Position numbers and translations under genes: made by a program. A stretch of 64,000 nucleotides of DNA, taken from positions 374 to 64,373 of the forward strand of contig DASTLY010000092.1 of assembly GCA_035714445.1 (NCBI GenBank), read 5' to 3'. The notes under the pieces were generated by a model. It ran no database searches. It was not told the origin of the DNA and saw only the letters and a list, made by a program, of their open reading frames with translations. Shown here in pieces: positions 1-64,000 of this stretch. The stretch comes from Mycobacteriales bacterium. GTDB lineage: Bacteria > Actinomycetota > Actinomycetes > Mycobacteriales > SCTD01. Each line of letters starts with the position of its first letter. Position 1 is the first letter of the stretch.

Positions 1-323
1 GGGTCGTCGGTCTGCGTCGCCGACGGCAGGCGCTCGACCAGGGTCGCCCAGCCGCGCGCGACCAGGGGCTGCAGAGCGCCGACCACGTCGTGCTCGGGCA
101 GGTCGAGCGCGGCGCCGATCTCGGACCAGGAGCGCCCGCTGACCGCCATGCCCTGGGCCCAGGAGCCCACCGCGGCGCCTGCGGCCTGGTAGGCGGCCCA
201 GCACTCGCGCAGCACGTCGATGTTGTCGAGGTCGCCCGCGTCGGTCGCGCGTTCCACGTGGGCGAGCGACCGGGTGACCTCCTGCTGAGCGGTGACCCGC
301 CAGTCCTGAGCGGTGACAGGCAT
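1..323 (-). CDS. Hypothetical protein, runs off window edge, with short HTH-like motif
   Basis: Hand translation from ATG at 323 (GGGAGA RBS upstream): MPVTAQDWRVTAQQEVTRSLAHVERA...GRSWSEIGAALDL. It is open to position 1 and absent from the ORF track because it is truncated. Confidence 0.6.
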   Translation of the reverse strand, partial: MPVTAQDWRVTAQQEVTRSLAHVERATDAGDLDNIDVLRECWAAYQAAGAAVGSWAQGMAVSGRSWSEIGAALDLPEHDVVGALQPLVARGWATLVERLPSATQTDD

Positions 324-353
324 GTTTCTCCCTTGCGTCGAAGAGGGCGGGTC

Positions 354-1334
354 TCAGCGCCGGGGGGCGGGCCCGGTCGACTGTCGGACCACGAGCTCGG
401 TGGGCAGCCGGATGCTGCCCGGGGACCGCCCCGCGCCCGAGGGATCGGTGAGCAGCCGCACCGCGGCGGTCCCGGCGGCGGCGCCTGGCGCGCAGACGGT
501 CGTGAGCGGGGGTGTGGTCATGGGCGCGAGCCAGATGTCGTCGAACCCGACCACCGACACGTCCGGCCCCACCCGCAGGCCCCGGGCGACCAGCTGCTGC
601 ATCAGCCCGAGGGCCACCAGGTCGTTGTACGCGAGCACCGCGGTCGCCCCGGTCGCCAGCGCCAGGTCCGCCCCTCGGACGCCGGCGGAGAACCTCGGCT
701 CCACCGGCCCGAGCTCGACGACCTCCAGCCCGTGCCGGGCCGCGGCCGCCGTCAGGCTCGCGCGGCGCTCCGTCGCGGAGAAGCTGTCGGCGGGCCCGGC
801 GAGGTAGGTCGCCCGGCGGTGGCCGAGGGCGACCAGGTGCTCCACCGCCTGCGTCATGCCCTGCGCGGAGTCCACCAGGACGCCGGGGACGCCGACGGTC
901 GACCGGTTGATCACCACCAGCGGGACCTGGGCGTGGAGGGACCGCAGCTGGTCGTCGGACATCCGCGGGGAGGCGAGCACGAGTCCGTCGACCTGGGCGG
1001 CGATCGCCCGTACCAGCCCCTCCTCGTCCTCGGTGTGCTCGTCGCTGTCGGCCACGAACAGCGCGAACCCGCGCGCCTTCGCCTCGCTCTGGACGGCCTT
1101 CATGAGCGGCCCGAAGAACGGGTTGCTGATGTCGGGCACGAACAGCCCCAGGTTGCCGGTACGACCGGTCGACAGCGAGCGCGCGACCGGGCTGGGCGTG
1201 TACGCCAGGTCGCGGGCCACCGCGAGCACCCGCTCGCGGGTGTCGGCACGCACCGCCTCCGGCCGGGAGAAGGCCCGCGACGCCGTCGCCTTGGACACGC
1301 CCGCCTTCCGGGCGACGTCCGCGATGGTCGTCAT
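354..1334 (-). CDS. LacI family transcriptional regulator
   Basis: N-terminal TIADVARKAGVSKATASRAF HTH, NPFFG motif, DVSVVGFDD...PPLTTV, and ELVVRQST C-terminus. GGAGAGGAG RBS precedes ATG 1334. Confidence 0.95.
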   Translation of the reverse strand: MTTIADVARKAGVSKATASRAFSRPEAVRADTRERVLAVARDLAYTPSPVARSLSTGRTGNLGLFVPDISNPFFGPLMKAVQSEAKARGFALFVADSDEHTEDEEGLVRAIAAQVDGLVLASPRMSDDQLRSLHAQVPLVVINRSTVGVPGVLVDSAQGMTQAVEHLVALGHRRATYLAGPADSFSATERRASLTAAAARHGLEVVELGPVEPRFSAGVRGADLALATGATAVLAYNDLVALGLMQQLVARGLRVGPDVSVVGFDDIWLAPMTTPPLTTVCAPGAAAGTAAVRLLTDPSGAGRSPGSIRLPTELVVRQSTGPAPRR

Positions 1335-1362
1335 CGTGCTCCTCTCCCTGGTGCGGCCATCG

Positions 1363-1376
1363 TGTAACCGGTTGCA
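1363..1376. promoter_or_regulatory. Putative LacI-type operator
   Basis: Near-perfect palindrome TGTAACCGGTTGCA with central CG, about 30 bp upstream of the lacI-family start. Confidence 0.7.
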
Positions 1377-1418
1377 GAAGGATGTCAAGGAACCGGCGAA
1401 GCTACCGGGCGGTATCAG

Positions 1419-1739
1419 GAAGACACCGCCGGCGCGCCGGCCGCCTTCGCCACCGCGCTGCGGGCGGTCGCCTCCACCGGCACGGTCGTGCTCATCGGCC
1501 TCACCCACGAGCCCGTGCAGCTGTCCACCTCCGACGTCGTACGCCGGGGGCTCACCCTCGTCGGGTCGATCATCTACGACCACCCGCAGGACTTCGCCGA
1601 CACCGCGCAGGCCGTGGCCGGGGGCCTGCGGCCCGAGCTGGCGGTGCAGGAGGGGTTCACCCCGGAGCGGGCGGCCGAGGCGTTCGCCGACGCGCGGACG
1701 GTCCCGGGCAAGTCCTGGATCGACCTCACCGGCTGGTAG
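1419..1739 (+). pseudogene. C-terminal remnant of Zn-dependent (MDR) alcohol/sugar dehydrogenase
   Basis: EDTAGAPAAFATALRAVASTGTVVLIGL...VRRGLTLVGS...PGKSWID resembles an MDR C-terminus. There is an in-frame stop at 1365 and no N-terminal catalytic domain. Confidence 0.7.
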
Positions 1740-1748
1740 CCGGCCCGG

Positions 1749-2084
1749 TCAGGCGGCGCGGCGCCCGAACATAATGACCGCCACGCCCAGCAGGCAGATG
1801 CCGGCTCCGAGCAGGTCGGCCCGGTCCGGCCGGTAGCCGTCGGCGACCGCCGCCCACGCGAGGCTGCCGGCCACGAACACGCCGCCGTACGCCGCGAGCA
1901 CCCGCCCGAAGTGCGCGTCCGGCTGCAGCGTCGCGACGAAGCCGTACCCGACCAGGGCGAGCGCGCCGGCCGCGACGTAGCCGGCGCCCCGGCCCTCGCG
2001 CACCCCCTGCCAGATCAGCCACGCCCCGCCGATCTCCGCCACGGCAGCCAGCAGGAACAGCAGGACGGTGCGCGCCACGAACAT
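1749..2084 (-). CDS. ynfA: YnfA family (UPF0060) SMR-like membrane protein
   Basis: [29 protein letters not shown] and DGYRPDRAD signatures. Confidence 0.93.
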
Positions 2085-2216
2085 CGGCCCAGTCTGCGGG
2101 AGCGGCCGGACGGGCTACCCTGTGAGCCTGGCCATGTGCGGCTGTCGCACCGCCGCGCGAGCCAGGCGCGTTCGAGGCGCACCCCCGTATCGAGAGCATC
2201 TGGTAGGGAAGTTCCT

Positions 2217-2501
2217 GTGACGACAGCAGCACCGTCCGATGTCCGCACCTGGGCGCGGAAGCAGGGGCTCACCAGCGCCGAGCGCGGGCCGCTCCCGCGC
2301 TGGGTGCTCGAGGCGTACGAGGCCGCGCACGCCGCCGACCCGACCCGTACGCCACCCGCCCCGCGCGCAGCCCCCGACGGTCCCTCGGTCGCCGAGCGCC
2401 TGCAGCGGGTGGAGGACCAGCTCGCCCAGGCCCTCGCGCGGGTCGCCGAGCTCGAGGCTCAGCGGAGCCGGAGCCTGCTGGGCCTGCGCCTCACGCTCTA
2501 G
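2217..2501 (+). CDS. Lsr2-type DNA-binding domain protein with C-terminal coiled coil
   Basis: DVRTWARKQGLTSAERGPLPRWVLEAYEAAH matches the Lsr2 DNA-binding domain pattern. GTG start follows AGGGAAG. Confidence 0.75.
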   Translation: MTTAAPSDVRTWARKQGLTSAERGPLPRWVLEAYEAAHAADPTRTPPAPRAAPDGPSVAERLQRVEDQLAQALARVAELEAQRSRSLLGLRLTL

Positions 2502-2519
2502 CGGCTTCGGCCAGGGCGG

Positions 2520-3356
2520 TCACAGGCCCCAGCCGTCGACGTCGCTGCCCACGTAGGCGCGCAGCTCCCGTACGTCGTCGTGCAGCAGGTCCGTCAGCAC
2601 CGCGCGCAGCCGGTCGTCGAGGTCGGCCCCGCCCACGTCGGGCCGGTGCCGGGTCAGCGACCAGACCCGCTGCAGGGCGGGCACGACCGAGGACGGCAGG
2701 CTCTCGACGAACCGCTCGCCGGCCTTCGAGGAGCGCAGCCGGTTGGCCGCCGGCCGCGGCACGAACTTCTCCTCGGTGCGGTGCAGCTCCTCGGCGGTGG
2801 ACCGGAAGTCCGGGTCCACCCCGAGAAAGGAGTAGACGCGCCGCATCGTGGTGGCGTGCTCGGCCCGCAGCTGCTCGGAGGTAAGGACGAGGAGCTGGTC
2901 GCGGTCGTAGAACCTGAGCCACTGGCCGATCTGCATGGCGTAGCGGCTGGTGTCGACGTAGGTGCTGTGCTCCACGACGGCCTGGGCGAAGGGCAGCGTC
3001 TCGAGTCCCAGGCTGCGGTGGTGCAGGTAGTGCGAGCGGACCCGGGCAATGGGCTCCCGCAGCACGTAGACCAGCTTGGCGTCGGGCAGCAGCGACGCGG
3101 CCCGGGCCGGCACGTCGCGGTAGAGCGGGAACCGGGTGTAGGCCGGCGTGGCCTCGCCGACCACCGCGTGCTGCGGCGTGGCGCCGGCGAAGTGCGGCGC
3201 GTACCAGGCCGCGCCCCGCGCCCACCGGTCGTCCCGGTCGAAGAAGTGGATCTCCTTCGTCGGGCTCATGTAGATCTGCGGGTGCTGGCGCAGGTACTCC
3301 CAGAGGCTGGTCGTCCCACCCTTCATCGCGCCGATCACCAGCAGGTTCGGCAGCAC
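2520..3356 (-). CDS. PAPS-dependent sulfotransferase
   Basis: 5'-PSB loop IGAMKGGTTSLW, KEIHFF, GEATPAY, and 3'-PB motif LREPIARVRS. Confidence 0.9.
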   Translation of the reverse strand: MLPNLLVIGAMKGGTTSLWEYLRQHPQIYMSPTKEIHFFDRDDRWARGAAWYAPHFAGATPQHAVVGEATPAYTRFPLYRDVPARAASLLPDAKLVYVLREPIARVRSHYLHHRSLGLETLPFAQAVVEHSTYVDTSRYAMQIGQWLRFYDRDQLLVLTSEQLRAEHATTMRRVYSFLGVDPDFRSTAEELHRTEEKFVPRPAANRLRSSKAGERFVESLPSSVVPALQRVWSLTRHRPDVGGADLDDRLRAVLTDLLHDDVRELRAYVGSDVDGWGL

Positions 3357-3522
3357 CCTCGCCCCTCCGGTTGCTGGGCGTCACCGCCCGGTTGACGACG
3401 CCCTCCTCGGCCCGCTCTGCGCCCAGCCACTGCGACCGCCCCAGGATAGCCAGCAGCACGGGGCTGGGGCGGGCGCGGTCGGCCTGCGGGTGCTCGTGGC
3501 GAGGGCCCGCCGGACGACCGGA

Positions 3523-5028
3523 TCAGGCCCCTGCCTCGTCGTCGTAGCGCTGCAGCGCCCGCTCCTCGGCCGCCTCGTCGCCCTCAGCGCGCGCCTGCGC
3601 GATCGCCCGGCTGACCTCGATCATGACCTCGCGGTCCACCACCTTGACGCGCTCACGCGCCTTTTCCCCCACCGGGCCGTACGCGTCCCCGAGCGCGCGC
3701 TCGTGCGCGTCCAGCAGGTCCCAGCCCTCCCACGTCGTGTAGTGCAGGCCGCGGGCGTCGAGCAGCCGGGTCACGGCGGCCGGGTCGGGGACGGCCGCCC
3801 GCGGCAGGGTCCCCTGCTCCAGGTCGGCGAGCAGGCTGCCGACGGTCTCGATCGCGTCGCCCTTGGTGTGGCCGATCAGGCCCACCGGCCCGCGCTTGAC
3901 CCACCCGTTGACGTAGAGCCCCGCCTGGTGGTCGCCGTCCGGGCCGAGCACCCGGCCGGCGTCGTGCGGCACCACGTGGTTGCTGCTGTCCCACGGCAGC
4001 CCGGGCAGGGGCGTCGAGCGGTAGCCGACGCACCGGTAGACGGCCTGGACCGGCCAGTCGTGGATCTCCCCGGTGCCCTTCACGTTGCCGTCGCCGATCA
4101 GCTCGGTGCGCTCGGTGCGGAGCCCCTCGACGCGGCCGTCGCCGTACACCTCGACGGGGCTCTCGAAGAAGTGCAGCCAGAGCTTGCGCGGCCGGGCCCC
4201 GTCGCCGGTGCCCTCCCCCTGCTCGGCCTGCTCCTGGTAGTCCGCCGTGCGCATCGCGTAGCGCTCCAGCTCGCGCACCACGAGCTTGGTCTGGTTGTCG
4301 CTGTTGACCGAGCTGACGCTGCCGCCGTCGAGCTCGAAGTCCTCGGGCGACATCAGGACCTCGACGTTGGGCGAGTGGTCGACCTCGCGCAGCTCCAGCG
4401 GGGTGAACTTCGCCTGCGCCGGGCCGCGGCGGGCGAACACGTGCACCTCGCGTACGGGCGACGCCTTGAGCCCCTGGTAGACGTTGTCGGGGATCTCGGT
4501 CACCAGCAGCTCGTCCGCGGTCTTGGACAGCATCCGGGCCACGTCCAGCCCGACGTTGCCGGCCCCGATGACCGCGATGCTCTCGGCCTCCAGCGGCCAG
4601 GTGCGGGGCACGTCCGGGTGCCCGTCGAACCAGGAGACGAAGTCGGCGCCGCCGAAGCTGCCCGGCAGGTCGATGCCGGGGATGTCCAGGTCGCGGTCCT
4701 TCTCGGCCCCGGTCGTGAACACGATCGCGTCGTAGTGCTCGCGCAGGTCCTCGAGCGTGATGTCCACGCCGTACTCCACGTTGCCCAGCAGCCGGATCTC
4801 CGGCTTGCTCAGCACCTGGCGCAGCGCCTTGATGATGCCCTTGATGCGCGGGTGGTCCGGCGCGACGCCGTACCGGATCAGCCCGTACGGAGCGGGCTGG
4901 CGCTCGTACAGGTCGATGGACACCGGCGTGCTCGACTTCATCAGGACGTCGGCCACGTAGACACCGGCCGGGCCGGCGCCGACGATCGCGACCCGCACGG
5001 GGCGGTCGGGCGGCTGCGGGACGGTCAC
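3523..5028 (-). CDS. NADPH-ferredoxin reductase (FprA/adrenodoxin reductase-like)
   Basis: GAGPAG FAD motif, PYGLIRYGVAPDH, GAGNVGLD, and GWVKRGPVGLIG. GAGGAG RBS precedes GTG 5028. Confidence 0.92.
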   Translation of the reverse strand: MTVPQPPDRPVRVAIVGAGPAGVYVADVLMKSSTPVSIDLYERQPAPYGLIRYGVAPDHPRIKGIIKALRQVLSKPEIRLLGNVEYGVDITLEDLREHYDAIVFTTGAEKDRDLDIPGIDLPGSFGGADFVSWFDGHPDVPRTWPLEAESIAVIGAGNVGLDVARMLSKTADELLVTEIPDNVYQGLKASPVREVHVFARRGPAQAKFTPLELREVDHSPNVEVLMSPEDFELDGGSVSSVNSDNQTKLVVRELERYAMRTADYQEQAEQGEGTGDGARPRKLWLHFFESPVEVYGDGRVEGLRTERTELIGDGNVKGTGEIHDWPVQAVYRCVGYRSTPLPGLPWDSSNHVVPHDAGRVLGPDGDHQAGLYVNGWVKRGPVGLIGHTKGDAIETVGSLLADLEQGTLPRAAVPDPAAVTRLLDARGLHYTTWEGWDLLDAHERALGDAYGPVGEKARERVKVVDREVMIEVSRAIAQARAEGDEAAEERALQRYDDEAGA

Positions 5029-5119
5029 GAGCACTCCTCTGGACAGGAACAGGCCGTAGTCACCATGCACCAACATGATCCCGCCGGCCAGGCATCCCGG
5101 TGTGGCGGGCGCCACGCCG

Positions 5120-5617
5120 TCACCAGGACGCGCTGCCCGGGCCGCCCTTGAACGGGCCGACGACCTCGGAGGTGATCCAGCCGCCGTAGAAGCGGCCCTC
5201 CTGGGCGCGCACGGGCTCGCCGGCCACCGTGCACCCGTCCATCGCGGCCGGGTAGACCGCCACCGTGTCCCGCAACAGGGCGTACGCCGGGACTGGCTCG
5301 GGGTAGGTCCAGGCCGCCCCGACGGCCCGGCGGTTCCCGCCCACCACGGTCAGGTAGGCCGCGACGCCCTTCCACTCGCAGTACGACGACCCGCCGGCGG
5401 GCTCGAGAGCGCTAGGTGCCCAGTCCGCCCGCGGGAGGTACCAGCCGGGCGGGTGGCTGGTCTCGAGCACCCGCAGCCCACGGGTCGTCCGGCAGACCTC
5501 GACCCCGCCGAAGCGCACGACGACCTCCCGGTCGTCGGCCTGCACCCGCGGCGGCCGGGGATAGTCCCAGACGGACTCCTGGCCCGGCCCCGCCGGCAGC
5601 GGGACGGGCCGGCTCAC
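5120..5617 (-). CDS. DUF427 domain protein
   Basis: QESVWDYPRPP, VLETSHPP, SYCEWKGVAAY and FYGGWIT motifs. GTGA overlap with the upstream gene. Confidence 0.9.
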   Translation of the reverse strand: MSRPVPLPAGPGQESVWDYPRPPRVQADDREVVVRFGGVEVCRTTRGLRVLETSHPPGWYLPRADWAPSALEPAGGSSYCEWKGVAAYLTVVGGNRRAVGAAWTYPEPVPAYALLRDTVAVYPAAMDGCTVAGEPVRAQEGRFYGGWITSEVVGPFKGGPGSASW

Positions 5618-6273
5618 CGGTTGCGGCGCCGGCGACGCAGCAGGAGCAGGAACGTGAGCAGCGCGGCGGCGCCGCCGGCCAGCGCCTCCTTGGGCACCGC
5701 GGACAGCGCGGCCGCCGGTCCGCTCGGCTGGACCGGGCGGGGGGCCAGCACCGGCACCTCGACGGCCTTCACGGGCGGGAGGCCGTCGGTGGGCAGCGCC
5801 GTCGTCGGCTCCACCCCGGACGGCTGCGCACCGGCAGCCGGCCCCGCGACAGCCACCGAGCCGTCGAGCGCGGCCGGCGCCTCGTGGGCGCCGTGCGTGC
5901 CCTTCGCCGCCGCGGCCCGGTCGGCCACGGCGGTCTTGGCGATCGCGGCCTTCTCGCCGACGGCGACCTTCGCGGTGCCGGCCTTCTCGGTGAGCGTCTC
6001 CTTGGCCTGCAGGGCCTTCTCGGTGACGACCTCCTTGGCGTGCGCCGCGACGTCGCGAGCCCGCTCCTTGCCCCGCTCGGCCACCCGCTTGGGGCTCACC
6101 CGGTCGGCGATCGCGTCGAGCGTCTCGGCGAGGTCCTCGCGGGTCGCCTCGATCTGCGCGGCCAGGACCTCCGGGTCCTGCGACCCCTGCTGGCCCGCGG
6201 TCTTCGACGTCGCGCCGTTGTCGGCGCCCGTCGCCGTGCTCTCGCCGGTGTCTCCGATGCGCTCGCTGGCCAC
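5614..6273 (-). CDS. DUF3618 domain membrane-anchored protein
   Basis: DPEVLAAQIEATREDLAETLDAIADRVSPK, plus a C-terminal hydrophobic helix followed by poly-Arg. It lies divergent from bcp. Confidence 0.85.
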   Translation of the reverse strand: MASERIGDTGESTATGADNGATSKTAGQQGSQDPEVLAAQIEATREDLAETLDAIADRVSPKRVAERGKERARDVAAHAKEVVTEKALQAKETLTEKAGTAKVAVGEKAAIAKTAVADRAAAAKGTHGAHEAPAALDGSVAVAGPAAGAQPSGVEPTTALPTDGLPPVKAVEVPVLAPRPVQPSGPAAALSAVPKEALAGGAAALLTFLLLLRRRRRNR

Positions 6274-6437
6274 GCCCTGGCTCCCTCGTCCGGCCGCTCT
6301 CGCGGCGCACTCCCCTGCTGGCGGCGCCGCTGGTGCGGCCCGTCGTCCCGCACCTCGTGCCCGTCCGGGCCGATCCGGAACCCGCGCGGGGCCAGTGATC
6401 CGCCGGGGGCCACCACGGGTCGAGCACACTGTGCGGC

Positions 6438-6941
6438 ATGACCGCGACCCCGACCGAGCCCGCCGACCCCACCCCGCGGCTGGTCCCCGGCCAGCCCGCA
6501 CCGCCCTTCGCCCTGCCCGACGCGGACGGCCGCACGGTCTCGCTGGCCGACTTCGCCGGCCGCAGGGTCGTCGTCTACTTCTACCCGGCGGCGTCCACCC
6601 CCGGCTGCACCACGCAGGCGTGCGACTTCGAAGCCGGCCGGCCGGCGCTGCAGGAGGCGGGCTACGCCGTCGTCGGCATCTCGCCGGACCCGCCGGCGAA
6701 GCTGGCCCGCTTCCGCGAGGCCGAGCACCTGAGCTTCCCGCTGCTGTCCGACCCCGACCGCACGGTGCTCACCGCGTACGGCGCCTACGGGGAGAAGAAG
6801 CTGTACGGCAAGACCGTCCGGGGCGTGATCCGCTCGACCGTGGTCGTCGACGAGCGCGGGCTCGTGCGGTCCGCGTCGTACGGCGTGCGTGCCAAGGGGC
6901 ACGTCGCCAAGCTGTCCCGGGAGCTGGGCATCGAGGCCTGA
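6438..6941 (+). CDS. bcp: Thioredoxin-dependent thiol peroxidase (BCP/PrxQ)
   Basis: YFYPAASTPGCTTQACDF and AYGAYGEKKLYGK motifs. Confidence 0.95.
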   Translation: MTATPTEPADPTPRLVPGQPAPPFALPDADGRTVSLADFAGRRVVVYFYPAASTPGCTTQACDFEAGRPALQEAGYAVVGISPDPPAKLARFREAEHLSFPLLSDPDRTVLTAYGAYGEKKLYGKTVRGVIRSTVVVDERGLVRSASYGVRAKGHVAKLSRELGIEA

Positions 6942-6983
6942 CGCCGGTTCCAGTCCTGGCGCAGGGCTCAGTCGTGGCGGGGC

Positions 6984-9503
6984 TCAGTCGTGGCGCAGGG
7001 CGAGCAGCGCGATGTCGTCGCTGCCGCCGGCCTCGGCGTGCATCGACCGCAGGGCGTGCCGGCACAGCTGCGTCGGCGTCAGCTCCTGGCCGTCGACGGC
7101 ACGGCGCAGCCGCTCCAGACCGAGGGTGAGCGACTCGTCGCGTCGCTCGATCAGCCCGTCGCTGAACATCAGCACCGACGTCCCGGCCGCGAGCACGCTC
7201 GAGCTCTCCGGGTAGGCCCCGGTCGCCACGCCGATGGGCGGGCCGGGCTCGACGTCGACGTACCGCGCCGACGCCTGCGGGCCGGCCACCAGCGGGGGCG
7301 GGTGCCCTGCGGTCGCCGTCGTGAGGGTGCGGGTCCCCGGGTCGTACGAGCAGATGAGCAGGGTCGCGAGCTGCAGGTCCATCATCTGGCCGATGCCGCC
7401 GGCGAGCCGCGCCAGCAGCGCGCCCGGCCCGAGGCCCTGCAGCGCCAGGGCGGCGACCAGGCCGTGCAGCTGGCCGGCGCGGGCCGCGCTCTCGGTGCCG
7501 TGGCCCATGACGTCGCCCAGCGCGCAGACCAGCACCCCGTCGACGTCGACGGTCTTAAAGAAGTCGCCGCCCGCCAGGGCGTACGCGCTCGCCGGCAGGT
7601 AGCGGGTCGCGACCTCCACGCCGGGGACGACGGGCGGCTCACTCGGGAGCAGCGCGCGCTGCAGGACCGTGGCGGCCTGGTGCTGGCGGGCGTAGGACAG
7701 GGCGTTCTCCAGGGCGACGGCGGCCCGCGTCGCGAGGTCCAGCAGCAGCACGTCGTCCAGCGGGTCGGCGTCCTGCGCCGAGACCGAGAGGGCACCGAGG
7801 ACTGCGCCGGGTGCGGTCAGCGGCACGGCGGTCCGCTGCCCGTCGTTGAGCCGCACCATCTGCTCGTACAGCGCCGGCGTGCTCGCCCGGGACCGGAGCA
7901 CGTCGTCGGGCACCCGGGGGAACTGCCGGGGCTGCCCGGTCCGTACGACCGTCCCGAGGCCGCCCTCCTGAGAGGTCCGCAGGTCGGTTGCCGTGATGAC
8001 CTCGGTCAGCTCCCGCTCGGTGGTCGGGTCGCGGTGCGTGACCCGCACCGGGTAGAGCCGCTCGGGATCCGCGTCGACCGCCGCGCCGAGCTGCTCGGCG
8101 ACCGGGCCGGTGACCACCACCACCAGGCTCTCGGCAAGGCCCGGGACGACGACGTCGGTCAGGACGTCGAGGACCTCCTGCGGCTCCACGGCCCGCGCCA
8201 GCCGGGCTCCGGCGTCGGCGAGGACCTGCAGGCGCGCTCCGGCCCGGGTCAGCGCCGCCTGCGCACGGACGCGGGCGCTGACATCGTGGAAGAACAGCGT
8301 CAGCCCCTGGTCGTCGGGCCACACCCGTACCTCGAAGGTCATGTCCAGGGGCTCGAAGTAGGCCTCGACCGTGCGCGGCTCGCCGGTGGCCATCGCGTGC
8401 ACGTACGCCAGGTCGAACTCGCTGCCCCGCACCTCGGGGAACGCCTCGTAGATGTTGATGCCGACGAGCTGCTCGCGGGTGCGCCCGTAGAGGCTCTCCG
8501 CGAGGCCGTTCACATAGCTGAAGCTCCAGTCCCGGGCGATGCGTACCAGTGCGGTCGGCATCGTCTCCGTGAGCCGGACCAGCTCGTCGCGCAGCCCATG
8601 CTGCGAGGAGGCGTCGTACGCCGCACCGATGACGTGGCTGGGCCGACCGCGCATGTCCGGCAGGACCCGGCCGCGGATGCGGACCCAGCGCGACGTCCCG
8701 CCGCCGGTCACCACGCGGTACTCGGACAGGACCCCGCCGACCGCCGAGCGGGCGACGTCGAGCTCCCTCAGCACGACCGGGAGGTCCTCCGGGTGCACGC
8801 ACGACTGCCAGGCCGCGAAGGTGCCGTCGAAGGTCTCGGCGGTGAAGCCGTGCAGCGTCATCATCCGCTGGTCCCAGTCCAGCCCCCCGGGACCGGCGAA
8901 GGAGTAGGCGAACGAGCCGAGCTCGGCGGCCTCGACCGCCACACTGGCCCGGATCCCGGCCTCCTGGGACATGCGGTGCAGGTGGTCGTCGAGCTCCGCG
9001 GCCACCAGCTCGGCGAGCTCGGACAGCTCCGCGACCTGCTCCGCGGTCCACGCCCGCGGCTGGACGTCGAACACCGACAGCGAGCCCAGCACCAGGCCGT
9101 CCCGGTCGCGCAGCACGACCCCGAGGTAGGCCCCCACCTGGCCGGAGGTCACCGGCGGCAGGTCCCGCACCCACGGGTGGGTCGGGGCCATCGGGACCAC
9201 CAGGACGGAGCCGGAGGCGGCCGTCAACGTGCACAGGCTGTCGGCCAGCGACCCGCTGCCGGCCCCGGTCACCTCGACGCCGTGGGCGGCCGCGACCACC
9301 AGGTCGTGCTCTGCCAGCAGGCTGACCTGCGCGCGCGACGCCGACAGCCGCCGGGCAGCGTGCCGTACGAGGCGGTCCAGCCGGGGCCCGACCGGTCCCT
9401 GCCCGACCACCCGCTCGACGGCGCGCACCCGCTCCGGGTCGGTGAGGGCACCCAGCCCGGGCAGCCGGGCAGGGGTGACGCCGCCCGGGGCCTCCTTCGT
9501 CAC
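6984..9503 (-). CDS. SpoIIE/PP2C-type Ser/Thr phosphatase with GAF and PAS sensor domains
   Basis: N-terminal GAF, two PAS-like segments, a second GAF, then LQRALLP, GGDFF, GDVMGHG, AGHPPP, SDGLIE and DDIALL. Confidence 0.92.
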   Translation of the reverse strand: MTKEAPGGVTPARLPGLGALTDPERVRAVERVVGQGPVGPRLDRLVRHAARRLSASRAQVSLLAEHDLVVAAAHGVEVTGAGSGSLADSLCTLTAASGSVLVVPMAPTHPWVRDLPPVTSGQVGAYLGVVLRDRDGLVLGSLSVFDVQPRAWTAEQVAELSELAELVAAELDDHLHRMSQEAGIRASVAVEAAELGSFAYSFAGPGGLDWDQRMMTLHGFTAETFDGTFAAWQSCVHPEDLPVVLRELDVARSAVGGVLSEYRVVTGGGTSRWVRIRGRVLPDMRGRPSHVIGAAYDASSQHGLRDELVRLTETMPTALVRIARDWSFSYVNGLAESLYGRTREQLVGINIYEAFPEVRGSEFDLAYVHAMATGEPRTVEAYFEPLDMTFEVRVWPDDQGLTLFFHDVSARVRAQAALTRAGARLQVLADAGARLARAVEPQEVLDVLTDVVVPGLAESLVVVVTGPVAEQLGAAVDADPERLYPVRVTHRDPTTERELTEVITATDLRTSQEGGLGTVVRTGQPRQFPRVPDDVLRSRASTPALYEQMVRLNDGQRTAVPLTAPGAVLGALSVSAQDADPLDDVLLLDLATRAAVALENALSYARQHQAATVLQRALLPSEPPVVPGVEVATRYLPASAYALAGGDFFKTVDVDGVLVCALGDVMGHGTESAARAGQLHGLVAALALQGLGPGALLARLAGGIGQMMDLQLATLLICSYDPGTRTLTTATAGHPPPLVAGPQASARYVDVEPGPPIGVATGAYPESSSVLAAGTSVLMFSDGLIERRDESLTLGLERLRRAVDGQELTPTQLCRHALRSMHAEAGGSDDIALLALRHD

Positions 9504-9542
9504 CGGCCCGAGCCTAGCGACTGGACCTACGCTGGGCGGGAC

Positions 9543-9624
9543 GCGCGGTTGGCGGAACTGGCAGACGCTGCGGCTTTAGGTGCCGCCGCCTTCGGGCGTG
9601 GGGGTTCGAGTCCCCCACCGCGCA
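9543..9624 (+). tRNA. tRNA-Leu (anticodon TAG)
   Basis: Acceptor stem GCGCGGT/ACCGCGC, D-arm GGCGGAACTGGCAGACGC, anticodon stem GCGGC-TTTAGGT-GCCGC, long variable arm, T-loop GGTTCGAGTCC. CCA is not encoded. Confidence 0.96.
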
Positions 9625-9846
9625 CGAGCGGAGCGAGGGCGCGCGTGTCGGCGGCACGAGCGCGAGGTGGACCAGCGTTACGGGCTGCACTGAGGAGCGG
9701 TGCAGCGGGCCGAGCTCGACCGCCGAGCGCGGCCGCGCCGATCGGGCACGTCCTTGCGAGTGCGGCATGACAGCACGACGACAGGATCGCGTGGGTCGAT
9801 GCCGTACCGACGTGGCGCGCGGCGCCGACAGGAAGGACGAGCGACG

Positions 9847-10722
9847 ATGAAGTTGACCCACGACGACGGCACGCCAGAGGTCCTCCGGTACGCGGCGTTC
9901 ACCGCGGACCCGCGTGGCGGCAACCCTGCAGGCGTGGTTCTCGACGCAAGCCGCATGACGCCGGAGCAGATGTTGGCGACCGCGACCAAGGTCGGCTATT
10001 CGGAGACCGCGTTCCTCATCCCCGCAGAGTGCGGCGGCGTCGACGTGCGCTACTTCAGCCCGCGGGCCGAGGTGAGCTTCTGCGGCCACGCGACCGTCGC
10101 CGCCGCCGTGGCGTACGCCGAGCGGCACGGTGCCGGCGCGCTCGTCTTCAGGACGCAGGTCGGCCCCGTTGAGGTCATCACCGAGCGCGGCCCGGGGGGC
10201 GCATGGCAGGCCGCCCTCACCAGCGTCCAGCCGTGCACCGCCGCCCTACCGTCGGCCGATCTCGACCGGATCCTGTCCGCCCTGAGCTGGTCGGCCGACG
10301 ACCTGGACCCCGCGCTACCGCCTCGGACTGCTTTCGCCGGTGCGTGGCACCCTGTGATCGCCGTACGGTCCCGAGAACGGCTCGCCGACCTGAACTACGA
10401 CATGGAGGCGCTCGGTGGCCTGATGCAGGCCAACGGCTGGACGACCGTGAACCTGGTGTGGCGGAAGGCCGGCGCTGTGTTCCACGCCCGCAACCCTTTC
10501 CCGCCGGGCGGGGTCGTCGAGGATCCGGCGACAGGGGCCGCCGCGGCCGCGCTCGGCGGCTACCTGCGTGAAGGCGGACACGTCGACGTGCCTGCGACGG
10601 TGGTCGTGCACCAGGGCCACGACATGGGCCGGCCCAGCCTGCTGACGTTGCACGTCCCGGCCGAGCCGGGTAGCGGCATCCGCGTGACGGGAACCGCCGT
10701 GCCGCTTTCGGCGGGCTCATGA
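9847..10722 (+). CDS. PhzF family isomerase
   Basis: AFTADPRGGNPAGVV, GYSETAF, EVSFCGHAT, EDPATGAA and QGHDMGRPS motifs. Confidence 0.93.
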   Translation: MKLTHDDGTPEVLRYAAFTADPRGGNPAGVVLDASRMTPEQMLATATKVGYSETAFLIPAECGGVDVRYFSPRAEVSFCGHATVAAAVAYAERHGAGALVFRTQVGPVEVITERGPGGAWQAALTSVQPCTAALPSADLDRILSALSWSADDLDPALPPRTAFAGAWHPVIAVRSRERLADLNYDMEALGGLMQANGWTTVNLVWRKAGAVFHARNPFPPGGVVEDPATGAAAAALGGYLREGGHVDVPATVVVHQGHDMGRPSLLTLHVPAEPGSGIRVTGTAVPLSAGS

Positions 10723-10802
10723 CAGCGGCGGTGCCCGAGGCCAGGACCGGGCGGGCGCCGGTACCGCCGAGAACGGCAACCCGAACGAGCGCACACACGC
10801 GG

Positions 10803-10949
10803 GCGCCCGACTCGATCGTGAACTGTTGCTGGGACGCCGACGGCTCTGACGCGGCGACCGTGGCGGAGCGCCTCGTCGCCCTCGGATACACCGAGGTCCG
10901 GAGGTCCCGGAAGGGCCCCCACGACCGGTCGGAGGCGGGCCTGCCCGTC
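10803..10949 (+). pseudogene. Degenerate rhodanese C-terminal fragment
   Basis: APDSIVNCCWDADGSDAATVAERLVALGYTEVRRSRKGPHDRSEAGLPV aligns by eye with the C-terminal half of the intact rhodanese at 21578. Confidence 0.6.
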
Positions 10950-11021
10950 AGGTCCGCGCCCGTCCCGTCAGACGCCGGCCGCCTCACCCGGTGGCACGCC
11001 CCCCCCAGCGGTCCGGTCCGC

Positions 11022-11546
11022 ATGAACAGCGGCTGGATTCCCGAGCCGTCGAGGCTTCCGCATCGCATCGAGCCAAGAAGTGATGACCTGGCGGAGGCCG
11101 GCCTTCGCCCGACCGAAGCTCCGCCGCCCGCGGAGATCGTGGCGCGGTTCCTGCGGACCGTCCGATCGGGAGAGCGCCTGGACCTTGCCGCTGCGTACCT
11201 CGCTGCCGAGGTCCTCGCCCACCAGGGTGCCTACGGCACGGACTGCCCCGTCCTCACACGGTCCCCCGGGAGCTACGGTCAGCACGTCGCGGACATGCTC
11301 GCTGCCACCGGGCCTTGGCAGTTCGAGATCACGGCGCTGGACCAGTTTGGCGAGCTCGTTGCCGCGGCGTGGCGCCAGCTGGGGACGGACCGATCCCTCG
11401 AGGGTGGCCCGACCCCGCAGGTCGAGCACGGGCACGCGACCTACCTCGTGCGCGAAGGGCGTATACAGCAGTACTGGATCGAGTCCACCCAGCACCTCGG
11501 ACCGTGTCTGCCCACGGCCCAGAACTGCCGCTTCACCGGAGCGTGA
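11022..11546 (+). CDS. SnoaL-like/ester cyclase (NTF2 fold) protein, start uncertain
   Basis: IVARFLRTVRSG...YLAAEVLAHQ...WQFEI...GELVAAAWRQLG...YLVREGRIQQYW. Confidence 0.65.
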   Translation: MNSGWIPEPSRLPHRIEPRSDDLAEAGLRPTEAPPPAEIVARFLRTVRSGERLDLAAAYLAAEVLAHQGAYGTDCPVLTRSPGSYGQHVADMLAATGPWQFEITALDQFGELVAAAWRQLGTDRSLEGGPTPQVEHGHATYLVREGRIQQYWIESTQHLGPCLPTAQNCRFTGA

Positions 11547-11795
11547 CGCGTGTGCCCGGCCGCGCCCGACACGGGCGCCTCCGGGCCGCTCGACGACGCT
11601 CCACCCCGCGTCCGTCAGGACTGCGCCCAAGCACGTGCAGGTGCTCGGCGCGCTCGCCGGCCGCCCGCCGTGCTGTCGAGCGCCGTTCGCTGATCAGACC
11701 GCCCCCCAGCGCCGACGCGCACCGCACGGCCTGCGGGTCAGAGGCCGCCGACTCGCGCTCCGTGGCAGCCGCGCTCCTGGGGTCGGTTGGCTCGG

Positions 11796-14700
11796 TCAGG
11801 CCGCGGCCGTCAAGACGGCGCAGAGGAGGTCTACGGCGGGCGCCTCGGCGCCGCGCGCGCGCTCGCGCTCCCACCTGTCTGCCAGCGACTCCCTCAGCCG
11901 TGATTCCCACTGTTCGCGACGGCGCTCTTGCGCCTTCGTCAGCGCCAGACCGGTCCTGCGCCGAAGGGCATCTGCGTGGCCCGCGAGTCTTGCGGCTGCT
12001 TCCGGGTCGGCCAGCGCCTCGGCCTCGGCCAGCAGGTCCATAGCCTCCGCGATGGCAGGGGCGTGGCCCAGGTCCAGTGCGCGCCTGGTCGCGTCGGCGA
12101 GCAGCCGGGCCGCCTCAGCTCCGTCGCCCGCCGCCAGACGGGCGCTGCCGAGCGTCTGCAGCGCCGCGACGGCGCCCTCCGCGTACCCGACTCGCTCGAA
12201 GATCCGCAGGCCCCGTTCGGCCAACTGTTCTGCCTCGGCGGCCCGGCCGTCGTGCATGTACGTCCGGGCCCGCTGCTCCAGACAGAGCCCGATGAGGTGC
12301 TCGTCGCCGGCCCGGTCCAGAACGTGCGCCGCGTCGGCGAGCATGTCGTGCGCGGACTCCGAGTCGTCCTGGTCCACGGCGGTCCGCGCCCTAAGGACGA
12401 GCCCGAGGCCCGCGCCGCTGTCGTGCCTGGCTGCGCGGAACAGGGCGACGGCTCGGTCCTGCGCCGCCGCCGCCTCGTCGAGCCGTCCCGACGCCCAGAG
12501 GGCCGTCCCGACGTGGAGCAGGCTCCGCGCCTCGCCGCGGCGGTCACCGAGCCCAGCGAACTGCGCGGCGGCGCTCCGGCACTCGGCCTCGGCCAGGGCC
12601 AGGTCTCCGACGGACTCGGCGTGCATCCCCGCCGCGAGGTGGAGCCGCGCGTCCGTCAGCGGGTCGTGAGGGCCCCCGGCACGAGCCAGTTCGACCCATC
12701 CTCGGGCGTCCTGGAAGGACCCCTCGTGGGACCAGAACCACGACAGCGAGCAGACCATCCGCGCGCCGAGCGCCGCGCTCTCCTCGGCGTCTTTGAGGCA
12801 GTGCCGCAGGGCCGCTCTGAGGTCCGGGCCGGCGGTCCGCAGCTCGGCGAGCCACCCCGCCTGATCCGCGCCGCGGATGTTGCGGTCGGCGTCCTCGGCG
12901 AACTGCGCGAAGTACCGCGCATGACGCTCCCGGGCCGCGGCGGCCTGCTCGGGCCGCTCGGCGAGGCGTGCCGTCGCGTAGGCACCGATGGTGTCGAGGA
13001 GCCGGAAGTGGTCCTCGCCGGCGACGGCGACGAGCGATTGGCGGACCAGGCTCAGCAGCAAGGACAGGCCGTCCGCATCCAGGTCCGCGCCGGCGACCTC
13101 GGCTGCCGCCTCTAGGGGGAACGGGCCGGCGAACACCGACAGCCTCTCCAGGAAGAGCGACTCCTCGTCGGACAGAAGTTCGTAGCTCCGATCGATCGCG
13201 GCGCGGAGCCCGGCGTGACGGTCTCGCCGGCTTCCCGTGGTGCCGAGCAGCCGCATTCGGTCGCCGAGCAAAGCGACGATCTTGGCGGGGCTGAGAGCGG
13301 CGACGTGGCCGGCGGCGAGCTCGATGGCGAGCGGGAGCCCGTCCAGGAGCAGACAGGCCGACGCGACGTCCCGTGCGTTATCGGCGGTGACCTCGAAGCC
13401 GGGCCTGGCCAGCCGTGCCCGGTCCGCGAACAGCTGCACGGCATGAGACTCGGCGATCGCTGCGGGGCGCCGCTCGTCGGGGTCGGGGAGCGAGAGCGGG
13501 GGCACGGGCCAGGCGAGCTCACCTGGCACCCCCAACGGCTGCCGGCTCGTCGCCAGGACGCGCAGCCCCGGGCAGGCCGCGACGAGGCCTCGAGCCAGTG
13601 CCCCCGCGGCGTCGGCGAGGTGCTCGCACGTGTCCAGGACCAGCAGCGCATCCGTCGCGCCGATCCACCTGGCGATGTCGGCGGCGGCGTCGTCGCTCGA
13701 CCGCACCGTCCCCACGGCGGCGGTCACGGCCTCGTGCAGGGCCGCCCCGTCGGTCGCGCCGGACAGGTCCGCCCACCACGCGGGTCCACGTCGGAACGCG
13801 CACGCAGCGGCGAGGCGGGATTTGCCCGCTCCCCCGGGTCCGGTCAGCGTGACGACACGGTGCGCCCCGAGCGCTTCGTCGATGGCTTCGACCTGCTCCT
13901 CCCTGCCGATCAGGGAGGTGAGCGCAGTCGGCGGCCGCAGCCCGCCCGCAGCTGGGTCAGAGCCCGCCGGGTCGGGGTCCCCTTCCGGCGCGGGGCCAGC
14001 GGCCTGGGCCGGCACGGTCACCGGCACCTCCTGCACACCGCCGCCGGGCCCGGACGGCTGCGAGGCCCTCGCCTCCCCGGCGACGGTGACCGCGGCCCGT
14101 TTCGGCTGCGCGGGATCCAGGGCGGAGTCCTGGCGCAGGATCCGCTGCCCGAGCCGCTGCAGCTCGGGGGAAGGATCGAGGCCCAGTTCGTCCACGAGCG
14201 CGTTCCGGGCCTGCTCAAGCGCCCGCAGAGCGTCGGCCTGTCGCCCGGCGCGGTACAGGGCGAGGGCGAACTGGCCGTGCAGGGCCTCCCGGAACGGGTT
14301 CTCCCGGACCAGCTGCGTGAGGTCCGGAAGCGCCTCCTCGTGCCGGCCCAGGTCGAGAAGCGCCGCGGTCCGCGCCTCGAACGCCTGCAGCCGGAGCTCG
14401 TCGAGCCGGACGATGTCGCCCTGCGCGAACGGGTCGTCGACGGCCTCGCTGAGGGCGGGCCCGCGCCAGAGCGCCAGCGCCCGGCTGACCAGGTCCAGGC
14501 GGTCCGGGGCGGAGACGCCCGGGGACCGGACCTGGTCGACGAGCCGCTCGAACACCCACATGTCGACGGCGTCAGCCTCGACCACGAGCCGGTACCCGGT
14601 AGGCGCGCGGTCGATCGCGAGGCCGGCGCCGCGCAGCGACTTGCGGAGGTAGGAGATGAGGATCTGCAGCGCATTCCCGGCGTTGACCGGCGGCTCGACG

Positions 14701-14852
14701 CCCCAGAGCTGGTCGATCAGCGTCTCCTGCGGGACCGCGCCGCCGCGCCGCACGACCAGAGACAGGAGCAGCCGTCGGGGTCGGCCGCGCCGGACCGCGA
14801 CGGGCTCGCCGTCGCGACGGATTTCCAGCGGGCCGAGCACCAGGACGTCCAC
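11796..14852 (-). CDS. AfsR/SARP-family STAND regulator (wHTH-BTAD-NTPase-TPR)
   Basis: VLGPLEI, ALALWRGPAL, ELGLDPSPEL (BTAD), Walker A GPGGAGKS, LLVLDTCEH, LDGLPLAIELAA, and a TPR-like C-terminus. Confidence 0.93.
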   Translation of the reverse strand: MDVLVLGPLEIRRDGEPVAVRRGRPRRLLLSLVVRRGGAVPQETLIDQLWGVEPPVNAGNALQILISYLRKSLRGAGLAIDRAPTGYRLVVEADAVDMWVFERLVDQVRSPGVSAPDRLDLVSRALALWRGPALSEAVDDPFAQGDIVRLDELRLQAFEARTAALLDLGRHEEALPDLTQLVRENPFREALHGQFALALYRAGRQADALRALEQARNALVDELGLDPSPELQRLGQRILRQDSALDPAQPKRAAVTVAGEARASQPSGPGGGVQEVPVTVPAQAAGPAPEGDPDPAGSDPAAGGLRPPTALTSLIGREEQVEAIDEALGAHRVVTLTGPGGAGKSRLAAACAFRRGPAWWADLSGATDGAALHEAVTAAVGTVRSSDDAAADIARWIGATDALLVLDTCEHLADAAGALARGLVAACPGLRVLATSRQPLGVPGELAWPVPPLSLPDPDERRPAAIAESHAVQLFADRARLARPGFEVTADNARDVASACLLLDGLPLAIELAAGHVAALSPAKIVALLGDRMRLLGTTGSRRDRHAGLRAAIDRSYELLSDEESLFLERLSVFAGPFPLEAAAEVAGADLDADGLSLLLSLVRQSLVAVAGEDHFRLLDTIGAYATARLAERPEQAAAARERHARYFAQFAEDADRNIRGADQAGWLAELRTAGPDLRAALRHCLKDAEESAALGARMVCSLSWFWSHEGSFQDARGWVELARAGGPHDPLTDARLHLAAGMHAESVGDLALAEAECRSAAAQFAGLGDRRGEARSLLHVGTALWASGRLDEAAAAQDRAVALFRAARHDSGAGLGLVLRARTAVDQDDSESAHDMLADAAHVLDRAGDEHLIGLCLEQRARTYMHDGRAAEAEQLAERGLRIFERVGYAEGAVAALQTLGSARLAAGDGAEAARLLADATRRALDLGHAPAIAEAMDLLAEAEALADPEAAARLAGHADALRRRTGLALTKAQERRREQWESRLRESLADRWERERARGAEAPAVDLLCAVLTAAA

Positions 14853-14935
14853 GCGAGCACCGCCCCCCGACAGCGACGTGAAAGGAACGCGGCGACGCTA
14901 CTGCGATGAACGCCGATCTCGAACTCGTTGCCGGA

Positions 14936-14979
14936 TTTCGTGTCACCGTGCTGTCGCCGGTTCCGAGTTTCGTGTCACC
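14936..14979 (+). repeat. 12-bp direct repeat TTTCGTGTCACC x2
   Basis: Exact copies at 14936-14947 and 14968-14979 (32-bp period), upstream of the AfsR-like gene. Confidence 0.7.
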
Positions 14980-15330
14980 CTAAGCGGTGGTTGCTGTCGG
15001 GCTGGCGACCGAGGCGCGGTTCGTGGCGGCCGACGGCGGTGGTCACGACGATGGCGGCGGTGAGTGGCGCGGCTCTGGTAGACGCGCTGGTATCTGGCGG
15101 CTACGCTGCGTGCACTTCCGGCCCCGGACCGGCAGCTTCACGAGCTGGTCGAGAAGACGCCGCGGTCGTCCTGAAGCAATGCTTGTCGACGCGTGGTTCC
15201 TGCTGCGGTCTGGGCTCGTTGGGGGGCCGGCGCCCCTTGCTTCGGGGGTCCCGGACGGCAGATCAGCGACCGCGCCGCTTGTGCTGCCCGCCGGCACGGT
15301 TGGGAGGGTTCCGGCGTCGTCGGAGGTTGG

Positions 15331-16299
15331 CTACTGCGCCGCCAGGTAGCCGAAGTGGCGCCGGTGGTCCCCGGGGGTGGTATTCAGCCGACGACGGAAC
15401 GCGCGGTTCATCGTCTCCGGTGCACCGAAGCCGCAGGTGCGTGCAATGTGCTCCACAGCGTGGTCGGTGGTCTCGAGAAGCCGGCACGCTGCCTCAAGGC
15501 GCAGCCGCTCCACGTGCTCGCTAGGTGTGACGTCCACCTCGGCCTTGAATACGCGGCTGAACTGGCGCTCGGACAGATGGACCCGGCGGGCGAGGGTGGG
15601 CACCGTCAGGTCTTCGGTGAGGTGCTCGGGCAGCCACGCGAGCAGGTCGCGCAACGGTTCGCTCGCTTCTGCCTGAGCGGCCAGGAGCGACGAGAACTGC
15701 GCCTGTCCGCCGGACCGCCGCAGGTAGACCACCAGGTGCCGGGCAACCGCCGCCGCGGCACGGGCGCCGTGATCGTCCGCGACCAGGGCCAGCGCCAGGT
15801 CGATGCCGGCGGTCACGCCGGCTGAGGTCCAAACGTTGCCGTCCCGAACGTAGATCGCGTCGTGGTCGACGGCTACGGTCGAGTGCGCGGTCGCCAGCTG
15901 CTGGCACTCAGCCCAGTGGGTCGTAGCTCGACGCCCGTCCAGGAGCCCGGATGCCGCCAGGACAAAGGCCCCGGAGCAGACCGACGTTACGCGTCGAGCG
16001 CTGCCCGCAAGCCGCCGCACGTGGCACAGCAGCTCGTCGTCCGCGCACGGCTCACCCATGTTCCCGCCGCCGGCGACCACGAGGGTGTCCACCGGCTCCA
16101 GGATGTCGGCGAGCGCAGCGGTGGCGAACGACAGCCCCGAGCTGGCCAACACGGCGCCGCCCGTGGTGCTGGCCACCTGCGTGCGGTACTCCGCCCCAGG
16201 AACCAAGCGAGTGGCGCTGGAGAAGACCTCCAGCGGGCCGGTCACGTCAAGGATCTGCGCCGAAGCAAAAGTCACCACCGCGACACGCAGGCTCGACAC
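15331..16299 (-). CDS. GlxA family AraC regulator with DJ-1/PfpI domain
   Basis: SVCSGAFVLA, GRRATTHW, WTSAGVTAGIDLAL, RRSGGQAQFS and an AraC double HTH. TACGAT lies 6 nt before GTG 16299. Confidence 0.93.
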   Translation of the reverse strand: MSSLRVAVVTFASAQILDVTGPLEVFSSATRLVPGAEYRTQVASTTGGAVLASSGLSFATAALADILEPVDTLVVAGGGNMGEPCADDELLCHVRRLAGSARRVTSVCSGAFVLAASGLLDGRRATTHWAECQQLATAHSTVAVDHDAIYVRDGNVWTSAGVTAGIDLALALVADDHGARAAAAVARHLVVYLRRSGGQAQFSSLLAAQAEASEPLRDLLAWLPEHLTEDLTVPTLARRVHLSERQFSRVFKAEVDVTPSEHVERLRLEAACRLLETTDHAVEHIARTCGFGAPETMNRAFRRRLNTTPGDHRRHFGYLAAQ

Positions 16300-16382
16300 G
16301 GGGCCATCGTAGGGGCGCCAATGGCCGAGATCGTCAACCAGGAGTCCTGGCGCCATGGCGTCGACCGGCGCAGGGTTTGTCT

Positions 16383-17771
16383 ATGCCCACGACCATCGGA
16401 CCGCCCCCGGGGACCTCCCGCCGCGACGGACACGCGGCACCGCACGACGACGGTCGCACTTCCGGACGGCGCCTGGCCTGGGTGGTGGCCGGCTCGGTCG
16501 TCCTCGGTCCGCTCGCCGCTGCCGCGCTCACTCTCGGCGGCTTTGCGGGTGCGCCCGAGCACGCGGTCACGGGCGCGGGACTGCTCGGCCTGTCGGTCGG
16601 ATGGGCCGCGCTCGCTGTCGCGTCGTCTGCGTTGACCGACCGGCCCCAGCCCTGGGCGTGGGTGCCTGCGGCGTGTCTGGGTTCAGCCGGCGCGGCCATG
16701 CTCGTCATCGCACCCGATGAGGGGGCGCTCTCCGCTGCCGGATGGGTGTGGCCGCCGCTGCTCCTGGCGATGACAGCCTGGACCGCCGCCCGAGCAGTCC
16801 GGTCGATGGGCCTCCGCGCTTCGTTCTGGCTGCTCGCCCCCGCCCTGTTGCTGCTCCTGCTCGCCTCCGTCGGCGGCGGCGCGGCGACTCTGCAGGCGGC
16901 GTCCGCCGGGGAAGCCCCTCCCATGCCCGGCAAGCTGCACGACGTCGGCGACTACCGCCTGCACCTGTCCTGCACGGGAACCGGCGGCCCGACCGTCGTG
17001 CTGGTGGGCGGGCTAGGGGAGACCTCCGCAGCCTGGAGTCTCGTCCAGCCCGCCGTCGCTCGGATGACGCGCGTCTGCGCCTACGACCGGGCGGGCCAGG
17101 CTTGGAGCGACAGCGCTCCGGGAGCGAAAGACGGCAAGCAGGTGGCCGATGACCTGCACGCCCTGTTGCGCCGAGCGGGCGAGCCGGGCCCGTACGTGCT
17201 CGCCGGGCACTCCGTGGGCGGCACCTACGCGCTCGTCTACGCCGCGCACCGCCCCGCTGACGTCGCCGGCCTGGTGCTGCTGGACTCCGCCAGCCCGTAC
17301 CAGTTCACCGCGCTGCGCGAGTTCCCCGCGGCGTACTCGTTGTTGCGGCGAGGGACAGCGCTGCTGCCCGTGCTGAAGCGACTCGGGGCCGCCCCGCTGC
17401 TGCGCTCCGACGTCCCGGCCGACCTCCCGCCCGCGGCGCAGGCCCAGACGCAGGCGTTCGACTGGAGCTCCCGCCAGCTCCGCACCGAACGCGACGAGGT
17501 GGCCGGCTACCCCGCAGTGTTCGACCAGGCGCAGGGCCTGGACGAGGTCGGCAGCACCCCGCTCATCGTCGTCACCGCCACCGCCGGCGACCGCCAGGAG
17601 GGCTGGGCCGAAGCCCAGAAGAACCTGGCCGCGCTTTCCTCCACCAGCAACCACCGACTGCTGCCAGCGACACACGCGTCGCTGCTCGTCGACGCGGCCG
17701 ATTCCGCCAACAGCGTCACGGCCATCGTCGACGTCGTCAGAGCGGCCAGGACGCCGGTCCCCAGCGGCTGA
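16383..17771 (+). CDS. Membrane-anchored alpha/beta hydrolase
   Basis: Several N-terminal TM helices, VCAYDRAG, nucleophile elbow GHSVGG and a C-terminal His (ATHASL). Confidence 0.88.
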   Translation: MPTTIGPPPGTSRRDGHAAPHDDGRTSGRRLAWVVAGSVVLGPLAAAALTLGGFAGAPEHAVTGAGLLGLSVGWAALAVASSALTDRPQPWAWVPAACLGSAGAAMLVIAPDEGALSAAGWVWPPLLLAMTAWTAARAVRSMGLRASFWLLAPALLLLLLASVGGGAATLQAASAGEAPPMPGKLHDVGDYRLHLSCTGTGGPTVVLVGGLGETSAAWSLVQPAVARMTRVCAYDRAGQAWSDSAPGAKDGKQVADDLHALLRRAGEPGPYVLAGHSVGGTYALVYAAHRPADVAGLVLLDSASPYQFTALREFPAAYSLLRRGTALLPVLKRLGAAPLLRSDVPADLPPAAQAQTQAFDWSSRQLRTERDEVAGYPAVFDQAQGLDEVGSTPLIVVTATAGDRQEGWAEAQKNLAALSSTSNHRLLPATHASLLVDAADSANSVTAIVDVVRAARTPVPSG

Positions 17772-17816
17772 CCGACCGCACGCGCACCTCACGAGCACCC
17801 CGACACTGGGAGACCC

Positions 17817-18581
17817 ATGATTGCTATGACCGACGTTGGCACCCACACCTGGGTCGACCTCACCGGGGGGCAGCTGACCGGCGCCGAGCGCCGAACATTC
17901 CTCCGACCCCTCGCCCGGACGCACGCGGTGAACGCAGTCGGCCGTCTGTCGATGTTGGCCCGGCTGAACACCGGCCGGCGGGCACACGTCGACCCCGCCC
18001 GCCTGACCCCGCCCAGCTCGGCGCTCACCAGGGCGGCCGTCGAGCGGGCAGAGCGTCTGCTGACGCCGGCGCTGCTCAACCACTCCTACCGCACCTTCGC
18101 CTTCGGGGCCGCCCTCGGGGCCGTGGAAGGCCGCCCCGTCGATCTGGAGCTGCTCTTCACGGCCGCTCTCCTGCACGACACCGGCCTGCCCACCAGCGAC
18201 AGGAACGTCGACTTCACCCGGAACAGCGCTCGCATCGCCCAAGAGGTCGCCGAACAGGTAGGTCTGTCCACAGCCGCGACGGAGATCATTCGTACCGCGA
18301 TCACGCTGCACCACAGCCCAGGCGTCACGCCCGGACACGGCCCTGTGGCCTACCTGTTGTCGGCCGGTGCAGCCGTGGACGTGATCGGTGTGCGGAGCTG
18401 GCAGCTGCCCCCAGACGTCCTCGCATCGGTCGTCGGGCAGCATCCGCGGTTCGGGTTCAAGCGCGAGTTCTCCGCCGCCTTTCGCGACGAGGCGGCCCGC
18501 GTCCATCGCGGGCGCGCTCAATTCCTGCGCCGCTACGGGGCTCTCGACCTCGCCATCAAGCTCGCGCCCTTCCGCGATTGA
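17817..18581 (+). CDS. HD domain protein (cyanamide hydratase-like)
   Basis: LLNHSYRTF, AALLHDTGL, AITLHH and HPRFGFK motifs. It sits in the unit divergent from the GlxA regulator. Confidence 0.82.
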   Translation: MIAMTDVGTHTWVDLTGGQLTGAERRTFLRPLARTHAVNAVGRLSMLARLNTGRRAHVDPARLTPPSSALTRAAVERAERLLTPALLNHSYRTFAFGAALGAVEGRPVDLELLFTAALLHDTGLPTSDRNVDFTRNSARIAQEVAEQVGLSTAATEIIRTAITLHHSPGVTPGHGPVAYLLSAGAAVDVIGVRSWQLPPDVLASVVGQHPRFGFKREFSAAFRDEAARVHRGRAQFLRRYGALDLAIKLAPFRD

Positions 18582-18809
18582 CGGCGGCTGCTCATCCGGG
18601 CATCGAACGCTCGGTGCTGCTGGCCACCTGCAAGGGGACGGCCAGAAGGATGCCGATGTGCGACGACGCAGGGGCCGTAGGCGTCTAAGCCGCTCCGGAG
18701 GAGGCTGTCGCCTCGACCTCGCACGCCTCCTGCGAATCGAGTCGGGCGCCCTTCGCTGCGCGCCTGCAAGACGAGGCCGACTCCGGCCGACCCGACCGGC
18801 CTCACCCGT

Positions 18810-19025
18810 GCACGCTGCCAAAACCGACTCCGACATCGGGATCTTCTGGGTCACCTCCGCCGGCCACGACGGCGAACCGGTGAGTGGCACACCGGACAGA
18901 CCGGCGGCTACTCCTCCTACCTGGGTCTTGACCTGACCCGCCGAAGAGCCGTCGTGGTCCTCTGCGATGTCGCCCCCGCACCCACCGAAGGGCTCGGCCT
19001 CGATTTGCTCGCAGCGGACGGCTGA
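18810..19025 (+). pseudogene. Frameshifted C-terminal remnant of a serine hydrolase (beta-lactamase family)
   Basis: SDIGIFWVT in one frame, then WHTGQTGGYSSYLGLDLTRRRAVVVLCD...LGLDLLAADG* in another (18885-19025). Confidence 0.7.
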
Positions 19026-19118
19026 CCGCACGCGCGAGGCGCCTCGGGACTTTCGAGGCCCGCCCGACCCCGCCAACTTCCCTTTACGAGACCCCCGCCC
19101 TCACCCGAATGGAGACAC

Positions 19119-20195
19119 ATGACCGACCAGCCGCGTCCCGACCTCCCGAACCATGAAGGGCCTTCGGCCCACCGCGTCGACGAGGCCGTCCGACGTATCG
19201 GCGCCCGGCACGGCAAGCGGCATGTCGGGCTGGTGATCGGGGCCGTGTCCTCGGCCGGTGCGCGATGCGTCGCGCCGACCGGGCGCCTCCACGCGCCCAA
19301 CGGGCCGGCAGCCCAAGCGGACAGCATCTTCGAGATCGGCTCCGTCACAAAGGTGTTCACCGCACTCCTGCTCGCCGAGGCCGTACAGCGCGGTGAACTG
19401 GCGCTCGACACGCCCGTGAGCCAACTGCTCACCGAGGCGGACATCCCGGCCCGGGACGGCGTCGCGATCAGCGTCGAGCACCTGGCGACACACACCGCAG
19501 GACTGCCGAACAATCCGATGTCGACCCCGGCCGCGCTCCGTACCCAGTGGAAGGCCCGAGACGGCGACCCGTGGGAAGCGATCGACCGCGCCGCGTTGCT
19601 GACCGCGCTCGCCCGGGCCCGCCTGCGGTCAGCGCCCGGCACGGGCCGGATCGCCTACTCGAACCTCGGCGCGGGTGTGCTCGGCCACGCGCTGGTCGCC
19701 GCCGCCGGCAGCCGCGACTACGAAGAGCTCGTCCAGATAAGGATCTGCACCCCGCTCGGCCTACCCGACACGGTGCTGAAGCCCAGCCGCCAGCAAGCCA
19801 AACGGGAGGCCGTCGGCCACCGCGCACGCCGCCGGACCACCGGCCCTTGGCAGGTCGCCGGACTACCCGGCGCAGGAGCCCTCCGATCCACAGCCAACGA
19901 CATGCTCACCTTCCTGCACGCCCAGCTCCGCCCGTACGAAACGCCCATCGGACCGGCCATCGCGCTCACGCAGCAGGAGCGCCGCCCCGGCAAGCGGCTC
20001 GGGATCGGGCTGGGCTGGCTGCGGGTGCCGCTGCGACGGGACGAGGCCATGCTCTGGCACAACGGCGGCACCGGCGGCTTCCGCTCCTTCGCCGGCTTCG
20101 TCCCAGCCGCGGGGGTCGGCGCCGTGGCCCTCGCCAACGACCTTCGCAGCGTGGACCGAGCCGGCCGCGACATCCTCATCGCGCTCAGCGGCTGA
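19119..20195 (+). CDS. Serine hydrolase, beta-lactamase/AmpC-like family
   Basis: FEIGSVTK (SxxK), LATHTAGL, YSN, and WHNGGTGGF. No obvious signal peptide. Confidence 0.92.
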   Translation: MTDQPRPDLPNHEGPSAHRVDEAVRRIGARHGKRHVGLVIGAVSSAGARCVAPTGRLHAPNGPAAQADSIFEIGSVTKVFTALLLAEAVQRGELALDTPVSQLLTEADIPARDGVAISVEHLATHTAGLPNNPMSTPAALRTQWKARDGDPWEAIDRAALLTALARARLRSAPGTGRIAYSNLGAGVLGHALVAAAGSRDYEELVQIRICTPLGLPDTVLKPSRQQAKREAVGHRARRRTTGPWQVAGLPGAGALRSTANDMLTFLHAQLRPYETPIGPAIALTQQERRPGKRLGIGLGWLRVPLRRDEAMLWHNGGTGGFRSFAGFVPAAGVGAVALANDLRSVDRAGRDILIALSG

Positions 20196-20745
20196 CGCGG
20201 CTCCCGGCAGTGCGCTGCTGCCGCGCCGGGCCGACCCAGCAGCGCGCTGCGGCCGCACCGACCGCAGGACCGACAGAGCAGCCCTCCGCCCCGCGCGCCG
20301 TCGCACCCTGCTTCGCCCGTGCCTCCGGGAGCGCGCGGCCAGAATGGCCGTGACGGCCGCCGCCCCGGCGGCCGCAGGTGCGCGCACCGGCCAGGGTGCG
20401 ATCAGGCGGAGAGTGCCGCTCCTGGTGGCCGGCGCCTACACGCTCGGACGGCCAGAAGGCCGGCTCTGCTCACTGTCAGTCCCGTCCCAACGCCCGCTTC
20501 TGCCGCTGAGCGGGTCGTAGCGGCCATGCACGAAGGCCCGTAGCACTCGCAGTGGAAGCTACAGATGCACTGAGAAACGTCTTCAGGAGCGCGGCAGTCA
20601 GCCGAATCGCAGTGGACTGCTGTCACGTGACCCGGACGACCGCATGACGATGCAAGCCCAAGCGCGACACCATATTGACGTCCGTGAGCGCGAGAAGAGC
20701 GCAGGTCAGACGCGGTCAGCCACGACAAGTCGGCCGAGGTCCTAC

Positions 20746-21189
20746 AGATGCCGAACTTGCCGCCGCCGAGCACGGCCTCGCGGTCGTCTCGACGGTCCGC
20801 GCCGACGGGACGGTGCAGGCGTCGGTGGTGAACGCCGCGCTCACCCAGCATCCTGTCTGCGGGTCGCCCGTCCTGGCGTTCGTGGCTCGCGGCGGGGCGC
20901 GCAAGCTCGGCAACCTGCGCCGGACGCCTCGCGCGACTTTGGTCCTGCGCACGCGTGGGAGTGGGTCGCCGTCGAGGGCGTCACCGAGCTCGCCGGCCCG
21001 GACGACGACCCCGGCGGGCTCGGCCCGGACCGCGTGCGGCTCCTCCTGCGCCAGATCTTCTCCGACGCCGGTGGGCAGCACCCCGACCTGGACGAGTACG
21101 ACCGCGTGATGCTCCGCGAGCGCCGGACCGCCGTCCTTGGCCGTCCCGAGCGGGTCTACACCAACCCGCCGCTCGCCCGACACCGATGA
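20746..21189 (+). pseudogene. PPOX-class F420-dependent oxidoreductase, frameshifted
   Basis: EHGLAVVSTVRADGTVQASVVNA...KLGNLRRTPRATLVLR in one frame continues as WEWVAVEG...AGGQHPDLDEYDRVM..ERRTAVL..PERVYTN in another. The shift is near 20950 and no clear start is visible. Confidence 0.8.
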
Positions 21190-21584
21190 CCGTGGAGCTC
21201 CTGCGCCGCGACGGCCGGCTGGAGCTCCGACGGGTCGTCGTCGGGCCGTGCGGACCAGCAGCTACCTCCTGACGTGCCGGCGCGGCGGCGACACTGCCGT
21301 GTTCGGCCGGGCGACTCGCGGTCACCGCGCTCCACACCCCGGGCCATCTCCCCGGTTCGCTGTCGTTCCAGGCCGACCGCGACGTCCTCACGGGCGACAC
21401 GAACTTCCCAGGAAGTCCGGGGCTGACCGGGTCGCCGCTGTCGGACCTCGGCACGATCATGAAGTCGGTCGGGCGCCTGCTCGGCCTCCCCGACAGCATG
21501 ACGGTCCGGCCCAGCCCCGGCCCGCCTAGGACCGACACGCGGCAGCGCCCGTTCCTGCGGGAGTGGCAGGAGCGGGGATGGTGA
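21186..21584 (+). pseudogene. MBL-fold metallo-hydrolase with internal deletion and frameshifts
   Basis: N-terminus ELRRVVVGP / SYLLTC, then LHTPGHLPGS...LTGDTNFPG...RPFLREWQERGW*. The HxHxDH segment is missing. Confidence 0.75.
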
Positions 21585-21919
21585 CGCCGCGGGAGATCGG
21601 GCGCGACGAGCTCCGCGCGCTCCTCGCCGGCGGCGGCGCCCGGCTCGTCGAGGCCCTCGGGCCGATGTACTACGCCGACGCGCACCTTCCCGGCGCGGTC
21701 AACATCCCGCCGGACCTTGCCGCCGAGCTGGCACCTGACCTCCTCCCCGACAAGGACGCGCCCGTCGTGACGTACTGCAGTGACGCGCGCTGCTCCAGCT
21801 CGACCGTCCTCGCGCGCCGGCTGATCAAGCTCGGCTACGTCGACGTCGCCAGGTACCCCGGCGGGAAGCAGGACTGGATCGCCGCCGGGCTGCCGGTCGA
21901 CAGGGCCCAGGTGTCCTGA
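21578..21919 (+). CDS. Rhodanese-like domain protein
   Basis: YADAHLPGAVNIP, VVTYCSDARC and YPGGKQDWIAAGLP motifs. The ATG overlaps the upstream stop. Confidence 0.9.
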   Translation: MVTPREIGRDELRALLAGGGARLVEALGPMYYADAHLPGAVNIPPDLAAELAPDLLPDKDAPVVTYCSDARCSSSTVLARRLIKLGYVDVARYPGGKQDWIAAGLPVDRAQVS

Positions 21920-22107
21920 CGGCGGACCTTGTGGGACGTGCGGCCGGTCCTGCCGGACCTGCCGGGGCTGACGTGCGGGGACCGGTTCGCCAGCCCCGCC
22001 GGATGGCCCGGGCGTGCGACACGTCCGCGAAAGGGCGCTGACAGACCAGCCCTCGACAGTGCGACCAGCCGCGGCGAAGGGCCGCGACGCAGACCACAGG
22101 AGCCGTC

Positions 22108-22734
22108 ATGTCCCGCTTGCTGCACATCTCGGCGTCGCCTCGCGGCGGCCAGTCGGAATCGCTGGCGATCGCCGAGACCTTCCTCGACGCTTACCGGGAG
22201 CTGAACCCGCTCGACACCGTCGACACGTACGACCTCTGGGACGGGACGCTGCCGGAGTTCGGGCCCGCCGCCGCTGGCGCGAAGATGACGATCTTCGGCG
22301 ATGGGATCCCCGTGGGCGCGGAGGGCGCTGCATGGGACGCCGCCAAGGCGACGTTCGACCGGTTCGACTCCTACGACCGCTACCTGTTCAGCGTCCCGAT
22401 GTGGAACGCGGGCGTACCGTACATCCTCAAGCAGTTCATCGACGTCGTCAGCCAGCCCGGCATGGTCTTCGGCTTCGACGGCGCGGCCGGCTACACCGGG
22501 CTGCTCCGGAACAAGAAGGCCGCCGTCATCTACACCAGCGCCGTCTACGGCCGGGGCCGCCCGGCGTCGTTCGGCTCGGACTTCCAGGCCCCGTACATGC
22601 GCGACTGGCTCAACTGGGCCGGCGTCAACGACATCGTCGAAGTCCACTTCCGGCCAAACTTGGCGACCGCCGACGCCGACACCGCACGCGCCGCAGCGCA
22701 CCGCGACGCCGAGACCGCCGCCGCCAAGTTCTAG
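22108..22734 (+). CDS. azoR: FMN-dependent NADH-azoreductase/quinone reductase
   Basis: LLHISASPRG, SVPMWNAGVPYILKQFID, GYTGLL and DFQAPY motifs. AGGAG RBS present. Confidence 0.9.
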   Translation: MSRLLHISASPRGGQSESLAIAETFLDAYRELNPLDTVDTYDLWDGTLPEFGPAAAGAKMTIFGDGIPVGAEGAAWDAAKATFDRFDSYDRYLFSVPMWNAGVPYILKQFIDVVSQPGMVFGFDGAAGYTGLLRNKKAAVIYTSAVYGRGRPASFGSDFQAPYMRDWLNWAGVNDIVEVHFRPNLATADADTARAAAHRDAETAAAKF

Positions 22735-22829
22735 GCCGTCCGCGGTGGACCGGACCGGCCGCGTGGCCGGCTCCCATCCACCAGCAGCTCGCGCCCGGCA
22801 CCGCTGCCGGCGCCCCGACAGGAGAGGTC

Positions 22830-22952
22830 GTGACCGCCCTCACCGTCCGCCAGGCGCTCGAGAACGAGCTCGCCGAAGGAGCCGCCACTCACGTCGACGC
22901 CCTCCCCGAGTCCTACTGGCCAAGCAGCACCTGCCCGGCGCGCGGAACCCCG
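22830..22952 (+). pseudogene. Rhodanese N-terminal remnant, frameshifted and truncated
   Basis: AGGAGAGG RBS plus GTG gives MTALTVRQALENELAEGAATHVDALPESYW, then a frameshift to AKQHLPGARN. Confidence 0.7.
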
Positions 22953-23105
22953 CCCACGCGAACGTCGCCATGGTGCGGCCCGTGGGCTGTGGTCGACGAC
23001 CCGCCGTTCGTGGCGTCCCAGGCATGGCAGCGACCCGGCACTGGGCCAGCCCATGCCGCCCTTCTATCAGCCACCTCTCGCATACAGCAACCACTCGGAG
23101 TCGCA

Positions 23106-23864
23106 ATGTCCATCACGAGCACGGAACAGAGAGACCGCACGCACACCGCGGCGCGGGTCGTCGAGCTGAGCAAGGTGTACGGCCAGGGCGATACGGCCGT
23201 CCACGCGCTCGACGGCGTCTCGGTGGGTTTTGCAGCCGGTGAGTTCACCGCGATCATGGGGTCGTCCGGCTCGGGCAAGTCAACGCTGCTCCACGCGTTG
23301 GCGGGCCTGGACGCCCCCACCTCGGGGTCCATCTACATGGGGGACGTGGAACTCACCGCGCTGTCCGACAACCAGCTGACCCGCCTGCGCCGCGACAAGC
23401 TCGGCTTCATCTTCCAGGCCTTCAACCTGCTCCCCACCCTCACGGCCTTGGAGAACATCACGCTGCCGCTGGACATCGCGGGCCGCAAGCCCGACCGGCA
23501 GTGGCTCGACACGGTGATCGACACCGTCGGCCTGCGGCCGCGGCTGTCGCACCGGCCCAGCGAGCTGTCGGGAGGCCAGCAGCAGCGCGTCGCCGCGGCG
23601 CGGGCCCTGGCCGGCCGCCCGGAGATCGTGTTCGCGGACGAACCGACCGGCGCGCTGGACTCCCGGGCGGCGGCCGAGCTGCTGGGCTTCCTGCGCGAAG
23701 CGGTGCATGGGCTGGGCCAGACCATCGTGATGGTCACCCACGACCCGGCCGCCGCCGCGCACGCAGACCGCGTCGTGTTCCTCGCCGACGGCCGCATCGT
23801 CGACGAGATGGTCGACCCCACGGCCGAGAAGGTCCTCGACTACATGAAGACGCTGGGGGGCTGA
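23106..23864 (+). CDS. ABC transporter ATP-binding protein (LolD/MacB-like)
   Basis: Walker A GSSGSGKS, GFIFQAFNL, LSGGQQQRVA, ADEPTGALD and MVTHD motifs. Confidence 0.95.
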   Translation: MSITSTEQRDRTHTAARVVELSKVYGQGDTAVHALDGVSVGFAAGEFTAIMGSSGSGKSTLLHALAGLDAPTSGSIYMGDVELTALSDNQLTRLRRDKLGFIFQAFNLLPTLTALENITLPLDIAGRKPDRQWLDTVIDTVGLRPRLSHRPSELSGGQQQRVAAARALAGRPEIVFADEPTGALDSRAAAELLGFLREAVHGLGQTIVMVTHDPAAAAHADRVVFLADGRIVDEMVDPTAEKVLDYMKTLGG

Positions 23865-23867
23865 GCC

Positions 23868-26400
23868 GTGCTCACCTTCGCCCTGAAGGGCCTGCTGGCC
23901 CACAAGCTGCGCCTGTTCATGACCTCGCTGTCCATCGCGCTCGGGTGTCGCCTTCGTCGCCGGCACCCTCGTTCTGACCGACTCCCTCAACGCCTCGTTC
24001 TCGGCCGCCTACACCCACCAGTACGCCGGGGCCGACATGGTCGTGCGCTCCCAGGCGGCGTACACCGACAGCGAGGCGCCCGACCAGCGGGCGCCGGTCC
24101 GCTCCGACCTCGTCGGGCAGCTCCGCCGACTGCCGGGGGTTGCGACCGCGACGGGTGCCGTACGCGGGTTCGCGCTGATGGTCGACGAGGACGGCGAGAC
24201 GATCGGGGCCGGGCTCCAGGCCAACAACGGCATGAGCGCCCCGTCCACCGACGGCGCAATCCGTTACGCCACCGGCCGCGCCCCCGCCGGCCCGGGCGAG
24301 GTCGCCGTGGACGCCGGCAGCGCCGCTGACGCCGCCCTCGCGGTGGGCGACCGGATCCGCGTGGTCTTCCAGGGGCCGCCGCGCGAGTTCACCGTCGTGG
24401 GCGTCGCCCGCTTCGGCAAGGACGACCGGCTCGGCAGCACCAGCACGGCGCTGTTCGACCTCGAGACCGCGCAGCAGGTCCTGGGCAAGGCCGGGGCCTA
24501 CGACGAGGTGCTCCTCACCGCACGGGACGGCACGTCGCCTGCGGTGCTGCGCGACACCGTCGCCGCAGCGCTCCCCGAGCAGACCGAGGTGCTCTCCGCA
24601 GCCGCCGTCGCCGACGAACGGACCGACCTGCTCAAGGCCCAGCTGAGCTTCATCAACGTCTTCCTGCTCGTCTTCGCCGGGATCGCCGTCTTCGTCGGCT
24701 CCTTCATCATCTGGAACACCTTCACCATCCTGGTGGCGCAGCGCAGCCGGGAGCTCGCGCTGCTGCGCGCGCTCGGGGCCACCCGGCGGCAGGTGACACG
24801 GTCCGTGCTCGCCGAGGCCGTCGTCGTCGGGCTGCTCGCGTCGGCGCTCGGGCTCGGGCTCGGGCTGCTGGTCGCCAAGCTGCTCGTCCTCATGCTCGCG
24901 GCGACGGGCGTCGAGATGACCTCGCCGGGGTTCGGCATGGCGCCTCGTACCGTCGCCGTGTCGGTCCTGGTCGGGGTCGTCGTCACCGTGCTGGCGTCGC
25001 TGGCCCCGGCACGGATGGCGACACGGGTCGCTCCCATCGAGGCGCTGCGGGACGCCGCCCCCGGCAGCTACCGGCCCTCGAGGCGGCGGGCGGGCCTGGG
25101 CGGCCTGGTGACCGCAGTGGGGGTGGCCGGGCTGGCCGGCGGCCTGTTCGCGGGCAGCGGCATCGCGCTGGTCGGGCTCGGCGCTTCCGTCACGTTCCTG
25201 GGCATCACGACCCTGCTGCCCCTCGTCGCCCGGCCCGCGGCCCGGCTGATCGGAGCGCCGCTCCCGCGCCTGGGTGGGATGCCGGGCAAGCTGGCCCGGG
25301 ACAACGCCATGCGCAACCCCCGGCGGACGGCGTCGACCGCCGCCGCGCTCATGATCGGCCTGGCCGTCGTCGCGAGCGTGACGGTCCTGGCCACGTCGCT
25401 CAAGGCGAGCATCGGCTCCGACATCGAGCGCACCCTGCGCGGCGAGCTGGTCGTCCAGCAGGTGGGCGGCCAGGGCGCCGGGCTGAGCCCGGAGGTCGCC
25501 CGCACAGTCGCGGCTGTGCCGGGCGTTGCCGCCGCTTCGCCCCTCGGCTTCGGCCGCGGCAGGGTCGACGGCATGGTCACCTACGTGGCGCCGGTCGACC
25601 CCGCCACAGTCGAGCGCGTCGTGGAGCTGGGCGTATCCCGTGGCACTGTCGCGAGCCTGGCCGACGGTGGACTGCTCGTGCACGAGGCGACAGCCGAGGA
25701 GAAGGGCTGGGCAGTCGGCGACCCGGTGCCGGTTGAGTGGCCGCAGACCGGGGCTACGACTATGCCCGTCGCCGGCATCTTCACCGAGAAAGACCTCATC
25801 GGGGCCGACTACGCGCTGTCGCTGCGGGAGTTCGACCGCAACGTCGCGGGCCGCCTGGACACAAAGGTGCTCGTCAAGGTGTGGGACGGCGCCGACGTGT
25901 CCCAGGTGGCTAGGGCCGTGACCACGGCTGCCCGTGCGTTCCCAGACGCGGAGGTCCTGACGGGACAGGAGCTGGACGAGTCCGTCTCCGGCCAGGTCGA
26001 CGAGTTCCTGCTGTTCGTTACCGCGCTGCTGCTACTCGCGGTCTTCATCGCGCTGATCGGCATCGTCAACACCCTGGCTCTGTCGGTCTTCGAGCGGACC
26101 CGCGAGATCGGGCTGCTGCGCGCGGTGGGCATGACGCGCCGACAGGTGCGCGGGATGGTGCGCTGGGAGTCCGCGGTCATCGCGGCGATCGGGGCGGTGA
26201 CCGGGTCCGTGGTCGGTCTCGGGTTCGGTGTCGCCCTTGTCACGGCACTCGAGGACGAGGGAGTGTCCACGCTCGCCGTACCCGTCCCGCGCCTACTCCT
26301 GTACGTCCTGGCCGCGGCGCTGGCCGGAGTGCTCGCCGCGCTCGGCCCGGCGCGGCGAGCGTCCAACATCGACGTCCTCACCGCGGTCACGAATGATTGA
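23868..26400 (+). pseudogene. FtsX/MacB-type ABC permease with +1 frameshift near 23944
   Basis: MLTFALKGLLAHKLRLFMTSLSIAL is joined to GVAFVAGTLVLTDS by removing one G from GGG at 23943-23945. Two FtsX motifs follow (QRSRELALLRALGATRRQ; ERTREIGLLRAVGM). Confidence 0.85.
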
Positions 26401-26557
26401 AGTACGACCAGGGGGCGGCTCCTGCACCAGGGGCTGCCCTCTGGGCGCTGGCCCTGGCCGTGGGCTCACCGAGGAGGGCGAGGACGTCGAGTTCCTGGAG
26501 CCTCGCTTCGACGAGGCCCTAGCCCGGGGCTTCACGTTAGCGTCGTGAAGTTGCGGG

Positions 26558-26662
26558 TGTCGTTGAACTGAAAACTGCTCCTGATGGCGGTCCCAGGCCA
26601 CGACCCCTGACGGTGGCCGGTGACAGTCCCCGCACCTCCATGTGCCGCAGGTGCGCCTCGAC
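26558..26662 (-). mobile_element. Possible mobile-element scar: tyrosine-recombinase N-terminal fragment next to a TGT-type terminus
   Basis: Minus-strand VEAHLRHMEVRGLSPATVRG resembles integrase SAM-like N-termini. An AT-richer TGTCGTTGAACTGAAAAC lies at 26558. Confidence 0.3.
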
Positions 26663-27025
26663 CGGGCAGCGGGTAGGCGTGCTCACGCCTCGAGCACCTG
26701 TGCGCCACGACCAGCAGCGCTGCCAGGCCCCGGCCTGTCGTGCGGTAACCGTCCTCGAAGAAGGCGTCTGCGTCACCGAGCACCTCTGACCTGTCCCGGC
26801 TCACCGTCGAGCTTCGACCAGCACCCGGACCGGCACGGGGGCGCTGTCGTCCCGTCCTCGCACGTGCATTCCTCCACCCGGGCCGCTGTGGGACCCCGGA
26901 CTTCGTGTCGGCGTCCCACGTGTAGCGAGGGCGGGCATGTCGTCGCTCCTCATTCCGGTAGCCCGCGGGCAGGGATCGCGCGCCGGCCATGTGACCAGCG
27001 CCGGACCTCAACCTCGCCGGGCAGG

Positions 27026-27742
27026 TCAATAGCTGTAGGGGTTGGCGGGTTCGCCGATTGCCGTCAGTCGGCTGGCGGTCAGCGTGGCGTCGGCCTGTGA
27101 CCTCTGATCGTCGTTCACGCCCGGGGTGGCCTGGCCTCGGCCTTCCACCTGCCACCAGGTGTCGGCTGGCGGCGTCGTCGGGGAGGCGATGAACACGCGT
27201 ACGGCTTGCCCGTCCGCAGCGCAGCAGTTCAGGGCGATGCGGGTCAGGTAGAAGCCGCTGCCGTGCCGCGCCCGTTCCTCGGGTGTGGCTGGGACCGCGA
27301 ACCCGACCAGGCGCAGTTGGGCCTGCTCGAGTCCGGCGGGCTCGAAGGCGGCTCGGCGGGCGTACTCCCGCAGGGTGAGCTCCACCGCGCCGTTGCGGGC
27401 CGGTGGGAGGGACCCGAGCGTGCCCTGCGGGGCTTGTACGACCGTCGTCCTGCCCTGCAGGCCGTAGGAGCCGAGCGCGGGCGGGTCGACGAGCAGGATC
27501 AGTCCGATGGGGACGGCGAGCAACCACCCGACCTGGGACGGCGCGGGACCCTGCGGTCGAGCCGAGCGGTAGGCCGCGAAGACCCCGGCAGCCCCGACCA
27601 GCGCCAGCGCCAGGCCGCTGACCAGCAGCGGCGATCCGAGCCAGGGCTTGACGTAGCGCAGGTGGGAGCCGGTGCGCACGAGCTGCACGACGACGACGCC
27701 CAGGACCAGCAGCAGGGCGGACGGGGCGGCGCGGCCGGTCAC
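27026..27742 (-). CDS. TIGR03943/DUF1980 (YcgQ-like) permease subunit
   Basis: LRYVKP, PPALGS, LRLVGF, FYLTRIALNCCAAD and DTWWQVEG motifs. GTGA overlap with the upstream permease. Confidence 0.9.
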   Translation of the reverse strand: MTGRAAPSALLLVLGVVVVQLVRTGSHLRYVKPWLGSPLLVSGLALALVGAAGVFAAYRSARPQGPAPSQVGWLLAVPIGLILLVDPPALGSYGLQGRTTVVQAPQGTLGSLPPARNGAVELTLREYARRAAFEPAGLEQAQLRLVGFAVPATPEERARHGSGFYLTRIALNCCAADGQAVRVFIASPTTPPADTWWQVEGRGQATPGVNDDQRSQADATLTASRLTAIGEPANPYSY

Positions 27743-28782
27743 AGCAGTGACCCGGTCAGCACGCTGGCGGTGACGGCTGCCGCAAGGGCGAGCGGGCAGA
27801 ATCGCGCTGCGAAGCGCCGGCCGAACGTCCCGACGTGCAGGGCGACCAGCTTCACGTCGACGACCGGGCCGACGACCATGAAGGCCAGCTGTGCGGTGCG
27901 GGAGAACTGGGTGAAGCTCGCGGCGACGAACGCGTCGGCCTCGCTGCACACCGCCAGCACGATCGCGAGCACCACCAGGGTGAGGACCGCGAGCGCTCCC
28001 TGGCCCCCGAAGGTGTCCAGGACGCTGCGAGGGACAAGCACGTGCAGCGCCGCGGAGGTCATGGCGCCGAGCACGAGGAAGCCCCCGGCCTGCAGGAAGT
28101 CGTGGGTGGCGACCTGCAGCGCGTGCCCCCCGCGGCTGGTGCGGCCGTGCCGCGTGTGCACGGCCCGCTCGAGCAGCCACTGCGGCTTGCCGAACCGGCA
28201 CCACAGCAGCCCCACGAGCACCGCAGTCGCCAGCGCCGCGACCAGCCGGGCCAGGACCATCGCGGGCTGAGCCGGGAACGCCACGTAGGTGCTGACGAGC
28301 ACGATCGGGTTCACCGCGGGAGCCGACAGCAGGAAGGTCAGGGCCACGCCCTGCGGCACGCCGCGGGAGATCAGCCCGCTGGCGACCGGCACCGAGCCGC
28401 ACTCGCACCCGGGCAGCAGCGCCCCGGCGAGGCCCGCGACCGGCACCGCCAGGCCCGGCCGAGCGGGCAGCGCCCGCATCAGCAGCTCCGACGGCAGGAC
28501 GGTCGCGATCACTGTCGAGATGAGGATGCCCAACGCCAGGAACGGCACGGCCTGCACGCACACCGAGACGGCGATCGTGGCCCACGTGGTGGTGGCCTGC
28601 ACGTCGACCAGCCCGGACAGCGGGCCGCGCACCACCAGGACCACGCACAGGACCAGGACCGCGGCGATGATGGCGGCGTCGGGCACCACGGGCTCGGGCC
28701 GGGTGCCCGAGGCCGGGCTGCAGCAGTCGTCGCCCTCGGTGCCGGCCGCCCCGTGCTGGTCGGGCCTGACGGGCGCCGTCAC
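27739..28782 (-). CDS. DUF318/ArsP-like (YcgR-like) permease
   Basis: QAVPFLALG, LPGCECGSVPV, FLLSAPAVNP, LAVCSEADAFVA and GPVVDVKL motifs. The N-terminus carries DDCC. Confidence 0.92.
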   Translation of the reverse strand: MTAPVRPDQHGAAGTEGDDCCSPASGTRPEPVVPDAAIIAAVLVLCVVLVVRGPLSGLVDVQATTTWATIAVSVCVQAVPFLALGILISTVIATVLPSELLMRALPARPGLAVPVAGLAGALLPGCECGSVPVASGLISRGVPQGVALTFLLSAPAVNPIVLVSTYVAFPAQPAMVLARLVAALATAVLVGLLWCRFGKPQWLLERAVHTRHGRTSRGGHALQVATHDFLQAGGFLVLGAMTSAALHVLVPRSVLDTFGGQGALAVLTLVVLAIVLAVCSEADAFVAASFTQFSRTAQLAFMVVGPVVDVKLVALHVGTFGRRFAARFCPLALAAAVTASVLTGSLL

Positions 28783-29576
28783 GAGTCGGGAGCGGGGCTG
28801 GAGGTGCGGGCCCGCTCGGGTGAGGGCGCCGGCTGGCCGGCCAGCTTCTGTCGGGCCTGCTGGAAGTAGCCCGCGGCGAACGTGTCCAGGTCCGTACCCT
28901 GGCCGTTGCCGTTGCCGACGACCGCGCTCAGCAGGACGTCGCCCTGGGCCGCGACCAGGTAGGTGTACTCGACCGCCTGCCTCCCGACGGCAGTGGCGGG
29001 CGTGGCGACCAGGTGCGCGCCGGCGCTGCTGCCGCCGACAGGCGGCGCGATCAGCGCCAGCTCGACCGGGGTGTCCGGGTAGCCGGCGAACGTGGTTCGC
29101 CACGTGGAACAGCCTTGCAACGCCTGGACGCGTTCCTGCAACGCCTGCTGCGCGCCCGGACCGGTGTACTGGGCCAGCTCGAACGTCATCGCCATCCCGC
29201 CAGGGACGTCGCGCTCGTTCTGCCGCACGCTGCGGCGCAGCACCTGCACCCGCGCGGCATCGCTGGCGTAGCCGGCCGCGCACGGGTGCACCAGACCTGG
29301 GCCGTCGGTGATCTGCTGGGACGCGGCCTGCTCGTCGGCGATCCAGCCGTAGCCCAGCTCGGGTGGCGCCGGGAACAGCTCCGACAGATCCCCCTCAGCA
29401 CGCTGCGTGAGGTCCTCCTCGACGCTCGGTGCAGCGACTATGGCCGCCCCGCCACCCGAGCGGGGCTCTCTGTTCAGGCCGCTGGTGAGCAGGACGGCAC
29501 CGACGACACACCCGAGCACCATGGCCGCGGGCGCCAGCCAACCCCTCGTCGTCCGCCGACCTGGCATCCCCGTCAC
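28779..29576 (-). CDS. Membrane-anchored hypothetical protein, possibly PknH-like extracellular domain
   Basis: N-terminal TM helix, PELGYGW, and two Cys (HPC, QGC). Translationally coupled to the permease via GTGA, with an AGGAGGG RBS. Confidence 0.65.
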   Translation of the reverse strand: MTGMPGRRTTRGWLAPAAMVLGCVVGAVLLTSGLNREPRSGGGAAIVAAPSVEEDLTQRAEGDLSELFPAPPELGYGWIADEQAASQQITDGPGLVHPCAAGYASDAARVQVLRRSVRQNERDVPGGMAMTFELAQYTGPGAQQALQERVQALQGCSTWRTTFAGYPDTPVELALIAPPVGGSSAGAHLVATPATAVGRQAVEYTYLVAAQGDVLLSAVVGNGNGQGTDLDTFAAGYFQQARQKLAGQPAPSPERARTSSPAPDS

Positions 29577-30177
29577 CCTCCTGTCCGTCGTGTGCAGCCT
29601 CCGCCATCTCGCACCGACCTGGCCGACCGGTCAGTGACCGGCGGCCTCGGCGCACCCTGCCACGCACAGGCCGCCGGATGAAGCATCGCCGCAGTGATGT
29701 GTGGACAGCGGTGCGTCGGCGCACCCGCGTGTCGCAGCTTGAACGCTGCCTCACCGCACCGGAGTTGGACAGGCTGCTGGAGAACGTCGGCAGCGTGGCG
29801 GGCCAGCTGCGCCGGCTACGTCTGCGACAGAAAGCCGGCTGGCAGGCGCCGCCGGGTCAGCAGCTCTGACGGGAGCCTGCGGCGGGCAGGCGCGACGAGC
29901 TGAGGCCGGCGAGCGGGCCTGGGCGGGCCTGGCGTGTTGCAGGCAGGCCGAGCAGGCTGGTGAAGCGGTAGCGGGAACCTGGTGTGACCGCACCGGGCGA
30001 CGGCGACGTGTAGCCCGGTGCCGTCCTCCTCCTTGCCTGGACCGAGACCCGTCAGCACCGACGCCGTCGCTGACCTGGTCACGCCTTCTCCCGCCGGTCG
30101 AAGGCCAGCAGCAGGTCCAGGGCCAAACGCTGGTCGGCCGGCAGCGGCAGGGTCGGGACCGCGGCTTGCCGGGCGCG

Positions 30178-30353
30178 GCACGGCTGACACGGTCTCCAGC
30201 GGGCAGCCGCGGTCCGGGCAGGTCAGCTGTGTCAGGAAGACCGCGGCTTCGTCGGCGAGGTCCAGCACAGGCCGACCCCATTTCCTGCAGGCGCTGCCGG
30301 ACCAGGTGCGGCACCGGCGCGGAGGTGGACCCTGGAGATACCGAGATCAGCAC
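30178..30353 (-). pseudogene. Decayed small Cys-motif (CPxxGCP-LETV) protein gene
   Basis: RKWGRPVLDLADEAAVFLTQLTCPDRGCPLETVSAV. The in-frame start is unclear and the flanks look degenerate. It lies divergent from the Zur-like box. Confidence 0.45.
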
Positions 30354-30366
30354 GTCGCAGTGCGTG

Positions 30367-30387
30367 TAATGACAACGAATGTCACTA
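30367..30387. promoter_or_regulatory. Putative Zur (Fur-family) operator
   Basis: AT-rich 21-bp palindrome TAATGACAACGAATGTCACTA (TAATGA-N9-TCAcTA), adjacent to a -10-like TAGGCT at 30392-30397. Confidence 0.75.
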
Positions 30388-30403
30388 CGGTTAGGCTGGG
30401 CGC

Positions 30404-30781
30404 ATGACTACTCGTGGTCTCGCTGTCTGCACCGGCCATCGCTGCGCGGCACTGCTAGCTGCCGACGGGGACGGCTGGTGCGATCTGCGGGCGGCCGTCC
30501 AGGGAAGCCGGGCTGGGGTGTTGGTCTCCACCGGGTGCACGGGTTCCTGCGCCCGTGGGCCGGTCGTCGCGCTGTCCCAGCACCTCCAGGTGCACCGGGA
30601 CGGCCCGGGGCCCGGCGTGCAGGTGCAGTTCGGCGCGGTCATCTGGCTCGGTCCGGTCGGGGGTCAGCAGCTGTCGGCCTTGTGCCAGTGGCTGGGACAG
30701 GACCAGGGCAGCGCCGTGCTGCCCCGCTCGCTGCGTCCGGCGGTGTTCGTGCCGCAGCCGACGGGAGCTAGTTCCGTGTGA
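30404..30781 (+). CDS. Thioredoxin-like (2Fe-2S) ferredoxin-domain protein
   Basis: VCTGHRC...TGCTGSCARGPVV (Cx4C...Cx3C) and WLGPV. Leaderless start 6 nt after TAGGCT. Confidence 0.7.
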   Translation: MTTRGLAVCTGHRCAALLAADGDGWCDLRAAVQGSRAGVLVSTGCTGSCARGPVVALSQHLQVHRDGPGPGVQVQFGAVIWLGPVGGQQLSALCQWLGQDQGSAVLPRSLRPAVFVPQPTGASSV

Positions 30782-31053
30782 GCTTTCGCGGGGAGCAGCA
30801 AGCGCGCGACGTTGTTCCTGCCCGGCGCGCCACTGCCGTGCCCGGACCCCGTGGCAGTTCGACCGGGTCGCTGACCTGCCATGAGAGCGTCGGGTCCGGC
30901 CCCCGAGGCGAGGGCAAGGGCTTGCCGTACAAGTCCCCTTAGGCTGACCCCGAGCCGTCCTCGCTGCGCGGCCGGCCACCCCGTGCCACGCCTGCCGTCA
31001 GGACCACACAACCAGGACCGCCAGGCAGGACCGATGAGACAGGCAGGAGTCCG

Positions 31054-31335
31054 ATGATCTTCTCCGGGGTGCTGGGACGCGCGGGCGGGCTGGTCGTGAG
31101 TGGGCTGGTGGGCGCCGCCGCGTACGACGGCGTGAAGCGCGTGGCCCGGCAGGTGCCGGCCCGCGAGGTCGCGATCACCACGGCCGCCTGGGCGCTGCGC
31201 GCCGTGCGGCAGGCCGAGCGCGGTGCCGAGGCCGCGCGGCTGTCCACCGCCGACGTGTTCGCGGAGGCCCGCGGGCGGCTCGGGGAGCAGTCGCCGGTGC
31301 CGGGCACCGCGCCGGCGCACGACCACGACCACTGA
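31054..31335 (+). CDS. DUF1490 family PacL-like P-ATPase chaperone (Rv3269-like)
   Basis: VVSGLVGAAAYD TM segment, AEAARLSTADVFAEARGRLGE, and C-terminal HDHDH. It lies directly upstream of a CtpC-like ATPase. Confidence 0.9.
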   Translation: MIFSGVLGRAGGLVVSGLVGAAAYDGVKRVARQVPAREVAITTAAWALRAVRQAERGAEAARLSTADVFAEARGRLGEQSPVPGTAPAHDHDH

Positions 31336-31342
31336 GCGGGCC

Positions 31343-33568
31343 GTGAGCGCGCCGGTTGCCCTGCCCCTGGCCGAGCCGCCGGCGACGGAGCCAGACCGCG
31401 GTGTGCGGGTGCTGTCGGACGCCGCCGGCCGGCTGCGCGCCCGGGTGCTGGAGCTGGTCGACTCGCCCGACCGGGCGGTCGCGGTCGAGGACGCGGTCGA
31501 GCAGGTCGTCGGGGTGCGCGCGGTGCACGCCTACCCGCGCACCGGCTCGGTCGTCGTCTGGTACTCCCCCGGTCGTACCGACCTGGCGCACGTGCTGCGC
31601 GCCGTGGGCAACGCCCTCGACGTTCCGGCCGGGCTCGCTCCTGCGCGGCAGCCGCGCTCGGCCGACGTCGACAACAGCGACCTGGTGCGGATGGTCGTCG
31701 GCGGCGCCGCCCTGGTGCTGCTGGGCACCCGCCGCTACGTGCTGCGCCGACCGCCGGTGCTCGGGCCGTCCAGCCGGCTGTTCGCGACCGGCGTCACGGT
31801 GTTCACCGGCTACCCGTTCCTGCGCGGCGCGCTGCGCTCGCTCGGCGGCGGCCGTGGTGCCGGCACCGACGCCCTGGTGTCGGCGGCGACGGTCGCGAGC
31901 CTGGTGCTGCGCGAGAACGTCGTCGCGCTGACCGTGCTGTGGCTGCTCAACATCGGCGAGTGGCTGCAGGACCTCACGCTGCGCCGCACCCGACGGGCGA
32001 TCTCGGACCTGCTGACGGGCGTGCAGGACACCGTGTGGGTGCGCCTCGCGGACGGCACCGAGGTCAGCGTGGACGTCGAGACCCTGCAGGTCGGCGACCT
32101 CGTCGTCGTCCACCAGCACGTCGCGCTGCCCGTCGACGGCGTCGTCGTCGAAGGCGAGGGCGTGCTGGACCAGGCCGCCATCACCGGCGAGGCGGTGCCG
32201 GTGGCCGCCGGGCCGGGTACGCGGGTGCACGCGGGCACGGTGCTCGTCACCGGGCGGCTGGTCCTGCGCGCCACAGCCGTCGGCCACGACACCGCCATCG
32301 GCCGCATCATCGACCGGGTCGAGCGGGCGCAGGCCGACCGGGCGCCGATCCAGACGGTCGGGGAGACCTTCTCGCGGCGGTTCGTGCCCGCCTCCTTCGC
32401 GCTGTCGGCCGTCACCCTGCTGGTCACCCGCGACGTGCGCCGGGCGATGACGATGCTGCTGGTGGCCTGCCCGTGCGCGGTGGGCCTGTCCACGCCGACC
32501 GCGATCAGCGGCGCGATCGGCAACGGCGCCCGGCGCGGGATCCTCATCAAGGGCGGCTCGCACCTCGAGCTCGCCGGCCGCGTCGACGCCGTCGTGTTCG
32601 ACAAGACCGGCACGCTCACGGTCGGCCGGCCGGTGGTGACCAACGTCCTGAGCTTCTCCGAGCAGTGGGAGCCCGAGCAGGTCCTCGCGTACGCCGCAAG
32701 CAGCGAGATCCACTCCCGGCACCCGCTCGCCCAGGCCGTGATCCGCTCCACCGAGGAGCGCCACATCGTCATCCCGCCGCACGAGGAGTGCGAAGCCGTG
32801 CTCGGGCAGGGGATGCGCACGCAGGCCGACGGCCGCACCCTGCTGCTGGGCAGTGCCGCGCTGCTGCGCGCCGAGGGCGTCACCGTCGTTCGCAAGGCCA
32901 GCAGCTGGGTCAAGCGGCTGCAGCGCGCCGCGGAGACGCCGCTGCTGCTCGCCGTCGACGGCACTCTCGTCGGCCTGGTCAGCCTGCGCGACACCGTGCG
33001 CCCCGAGGCGCCGGCCGTCCTGCAGGGGCTGCGCGACCGGGGCGTACGACGGATCGTGATGCTGACCGGCGACCACCCCGACACGGCGGCGGCCGTCGCC
33101 GCCGAGCTGGCCGTGACCGAGTGGCACGCCCAGGTGCTGCCCGAGGACAAGCAGGACCTGGTCCGCGACCTGCAGGCCGCCGGCCACGTCGTGGCGATGG
33201 TCGGCGACGGCACCAACGACGCGCCCGCGCTCGCGCTGGCCGACATCGGCGTCGCGATGGGCATCGCCGGCACCGACGTCGCCGTCGAGACCGCCGACGC
33301 AGCGCTCGCCGGCGACGACCTGATGAAGCTGCTGGACCTGCTCGACCTCGGCGGCCACACGATCGACGTGATCCGGCAGAACTACGGGATGTCGATCGCG
33401 GTCAACGGCCTGGGCCTCTTGGCCAGCGCTGCCGGCGCGCTGTCCCCGGTGCTCGCGGCCGTCCTGCACAACGCCTCGTCCATCGCGGTGGTCGCCAACA
33501 GCTCCCGGCTCATCCGGCACCGACTGCCCACGACGGCGGCCCAGCTGCCGGCCCGCCCGGAGGTGTGA
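31343..33568 (+). CDS. ctpC: Heavy-metal P1B-type ATPase, CtpC-like
   Basis: VHAYPRTGSVVVWY, TGE, ACPCAVGLSTP, DKTGTLT, SEIHSRHP, MVGDGTNDAPALA and HNASS motifs. Confidence 0.92.
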   Translation: MSAPVALPLAEPPATEPDRGVRVLSDAAGRLRARVLELVDSPDRAVAVEDAVEQVVGVRAVHAYPRTGSVVVWYSPGRTDLAHVLRAVGNALDVPAGLAPARQPRSADVDNSDLVRMVVGGAALVLLGTRRYVLRRPPVLGPSSRLFATGVTVFTGYPFLRGALRSLGGGRGAGTDALVSAATVASLVLRENVVALTVLWLLNIGEWLQDLTLRRTRRAISDLLTGVQDTVWVRLADGTEVSVDVETLQVGDLVVVHQHVALPVDGVVVEGEGVLDQAAITGEAVPVAAGPGTRVHAGTVLVTGRLVLRATAVGHDTAIGRIIDRVERAQADRAPIQTVGETFSRRFVPASFALSAVTLLVTRDVRRAMTMLLVACPCAVGLSTPTAISGAIGNGARRGILIKGGSHLELAGRVDAVVFDKTGTLTVGRPVVTNVLSFSEQWEPEQVLAYAASSEIHSRHPLAQAVIRSTEERHIVIPPHEECEAVLGQGMRTQADGRTLLLGSAALLRAEGVTVVRKASSWVKRLQRAAETPLLLAVDGTLVGLVSLRDTVRPEAPAVLQGLRDRGVRRIVMLTGDHPDTAAAVAAELAVTEWHAQVLPEDKQDLVRDLQAAGHVVAMVGDGTNDAPALALADIGVAMGIAGTDVAVETADAALAGDDLMKLLDLLDLGGHTIDVIRQNYGMSIAVNGLGLLASAAGALSPVLAAVLHNASSIAVVANSSRLIRHRLPTTAAQLPARPEV

Positions 33569-33647
33569 GCCGGCGCGACCCCGCGCCACCCGATCGCGTA
33601 ACAGCGTCGCCGGCTCGAGGGCGACGGCACTTCCCCTCCCGAGCTCT

Positions 33648-33668
33648 AACTGGTACTGATTGTCATCT
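33648..33668. promoter_or_regulatory. Second, weaker Zur-like operator
   Basis: Reverse complement AGATGACAATCAGTACCAGTT shares the ATGACAA half-site with the 30367 box. It is an AT-rich patch just upstream of the beta-propeller gene. Confidence 0.5.
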
Positions 33669-33692
33669 CCGATGAGACGGGAAGTGGCAGTC

Positions 33693-35093
33693 ATGGCAGG
33701 TCTTGACCACGTAGGCCGCCGGCTACGAGGTGGGCCCGGGCGGTCGCCCACGGCCCGCGGCGGTCTGCTGGCGGTGGGTGTCGTAGCAGCAGCCCTGACA
33801 GCCGGGGCGATGCCGGCGGCGGCCGCGACCACGCAGGCCGGGTCGTCGGCGGCGGTGTCCAGCGGGCGCCACCTGCTGGTGGCCGACCCGGCCGCGCAGC
33901 GCCTGTACACCTACCGGCTGTCCGACATGGCTCGCACCGGTGAGCTCAGCGGGATCGAGCTGGCGGCGCACGCCGGGACGGTGGTGCTGCCGGACGGCCG
34001 GGTGCTGCTGGTCGACGACGCGCATGCCCAGGTCGTGGTCCTGACCGTCGATCGCCAGGGCAGGCCGGTGGTGCACAAGCGCATCGACATCCCTGGCGCG
34101 CGGGCGTGGGAGGGCGCGCTGTGGGCGGCGGTCGACCCGGGGGCGAACTACTTCGCGGTGACCTCGGGCTATGACGGTTCGGCTGAGCAGACCGTGACGG
34201 TCGTCGACCTGTTCGACTACTCGGTCGGGCAGCTCCCGGTCCACCTGGACGCCAACGCCACCGGCGGCTTCGACGAGCTGCACGTCTGGCTGGCCGGACA
34301 GCCGCTGCAGGTCGCTGTCAGCACCGGGGGACGGATCCGCAGCTACCCGCTCGACGCGGTGATGGCCGGCCGCCCCGCGGTGCAGACCGGCGCGGCGGCG
34401 GTCGGGCCGAGCACCCACGGACCGGTGCTGTCCCGCGACGGCGACCGGCTGCTCGTCACCACCAGCGAGGGCGTGGACCGGGTGCGCATCGTCGGCGGGC
34501 GGTTGGTGCAGCCCCGCAGCATCGGCTATCCAGGGCCGGCGCCGCTGGTGCAGAACTACCGGCCACGGCTGTCCCAGGACGGCCGCACGCTGTACGGCCC
34601 GATCGCCGAGGACCGGGCCCTGGCGCCGGAGCAGTGGGCCCAGACGATCAACAAGCTCCACACCGTCGACCTCGGCGCCGAGACCGCACAGGTCCGCCCG
34701 CTGGCCCGCGGGATCGTCGGGCGCTCCGCGCAGTCCACCCCGTACGCGCTGTTCCCGGTGATCGGCGGCCAGCAGGACACCGCGCTGTTCGTCAACGTCG
34801 ACGCCGGCTCACCCGGCTTCGGCTCGACCGTCCAGCGCATCCCGCTCGCACCGCTGTCCAGCGGGCCCAAGCCCGGCGTCAGCAGCGCGGGCACGGAACG
34901 ACGCAGTGCGGCGATCACCACCGCGGGAGACCGCGGCTTCGTCAGCCACGGCGGCGACGGCCTGATCTCCGTCGTCGACCCCTCCCGCGCCTCGGTGCGC
35001 GAGACCGTGACGGTGCCGACCACCCTTGCCGGCGGCGGGTACCTCGTGGTCGTCGAGCGGGGTCGCAACCTCGTCGACGTCATGGCCCGCTGA
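33693..35093 (+). CDS. Secreted beta-propeller protein (YncE/AztD-like), start uncertain
   Basis: Arg-rich n-region, hydrophobic h-region and AAA cleavage-like site. Repeated blade-like motifs (LLVAD, PDGRVLLVD, TVTVVDL, SRDGDRLLVT, SQDGRTLY, GLISVVDP) and scattered His. Confidence 0.75.
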   Translation: MAGLDHVGRRLRGGPGRSPTARGGLLAVGVVAAALTAGAMPAAAATTQAGSSAAVSSGRHLLVADPAAQRLYTYRLSDMARTGELSGIELAAHAGTVVLPDGRVLLVDDAHAQVVVLTVDRQGRPVVHKRIDIPGARAWEGALWAAVDPGANYFAVTSGYDGSAEQTVTVVDLFDYSVGQLPVHLDANATGGFDELHVWLAGQPLQVAVSTGGRIRSYPLDAVMAGRPAVQTGAAAVGPSTHGPVLSRDGDRLLVTTSEGVDRVRIVGGRLVQPRSIGYPGPAPLVQNYRPRLSQDGRTLYGPIAEDRALAPEQWAQTINKLHTVDLGAETAQVRPLARGIVGRSAQSTPYALFPVIGGQQDTALFVNVDAGSPGFGSTVQRIPLAPLSSGPKPGVSSAGTERRSAAITTAGDRGFVSHGGDGLISVVDPSRASVRETVTVPTTLAGGGYLVVVERGRNLVDVMAR

Positions 35094-35094
35094 G

Positions 35095-36345
35095 CTACAG
35101 CAGGAAGCGGAACGCCGGGCTGTCCGGCTCCACCCGCTCGATATGCGGCGGGGCGGCCGCCATCCGGGCGAGCAGGCCGGGCAGGTCCTCGGCCCGGCCG
35201 AGCTCGATGCCGACCAGCGCCGGCCCGGTCTCGCGGTTGTTGCGCTTGACGTACTCGAACAGCGTGATGTCGTCGTCCGGGCCGAGCACCTCGTTGAGGA
35301 ACCGGCGCAGCGCTCCCGGCTCCTGCGGGAAGTCGACGAGGAAGTAGTGCTTGCGCCCCTCGTGGACCAGGGCCCGCTCCACCACCTCGCCGTAGCGGCT
35401 GACGTCGTTGTTGCCGCCGGACAGCACGGCGACGACGAGCTCGCCCGGCTCGACCCGCAGAGCGTCGCCGAGGGCGGCCGCGGCCAGCGCCCCGGCGGGC
35501 TCGGCGATGATCCCGTCGGCCTGGTAGAGCGCCAGCATCTCCGTGCAGACCCGCCCCTCGCTCACCGTGACCAGCTCCGCGTCGCGGCACAGCGGGTAGG
35601 TGACCTCGCCGGCCTGCCGTACGGCCGCGCCGTCGACGAAGTTGTCCAGCACCGGCAGCGGCACCGGCCCGCCGGCCGCCACGGCCGCGGCCATGCAGGC
35701 CGCACCGGCCGGCTCGACACCTACCACCCGTACCTCGGGGTGACGCTCGAGCAGCCAGGAGGCAACGCCTGCCAGCAGCCCCCCGCCGCCGACCGGTACG
35801 ACCAGGACGTCGGGCGCCCGGCCGAGCTGGGCGACGACCTCGTGCACGACGCTGCCCTGGCCGGCGGCGGTGCGCGGGTCGTCGAACGCGGGCACGAGCA
35901 CCGCACCGGTGCGGGCGACGTCCTCGAGCGCCGCTGCTGCCGCCTCGTCGTAGGTGTCGCCGCCGACGATCACCTGGACGAGGTCGCCGCCGAGCGCCGC
36001 GATCCGCTCACGCTTCTGCCGCGGCGTCGTACGCGGGAGGTAGACCCGGCCGACGACGTCGAGAGCGGAGCAGGCGTACGCCAGACCCTGCGCGTGGTTG
36101 CCGGCGCTGGCGCACACCACACCCCCGACCCGCTCGGCCGCCGACAGCTGGGCCATGAGGTTGTACGCGCCCCGCAGCTTGTACGAGCGAACCGGCTGCA
36201 GGTCCTCACGCTTGAGGTACACCTGCGCCTGCACCCGGTCCGACAGCCGGATGTTCGGCTCGAGGGGGGTGACGGTGGCGACGCCCGCCAGCCGAGCTGC
36301 GGCGGCCTCGACCGCCGCGGCATCGACGGTCTGCAAGGAGGTCAA
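35095..36345 (-). CDS. ilvA: Threonine ammonia-lyase IlvA (short form)
   Basis: KREDLQPVRSYKLRGA, ASAGNHAQG, VPVGGGGL, SGGNND and FPQEPGAL motifs. Confidence 0.96.
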   Translation of the reverse strand: MTSLQTVDAAAVEAAAARLAGVATVTPLEPNIRLSDRVQAQVYLKREDLQPVRSYKLRGAYNLMAQLSAAERVGGVVCASAGNHAQGLAYACSALDVVGRVYLPRTTPRQKRERIAALGGDLVQVIVGGDTYDEAAAAALEDVARTGAVLVPAFDDPRTAAGQGSVVHEVVAQLGRAPDVLVVPVGGGGLLAGVASWLLERHPEVRVVGVEPAGAACMAAAVAAGGPVPLPVLDNFVDGAAVRQAGEVTYPLCRDAELVTVSEGRVCTEMLALYQADGIIAEPAGALAAAALGDALRVEPGELVVAVLSGGNNDVSRYGEVVERALVHEGRKHYFLVDFPQEPGALRRFLNEVLGPDDDITLFEYVKRNNRETGPALVGIELGRAEDLPGLLARMAAAPPHIERVEPDSPAFRFLL

Positions 36346-36407
36346 GAGGCCAGCCTACGGCGGTCCCGGTGCGAAGGGGCGACCGGGACGCTCGTGCTCC
36401 GATAAGG

Positions 36408-36887
36408 CTAGGCAGCGCCGTTCGAGCCGGTCCCGACCGGCAGCCGGTCGGTTGCGGCGATCACCCGCGTCAGGGCCTGGTGCAGTCCGACCAGGTCCTC
36501 CACCGGCATGCCGAGGCGCTCGACGACCGCCGGCGGGATCTTCTCCGCCTCGGCCCGCAGCGCCCGTCCGGCGTCGGTGAGCTCGACGACGAGCATGCGC
36601 TCGTCCGCGGTGCTCCGCGTCCGGCTGAGGTAGCCCAGCGCCTCCAGGCGCTTGAGCAGGGGCGACAGGGTCGCCGGGTCCAGGCGCAGGGCGGCGCTGA
36701 TGTCCTTGACCGAGCGGGGCGCCCGCTCCCACAGCGACAGCATGACGAGGTACTGGGGGTGGGTGAGCTGCAGCGGTTCGAGCAGCGGTCGGTACAGGCC
36801 GATCACCGCACGTGAGGCCACGGCCAGCGCGAAGCAGACCTGTCGATCGAGCGCCAGCGGGTCGACGCCTAGCTCCTCGGGGGTCAC
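36408..36887 (-). CDS. MarR family regulator (OhrR-like)
   Basis: LDRQVCFAL, LTHPQYLVMLSLWE, TLSPLLKRLE and DERML motifs. Confidence 0.92.
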   Translation of the reverse strand: MTPEELGVDPLALDRQVCFALAVASRAVIGLYRPLLEPLQLTHPQYLVMLSLWERAPRSVKDISAALRLDPATLSPLLKRLEALGYLSRTRSTADERMLVVELTDAGRALRAEAEKIPPAVVERLGMPVEDLVGLHQALTRVIAATDRLPVGTGSNGAA

Positions 36888-36990
36888 GTCGCTACTCTAG
36901 CGAGTGCACATACGGTTGGGGTAGGGTCATTTCGCGTACGAACGATCCAGCCGCCGCTCCCATGGCGACTCACCAACCGCGCCCCCGGGC

Positions 36991-37245
36991 GTGACCCTCG
37001 TGCAGGAGACGATCACCGTGAAGCGAGAGCGCAGGACGCGCGACGGGCGCCGGCTCGGCCTCATGGAGCGCATCATGTTCTCGTTCATGGGGCCGCCGCA
37101 GGTGGGTGACGTCAACTCCCCGCGCACGGTCGAGCCCGACCCGCAGGCTGCGCTCTGCCACAAGTGCGGCCGCGCCTGGGAGCAGCACGAGATCGTCCGC
37201 ACCGCCTCGATGACGTACGCGCGCTGTCCTGACGCACAGGACTGA
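36991..37245 (+). CDS. Small hypothetical protein with CxxC...H...C motif, divergent from MarR
   Basis: FMGPPQVG, CHKCG..WEQH and RCP, with GC3-rich codon usage. Confidence 0.7.
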   Translation: MTLVQETITVKRERRTRDGRRLGLMERIMFSFMGPPQVGDVNSPRTVEPDPQAALCHKCGRAWEQHEIVRTASMTYARCPDAQD

Positions 37246-37306
37246 CTCGACAGGCCGCAGCCGTACTGGGAGAGTCCGTCACCCCAGCGCGCGAAGCGGA
37301 GCCCCT

Positions 37307-37702
37307 GTGACCAAGCCTGTCGAGCTGACCGCGATCGACACGAACACCGCCGAGTGGGAGCTGTTCCCGGTCGAGTTCATCCAGGCCAACCTCGAGCACG
37401 TCCCGCTGGTCAACGACCCGGAGACCGGCATGATGGTCCTCAAGATGGTGTATCGGGCCGGCTTCACGAACCCCTGGCACAGCCACCCGTGCGCACACGG
37501 TGTCTACGTCCTCGAGGGGGCGCTCCGCACGCATCAGGGGGAGTACCCGGCCGGCAGCTTCGTCTGGTTCCCCGAAGGCGGGATCATGGAGCACGGCGCG
37601 ACGCAGGACGAGGACTGCACGTTCCTGTTCATCACCAACAAGGCGTTCGGGATCCACTTCGTCGGTGACGACAACGACCCGGCGGCCCCCACGGCCGTGT
37701 GA
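37307..37702 (+). CDS. Cupin domain protein (ChrR-like)
   Basis: [16 protein letters not shown] and [15 protein letters not shown] cupin motifs. Confidence 0.85.
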
Positions 37703-37750
37703 TCATCGCGCCGTCCGGCCGCGGGTGGGGCCGTCGGTAGGGTGCCCGGC

Positions 37751-38695
37751 ATGACGCGCGTGGTCGTGACCGGCGGCGCCGGCTTCCTGGGCTCGCACCT
37801 GTGCGAGCGCCTGCTCGCCGACGGGTGCGAGGTCCTCGCCCTGGACAACTTCCTCACCGGCAGCCCCGACAACGTCGAGCACCTGCTCGGCTCCGACGGG
37901 TTCCGGCTGCAGAAGCGCGACATCACCGACCACGTGCACGTGCCCGGGCCGGTCGACCAGGTGCTGCACTTCGCCTCCCCCGCGTCGCCCATCGACTACC
38001 TCCAGCTGCCGATCGAGACGCTCAAGGTCGGCAGCACGGGCACGCTGCACGCGCTGGGGCTGGCCAAGGAGAAGGGCGCCCGCTTCCTGCTCGCGTCCAC
38101 CTCCGAGACGTACGGCGACCCGCAGGTGCACCCGCAGCCGGAGACCTACTGGGGGCACGTGAACCCGGTGGGGCCGCGGGGCGTCTACGACGAGGCCAAG
38201 CGCTACGCGGAGGCGCTGACGATGGCCTACCGGCGCGCGCACGCCGTCGATACCGCGATCGTGCGGATCTTCAACACGCACGGCAGCCGGATGCGGCCGC
38301 ACGACGGCCGGGCGATCCCGGCGTTCGCCTCCCAGGCGCTCACCGGCCGACCCATCACGGTCGCCGGCGACGGCTCCCAGACCCGGTCGATCATGTACGT
38401 CGACGACCTCGTCGAGGGCGTCCTGCGGCTGCTGCGCAGCGACCTGCCCGGCCCGGTCAACATCGGCAACCCGCACGAGGTGTCGGTGCTGGAGATCGCC
38501 GAGACGGTCAGGCGGCTGACCGGCAGCCGCAGCGAGATCGTGTTCGTGCCCCGACCGGAGGACGACCCGACCGTCCGGCAGCCCGACATCGCGCTTGCGC
38601 GGCGCGAGCTGGGCTGGGAGCCGCAGGTCGGCTTCGAGGACGGGCTGGGCCGGACCCTCGCCTGGTTCGCCCAGCACCGCGACCTGCTGCGCTGA
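37751..38695 (+). CDS. UDP-glucuronate decarboxylase family NAD-dependent epimerase/dehydratase
   Basis: [43 protein letters not shown] and [10 protein letters not shown] motifs. Confidence 0.93.
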
Positions 38696-38696
38696 G

Positions 38697-39308
38697 GTGA
38701 AGACCGACCTGAAGCGGCAGATCCCGGCGTACACGGCCTCGCGCGGCAGGTTCACCGTCGTCGAGGTGCCGCCGCTGCGCTACCTCATGATCGACGGGCA
38801 GGGCGACCCGAACACGGCCGAGGCCTACCGGGACGCGGTCGCCTCGATCTTCCCCCTCGCCTACCGGCTCAAGTTCCTCGGCAAGGAGCTCGGGAGCGAC
38901 TACGTGGTGATGCCGCTGGAAGCGCTCTGGTGGTCCGAGGACATGGCCGCGTTCACCACCGACCGGGACCCGACGCGCTGGCAGTGGACGCTGCTGAACG
39001 CGGTCCCCGACTGGGTCACGCAGGAGCACCTCGACCGCGCGCGGGACGCGGCCGCCGGGCGGGCTCCGGCCCTCGAGCAGGTCCGCCTGGAACGCTACGA
39101 CGAGGGCCTGAGTGTCCAGACGCTCCACGTCGGCCCGTACGACGCCGAGGGCCCGGTGCTCGAGGCGATGCACTCCGAGTTCCTCCCGGCGCACGCGCTT
39201 CGGCGCACCGGCAGGCATCACGAGATCTACCTTAACGACGCCCGCCGCACCCCTGCCGACCGGCTGAGGACCATCCTGCGCCAGCCGGTGGCGGCCGCCG
39301 AGCCGTGA
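38697..39308 (+). CDS. GyrI-like small-molecule binding domain protein
   Basis: YLMIDGQGDPN, DYVVMPLEALWW, QTLHVGPYD, HHEIYL and LRTILRQP motifs. Confidence 0.9.
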   Translation: MKTDLKRQIPAYTASRGRFTVVEVPPLRYLMIDGQGDPNTAEAYRDAVASIFPLAYRLKFLGKELGSDYVVMPLEALWWSEDMAAFTTDRDPTRWQWTLLNAVPDWVTQEHLDRARDAAAGRAPALEQVRLERYDEGLSVQTLHVGPYDAEGPVLEAMHSEFLPAHALRRTGRHHEIYLNDARRTPADRLRTILRQPVAAAEP

Positions 39309-39375
39309 CCCGAGCGGTACCGGGCCGACGGCCGCGCCTGCCGGCGTACCAGCGCCCGACGGCTACCGTCGGACA

Positions 39376-40059
39376 GTGAAGCTCTCCATCTTGATGCCCG
39401 CCTACAACGAGGCGGCGACGCTCGAGGCAGCGCTCACGCGGGTGCTGGCCGTCGACTACCCGTGCCCGGTCGAGCTGGTGGTCGTCGACGACGGCTCGGT
39501 CGACCTGACCGGCAAGGTCCTGGCCGACGTGTCCGACCCGCGGGTCCTCACCGAGCGGCACGAGCTCAACCAGGGCAAGGGAGCGGCCATCCGGACGGCC
39601 GCCACCCTCGCCTCCGGCGACTGGATGATCATCTGTGACGCGGACCTCGAGTACTCCCCCGAGGAGATCCCGATGCTGCTGCAGCCGATCCTGCGCGGCG
39701 ACGCCGAGGTGGTCTACGGCACCCGCTCGTTCGGCAGCCACAACGCCTACAGCTTCTGGTACGTGATGGGCAACAAGGGCGTGACCCTGTGCGCCAACGT
39801 GCTGTTCAACGCCTACCTCTCCGACCTCGAGACGTGCTTCAAGCTGATGCCGACGGCGTTGTACCGCGAGCTCGACGTGCGCGAGGCGGGCTTCGGGATG
39901 GAGGCGGAGGTCACCGGCAAGCTGCTGCGCCGCGGCGTCCGGCCGTACGAGGTGCCGATCAGCTACCGGGCACGCTCCCGCGAGGAGGGCAAGAAGCTCA
40001 CGTGGCGCGACGGCGTCGAGGCGCTGTGGATCCTCGGCCGCCTGCGCCTGCGGCGCTGA
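39376..40059 (+). CDS. GT2 glycosyltransferase (DPM1-like, polyprenol-phosphate glycosyltransferase)
   Basis: MPAYNE, VVDDGSVD, NQGKGAA, DADLEY and EVPISY motifs. Confidence 0.92.
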   Translation: MKLSILMPAYNEAATLEAALTRVLAVDYPCPVELVVVDDGSVDLTGKVLADVSDPRVLTERHELNQGKGAAIRTAATLASGDWMIICDADLEYSPEEIPMLLQPILRGDAEVVYGTRSFGSHNAYSFWYVMGNKGVTLCANVLFNAYLSDLETCFKLMPTALYRELDVREAGFGMEAEVTGKLLRRGVRPYEVPISYRARSREEGKKLTWRDGVEALWILGRLRLRR

Positions 40060-40068
40060 GCCGCCCGG

Positions 40069-40659
40069 TCAGCCGGTCAGCGCGGCGGCCAGCAGGGGGG
40101 CGAGCTCGCGGAAGGCCTTGCCCCGGTGGCTGATCGCGTCCTTGTCCTGCGGTGCCAGCTCGGCGGTGGTCCGGGTGTGCCCGTCGGGCACGAGCACCGG
40201 GTCGTAGCCGAACCCGCCGCTGCCCCGCGGCTCGCGGGTCAGCCGCCCGCGCAGCTCCCCGCGTACGACACCCTCGCGGCCGTCCGGCAGCGCCCAGGCG
40301 GCGGCGCACACGAAGCCGGCGCCGCGCCGCTCGTCGGGCACGTCCGTGACCTGGGCGAGCAGCAGCGCGAGGTTGGCCGCGTCGTCGCCGTGCCGGCCGG
40401 CCCAGCGGGCGCTGAGCACCCCCGGCATGCCGGCCAGCGCGTCGACCGCGAGCCCGCTGTCGTCGGCGACCGCCGGCAGCCCGGTGTGCCGGACCGCCTC
40501 CCGGGCCTTGGCCAGCGCGTTCTCCTCGAAGGTCGCGCCGGTCTCGGGTCCCGGCTCGTACGCCCCGTCGATGCCCACCAGCTCCAGCCCGTACGGCGCC
40601 AGGATGCGCCGCAGCTCGACGACCTTGCCCTGGTTGGCCGTGGCGAGGACGACCCTCAT
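40069..40659 (-). CDS. rdgB: dITP/XTP pyrophosphatase (Ham1/RdgB)
   Basis: [30 protein letters not shown] and SHRG motifs. Confidence 0.96.
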
Positions 40660-41399
40660 AGCTGCGTGGGGACGCCGACGTGCCTGGCCCGCAGCGGCTC
40701 GGCCAGGGCCTCGGCCTGCAGCCGGGTGAGGGTGCCGATGCCGGCGAGGGCCAGGTCGAGCAGCGCGTCGAGCTCGTCGCGGCGCAGCGGCGCCCCTTCG
40801 GCGGTGCCCTGCACCTCGACGAGCTCGCCATCCGCCGTGGCGACGACGTTCATGTCGGTGTCGGCCTTGACGTCCTCGACGTACTCGAGGTCGAGCCGCG
40901 GCTCGCCGTCGACGATGCCGACGCTGACCGCGGCGAGCGGCCGGGTCACCGCACCCGGCCGCTGCAGGTGCCGGCAGGCGTCGGTCAGGGCCACGAGGGC
41001 TCCGGTGATCGCCGCCGTACGGGTGCCGCCGTCGGCCTGCAGCACGTCGCAGTCGATCGCGATCGTGTTCTCGCCGAGGACCTTGAGGTCGATCGCCGCC
41101 CGCAGGCTGCGCCCGATCAGCCGGCTGATCTCGTGGGTGCGCCCGCCGAGCTTGCCGCGCACCGACTCGCGGTCGCTGCGGGTGTGCGTCGCCCGCGGCA
41201 GCATCGCGTACTCCGCCGTGACCCAGCCGAGCCCGGAGCCCTTGCGCCAGCGGGGCACGCCCACCTGTGCGCTGGCCGCGACCAGGACCCGGGTCGCCCC
41301 GAACTCCACCAGGCAGGAGCCCTCGGCATGGTCGAGCCACCCGCGGGTCAGCGAGACGGGGCGGAGCTGGTCGGGGGCGCGGTCAGCGGGGCGGGGCAT
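40656..41399 (-). CDS. rph: Ribonuclease PH
   Basis: [43 protein letters not shown] and EVQGTAE motifs. Confidence 0.97.
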
Positions 41400-41424
41400 T
41401 GCGCGACCCTAGCCAGGACGTCCG

Positions 41425-42171
41425 TCAGAACTCGAACACGTCGCCGCAGCGGGCCAGCGCGAGCGGCCCGGCGTAGGCCTCCCGGGCCTCCGCGAGGATG
41501 ACCTGCGGGTCGACGAAGGGCACCAGGTGCGTCAGCACCAGCCGGCCCACGCCGGCACGGGCCGCGTGCTCGCCCGCGTCGCGGCCGGTCAGGTGGATGC
41601 CGGGCGGCGGCGGCGGCTCGCTCTCCCACGACGCCTCGCACAGCAGCAGGTCGCAGTCCCGCGCCAGCTCGACGAGGGCGTCGCTGCGGCCGGTGTCGCC
41701 GCTGTAGACCAGGCTCGAGCCGCCGGCCCTCAGCCGCAGCGCGTGCGCCTCGACGGGGTGCTCGACCCGGGCGGCGGTGACCTCGAACGGCCCGAGCACC
41801 GTCGTCCCGGCTCCGACGACGGTGTAGTCGTAGACGTCGTCCAGCCCGTCCAGGGGCGGGCTCTCGAACGACCCCCGGATGCGCTCGGCCAGGCCGGCCG
41901 GGCCGTGCACGGCCAGCAGCGGAGGCGGGCCGTCGCGGTGGTAGCGCCGGGCGTAGGAGTAGGCGACCAGGTCCAGGCAGTGGTCGGCGTGCAGGTGGCT
42001 GATCCAGACGGCGTCGACGTCGCGCAGGTCACAGTGCCGCTGCAGCTGCCCGAGCGCGCCGTTGCCGAGGTCGACCACCAGCCGGAAGCCGTCCTGCTCG
42101 ACCAGGTAGCCCGAGCACGGCGAGTCGGGCCCCGGATAGGTGCCCGAGCAGCCCAGGACCGTGAGCCTCAC
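41425..42171 (-). CDS. MBL-fold metallo-hydrolase (Rv1339-like phosphodiesterase)
   Basis: [21 protein letters not shown] and LTHL motifs. Conserved position between murI and rph. Confidence 0.92.
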
Positions 42172-42971
42172 GCGGGTACGGCGGCCGGCGGCACCGGCGC
42201 GAGCTGCGGGCCGAGGAAGCGCCGGGCCAGCCGGGCGAACGGCTCCGGGTCGCCGGTGGCGGCGAAGTGGTGCGCCGGCGGGGGCGCGTCGTCGCCGCGC
42301 AGCAGGTCCTCGCGGACGAGCACGCGGTAGACGTCCTTGGCGGTCTCCTCCGCGCTGCTGACCAGCGTGACCCCGTCGCCGACGACCAGCGAGATCATGC
42401 CGGTGAGCAGCGGGTAGTGCGTGCAGCCCAGCACCAGCACGTCCACGTCGGCGTCGAGGACCGGCTCGAGGTAGTGCGTGGCGAGCTGCAGCACTTGCCG
42501 GCCGGTGGTGACGCCGCGCTCCACGAAGTCGACGAACCGCGGGCAGGCCGCGCTGGTGAGGCTGACCTGGGGCGCCGCGGCGAACGCGTCGTCGTACGCC
42601 CCGCTGGCGACGGTCGCCTGGGTGCCGACCAGCCCGACCCGGCCGCTGCGCGTGGCGGCGACCGCCCGGCGTACGGCGGGCAGGATCACCTCGACGACCG
42701 GGACGTCGTAGCGCTCGCGGGCGTCGCGCAGGCAGGCGGCGCTGGCCGTGTTGCAGGCGATCACCAGCATCTTGACGCCCTCGTCGACCAGCCGGTCGCA
42801 CACCGACAGCGCGTGCCGCCGGACGTCCGCGAGGGGCAGCGGCCCGTACGGCCCGTGCGCCGTGTCGCCCACGTAGCGCAGCTGCTCGCCGGGCAGCTGG
42901 TCGAGCAGCGCTCTCGCGACGGTCAGGCCACCGACCCCGGAGTCGAAGACCCCGATGGGCGCGTCGGACAT
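42168..42971 (-). CDS. murI: Glutamate racemase
   Basis: [17 protein letters not shown] and LGCTHYP motifs. Confidence 0.97.
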
Positions 42972-43046
42972 CGGGCCATCCTACGGTCGCAGCCGCCCGG
43001 TCGGCGCTCGCGCGGTGTCCCCCCAGGGCCCGCTATCGTCCCTGCC

Positions 43047-44591
43047 GTGCCGTCTGAGCGGGTGGCGAGGCACGCCGCCCGGCTCGAGCCCGGCGTACGA
43101 CGTACGGCGCTGCTGTGCGCGGCGCTGGCCCTGCTCGTCCGGCTGGCCCTGCTCGCGTCGCCGTTCGGGCGCTACGACGGCGACGCGGCGGTCAGCGGGC
43201 TGATGGCGCAGGACCTGCTGCACGGGCGGCACGTCTGGCTGGTGTGGGCCGGGCAGGTCTACGCCGGCACGGTCGACGTCGCGCTGCAGGCGCTGAGCAT
43301 CCGCCTGCTCGGGGTCGGGCAGGTGGCCGTCGGGCTGCCGCTGGCCCTGCTCGGCGCGGCGACGGTCGCGCTGCTGGCGTGGACCGCCGGGCGCTGTCTG
43401 CACTCGGCCGGCGCGGCCCTCGGTGTGGGCCTGGTCACGTCGGTCTACCCGATGTGGATGCTGCTCTGGGGCACCGCGGTCGGGGGCGGCGGCTACGCGG
43501 TGTCGAACCTGCTGGGGCTGGCTGCGCTGTCGATCGCCCTCACCCGGCGTCCCCTGGGGCTTGTCGGGGCCGCCTGCGTGGGCGGGCTGTCCGGGCTGGC
43601 GGTCTACAACCAGCCGCTCGCGGCCTCGCAGGTCGCCGTCGCGGCGGTCGTCGCTCTGGCGTACGCCGGGCGCCGGGCCCTCGTGCTGGCACCCGTGCTG
43701 CTGGTCAGCGCCCTGCCCGGCCTGGCGGTCTGGGCGCTCGGCCTGCGCGACGGCACCGACCGCAGCAGCGGCCCGCTCGGCGACCGGCTGACGGTGCACG
43801 ACGTCCTCGACCCGGGCCTGCTCGAGGCGCGCGCCCGCGCCCTGCACGGCGTCATCGGCGACAAGGCGCTCGGCCTGGTCGCCGGCGACGGCCCGCCCCT
43901 GCTGCCGGTCCCGGCCGTACGCGTCGTCGTCGCGACCGTCGCGGTCGGGGTCGTCGTCGCCCTGGTCGCGTGCGCCGCGCGCCGCACCGGGCCCCTCGTG
44001 CCGGCGCTGCTCGCCGCGCTGGTGCTGTCCGGGGTGCTGTTCGTGCTGTTCCCGCTGTCGCTGGACACCGCCCTGCCCGAGGTCAACGCCGGGGTGCCGC
44101 GCCCGCTCGGCGTGCCCCGCTACGTCTACCCCGGGATGTGGGCGCTGAGCGCGCTCGCCGGCCTGCTCGTCTGGGCGCTGGTACGCCGCCCCGGGCTGGC
44201 GCGCCGGGCGGCCGGCGGGGTGCTGGCCCTCGCCCTGGCCGGCTCCTCGGTGCAGTCCGCCCGGGCCCTGCTCGAGCCCGGCGCGTACGCGCGGAGCCGC
44301 CCCAGCACGCAGCAGCTGCAGGCGTTCGCCCGCGACCTGCGGGCCGCCGGGGTGAGCTGCGTGGTCGCCGGCTACTGGGACGTCTACCCGCTCGTGCTCG
44401 CGTCCGACGACGCGCTGCGCGGCGAGTCGACCTTCGTCAACCGGATGGGCGTGACGTGCGGGGCCGGCCCCGGGGTGGCCCAGCTGTTCGTCCGGCGGGC
44501 CGGCGTGACCCCGCAGGAGGCGGCGTACGCCCGGGGCCGGCCCGGCGCGCGGACGCTTCCCGGGCCGGGACTGGTGGCGTACCTGTTATGA
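43047..44591 (+). CDS. Polytopic membrane protein, probable GT-C fold glycosyltransferase
   Basis: Many TM segments. The first extracytoplasmic loop reads YDGDAAVSGLMA...GQVYAG, with PRYVYP and AGYW later. TATCGT lies 7 nt before the GTG. Confidence 0.65.
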   Translation: MPSERVARHAARLEPGVRRTALLCAALALLVRLALLASPFGRYDGDAAVSGLMAQDLLHGRHVWLVWAGQVYAGTVDVALQALSIRLLGVGQVAVGLPLALLGAATVALLAWTAGRCLHSAGAALGVGLVTSVYPMWMLLWGTAVGGGGYAVSNLLGLAALSIALTRRPLGLVGAACVGGLSGLAVYNQPLAASQVAVAAVVALAYAGRRALVLAPVLLVSALPGLAVWALGLRDGTDRSSGPLGDRLTVHDVLDPGLLEARARALHGVIGDKALGLVAGDGPPLLPVPAVRVVVATVAVGVVVALVACAARRTGPLVPALLAALVLSGVLFVLFPLSLDTALPEVNAGVPRPLGVPRYVYPGMWALSALAGLLVWALVRRPGLARRAAGGVLALALAGSSVQSARALLEPGAYARSRPSTQQLQAFARDLRAAGVSCVVAGYWDVYPLVLASDDALRGESTFVNRMGVTCGAGPGVAQLFVRRAGVTPQEAAYARGRPGARTLPGPGLVAYLL

Positions 44592-44594
44592 GCC

Positions 44595-45847
<1,253 letters not shown>

Positions 45848-45882
45848 GTCAGGGCGTGCCTCTCGTCGGGGAGCTGTACAGG

Positions 45883-46317
45883 TCAGTCAACAGGCCCCGG
45901 CGAGCCCTGCATTCCGGGCCGCGCCGTGATCTCCAGCGGCTCCTCGGTGACCACGCCGTCGACGATCCGGAACGAGCGCACCTCGTCGGTCTCCGCGCGG
46001 GTCGACACCAGCAGGTAGTGGGCGTCCGGCTCGGACGCCAGGCTGATGTCGGTGCGCGACGGGTGCGCCTCGGTCGCGGTGTGCGAGTGGTAGATCACCA
46101 GGGGCACCTCGTCGGCGTCGTCCATCTCGCGCCAGACCCGCAGCTGCTCCTTGGCGTCGAAGCGGTAGAACGTCGGCGAGCGCTCCGCGTTGTCCATCTC
46201 GACGACCCGGGTCGCGACGCCGTCGCGGCCGGCGATCACCCCGCAGGCCTCGTCGGGGTGGTCGCGGCGCGCGTGCGCGACGACCCGGTCGACCATCTCG
46301 CGCGGCAGGGAGAGCAC
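45883..46317 (-). CDS. mec: CysO-cysteine peptidase, JAMM/MPN metalloprotease
   Basis: HPDEACG and IYHSHTATEAHPSRTD (JAMM motif). Confidence 0.95.
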   Translation of the reverse strand: MLSLPREMVDRVVAHARRDHPDEACGVIAGRDGVATRVVEMDNAERSPTFYRFDAKEQLRVWREMDDADEVPLVIYHSHTATEAHPSRTDISLASEPDAHYLLVSTRAETDEVRSFRIVDGVVTEEPLEITARPGMQGSPGPVD

Positions 46318-46326
46318 CGCCCCACG

Positions 46327-46866
46327 CTATCCGCGCGGGTCCAGGCACCCGAGCAGGGACTCCTGCAACCAGCCCAGCCAGCCGTACACCTGCAGCGACG
46401 GGGTGCGCGGGTCGTCCGGGTCGAGCTCACCGGCGTCGCCGTCGTCCTCGACGCCGAGCCGGGTGCCGAGCACGAGCCGCAGGTCGTTCAGGCACCCCAG
46501 CCACGCGAGCGCCTGCTCGCGGTCCAGCCGCACCAGCCCGGCCGTGGCCGGCAACGTCGCGAGCACCACGGTGCAGCCGGCCCGCTTGCCGGCCCGCAGG
46601 TCGCCCTCGGTGTAGCGCCGGAAGTCCGCGCTCGCCGCCGGGTCGTCGTCGCCGTACGCGTCAGGCAGCAGGCGTACCAGTGCCGGGTCCTCCGGTCGTA
46701 CGGCCTCGCCGCCGGGCATGCCGAGCAGCGCCTCCAGCGGGTCGTCGCTGGCCTCCGGCTCGCCGCCGAGCAGCACGAGCAGGTCGGTGGCGCAGCTGCG
46801 CAGCACGGTCGTCTCGACCTCGTCGGGCGAGGCCTCGATCCCGCGGCGGGTCTTCTTGAAGCGCAC
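46327..46866 (-). CDS. DUF2017 family protein (Rv1332/AosR-like)
   Basis: DPALVRLLPDAY, FRRYTE, LNDLRLVLG and YGWLGWLQESL motifs. It lies directly downstream of clpS. Confidence 0.92.
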   Translation of the reverse strand: MRFKKTRRGIEASPDEVETTVLRSCATDLLVLLGGEPEASDDPLEALLGMPGGEAVRPEDPALVRLLPDAYGDDDPAASADFRRYTEGDLRAGKRAGCTVVLATLPATAGLVRLDREQALAWLGCLNDLRLVLGTRLGVEDDGDAGELDPDDPRTPSLQVYGWLGWLQESLLGCLDPRG

Positions 46867-46871
46867 GGCTC

Positions 46872-47156
46872 TCAGTCCTGCTGCAGGGTGGCCCACAGGC
46901 CCTTGGCGTGCAGCCGCGCCACGTCGAGCTCCATCTGCTCCCGGGTCCCCACGCTGACCACCGCCCGGCCCTTGTGGTGCACGTCGAGCATCAACCGGGT
47001 CGCCTTCGCCTTGGAGTAGCCGAACAGCTCCATGAGCACGAACGTCACGTAGCTCATCAGGTTGACGGGGTCGTTCCACACGATCGCCACCCAGGGCCGG
47101 TCCTCGACGACGTCGTCGTCGACCGCCGGCAGGTCGACCTCGGCCGGCGCGGTCAC
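46872..47156 (-). CDS. clpS: ATP-dependent Clp protease adaptor ClpS
   Basis: [24 protein letters not shown] and GLWATL motifs. Confidence 0.96.
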
Positions 47157-48709
47157 GTGCTCCGCCCCTGTCCCTGCGCCGGCCCCCCCTGCCTGAGCTC
47201 CCGCTTGAGCACCTTGCCGGTGGCGTTGCGCGGCAGCTCGGCGGTGAACACGATCTCCCTGGGGACGGCCGCGCGGGCCAGCCGGTCGCGCACCAGGTCC
47301 TGCAGCTCGTGGGGCTCGACCGGCCGGCTCGTGACGACGTGCGCGACGAGCCGGGCGCCGTACGACGGGTCGGGCTCGCCCACGACCGAGGCGTCAAGGA
47401 CGACGTCGTGCCCGAGCAGGACGTCCTCGACCTGGCCGGTGAACACGTTCTCCCCGCCGACGACCACCATGTCGTCGTCGCGGCCCAGCACCGTGAGCCG
47501 GCCGGCGGCGTCCCACCGGCCCAGGTCGCCGGTCGCGACCAGCTCGCCGAGGCGGTCCTTGTCCGTGCCGTCGGTGTAGCCGCCGAAGGACATCCCGCTG
47601 CCGACGAACACCCGGCCGGCCGTGCCCGGCGGGCAGTCCGCGCCCTGCTCGTCGACGACCCGCACCGTCACGCCGTGCGGTGGCCGGCCGGCCGTACGCG
47701 GGTCGGCGGCCAGGTCCTCGGGCGTGGCCACGGCGGCGTACGCCACCTCGGTGGAGCCGTACAGGCTGTGCAGGACCGGCCCGAACGCCGCGGCGGTGCG
47801 CTCGACCAGGTCGCCCGGCAGGGCGCCGCCGCTCGAGGCGATGACGCGCAGCGAGGAGGTGTCGTAGCGCGACGGGTCGGCGGCGAGGATCCTGTCGAGC
47901 AGCACGGGCACGACGACCAGTGTCGTCGCCCGGTGCTCCTGCAGCGCCTGCAGCGCCCGCTCCGGGTCGAACCTGCGCTGCAGCACCGCGGTCGAGCCGA
48001 GCACCATCGTCAGGTTGAGCATGCCGAGGCCCCAGGCGTGGAAGACCGGCGCGACGATCAGCGTCACCTCGCGGGCCCGCAGCGGGATGCGGGACAGGAT
48101 CGCCACCGCGTCCTCCGGGCGGGCCCCGCTGCGGGCCGCGCCGCGCGGCGCCCCCGTCGTACCGCTCGTCATGATCACCTGCCGGGCGGTGCGCCGGACC
48201 CGCAGCGGCGCCCCCGGGCCGGGCTGCCCGGCGAGCCGGCCCAGCTCCTCGGTCGTCGGCCCGGCCGGCACCGCGCCCGCGAACTCCTCGTCGTGCACGC
48301 AGAGCCGCGCGCCCTCCCGGTCGAGGATCTCCCGCAGCTGTGCGGGTGCTGTGCTCGTGCCGAGGTAGAGCACGTCGGCCCCGCACTTGGCCAGCGCCAC
48401 CTCCGACTCCACGAAGCCACGGCCGTTGCGGGCCAGCAGCCCCACGGCGTCGCCCTCGCGCACGCCGAGCGCCCTCAGCTCACCGGCCATCCGGTCGGTA
48501 CGGCGGTCGAGCGTCCGGAAGGTGAGCGGGCCCTCGTCGTCGACCAGCGCCAGCCGGTCGGGGTGCCGGGCCGCACCCGCCGCGTAGCCGGTGGCAGGGG
48601 TGATGCGCCACCGGGCCAGCGCCAGCGCGATGCCGAGCAGTCGGTCCGGCCGGGGCGGGGACAGCAGCCCGGAGCGCGCGAGAACCCGGGCACCACCGAC
48701 GTCCAGCAT
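47153..48709 (-). CDS. Acyl-CoA synthetase (AMP-binding, FadD2/FadD12-like)
   Basis: [26 protein letters not shown] and LPRNATGK motifs. Confidence 0.92.
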
Positions 48710-48887
48710 GACTCCAAAGTGCCACGCGGCCGGTCCGGCGGTGGGAGCGGGCTGGTGACTGTGGACGGGCGGGGTGGGCCCGGGAGGGCGAGCTCGACCC
48801 CGCCCCTGCCGGATCGGGTTTCCGGCCGGTCGTCCGGGCACGCTCCGGGCCAGGCGCGTCCGGTGCCGGGAAGAAGGCGGAGCAGCC

Positions 48888-49253
48888 ATGACCGAGCAGC
48901 AGACCCCAGGATCATCGGCCGGCACAGTGCACGGCCGGTCCCCCAGCGGCGCGACGTCGCCGGGTACGACACCGGCCGACGCGGCGCCCACCGATGTTGA
49001 CGAGGGGCAGCCGGACACGCAGGTCCCCGGCCAGGAGCCGGGCAGCGCAGCCTCACCGGTGCCCTCCCCCGGCGACGTGCCGGGCGCGAGCCTGCCCGCC
49101 GTCGCCGCCGGCCAGGGCGCCAGCCCCGCGACCGGGATCGACCAGGGCGAGAAGTCCGAGGGCAGCGACGCCACCACCGCCTCGCCCGGCGCCTTTGTGG
49201 CCCTGGCGCCGCCCGGGCACCCCGACGGCGAGGTCGACACCCGGGCGCGCTGA
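48888..49253 (+). CDS. Hypothetical low-complexity acidic protein
   Basis: GGAG RBS plus ATG, with a Pro/Gly/Asp/Thr-rich ORF filling the intergenic space. Confidence 0.55.
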   Translation: MTEQQTPGSSAGTVHGRSPSGATSPGTTPADAAPTDVDEGQPDTQVPGQEPGSAASPVPSPGDVPGASLPAVAAGQGASPATGIDQGEKSEGSDATTASPGAFVALAPPGHPDGEVDTRAR

Positions 49254-49325
49254 GTCGCGCTGGTGCCCGGCGGGCCGGGACGTTAGCCTCCGGGCACCTC
49301 GCCCCGACGCCCCTAGGAGGGGCCC

Positions 49326-49997
49326 GTGTCGCGTACGCCCCCCGGTCTGCCTGTCCTCGCCCGAGGCAAGCACCGCAGCGCCCGCCGCGGCGCCTGCCTC
49401 ATGGAGTACGCCAGCCTGCTGGCCGGCGAGCGGTGGAGCGACGCCCCATCGTGCACCCACCCCGCCCTCGCCGCGCTCGCGCGGGCGGTCAACGACTGCA
49501 CCAGCGACGAGGCCCGCCAGCAGCTCGCCGGGCTGGCCCCGGTCCTCATCCACGCGCACGGCAGCGCGTCGGGGCACGGGAGCTCACGCCAGGGCTACGA
49601 CCAGCTCGGCCCGCGGCTGGCCCGCAAGGCGGTGCTGCACGCGCTGCGGGTGACCACGGACGTCCGCCGGCGCACCCTGCTCGTCGCCCTGCTCGGCGCC
49701 GAGGTCGCCTGCGTGCCGACCGCGCGGCCGGACCCGGACCACGAGGCCGTACGCGTCCTGCTCCGCGACCCCGATCCCGACCTGCGCGCGGCCATGCGCT
49801 TCGTGGCGGGCGTGCACCGGCCGGAGGCGTACAACCTGCGGGGGGTCGTCACCGCGCTGCACCTCGCCGTACGCGCCATCGTCGACAGCGCCGGGCCGCT
49901 GGCCGACGATGCCCTGCGCGAGCTCCTCGTCGAGGCGGTCGACGAGGCCCGCGCCGCGCCGGTGCCCGAGCCGGCCGGCGGCAGCTCCCCGAGCTGA
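49326..49997 (+). CDS. Conserved-looking hypothetical protein with His/Cys motif
   Basis: AGGAGG RBS. LARGKHRSARRGACLMEYASLLAGERWSDAPSCTHPALAALARAVND. Confidence 0.75.
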   Translation: MSRTPPGLPVLARGKHRSARRGACLMEYASLLAGERWSDAPSCTHPALAALARAVNDCTSDEARQQLAGLAPVLIHAHGSASGHGSSRQGYDQLGPRLARKAVLHALRVTTDVRRRTLLVALLGAEVACVPTARPDPDHEAVRVLLRDPDPDLRAAMRFVAGVHRPEAYNLRGVVTALHLAVRAIVDSAGPLADDALRELLVEAVDEARAAPVPEPAGGSSPS

Positions 49998-50003
49998 CCG
50001 CCC

Positions 50004-50050
50004 GGGCCTGCACACCGGGCCCTGCACCTCAGGGCCCTGCACACCAGGGC
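50004..50050 (+). repeat. Short imperfect tandem repeat (about 14-15 bp, GGGCCCTGCACACC x3)
   Basis: gggcctgcacacc gggccctgcacctca gggccctgcacacca gggc, between convergent genes. Confidence 0.75.
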
Positions 50051-50062
50051 ATGTCGGGCTGC

Positions 50063-51370
50063 TCAGGGCTCGAGCGGCGCCTGGAGCTGCTCGGCGACGT
50101 CGAGCACGCGGGCGTCGGTGCCCGGCGCGCCGACGACCTGCACGCCCACCGGCAGCCCGTCGTCGTCCATGCCGGCCGGCACCGAGCACGCCGGGAGCCC
50201 GCACAGGTTGGCCAGCACCGTCCACGGCAGCACCGTGTCGCGCACGGGCACCGGGCCGGTCGGCCCGACCGCGGTGTCGGCGTCGGAGGTCGCGGGCGGG
50301 CCGGCGGTCGCGACCGGCAGCAGCAGCACGTCCGCTGTCCGGAACAGCGCGGCCACCTGCTGCCGGAGCTCGGCGCGGCGCTGCGTCACGCCGGGCACCG
50401 GCCGCGCGTCGGCCCGCTCGAGGTAGCTGCGCACGTCCCGGCCGTACGCCTCGGCGTGCGCCGGCCAGCGACCGCTCCCCCGGTGCCACGCCAGGGCCTC
50501 GCCGGCCTGCACGCCGACGTACGTGGCCACGAGCTGGTCGGCCAGCGGCAGGTCGACCTCGTGCAGGAGCAGCCCGGCCGCCTCGGCTCGGCGGTAGGCG
50601 TCCTCGAGCGCCCGGGTCACGCCGGCCGTGGCCGGGGCGCGTACGACGCCGGCCCGCAGACCCCGCACCGGCGCGGGCGGGCGCAGCGCCAGCCCGGTGA
50701 GCACCTCGAGGACGAGTCGCACGTCGGGGACGGTGCGCACCAGCGCGCCGCCGTGGTCGAGCGAGGGTGCCAGCGGGACACAGCCCTCCAGCGGGACTGC
50801 CCCCCAGCTGGGCTTGTGCCCCACGAGCCCGCACCAGGCCGACGGCAGCCGGATCGAGCAGCCGGTGTCGGTGCCGAGCGCCAGCGGGACGATCCCGGCG
50901 GCGACGGCGGCCGCGGACCCGCCGCTCGAACCGCCCGGCACCCGGTCGGTGGCCCACGGGTTGCGGGTGCCGCCGAGCACCTCGTGCTGGGTCGTGATCC
51001 CCCAGGCGAACTCGTGGGTGCGGGTGCGCCCCAGCACCACCGCGCCGGCGGCCCTCAGCCGGGCAACCGCGACGGCGTCCTCGTGCGCCGGCGCGCCCGG
51101 TGGCACCCGTGAGCCGGCCCGGGTCGTCTGCCCCGCGACGTCGAACAGGTCCTTCACGCCCACCGGCACCCCGTGCAGCGGTCCGTCGGCGCAGCGCCGG
51201 GCCTGCTGCCGGGCAGCGTCGGCGTCGACCTCGACGAAAGCCCGCACGTCGTCGTCGACCTCCCGCAGCCGGTCGAGCGCGTCCTCGACCAGCTGGGCAG
51301 CCGTCACGCGACCGGCCCGTACCGAGGCGGCCAGCTCGGCGGCCGACGGCGCCGCGACGGCGTGCCTCAA
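50063..51370 (-). CDS. Amidase signature family protein
   Basis: GPLHGVPVGVKD, PGGSSGGSAAAVA, LGTDTGCSIRLP and GLPVGVQ motifs. Confidence 0.93.
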   Translation of the reverse strand: MRHAVAAPSAAELAASVRAGRVTAAQLVEDALDRLREVDDDVRAFVEVDADAARQQARRCADGPLHGVPVGVKDLFDVAGQTTRAGSRVPPGAPAHEDAVAVARLRAAGAVVLGRTRTHEFAWGITTQHEVLGGTRNPWATDRVPGGSSGGSAAAVAAGIVPLALGTDTGCSIRLPSAWCGLVGHKPSWGAVPLEGCVPLAPSLDHGGALVRTVPDVRLVLEVLTGLALRPPAPVRGLRAGVVRAPATAGVTRALEDAYRRAEAAGLLLHEVDLPLADQLVATYVGVQAGEALAWHRGSGRWPAHAEAYGRDVRSYLERADARPVPGVTQRRAELRQQVAALFRTADVLLLPVATAGPPATSDADTAVGPTGPVPVRDTVLPWTVLANLCGLPACSVPAGMDDDGLPVGVQVVGAPGTDARVLDVAEQLQAPLEP

Positions 51371-51469
51371 CGGCTGCCGGCCTCGCCGGCCCCCGGCGCC
51401 TGCCGGGGCGAGAGCGGGCTGTAGGGTCCCGCCGCCGCCCTCACCGAAGTCGCCCTGTCCGGCGCAGGG

Positions 51470-52987
51470 TCAGCGGAGCTCCTTCTTCAGGATCTTGCCG
51501 GTCGGGCCCTTGGGCAGCTCCGGCACCAGGCGCACCTCGCGGGGGTACTTGTAGGCGGCGAGCCGCTCCTTGCAGTACGCCTGGAGCTCCTCGGGCGTCG
51601 CGTCGGCGCCGGCCTTGAGGGCCACCACCGCGACGACCTCCTCGCCGAGCTTCTCGTCGGGCTTGCCGATCACCGCGGCCTCGGCGACGGCGGGGTGCTC
51701 GTACAGCACCTCCTCGACCTCCCGCGGGTACACGTTGTAGCCGCCGCGGATCACGAGGTCCTTCTTGCGGTCGACGACGAAGTAGAAGCCGTCCTCGTCG
51801 CGGTAGCCGAGGTCGCCGGTGTGGAACCAGCCGTTCTTGAACGCCTCGGCGGTGGCCTCGGGGTTCTTGTAGTAGCCCTTCATCATGTTGTGGCCACGGA
51901 TGACGAGCTCGCCGACGTTGTCGGACCCGGGCGGCAGCGGCTTGTCCGCGTCGTCGACGACCTGCACCTGAACGCCCCAGATGGGCTTGCCGATCGACAG
52001 CACCTTGCGCTGCTCTGCATTGATGTTGAACGTGGTGGTGCTGGCGCTCTCGGACAGCCCGTAGCCCTCGAGGATGACGCAGTTGGGGAACTTCTCCTCG
52101 AACGCCCGGATCGTCTCGCCCGGGATGGCCGCGCCGCCGGACACCCCCACTCGCAGTGAGCTCAGGTCGCGGTCGCCCAGGTCCTGGGACAGCAGCGCGA
52201 AGTACATCGTCGGCACGCCGGAGAAGATCGTGCAGCGGTGCTTCTCGATGGCGTCGACCACCGCGCCGAGCTCGAACCGCGGCACGAGCACCATCGTGCC
52301 GCCGTAGCGGACCGTCACGTTGAGCACGCTGGACAGGCCGAACACATGGAACAGCGGCAGCACGGCCAGGCCGATGTCGTCGTCGCGGAACTCGAACAGC
52401 TGCCCGGCGACCGTGCAGTTCATGAACAGCTGGAAGTGCGTGAGCTCCGCGCCCTTGGGCTTGCCGGTCGTGCCACTGGTGTAGAGCAGCACAGCCGTGT
52501 CGCCCGGATCGAGCGGCACCAGGTCGCGGGTGTCGTCGGCGAAGTACAGCTCGTCGAAGTGCTTGGTGCCGGCCGGCCGCTGGTCGTTGCCCGGCAGGTT
52601 CACGACGTACGTCGTGACGCCCTCGACCTGGGACGCGCCCTTCACCGCCTCCTCGGCGAACGACTCGAAGGTGATCAGCACCCGGGAGTCGCTGTCCGTC
52701 AGGTGGTAGCGCACCTCGGGCGCCACCAGCAGGGGGTTGAGCGGCACCATGACCAGGCCGGCCTTGAGGATGCCGAAGTAGGAGAAGAGGAACTGCGGCA
52801 GGTTCGGCAGCTGTACGGCGACCTTGTCGCCGCGCTGCAGGCCGGTCGCGAGCAGCGCGCTGGCGACCCGGCCGGAGATCTCGTCGACCTGGCTGTAGGT
52901 GAAGGTCAGGTCGCCGATCTGGACGAGCGGCTTGTCCGGGTGCGCGTCGCGCGACTCACGGAGCATGGTGGCGAGATTGAAGCTCAT
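51470..52987 (-). CDS. Long-chain fatty acid--CoA ligase
   Basis: YTSGTTGKPKG, EGYGLSE, HTGDLG, DRKKDL and PKGPTGK motifs. Confidence 0.95.
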   Translation of the reverse strand: MSFNLATMLRESRDAHPDKPLVQIGDLTFTYSQVDEISGRVASALLATGLQRGDKVAVQLPNLPQFLFSYFGILKAGLVMVPLNPLLVAPEVRYHLTDSDSRVLITFESFAEEAVKGASQVEGVTTYVVNLPGNDQRPAGTKHFDELYFADDTRDLVPLDPGDTAVLLYTSGTTGKPKGAELTHFQLFMNCTVAGQLFEFRDDDIGLAVLPLFHVFGLSSVLNVTVRYGGTMVLVPRFELGAVVDAIEKHRCTIFSGVPTMYFALLSQDLGDRDLSSLRVGVSGGAAIPGETIRAFEEKFPNCVILEGYGLSESASTTTFNINAEQRKVLSIGKPIWGVQVQVVDDADKPLPPGSDNVGELVIRGHNMMKGYYKNPEATAEAFKNGWFHTGDLGYRDEDGFYFVVDRKKDLVIRGGYNVYPREVEEVLYEHPAVAEAAVIGKPDEKLGEEVVAVVALKAGADATPEELQAYCKERLAAYKYPREVRLVPELPKGPTGKILKKELR

Positions 52988-53093
52988 GCGGACACTTTAG
53001 TGAGCGCCGTCACAGGTTGGGTCACCCGGGGGGACACTCCCGGGCACTGGCCCGCCCCGGCCCCTGGGGGCGGCCCGGATCGGCGCGCCGCGG

Positions 53094-55052
53094 TCACACC
53101 GGTACCGGCCGCGCCGCTCTCGGCAGGGGCGTCGGCAGCGGCGTTGGCGACGCCACCGCGGGTGCTGCGGGTGCTGCGGGGGCTGCGGGGGCTGCGGGTG
53201 CTGCGGGTGCTGCGGGTGCTGCGGGTGCTGCGGGTGCTGCGGGTGCTGCGGGTGCTGCGGTGCGGCGGGCGGTGGCTCGCGCGCCGGCCCCCGTCCCGGC
53301 CACCGCCGCGCCGCGGGGCCCGGCCACCGCCGCGCCCAGGCCGGAGAGGGCTCCCACCGCTCGGGTCGCGGAGCCGCCGAGCCCGCCCAGCGCCGCGCGC
53401 GCCTGCGCCAGACGGCCGGTCCAGCGGCCCGCCGCCGAGGACAGCGCCTGGCGTGCGCCGCCCATGCGCTCGCGCGCGGCCGTGCCGGCGCGGCCCACCG
53501 CGGCCGCCGTGCGGGCAACGGCTCCGGCGACGGCCCGTGTCACCACCGGCGCCAGTCGGTCGAAGGCCCGGCCCACGATCGGCACCACCCGGTCGAAAGC
53601 CCAGCCCACCGCGACGGTGGCAACTGCGCTCGCGGCCAGCGAGGCGCCCACGCCGAGCCACACCGGGGAACTGGCCAGCGCCCCGGCGACGGCGGCGCCG
53701 ACCCCGATGCCCACACCGGTGAGCAGGGCGCCCTTGACGAGGGCGGTCGGCAGGGACGTCCCGTGGGTGATGTCCCAGAGAACGTCGAGCAGCGAGAAGC
53801 CGGCACCCGCCCTGCTGAGGTGCCGCAGCAGCGGGAGGTCCGCGACGGCAGTGGTGTGCAGGCGCCGCAGCCAGCCGGGCAGGTGGAGCCTGCGCACCCA
53901 CCCGTCCCACAGGTAGCCGAGTTCACCCATGGCATAGGCGGCCCGCGCGACCTGCCCCGCAGCCAGGCGTCCGGCCGCCTGGGCAGCTCCCTGCAGAGCC
54001 CGCGCTGCCGCTCTGAGGTCCGTCGCCCGACGAGCCAGAGCGGTGGCCCGGTCGTGGATCCCCTCGGCGGTGTCCGACACCCCCTGCCAGGCCCCGTGCA
54101 GCCAGTCGCCCACGTTGACCGGGGTCACGCTGGGCAGCGGGACCCCGGAGTCCGCAGGGGCGGTGAGGCCGGGCACCAGGTCCATCAGCCAGGCGAGCTC
54201 GGCCGGGGGCAGCGCCGCGAGCGCCTGGCGCAGCGCCGCGGGCCCTGCCAGCTGTGCCTCGAGCACCCCGAAGGCGTCGAGCACGCGGGGGTCGGCCAGC
54301 GCGTCCTCGGCCCGGTCGGCCGCCGCCAGCAGCCGGACGAGCAGCTCGCACTGCCTCGCCGCGAGCTCCCACCGCGCCGACGCCCCGGCCAGGGGCGACC
54401 CGGGGGCCGTCGCCGCCTGCAGCCACGCCGCCGACCGGCTGCCCGCCAACCCGTACGCGTCGAGCCCAGCCAGCCCGAGCGCGCCGATCCGGGCGGTCAC
54501 GCTGGAGCACATCGCGGACGCTGTCCCCGCGGTCGCCCGGCTGGCGCGCGCCAACCCGTCGACCGCGGCCAGCTCGGCCTCGACGAGACCGGTGGGGCTG
54601 GGCGCAACCGGCGCGGCGGGTCGGGTGCCGACGTCGGGCAGCGGAACGGGGGGCACTCCCGCGATCTTCGCCCAGTACGGGTCGGCGGGCCCCTTCAGGT
54701 CGTCGAGCAGCAGCCGGACCGCGTGCGCCTCCACCGCGTTGCTGGTCGCGGCCAGCTCCGCGCGCAGTGCCTGCTCCGACCTGGCGTGCAGGCGGGCGGC
54801 GGTGTCGCGCAGGTCCTCGACGGCGACGGCGAGCCCACGCAGGTGGGACGCGCCGGCCTCCAGGGCCAGGCTGCCGGTGAGGGCGCCCGCCTCGGCGTCG
54901 GCCAGCCCTCGTCGAACCACGTCGGCAGCGGGCGCGGACCAGCGCACCGCCAGCTGGGTGGCCGACAGCTCCGCGCAGAGCCGCCGAGCCTCCCCGGCCG
55001 ACAGGCTCAGAGCGGTCGCGGCGCCGCGCAGGGCGAGCGGGTCGGGCAGCAC
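53094..55052 (-). CDS. Ala-rich hypothetical protein with WXG-like N-terminus, hydrophobic Gly-zipper region and (APA)n tail
   Basis: GAGGAG RBS plus GTG at 55052. LPDPLALRGAATAL...WSAPAAD; GVGIGVGAAVAG...GVGASLAASAVATVAVGWAFD. Confidence 0.6.
   Translation of the reverse strand: MLPDPLALRGAATALSLSAGEARRLCAELSATQLAVRWSAPAADVVRRGLADAEAGALTGSLALEAGASHLRGLAVAVEDLRDTAARLHARSEQALRAELAATSNAVEAHAVRLLLDDLKGPADPYWAKIAGVPPVPLPDVGTRPAAPVAPSPTGLVEAELAAVDGLARASRATAGTASAMCSSVTARIGALGLAGLDAYGLAGSRSAAWLQAATAPGSPLAGASARWELAARQCELLVRLLAAADRAEDALADPRVLDAFGVLEAQLAGPAALRQALAALPPAELAWLMDLVPGLTAPADSGVPLPSVTPVNVGDWLHGAWQGVSDTAEGIHDRATALARRATDLRAAARALQGAAQAAGRLAAGQVARAAYAMGELGYLWDGWVRRLHLPGWLRRLHTTAVADLPLLRHLSRAGAGFSLLDVLWDITHGTSLPTALVKGALLTGVGIGVGAAVAGALASSPVWLGVGASLAASAVATVAVGWAFDRVVPIVGRAFDRLAPVVTRAVAGAVARTAAAVGRAGTAARERMGGARQALSSAAGRWTGRLAQARAALGGLGGSATRAVGALSGLGAAVAGPRGAAVAGTGAGARATARRTAAPAAPAAPAAPAAPAAPAAPAAPAAPAAPAAPAVASPTPLPTPLPRAARPVPV
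53158..53260 (+). repeat. 9-bp tandem repeat (GCGGGTGCT) x11 plus partial
   Basis: Eleven consecutive units, two with the variant GCGGGGGCT. In frame on the minus strand it encodes repeated Ala-Pro-Ala. Confidence 0.95.
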
Positions 55053-55212
55053 GGCAGCTCCTCGGACGGGGGCCGGACCGGCCCGCGGACGACGAGCAGA
55101 CCGCACCGGGCGGCGCGGCGCCGGCGCCACGACCCGGCCTGTGGACAGCGGCTCCGGCTGTGGACCGCTGCCGCCACCCGCTCCGCCAGACGTGCTAGGA
55201 GCCGCCGCCGCT

Positions 55213-56595
55213 TCAGGTCACCGACCAGCCGAGCAGCCCCGCGCCGAGCCCGAGCAGCGCGCAGACCCCGAGGGTCCGCAGCACCGGCCACCCCCAGCGG
55301 AAGATCATCACTGCGGCGGCCAGCCCGATGAGCACGGCCAGCGGGCGCAGGCTCGCCAGCGCCGGCAGCTCGAGGTCGACCGGCCCGGCCTGCCGCGTGC
55401 TGGTGCGGCGGAACAACGTGTGCAGCGCGAAGTAGACGCCCAGGCTGGCGATGACCCCGACCACCGCGGCCGTGATGCCGGCCAGCGCGGCGCTGATCGT
55501 GCGGTTGCCGCGCAGGCGCTCGACGTACGGGGCGCCGAGGAAGATGAACAGGAAGCAGGGCACGAAGGTCACCCAGGTGGTGAGCAGCGCGGCGACGGTC
55601 GCGGCCAGCCACGGGTCGAGCCCGCCCGGGTCGCGGTACGCACCGACGAACGCCACGAACTGCACCACCATGATGAGCGGTCCGGGCGTGGACTCGGCGA
55701 GCGCCAGCCCCCGGACCATCTCCCCGGGCGCGAGCCAGCCGTAGACCTGCACCGCCTGCTGGGCGACGTAGGCGAGCACGGCGTACGCGCCGCCGAAGGT
55801 GACGAGCGCGGCGCCGGAGAAGAACAGGCCCTGCTCGGTGAAGACGCTGTGCCGGCCGCTGAGCAGCCCGACCGCGACCAGCGGGGCGGCCCACAGCAGC
55901 CCGCCGACGACCAGCACCGTGCCGGCACGGGTGGCGCGGGGCCGGGCGCGATGCAGGGCGTCGTCGGGGATCAGCGGCGGCGGCCCCTCGGCCCGGCCAC
56001 CGGAGCCGGCTCCCGCCGTCATGGTGTGCGGCGCGTACCTGCCGAGCAGCCAGCCGGCGACCGCCGCCACCGCGACGACGACCGGGAAGGGCACGGCGAA
56101 CACGGTCAGGGCGAGGAACGCGGCAACGGCCAGCGCGACCAGCTCGCGGGTCGCGAGGGCGCGCCGGCCGACCCGGACCACCGCCTGCGCCACGATCGCG
56201 AGCACGGCCGGCGCGAGGCCGGCGAACAGCGCGAGCACCGCGGTGGTCGTGCCGAAGGCGACGTAGACCGCCGAGAGCGCGAGCAGCGCGACCACCCCCG
56301 GCAGCACGAACAACGTCCCGGCCGCCAGCCCGCCGCGGGTCCCGTTGAGCAGCCAGCCCAGGTAGATCGCCAGCTGCTGGGCCTCCGGCCCGGGCAGCAG
56401 CGTGCAGTACGACAGGGCGTGCAGGAACCGCTGCTGGCCGATCCAGCGCCGGTCCTCCACCAGTGCGCGCTGCATCACCGCGATCTGGCCCGCCGGGCCG
56501 CCGAAGGTCTGGAGCGAGATCGCGAACCAGGTGCGCACGGCGGTGCCGAACGGCACCAGGTCACCCGTCACGTCGTCAGCTGCCGAGGACGTCAC
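55213..56595 (-). CDS. chrA: Long-chain chromate ion transporter (CHR family)
   Basis: TFGGPAGQIA, LLPGPEAQQLA, TFGGAYAVL, ESTPGPLI and ITAAVVGVI motifs. GGAAGGA RBS precedes GTG 56595. Confidence 0.93.
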   Translation of the reverse strand: MTSSAADDVTGDLVPFGTAVRTWFAISLQTFGGPAGQIAVMQRALVEDRRWIGQQRFLHALSYCTLLPGPEAQQLAIYLGWLLNGTRGGLAAGTLFVLPGVVALLALSAVYVAFGTTTAVLALFAGLAPAVLAIVAQAVVRVGRRALATRELVALAVAAFLALTVFAVPFPVVVAVAAVAGWLLGRYAPHTMTAGAGSGGRAEGPPPLIPDDALHRARPRATRAGTVLVVGGLLWAAPLVAVGLLSGRHSVFTEQGLFFSGAALVTFGGAYAVLAYVAQQAVQVYGWLAPGEMVRGLALAESTPGPLIMVVQFVAFVGAYRDPGGLDPWLAATVAALLTTWVTFVPCFLFIFLGAPYVERLRGNRTISAALAGITAAVVGVIASLGVYFALHTLFRRTSTRQAGPVDLELPALASLRPLAVLIGLAAAVMIFRWGWPVLRTLGVCALLGLGAGLLGWSVT

Positions 56596-56734
56596 CGTGG
56601 TCCTTCCGGGTCCAGCCGCCGACGGGCCGTACGGCGGGCGGTGCTGTCCTACCAGCCGGCAGCCGGCGCAGCACTGGGCCGGCCGCACGGACCGCCGGTG
56701 TCGCCCCGACGGGCGCCGGCTCTCCCCCGTGGCG

Positions 56735-57550
56735 TCAGAGCCGGCCGTACACCGGCCCGAGCAGGCGGCGCAGCGGCTCCCAGAGCGCCGCAGGCGCGGC
56801 GAGGACGTCCCCGCTCTGCGGGACGGCACCTGGGGTCGGGCCGTGCAGGTCACCGACCGTGCCGCCGGCCTCGGCGACGAGCAGCAGGCCGGCAGCGCAG
56901 TCCCAGGGCTGGAGCCCGGGGACCCAGGCCGCGTCGACCCGGCCGGTGGCCACCTGCGCGAGCGCCACGGCGGCGCTGCCTCCGCGCCGCACGTCGCGCA
57001 CGTGGGGCACCAACGCGTCCAGCAGTCGGCCCGAGAGCGGCTTCTGGTCCGCCGGCCGTCCCAGGTTCAGCTCCACGAGCGCGCGCCCGAGGTCGGTCTG
57101 CGCGAGGGTGGGCAGGCGCTGCCCCTGCGCCCAGGCACCGCCTCCGGCCAGAGCCCACGTGGTCCGGCCGGTCGCCGGCTCGACGACGACACCGGCCAGC
57201 ACGCGGCCGGACGGGTCGGTCGCGGCCACGCTCACGGCCCAGTCCGGCCGCCCGTAGAGGTAGTTGGTCGTGCCGTCGATCGGGTCCACGACCCAGCGCA
57301 CCCCCGTGCTGCCGGGCTGCTCGCCGGCCTCCTCACCGAGCACCCCGTCGTGCGGGCGCTCGGCGGCGAGGATCGTGCGTACGGCCGTCTCGGCCTCGGT
57401 GTCGGCCCGGCTGACCAGGTCGTGCGGCCCCGCCTTCTCCCCGACGTCGAGCTCGACGAGCCGGTCCGCCCAGCGGCGGGCCACCCGCGCCCCGGCCTCC
57501 GCTGCGGTACGGGCCACCGCGAGCAGCTCGGCCGGGGCGGTTGCGGTCAC
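56735..57550 (-). CDS. Inositol monophosphatase family protein
   Basis: DLVSRAD, GVLGEE, WVVDPIDGTTNY, RRGGSAA and PWDCAAG motifs. GTGA overlap with the upstream gene. Confidence 0.93.
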   Translation of the reverse strand: MTATAPAELLAVARTAAEAGARVARRWADRLVELDVGEKAGPHDLVSRADTEAETAVRTILAAERPHDGVLGEEAGEQPGSTGVRWVVDPIDGTTNYLYGRPDWAVSVAATDPSGRVLAGVVVEPATGRTTWALAGGGAWAQGQRLPTLAQTDLGRALVELNLGRPADQKPLSGRLLDALVPHVRDVRRGGSAAVALAQVATGRVDAAWVPGLQPWDCAAGLLLVAEAGGTVGDLHGPTPGAVPQSGDVLAAPAALWEPLRRLLGPVYGRL

Positions 57551-58758
57551 CTGCGGCGCGACTGCCGCAGGCGCCGCAGCGGCTTGCCGACCTCGTCCGC
57601 GCACTGCCGCGTGAAGCATCCGTACGCGGTGAGGACGACCACGACCGGCAGCACGGCGACGAGCGGGCGCGGCGTGCCGAGAGCGGCCTGCAGGGCGACC
57701 AGAGCGAGGCTCAGGGCGGTGCCCGTCCCCAGCCTGCGCCCCGGTGCGGCGGCGACGACCAGGGCCACTGCTGCGCCCGCGGCGACGGTCAGCGCGCCCG
57801 CCGGGAGCGCCTGGGCGCCGACCAGAAGCCGCCCGGCGAGAGCGGCCGACGCGGCGGCGACGACCAGGGCCAGGTGCCACGGCGCGTGCAGCGGCGTCGC
57901 GCCCTGCAGACCCCGCCAGGTGCACGGGTCGCTGCCGGCACCCGATGCGTCGGACGGCAGCCACCGGACGAGGCCGAGCGTGTGCTCGCGAGCCTGGCCC
58001 GAGCGCACCTGCCACACCATGCGCCCCCGTCGTACGGCCCCGAAGGGCATCGCCTCCAGGGTCCACCGGCAGGTGACGAAGACGACTCCGAGCGCCCACA
58101 TCGCGCACGCCGAGGCGACGACCAGGGCGGGACGACCGTCGAGCTCGACCGCGAGGCCGAGCCCGGTGAGCCCGCGCACGGCGTATCCGGCGCCGACGAC
58201 GACCCAGACACCGATCAACGCAGGACGCAGCGGCACGGGGACCTGCTCCGCGCGTCCCGTCGCGGCTGAGCGCAGCCGCTCGTACACCAGCGCCACGCCG
58301 AAGACGCCGATCGTCATCAGCACCAGCACGCCGGCGAGGTCCGGCACGAGAACAGCCACGGCGGCGGTCAGCCCGAGCCGCAGCCCCAGGACGGTCAGGC
58401 TCGCCGCGATGTGCGCCCGGCCCCGCTCGACGGGGCCCGGCAGGCGGCCGCGGGAGGCGGCATCGGGGTGGGCCTGGTCAGCGGCGAAGCCCCGGATGTC
58501 GTTCCACTGGTAGCGCGCCTGGTAGACGAGCAGCTCGAGCACGCCCCAGACCAGGACCGCCCTCAGCAGCTCACCGGCGGACGTGCGGCCGTCGGCCGCG
58601 ACGCCGACCGCGAAGGTGAGCGGCACGACGACGGCCTTGACGAGGTCCTTGGGCCGCGGTACGAGCAGGTAGGCGGCGAGCCTGCGGCCGCCCCGCACGG
58701 AGGGCTCCGCACCCGCGCCGCTGCGCTGCAGCGCAGCGTGCACCGGCAGCGTCGTCAC
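57547..58758 (-). CDS. Divergent UbiA-like prenyltransferase/phosphoribosyltransferase membrane protein
   Basis: PRPKDLVKA and YQWNDIRGFAADQAHP..RGRLP resemble the first UbiA Asp-rich motif region. Multiple TM helices. Confidence 0.55.
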   Translation of the reverse strand: MTTLPVHAALQRSGAGAEPSVRGGRRLAAYLLVPRPKDLVKAVVVPLTFAVGVAADGRTSAGELLRAVLVWGVLELLVYQARYQWNDIRGFAADQAHPDAASRGRLPGPVERGRAHIAASLTVLGLRLGLTAAVAVLVPDLAGVLVLMTIGVFGVALVYERLRSAATGRAEQVPVPLRPALIGVWVVVGAGYAVRGLTGLGLAVELDGRPALVVASACAMWALGVVFVTCRWTLEAMPFGAVRRGRMVWQVRSGQAREHTLGLVRWLPSDASGAGSDPCTWRGLQGATPLHAPWHLALVVAAASAALAGRLLVGAQALPAGALTVAAGAAVALVVAAAPGRRLGTGTALSLALVALQAALGTPRPLVAVLPVVVVLTAYGCFTRQCADEVGKPLRRLRQSRRR

Positions 58759-58797
58759 GGGCGCTGGTTCGCCGCTGCACAGCGACTGAAACGCCGA

Positions 58798-59844
58798 TCA
58801 AGCGGTCAGGCGGTCCAGCAGCAGCGCCATGAAGCGGTCGTTGTCGACGGCGTGCGCGATCTCGACCGGTCGTGCCTCGTGCAGGGGCACCACGACCTGG
58901 AGCAGCCCGTCGTCGGTGGCGTCCCAGGCGACGGTGCGCCCACGGGTCAGCCGGCCGGTGAGCTCCACGTCCGCCTGCCGCAGGCGGGTCCTGACAACCT
59001 CAGGATCGAGCACCGCGGCCAGCGCGAGGGGGTCGTGCAGCGGGCAGCCGTCGCGGCCGAAGCGGCCGGCCAGCCAGGTCACCCACGGTCGTACGGTCCG
59101 AGCGAGGTAGTCGCCCAGCGGCGTTCCCGCCGCGTCCAGGCGGTCGACCTCGGCCAGCCGCAGGTGGGTCTGGAGCGTGACGTCCAGCGGCACGACCGTG
59201 AGGGGTGCCGTACTGGTCATGACGATGTGCGTCGCCTCCGGGTCGTACGCCGCGTTGAGCTCCTGCAGCACGTCAGGGTGCTCGAACGCGCCACCCATCC
59301 AGACGATCCGGGCCACCTTGCGCTCGAACCCGCGGTCGAGCAGCATCGCCGTCGCGACATTGGTGAGCGGACCGATCGCGAGGACGGTGACCTCGCCCGG
59401 AGCGGCGTCCACGGCGTCGACCAGCGCCTGCGGGCCGCGCATCGGGTGGGGCGGGGAGACCGCCGCCGCCGGCTCCAGGCCGGCCCACAGCTGCTGCGCC
59501 GCGGAGTCCGTGCGACGGCTGTCCAGCAGGGCCCGCCAGGGGCGCGGGTCCTGCACCAGTGGCCGCTCCGCTCCGCGGTGCACCGGCACGTTGCCGGCGC
59601 CGGCTGCGGCGAGGACCTCGAACGCGCCCTGCACGCCCCGGTCGACGGGCACGTTGCCCGCGACGACGGTCACGGCCCGCAGGTCGACCTCCGGTGAGCA
59701 GAGCGCCAGCGCGATCGCCAGCGCGTCGTCGACGTCGGAGCCCGGGGTCCCGTTGCCGGGGTCGCAGTCGATGACCAGTCGCACGGGATCCTCCCGGGTC
59801 GGCCGGTCGTAGGACACGGCCCGGGCAGCACCGTCCGCGGTCAC
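58798..59844 (-). CDS. Nucleoside hydrolase (IU-NH family)
   Basis: IDCDPG..DVDD, AIGPLTNVA, WMGG, ELNAAYDPEA, VPLDVT and LHDP motifs. Confidence 0.93.
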   Translation of the reverse strand: MTADGAARAVSYDRPTREDPVRLVIDCDPGNGTPGSDVDDALAIALALCSPEVDLRAVTVVAGNVPVDRGVQGAFEVLAAAGAGNVPVHRGAERPLVQDPRPWRALLDSRRTDSAAQQLWAGLEPAAAVSPPHPMRGPQALVDAVDAAPGEVTVLAIGPLTNVATAMLLDRGFERKVARIVWMGGAFEHPDVLQELNAAYDPEATHIVMTSTAPLTVVPLDVTLQTHLRLAEVDRLDAAGTPLGDYLARTVRPWVTWLAGRFGRDGCPLHDPLALAAVLDPEVVRTRLRQADVELTGRLTRGRTVAWDATDDGLLQVVVPLHEARPVEIAHAVDNDRFMALLLDRLTA

Positions 59845-60761
59845 CCCCGCCCGACCTCCTGCAACCGGGCCCGGGCCTCGGCGAGGGTGGGCGCCGAGCG
59901 GCCGGCACCCGGCCGCTCGACCGACAGCGAGCCGGCGGCGCAGGCCAGCTCAGCTGCCGGGACCGCCTCAGCACCTCCGGCGCGGGCAGCAGCCAGGGCA
60001 CCGCAGAAGGCGTCGCCCGCGCCGGTCGTGTCCACCACCGTGCGCGCCGGGACACCGGGCAGGCGTACGGGAGCGCTGTTCCGGTGCTGGAGCAGCGCGC
60101 CGGCGACGCCCAGCGTCACCACCACCTCGGGCACGTCACGCAGCAGCCGGCCGACGGCCGCGTCGAGGTCCGCCGTGCCGCCGAGCTCGCGAGCCTCGTG
60201 CTGGTTGACGACGAGGACGTCCACGGCGCGCAGCACCTCCGGCGCAAGCGGCTGCGCCGGCGCCGCGTTGAGCACGGCCAGGCCCGCGGCGGCCGCGAGC
60301 GCGTCGGCCACGGTCGCGAGCGGGACCTCGAGCTGGCACAGCACGACCCGCGCGTCCCGGATCACCTGGCGCTCGGCGGCGCTGAGGGCCGTGAGGAGGG
60401 CGTTGGCGCCCGGGTCGACCACGATGGCGTTCTCGCCCCGGGCGTCCACGGCCACGTACGCCGTCCCGGTCGGCGCGCTGACCGTCCGCACGGCGCCGAG
60501 GTCGACACCGGCTCGGGCCAGCTCCTCGCGCAGGACCCCGGCCGCGGCGTCGTCGCCCAGCGCGGCGACGAAGCCGGTCCTGGCCCCGGCCCGTGCCGCC
60601 GCGGCCGCCTGGTTCGCGCCCTTGCCGCCCGGGCCCTGCGCCGACCCGACGGCGAGGACCGTCTCCCCCGGTGCCGGGATCTCCGGGACCTCCAGCACGA
60701 TGTCGAGGTTGGCGCTGCCGACGACGACGACGTCGTACGCGCCGGCGCGCTGCTCGTCCAC
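59841..60761 (-). CDS. rbsK: Ribokinase (PfkB family)
   Basis: VGSANLD, PGETV, GGKGANQA, GENAIVV, VNQHEA and DTTGAGDAF motifs. Confidence 0.92.
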   Translation of the reverse strand: MDEQRAGAYDVVVVGSANLDIVLEVPEIPAPGETVLAVGSAQGPGGKGANQAAAAARAGARTGFVAALGDDAAAGVLREELARAGVDLGAVRTVSAPTGTAYVAVDARGENAIVVDPGANALLTALSAAERQVIRDARVVLCQLEVPLATVADALAAAAGLAVLNAAPAQPLAPEVLRAVDVLVVNQHEARELGGTADLDAAVGRLLRDVPEVVVTLGVAGALLQHRNSAPVRLPGVPARTVVDTTGAGDAFCGALAAARAGGAEAVPAAELACAAGSLSVERPGAGRSAPTLAEARARLQEVGRG

Positions 60762-60918
60762 GCCCTGGCGCTGCCCGGTCCAGCGCGTACGAACCGCCGT
60801 GCCCGCGTCGCCGGTTTACGTCGACAGCGGCGCGGTATCCCACCTCCGCGTTGAGCAGCCAGCGTGTGCCCGCCCGCGAGCAGTCGGCTCGTAGGCCAGT
60901 TCACACGCTGGAGGACTG

Positions 60919-62409
60919 TTGTCACGCCTGAACCTGTCCGAGCTGTGCGCCGACACCTTCGGCTGGTTCGCCGACCAGGTCGACGTCCCGGTCTACGACC
61001 GCAGGGCGCTCGTGCCGTCGGTGGTGCACATCGGGGTGGGCGGTTTCCACCGTGCGCACCAGGCGCTGTACCTGGACGAGCTGGCCGGCCGCGGGGAGAC
61101 CGGGTGGGGTCTGGTCGGGGTGGGCCTGCGGCGCCCGGAGATGGGCCAGGTGCTGCAGGCCCAGGACGGGCTGTTCACGGTCGTCGAGCGGGACGCGTCC
61201 GGCGACAGGGCGCGGGTCATCGGCTCGATGGTCGAGTACCTGTACGCCCCCGAGGACCCCGAGGCGGTGCTCCGACGCCTGGCCGACCGGCGCACCCGGC
61301 TGGTCACGCTGACCGTGACCGGGAACGGCTACGCGGTGGACGGGGACGAGCTCGACGACAGCGACGACGGCGTGCGCCACGACCTGGCGCACCCGGGTGT
61401 CCCCACGACGATGGTCGGCTTCCTGGTGGAGGCGCTGCGCCGCCGACGTCGCAGCGGCGCCGGTCCGTTCACCGTGCTGTCCTGCGACAACCTGCCGGAC
61501 AGCGGTGCCGCGGCGCGTACGGCGGTGACCCGCTTCGCCGCCCGTGTCGACCCGGACCTCGAGCGCTGGATCGACGAGCACGTCAGCTTCCCGGCCAGCA
61601 TGGTCGACCGCATCACTCCGGAGACGTCGCCGGCCGTCCGTGACGAGGTCGAGGGCGCGTTCGGCGTGCCCGACCGCTGGCCCGTGGTGACCGAACCGTT
61701 CCGGCAGTGGGTCATCGAGGACCGGTTCTGCAACGGCAGACCGCCGCTGGAGCAGGTCGGCGTGCGCTTCGTCGACGACGTCGCGCCCTACAAGCTGGTC
61801 AAGGCGCGGCTGCTCAACGGCGGCCACTGCGCGCTGGGCTACCTGGGCAGCCTGCGCGGGTGCCGCACCTCCGACGACGCGATGGCCGACCCGCTGGTCG
61901 GGCCCCTGATCGAGCAGCTCCTGCGCACCGAGGTCCTGCCGCAGCTGCCTCAGGTCGACGGCCTTGACCTCGACGAGTACCTCGCGGCGACCCTGTCCCG
62001 GTTCAGCAACCCGGCCATCGGCGACCAGCTGAGCCGCCTGGCACGGCGCGGCTCGGTCAAGATGCCGTCGTACGTCCTGCCGTCGCTGCACGACGCGATC
62101 GCGCAGGGTCGCCCCCACGAGCTGCTGCTGCTCGTCGTCGCCGCCTGGGTGCGCTACCTGCGCGGCACCGACCTGGCGGGTGGGGAGCTGGTCGTGGAGG
62201 ACCCGCGAGCCGAGGCGCTGCAGGCGTTGGTGCGCCACGGTGGCGGCGACCCCCGGCCGCTGCTCGGGATGCGCAGCGTCTTCGGGCGCCTGGGCGACGA
62301 CGAGCGCGTCGTGCAGCGCGTGCAGGACCTGGTGCGCCTGCTCGACGAGGGCGGGATCGAGGCAGCCTTGGAGGCCTGCCGACCGAGGCCGGTGCCGACG
62401 GCGGCCTAG
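60919..62409 (+). CDS. Mannitol 2-dehydrogenase family oxidoreductase
   Basis: HIGVGGFHRAHQA, VLSCDNL, FPASMVDRITP and KARLLNGGH motifs. GGAGG RBS precedes the TTG. Confidence 0.93.
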   Translation: MSRLNLSELCADTFGWFADQVDVPVYDRRALVPSVVHIGVGGFHRAHQALYLDELAGRGETGWGLVGVGLRRPEMGQVLQAQDGLFTVVERDASGDRARVIGSMVEYLYAPEDPEAVLRRLADRRTRLVTLTVTGNGYAVDGDELDDSDDGVRHDLAHPGVPTTMVGFLVEALRRRRRSGAGPFTVLSCDNLPDSGAAARTAVTRFAARVDPDLERWIDEHVSFPASMVDRITPETSPAVRDEVEGAFGVPDRWPVVTEPFRQWVIEDRFCNGRPPLEQVGVRFVDDVAPYKLVKARLLNGGHCALGYLGSLRGCRTSDDAMADPLVGPLIEQLLRTEVLPQLPQVDGLDLDEYLAATLSRFSNPAIGDQLSRLARRGSVKMPSYVLPSLHDAIAQGRPHELLLLVVAAWVRYLRGTDLAGGELVVEDPRAEALQALVRHGGGDPRPLLGMRSVFGRLGDDERVVQRVQDLVRLLDEGGIEAALEACRPRPVPTAA

Positions 62410-62411
62410 AG

Positions 62412-63878
62412 CTACGCGGTCGCCAGCGCGACGGCCGCCCGCGCCCCCCGCTCGCGCAGCACCTGCAGCCAGCGCGTGAACGCCGCCACGAAGACCGCTG
62501 AGCCGGCGAGGTCACCGAACATGTCGAGCTCCGCGAGGAAGGCGGCGGGGTCCTCCCGGGACCGGGCCGCGGCAGCGCGTACCGGCTCGAGCAGCCTGTC
62601 GACGACGACGATCGGCTCACCCTGCTCGTCGACCCCCTCGGCGTACCGCGCCCACGCAGCGACGACCAGGGCCGACCGGTCGACCGGCCCGCCGCGGGCG
62701 AGCTGCTCGCGTACGACCGGCAGCAGGAACGTCGAGATGCGGTCGGAGCTCTCGGCGCACAGCCGCGCCAGCGTGTCGCGCACCGCGGGGTTGGCGAACC
62801 GCTCGACCAGGCTGCGCCGGTAGTCCTCCAGGTCGACGCCCGGCACGGGCAGCAGCGTCGGCGTCGCCTCGTGCTCCATGTAGCCCAGCACGAACGCCCG
62901 GAACGACGCGTCGCTGCACGCCTCGTCGGTGGTCCGGTAGCCGGCCAGGTAGCCCAGGTATCCCAGGGCCTGGTGGCCGGCGTTGAGCAGCCGCAGCTTC
63001 ATCAGCTCGTACGGGTGCACGTCCTCGACCAGCTGCACGCCGACCTCGCCCCACGGCGGGCTGCCGTCCGCCCAGGTGTCCTCGAGGACCCACTGCAGCC
63101 ATCCCTCGCAGGCCACGGGCCACTCGTCGGTGACGCCCAGCACGTCGCTCACCGCGACGCGGTCCTCGTCGGTCGTGCCCGGCGTGATGCGGTCGACCAT
63201 CGAGCTGGGGAAGGCGACGTGCTCGCGCACCCACGCCCCGAGCCCCGGATCGCGCCTGTCGGCGAAGCCGCTGAACGCCGCGCGGCACACCTGCCCGTTG
63301 CGCGGCACGTTGTCGCACGACAGCACCGTGAAGGCGGGCAGCCCTCGGGCTCGACGCCGCGCGAGCGCCTCGGTCACCAGGCCGAAGACCGTTGTGGGGC
63401 GGGAGTCCGGTTGCAGGTCGAGCAGCAACGACGGCTCGACCGGGCGGAACCCGCCGGTCAGCGGGTCGACCGGGTACCCGCCCTCGGTGATGGTCAGCGA
63501 GACGATCCTCGTCGTCTCGGCGGCCAGGCGCTCGACAACGGCCTCGGGCTCGTCCGGGGCGAACAGGTAGTCGACGAGCGAGCCCACGACCTGCATCTCG
63601 CGCCGGGTGTCCGGGTGCTTCACCACGAGGGTGTACAGGCCGTCCTGCGCCCGGAGCACGTCGCGCATGCGCCGGTCCGAGGGTTGCGTCCCCACCCCGC
63701 AGATGCCCCAGTCCGTGTGCCCCGCCGCGAGGAGGCGGTCGACGTACAGCGCCTCGTGCGCGCGGTGGAAGCCGCCGACGCCGAGGTGGACGATGCCGGC
63801 CCGGACGGCGCTCCGGTCGTAGCGGGGCGTCGGCACCGCCAGAGCACTCACGGTCGCGGCGCTGAGCCGACCGGTCAC
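62412..63878 (-). CDS. Mannitol 2-dehydrogenase family oxidoreductase (second paralog)
   Basis: HLGVGGFHRAHEA, SLTITEGGY, FPSSMVDRITP and KLRLLNAGH motifs. Confidence 0.94.
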   Translation of the reverse strand: MTGRLSAATVSALAVPTPRYDRSAVRAGIVHLGVGGFHRAHEALYVDRLLAAGHTDWGICGVGTQPSDRRMRDVLRAQDGLYTLVVKHPDTRREMQVVGSLVDYLFAPDEPEAVVERLAAETTRIVSLTITEGGYPVDPLTGGFRPVEPSLLLDLQPDSRPTTVFGLVTEALARRRARGLPAFTVLSCDNVPRNGQVCRAAFSGFADRRDPGLGAWVREHVAFPSSMVDRITPGTTDEDRVAVSDVLGVTDEWPVACEGWLQWVLEDTWADGSPPWGEVGVQLVEDVHPYELMKLRLLNAGHQALGYLGYLAGYRTTDEACSDASFRAFVLGYMEHEATPTLLPVPGVDLEDYRRSLVERFANPAVRDTLARLCAESSDRISTFLLPVVREQLARGGPVDRSALVVAAWARYAEGVDEQGEPIVVVDRLLEPVRAAAARSREDPAAFLAELDMFGDLAGSAVFVAAFTRWLQVLRERGARAAVALATA

Positions 63879-64000
63879 GCCGGCAAGCGTACGACCAGGC
63901 TCGCGGCAGCCCGGGTGCGCTCGACGAGCCGGGCGTTCGGCTCGTCGGTCGTCTCGACCCAGCGCCGCGCCGCCTCCGGCGACCGCCCGTGCCCGACGTG
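63875..64000 (-). CDS. C-terminus of nucleoside/nucleotide kinase family protein (YggC-like), partial
   Basis: Hand translation HVGHGRSPEAARRWVETTDEPNARLVERTRAAASLVVRLPA*. The TGA overlaps the GTG of the downstream dehydrogenase. Confidence 0.7.
   Translation of the reverse strand, partial: HVGHGRSPEAARRWVETTDEPNARLVERTRAAASLVVRLPA

Follow-up and report, generated by a model that had tools for sequence, protein, structure and literature searches.

The PacL1-CtpC effluxosome of Mycobacterium tuberculosis confers zinc resistance and is induced by zinc through a pathway that the available parts of this literature state to be unknown (10.1101/2021.10.01.462712; PMC13043812; PMC13460109); CtpC is treated there as a zinc exporter, and its substrate, Zn or Mn, is disputed. 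In M. smegmatis, the available text of Goethe et al. (2020; PMC7174638) places pacL1-ctpC orthologues (MSMEG_6059-6058) inside a zinc-starvation cluster, the Zur cluster MSMEG_6045-6071. The pair has ABC importers and the gene of a secreted protein in its vicinity, and it rises 15-18-fold with TPEN and 9-13-fold in the zur mutant. That text gives neither a Zur box for MSMEG_6059 nor a reason for the exporter's presence, and deletion of M. smegmatis pacL1-ctpC is described, in the part of the literature available, as causing no zinc sensitivity. According to the available parts of the respective papers, AztD is an exported eight-bladed propeller and zinc metallochaperone under Zur control (PDB 6ck1, 6cmk; PMC6689063), the ferrosome system FezAB combines a P1B-6-type ATPase having an arginine-rich N-terminus with a small membrane partner (Grant et al., 10.1101/2020.01.10.902569), and YcgR/YcgQ, SMU.746-747 and ScfAB are two-gene permeases of coupled DUF318 and TIGR03943 proteins (PMC5584981).

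Here, we analysed a stretch of 64,000 nucleotides (the window), in which a pacL-ctpC pair lies in what is likely a Zur-repressed zinc-starvation island with two predicted switches. The island differs from the M. smegmatis cluster in that it lacks genes for ABC importers, CobW and alternative ribosomal proteins and instead holds the new propeller, the likely ferredoxin and an insert resembling PknH. The initial annotation had regarded an exporter among starvation genes as unexpected and undescribed, which is contradicted by the M. smegmatis precedent and by the 47 other pacL-ctpC loci surveyed, of which 35 have a Zur link. Positions 26400-33222 and 33207-35277 are matched without any mismatch by Logan contigs of run X1, which may be the source of the window.

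Gene layout and Zur-type boxes

Apart from a supposed decayed gene, the leftward and rightward genes and the GTGA overlaps reported initially are present as described, as judged by open reading frames and family models. On the reverse strand lie a TIGR03943 (YcgQ/DUF1980-type) membrane subunit (27026-27742; 238 aa, three predicted TM segments, a CCAAD motif) and a DUF318/ArsP_1 permease (27739-28782; 347 aa, about eight hydrophobic segments, CEC and CSEAD motifs), which are coupled and both score above the cut-off of their models (93 bits against 88.8 for TIGR03943). They form the same kind of coupled pair as YcgR/YcgQ, SMU.746-747 and ScfAB, with the difference that the pair adjoins pacL-ctpC here and at 14 of the 47 other loci, the DUF318 gene standing head-to-head with pacL, as in the window, at 12 of the 47. 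The initial label of uptake-type genes was not borne out for this pair. GTGA overlaps at 27739-42 and 28779-82 flank the permease gene on either side, and a third GTGA occurs at 29573-76. The next reverse-strand gene (28779-29576) encodes a single-TM protein whose PknH-like extracellular sensor fold is a lead only; no counterpart was found in any other fetched locus, and it is likely an insertion. Beyond it, an interrupted reverse-strand frame at about 29573-30350 had been taken for a decayed Cys-motif gene, a description for which no support was found: the frame bias is weak, Pfam searches of 12 stop-free segments returned a single match at E 0.076, tblastn and blastn against the genome and the fetched loci found nothing, and a search for longer homologues, weak evidence in itself, was empty.

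On the forward strand follow a Cx4C/Cx3C protein (30404-30781), PacL (31054-31335; 93 aa), a CtpC-type P1B-6-like ATPase (31343-33568; 741 aa) and a likely exported eight-bladed β-propeller (33693-35093; 466 aa). All genes of the supposed rightward run exist, but they do not make one tight unit, as the first gene and pacL are separated by 272 bp without a Zur box and the propeller has a box of its own; pacL and ctpC are 7 bp apart. In the Cx4C/Cx3C protein the four cysteines (C9, C14, C45 and C49) are invariant across 10 aligned rows, and its top PDB matches, which are weak (E 0.004; Foldseek E 0.05), are of the thioredoxin-like [2Fe-2S] family; PF01257 remained below cut-off in five of seven homologues and gave no match for the window protein. 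It is likely a thioredoxin-like [2Fe-2S] ferredoxin, and homologues occur at 8/47 other pacL-ctpC loci.

The two AT-rich palindromes noticed initially as Zur-like, box 1 (30367-30387) and box 2 (33648-33668), agree with the published Zur consensus at 18 and 16 of 21 positions, against a background of 13-16 of 21; because this degenerate pattern discriminates badly where the GC content is high, a log-odds Zur matrix was used, trained without both sites. On this matrix the boxes score 26.0 and 17.5 bits, both above the top score of 13.8 bits across 60 simulated sequences of 64 kb, and rank first and third in the whole genome, with the box of znuA second, which bore out the initial reading. Across the 3.88 Mb assembly, no more than five sites score 12 bits or higher; the remaining two, at 15.9 bits each, lie inside a repeat found at two contig starts and were set aside. 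Zur boxes counted at other places of the loci used for training would be circular evidence and were left out. A Zur-like gene was found in the genome. Control by IdeR was rejected, the best match to an IdeR consensus being 13/19, whereas eight genome sites reach at least 15.

By eye, box 1 overlaps a candidate -35 element, ATGACA (30369), followed 17 bp on by a candidate -10 element, TAGGCT (30392), 6 nt upstream of the ferredoxin ATG at 30404, so that this candidate promoter would likely give a leaderless transcript; a sigma-70 promoter scan detected no promoter. Box 2 sits 25 bp upstream of the propeller ATG at 33693, which is more likely the start than TTG 33660, because the latter falls inside the box and GGGAAG precedes the former. 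Whether box 1 also serves the leftward genes can be viewed against other DUF318/TIGR03943 loci: 13 of 20 hand-picked ones have a gene of the Fur family or of zinc starvation nearby, and a Zur box opens the permease-containing gene run at only about 2/20. Because of the latter count, and because Goethe et al. (PMC7174638) do not mention MSMEG_6060 and MSMEG_6061 in their main text as far as available, the permease pair may escape Zur control.

The PacL-CtpC pair and its relatives

The window PacL matches PF07371 at 100.8 bits and has an N-terminal TM segment with small-xxx-small motifs (G8xxxG12) and a C-terminal HDHDH tail, while CtpC carries GRLRAR, ACPC in TM4, DKTG and HNASS and is 69-77% identical to 41 orthologues. 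The spacing from N to H in the N...HNx(S/T) motif of TM5-6 is 20 residues in the window protein and the fetched orthologues, and 18 in the available part of a review. The pair thus shares with that of M. tuberculosis the His-tailed DUF1490 partner, the CPC and HN motifs and the gene order, and yet the opposite regulation is predicted for it, because it lies between boxes predicted to be zinc-repressed.

For comparison, 62 DUF1490 regions were fetched, two search hits being left out; L091-L093 and L106 (no ATPase match) and L105 (unscored) were excluded before counting, and ten paralogous pacL loci from four mycobacterial-family genomes served as controls, the surveyed loci being mutually related. 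A Zur box of at least 12 bits lies within 350 bp of pacL at 22/47 pacL-ctpC loci and at 0/10 paralogous loci, zinc-starvation marker genes lie within about 9 kb at 30/47, and the union of both criteria gives the 35 Zur-linked loci. In quick IQ-TREE and FastTree trees, ten Zur-free ctpC loci form one nested clade with a different, ArsR-like dyad, outside which 35 of 37 loci are Zur-linked; the dyad pattern matched no other promoter in five genomes, its extra matches lying inside a PKS gene. This pattern suggests that zinc-induced export is derived, and that the older job of the pump is likely to have been metal management under zinc scarcity.

In the window itself, no Zur box lies directly before pacL (best score -3 bits in 30700-31054), and the gap contains on the forward strand a dyad, GGGCTTG-n5-CAAGTCC followed by TAGGCT (30916-30945), which is single-copy in the genome and a candidate separate promoter/operator of pacL. 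With no box next to it, and with a dyad and a -10-like hexamer of its own, the pair owes its predicted Zur control in this window to the comparison with other loci. The island could also have arisen by accretion. Box 1 would then serve the ferredoxin, and perhaps the genes to its left as well, box 2 would serve the propeller, and PacL-CtpC would work as an ordinary excess-metal exporter whose genes have their own promoter and regulator at 30916-30945. The unique dyad and the missing Zur site within 350 bp before pacL fit this explanation, as do the closest CtpC (L067, 77% identical), which has no Zur link, the occurrence of DUF1490 in 0/32 and of the propeller in 0/36 same-family genomes, and ilvA, which is flanked by other genes in three relatives. 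We nevertheless consider it unlikely, given the predominant Zur link outside the Zur-free clade, the recurrence of the head-to-head DUF318 gene and of the ferredoxin family beside pacL, and a simple scan that found no terminator between ferredoxin and pacL.

The pair might alternatively do for zinc what FezAB does for iron: it would be produced under starvation and load a membrane-bound store with metal once supply returns. It shares with FezAB the ATPase subfamily, the arginine-rich N-terminus (GRLRAR here) and a small GxxxG-type partner; ferrosomes form after cells exit iron starvation (10.1101/2020.01.10.902569, available part), PacL1 and CtpC are described as clustering in membrane foci, and storage would fit starvation control better than detoxification does. 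However, TM4 of the window ATPase has ACPC instead of D[Y/F]SCA, and the boxes are of the Zur type and not those of an iron regulator; the M. tuberculosis pair, when expressed, lowers cellular zinc, which fits efflux, and the available literature on the pair reports no compartment. Such a role appears very unlikely.

The beta-propeller family

The predicted model of the propeller (pLDDT 86.8) has eight blades by its strand list, and its best match among 48,161 chains was AztD (6ck1; Z 31.8, rmsd 2.7, 337 aligned residues; next 27.1). An AztD profile match spans the whole protein at 96-98% probability, while the PDB sequence search found no relative with the single protein and only generic propeller repeats with a profile. 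H93 and H242 are present in 59/59 members and E195 in 57/59; AztD site 1 aligns to W144 (His in 21/59), E195/H197 and H242, the last on AztD His218, with the invariant H93 in addition, and H93/E195/H242 are predicted to form a metal site in the pore. Zur control would be a further likeness (9/16 homologous loci have a Zur-type box), as are the ZnuA/AztC-type neighbours at such loci. In contrast to AztD, the window propeller shows 14% identity, an altered site 1, no site-2 ligands (the HxxHxD hairpin was not found), no C-terminal His, no disulfide and no adjoining aztABC; Arg is the last residue in 68 of 71 aligned members, and 42 of these 71 lack any Cys beyond residue 60. NCBIfam NF038015 matched neither the window protein nor 17 aligned members, and its matches in fusion proteins land on the other domain. 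The propeller belongs to an unnamed, AztD-related family whose members are likely secreted and are predicted to capture zinc.

It could instead be an enzyme, or a binder of a zinc chelate or tetrapyrrole rather than a free-zinc chaperone. R292, R344, R404 and Y450 are conserved at blade starts in 52-56 of 59 members, and the three pore arginines could bind an anionic ligand; the structures that rank next are NirN, NirF and cytochrome cd1 (Z 26-27), and AztD site 2 is missing. AztD, however, scores more than 4 Z units above these enzymes, its own arginines align at the same positions, three proteins fuse the propeller to AztD and/or ZinT, and a ZnuA-family neighbour occurs at 7 of 16 homologous propeller loci, which leaves this explanation rather doubtful.

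The same loci bear on the idea that the pump supplies exported proteins, in this case the propeller, with Mn or Zn. The available part of a review describes CtpC as a high-affinity, low-turnover Mn transporter required for the activity of secreted SodA, AztD lies near ctpC at 3/47 loci, and at L023, the sole supporting locus for propeller metalation, a propeller homologue is directly preceded by a DUF5132 protein and an ATPase with 47% identity. Against this, the propeller occurs at 0/47 other pacL-ctpC loci, a CtpC-like pump at 1/16 and DUF318/TIGR03943 at 0/16 propeller loci, the propeller has a box of its own, M. marinum data, as available, speak against Mn export by CtpC, and ATP-driven zinc export would be costly during zinc starvation; we regard metal delivery as quite unlikely. 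These counts also speak against the eight genes as a fixed module: the neighbourhood survey failed to recover the eight-gene unit and recovered only the recurrence of the permease pair and of the ferredoxin. Gene neighbourhoods thus show the island to be an assortment of recurring parts that varies between loci, and no fixed operon; the boxes and the surveyed loci support a Zur-type zinc-starvation island holding PacL-CtpC and recurring partners.

Proposed mechanism and implications

Based on these comparisons, we lean, cautiously, towards a Zur-repressed island in which the propeller would store zinc outside the cytoplasm and PacL-CtpC would export surplus divalent metal. Upon zinc shortage, Zur would leave both boxes. 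Release of box 2 would free the propeller, which could bind zinc at its pore His/Glu/His site, like AztD site 1, and hold a reserve on the cell surface for ZnuABC, an importer whose genes lie elsewhere. Release of box 1 would free the ferredoxin and then, via read-through, pacL-ctpC, and might also free the leftward DUF318/TIGR03943 genes, as their head-to-head layout suggests. The pump, made in advance, could then remove Mn, Co and Cd mistakenly taken up through derepressed importers, as well as the zinc surge upon re-supply. Between the two roles considered initially, buffering of metal toxicity during starvation is predicted to be more likely than metalation of the propeller.

More tentatively, as a possibility rather than an expectation, PacL-CtpC may ancestrally have served zinc starvation throughout Actinomycetia, following the logic of the ferrosome with zinc in place of iron and working with AztD-type surface stores. 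The zinc-detoxifying effluxosome would then have arisen in one mycobacterial clade, in which an operator of the ArsR/SmtB type replaced the Zur box. The propeller may likewise define another family of zinc-capture propellers, the second one, which spans phyla and has a new His/Glu/His site.

Two things look new, the propeller family and the nested Zur-free ctpC clade with its ArsR-like dyad, which is a candidate operator where the Zur box has been lost. With the propeller comes a widely spread family, as yet unnamed, of likely zinc scavengers missed by current family libraries, and the island joins it, as a likely secreted, predicted zinc-catching protein, to a pump that in mycobacteria is treated as a zinc exporter, whose commoner job, given the Zur link at nearly all loci outside one clade, would therefore lie in zinc scarcity.

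Genes and Zur-type boxes of the window

All seven intact genes lie where the initial annotation placed them, and the sequence contains the GTGA overlaps that it described as well as the HDHDH tail; the decayed gene it also described was left without support after checking, and run X2 has the same stop in this interrupted frame as the window. On the reverse strand stand a TIGR03943 gene (27026-27742) and a DUF318/ArsP_1 gene (27739-28782), both assigned by family-model match, and the called gene of a single-TM protein (28779-29576). On the forward strand, the called gene of a four-Cys protein (30404-30781) precedes the DUF1490 gene pacL (31054-31335) and the P1B ATPase gene (31343-33568), both family-model matches, and a called beta-propeller gene that ends at 35093. 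The start of the latter is likely ATG 33693, which is preferred because the alternative TTG 33660 sits inside the second Zur-type box (box 2, 33648-33668). The propeller gene and ilvA are convergent, with stop codons one base apart (35093-35095), and the ilvA neighbours differ in three relatives. Additionally, a short reverse-strand frame at 26537-26776, which lacks a Pfam match, resembles by eye the start of a tyrosine integrase and may mark an insertion's left edge. The host assembly is 3.88 Mb and 79% complete. The stretch is present in the biocrust metagenome runs X1-X3 at shares of 1.00, 0.52 and 0.30, and contigs of X1, possibly the source run, are identical to it over 26400-33222 and 33207-35277.

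With a Zur consensus, the top site of the genome is that at 30367 (box 1, 30367-30387) and the second is the site before znuA. A Zur log-odds matrix, trained on 47 sites of other genomes that each lie >500 bp from any pacL start and consistent in consensus with the published M. smegmatis boxes, found only five sites of at least 12 bits in the genome: box 1 (26.0), the site before znuA (24.0), box 2 (17.5) and, twice, one sequence repeated at contig starts (15.9). Sixty simulated windows gave no score above 13.8. IdeR fitted poorly. One of the three Fur-family genes in the genome is Zur-like; the genome's Zur is on C139 and its ZnuA gene at C34:19842-20636. The matrix found no Zur box in the 350 bp before the window's pacL, a stretch that holds a dyad of its own and a hexamer resembling a -10 element; the pump could alternatively be under control independent of the Zur boxes.

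PacL-CtpC loci and zinc starvation

An exporter among starvation genes had been considered unexpected, but the M. smegmatis orthologues were already published inside a Zur cluster, and this central surprise is thus on record for one species. MSMEG_6059-6058 (the pacL-ctpC orthologues) lie within the Zur cluster 6045-6071 and are 15-18-fold up with TPEN and 9-13-fold up without zur (PMC7174638), and their deletion does not make M. smegmatis zinc-sensitive (10.1101/2021.10.01.462712), so that the pair appears starvation-induced and free of a zinc-resistance role. The literature also describes the M. tuberculosis promoter of the pair as zinc-induced (10.1101/2021.10.01.462712), 'through an unknown pathway' (PMC13460109), and the metal carried by the CtpC pump as disputed, mycobacteria included (PMC13764973, PMC7858047); a ferrosome-like storage role, after the system described in 10.1101/2020.01.10.902569, is a rival reading of the pump. 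A cross-genus CtpC-Zur linkage was not stated in the searched main texts accessible without subscription.

DUF1490 occurs in 40/301 genomes of the order and 17/401 of the class (this genome counted in both; one unpublished genome, G002, enters as a single genome the order-level DUF1490, DUF318/TIGR03943 and propeller tallies, the propeller search of relatives and possibly the class tally), and in none of 32 genomes of the window's family. Among 62 fetched regions, 47 loci from 45 genomes carry a CtpC-type ATPase (55-77% identity). Zinc-starvation markers lie within about 9 kb at 30 of these 47, namely CobW/Mrf-type GTPase (22), ZnuB-family (17), ZnuA-family (15), type B L31 (14) and AztD (3), together with other small ribosomal paralogues, L31 being the only ribosomal marker typed for its zinc-free form. 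A Zur box of at least 12 bits occurs within 350 bp of pacL at 22/47 loci versus 0/10 paralogous pacL loci, which come from four genomes and are in part near-identical. By marker genes or box, 35 of the 47 are Zur-linked, in a set whose relatives are non-independent and in which contig ends truncate some loci. Of the remaining 12, ten belong to one clade; L084 shows only a weak box, and L067, whose pump is nearest to that of the window, is Zur-free with no box.

The ten Zur-free loci (L055, L057, L074, L075, L076, L080, L094 and L056, L077, L078) are monophyletic with support 99 and nested among Zur-linked lineages in quick IQ-TREE and FastTree trees rooted on paralogues or at midpoint; therefore, we infer that Zur linkage of pacL-ctpC is ancestral, and that zinc-induced export is derived. 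They carry a different AT-rich dyad, in two versions, about 45-95 bp before pacL, with a layout like that of ArsR/SmtB operators. Its pattern matches the pacL promoter in 4/5 genomes tested, the only other matches falling in a coding region. Nine of the ten adjoin a TIGR03089 gene, the context of M. tuberculosis Rv3268-3270. The dyad is a candidate operator behind the unexplained zinc induction.

The module as initially drawn is not conserved as a unit, with the propeller at 0/47 ctpC loci and the DUF318/TIGR03943 pair at 14/47, head-to-head with pacL at 12 of those; the window has this head-to-head layout plus inserts that flank the shared box on either side. By itself the pair is widespread (146/301 genomes). 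A Fur-family or zinc-starvation gene lies near 13 of 20 hand-picked loci, but the gene run seldom opens with a Zur box. At L149-L152, L155 and L157-L160, across several families of the order, it often adjoins a Fur-family gene, and several of these loci also carry an ArsR-like gene and znuABC. The main text of the M. smegmatis Zur paper does not mention MSMEG_6060 and MSMEG_6061 (PMC7174638), PMC5584981 assigns the pair no substrate, and a literature search for TIGR03943 found no paper. The four-Cys protein, with homologues at 8/47 pacL-ctpC loci, is likely a thioredoxin-like [2Fe-2S] ferredoxin by matches that are each weak, and the single-TM protein, present at none of the other loci fetched, resembles PknH-type sensor domains.

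The propeller family and its neighbourhoods

Neither Pfam nor NCBIfam offers a credible match for the propeller. It was not found in 60 relatives searched, and 2/300 other genomes of the order have a homologue. A profile search gave 119 proteins at E <=1e-30 (50%-identity representatives, some being unrelated repeat proteins), and the alignment drawn up comprises 59 core members of full length and 12 that are more distant. The structural model (pLDDT 86.8) has AztD, a zinc metallochaperone, as its top match among 48,161 chains (Z 31.8, rmsd 2.7, 337 aligned, 14% identity; runner-up Z 27.1); Foldseek placed AztD fifth by E-value, with the top query TM-score among the matches listed, and in a single comparison the two profiles aligned end to end at 96-98% probability. 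At positions equivalent to the AztD pore site (His124, His167, His218; PMC6689063), the propeller has W144 (His in 21/59), E195 (57/59) and H242 (59/59), and H93 is likewise invariant among the 59 core members. However, AztD has a transfer site (His99, His102, Asp104, His408; same source) and a disulfide, and the propeller family lacks both; the propeller might instead be a chelate binder or an enzyme. Natural fusions join the families as AztD-LysM-propeller (P0032), AztD-ZinT-propeller (P0049) and ZinT-propeller (P0056). In the literature searched, only the two papers on AztD itself dealt with it as a zinc-binding propeller, and none placed AztD in an actinobacterial Zur regulon. Sequence and model suggest that the propeller belongs to an unnamed AztD-related family.

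Among 16 homologous propeller loci, a box of at least 12 bits lies just upstream at nine and one of about 9.6 bits at two, while three have another dyad, spotted post hoc, and two have none. A ZnuA-family neighbour occurs at 7/16 (at L021 by likeness; L011 and L021 being near kin) and DUF318/TIGR03943 at 0/16. A SaoD/DsrE-family gene follows the propeller at L011:4808-5212, L015:2563-2928 and L021:1739-2143, assigned by scan at L015 and by sequence likeness at the others. In the Polyangiales/Polyangiaceae MAG loci L013 and L016, TGCAA-n5-TTGCA dyads (3 and 7 sites at <=1 mismatch, the pattern being spotted post hoc) stand in front of propeller homologues, of DUF1826, of a Fur-family gene and of neighbours of TonB-dependent receptors, and are likely the local zinc-regulator box.

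The pump may alternatively metalate exported proteins. At one of the 16 loci, L023, the propeller homologue, which is frameshifted, has directly upstream of it a PacL-like gene together with a CtpC-like ATPase of 47% identity that carries CPC and HN motifs. This locus of a distant organism (L023:1015-9189, Ga0187894_10008332) reads ZIP transporter, DUF5132 protein, CtpC-like ATPase, propeller homologue and ZnuA-family gene, with a TGCAA-n5-TTGCA-like dyad in front of the two pump genes (1807) and again in front of the propeller homologue (4532).

A proposed zinc-starvation role

From the observed gene content, box sequences and ranks, recurring parts, fold match and residue conservation, we propose that at low zinc Zur would leave both boxes, the propeller would capture zinc and serve as a surface store, and read-through transcription would reach pacL-ctpC, whose pump would export mis-imported metal or the zinc surge on re-supply. 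There are signs that PacL-CtpC serves mostly in zinc starvation and that one clade rewired it; these signs and the unnamed, putative AztD-related family are what is worth following.
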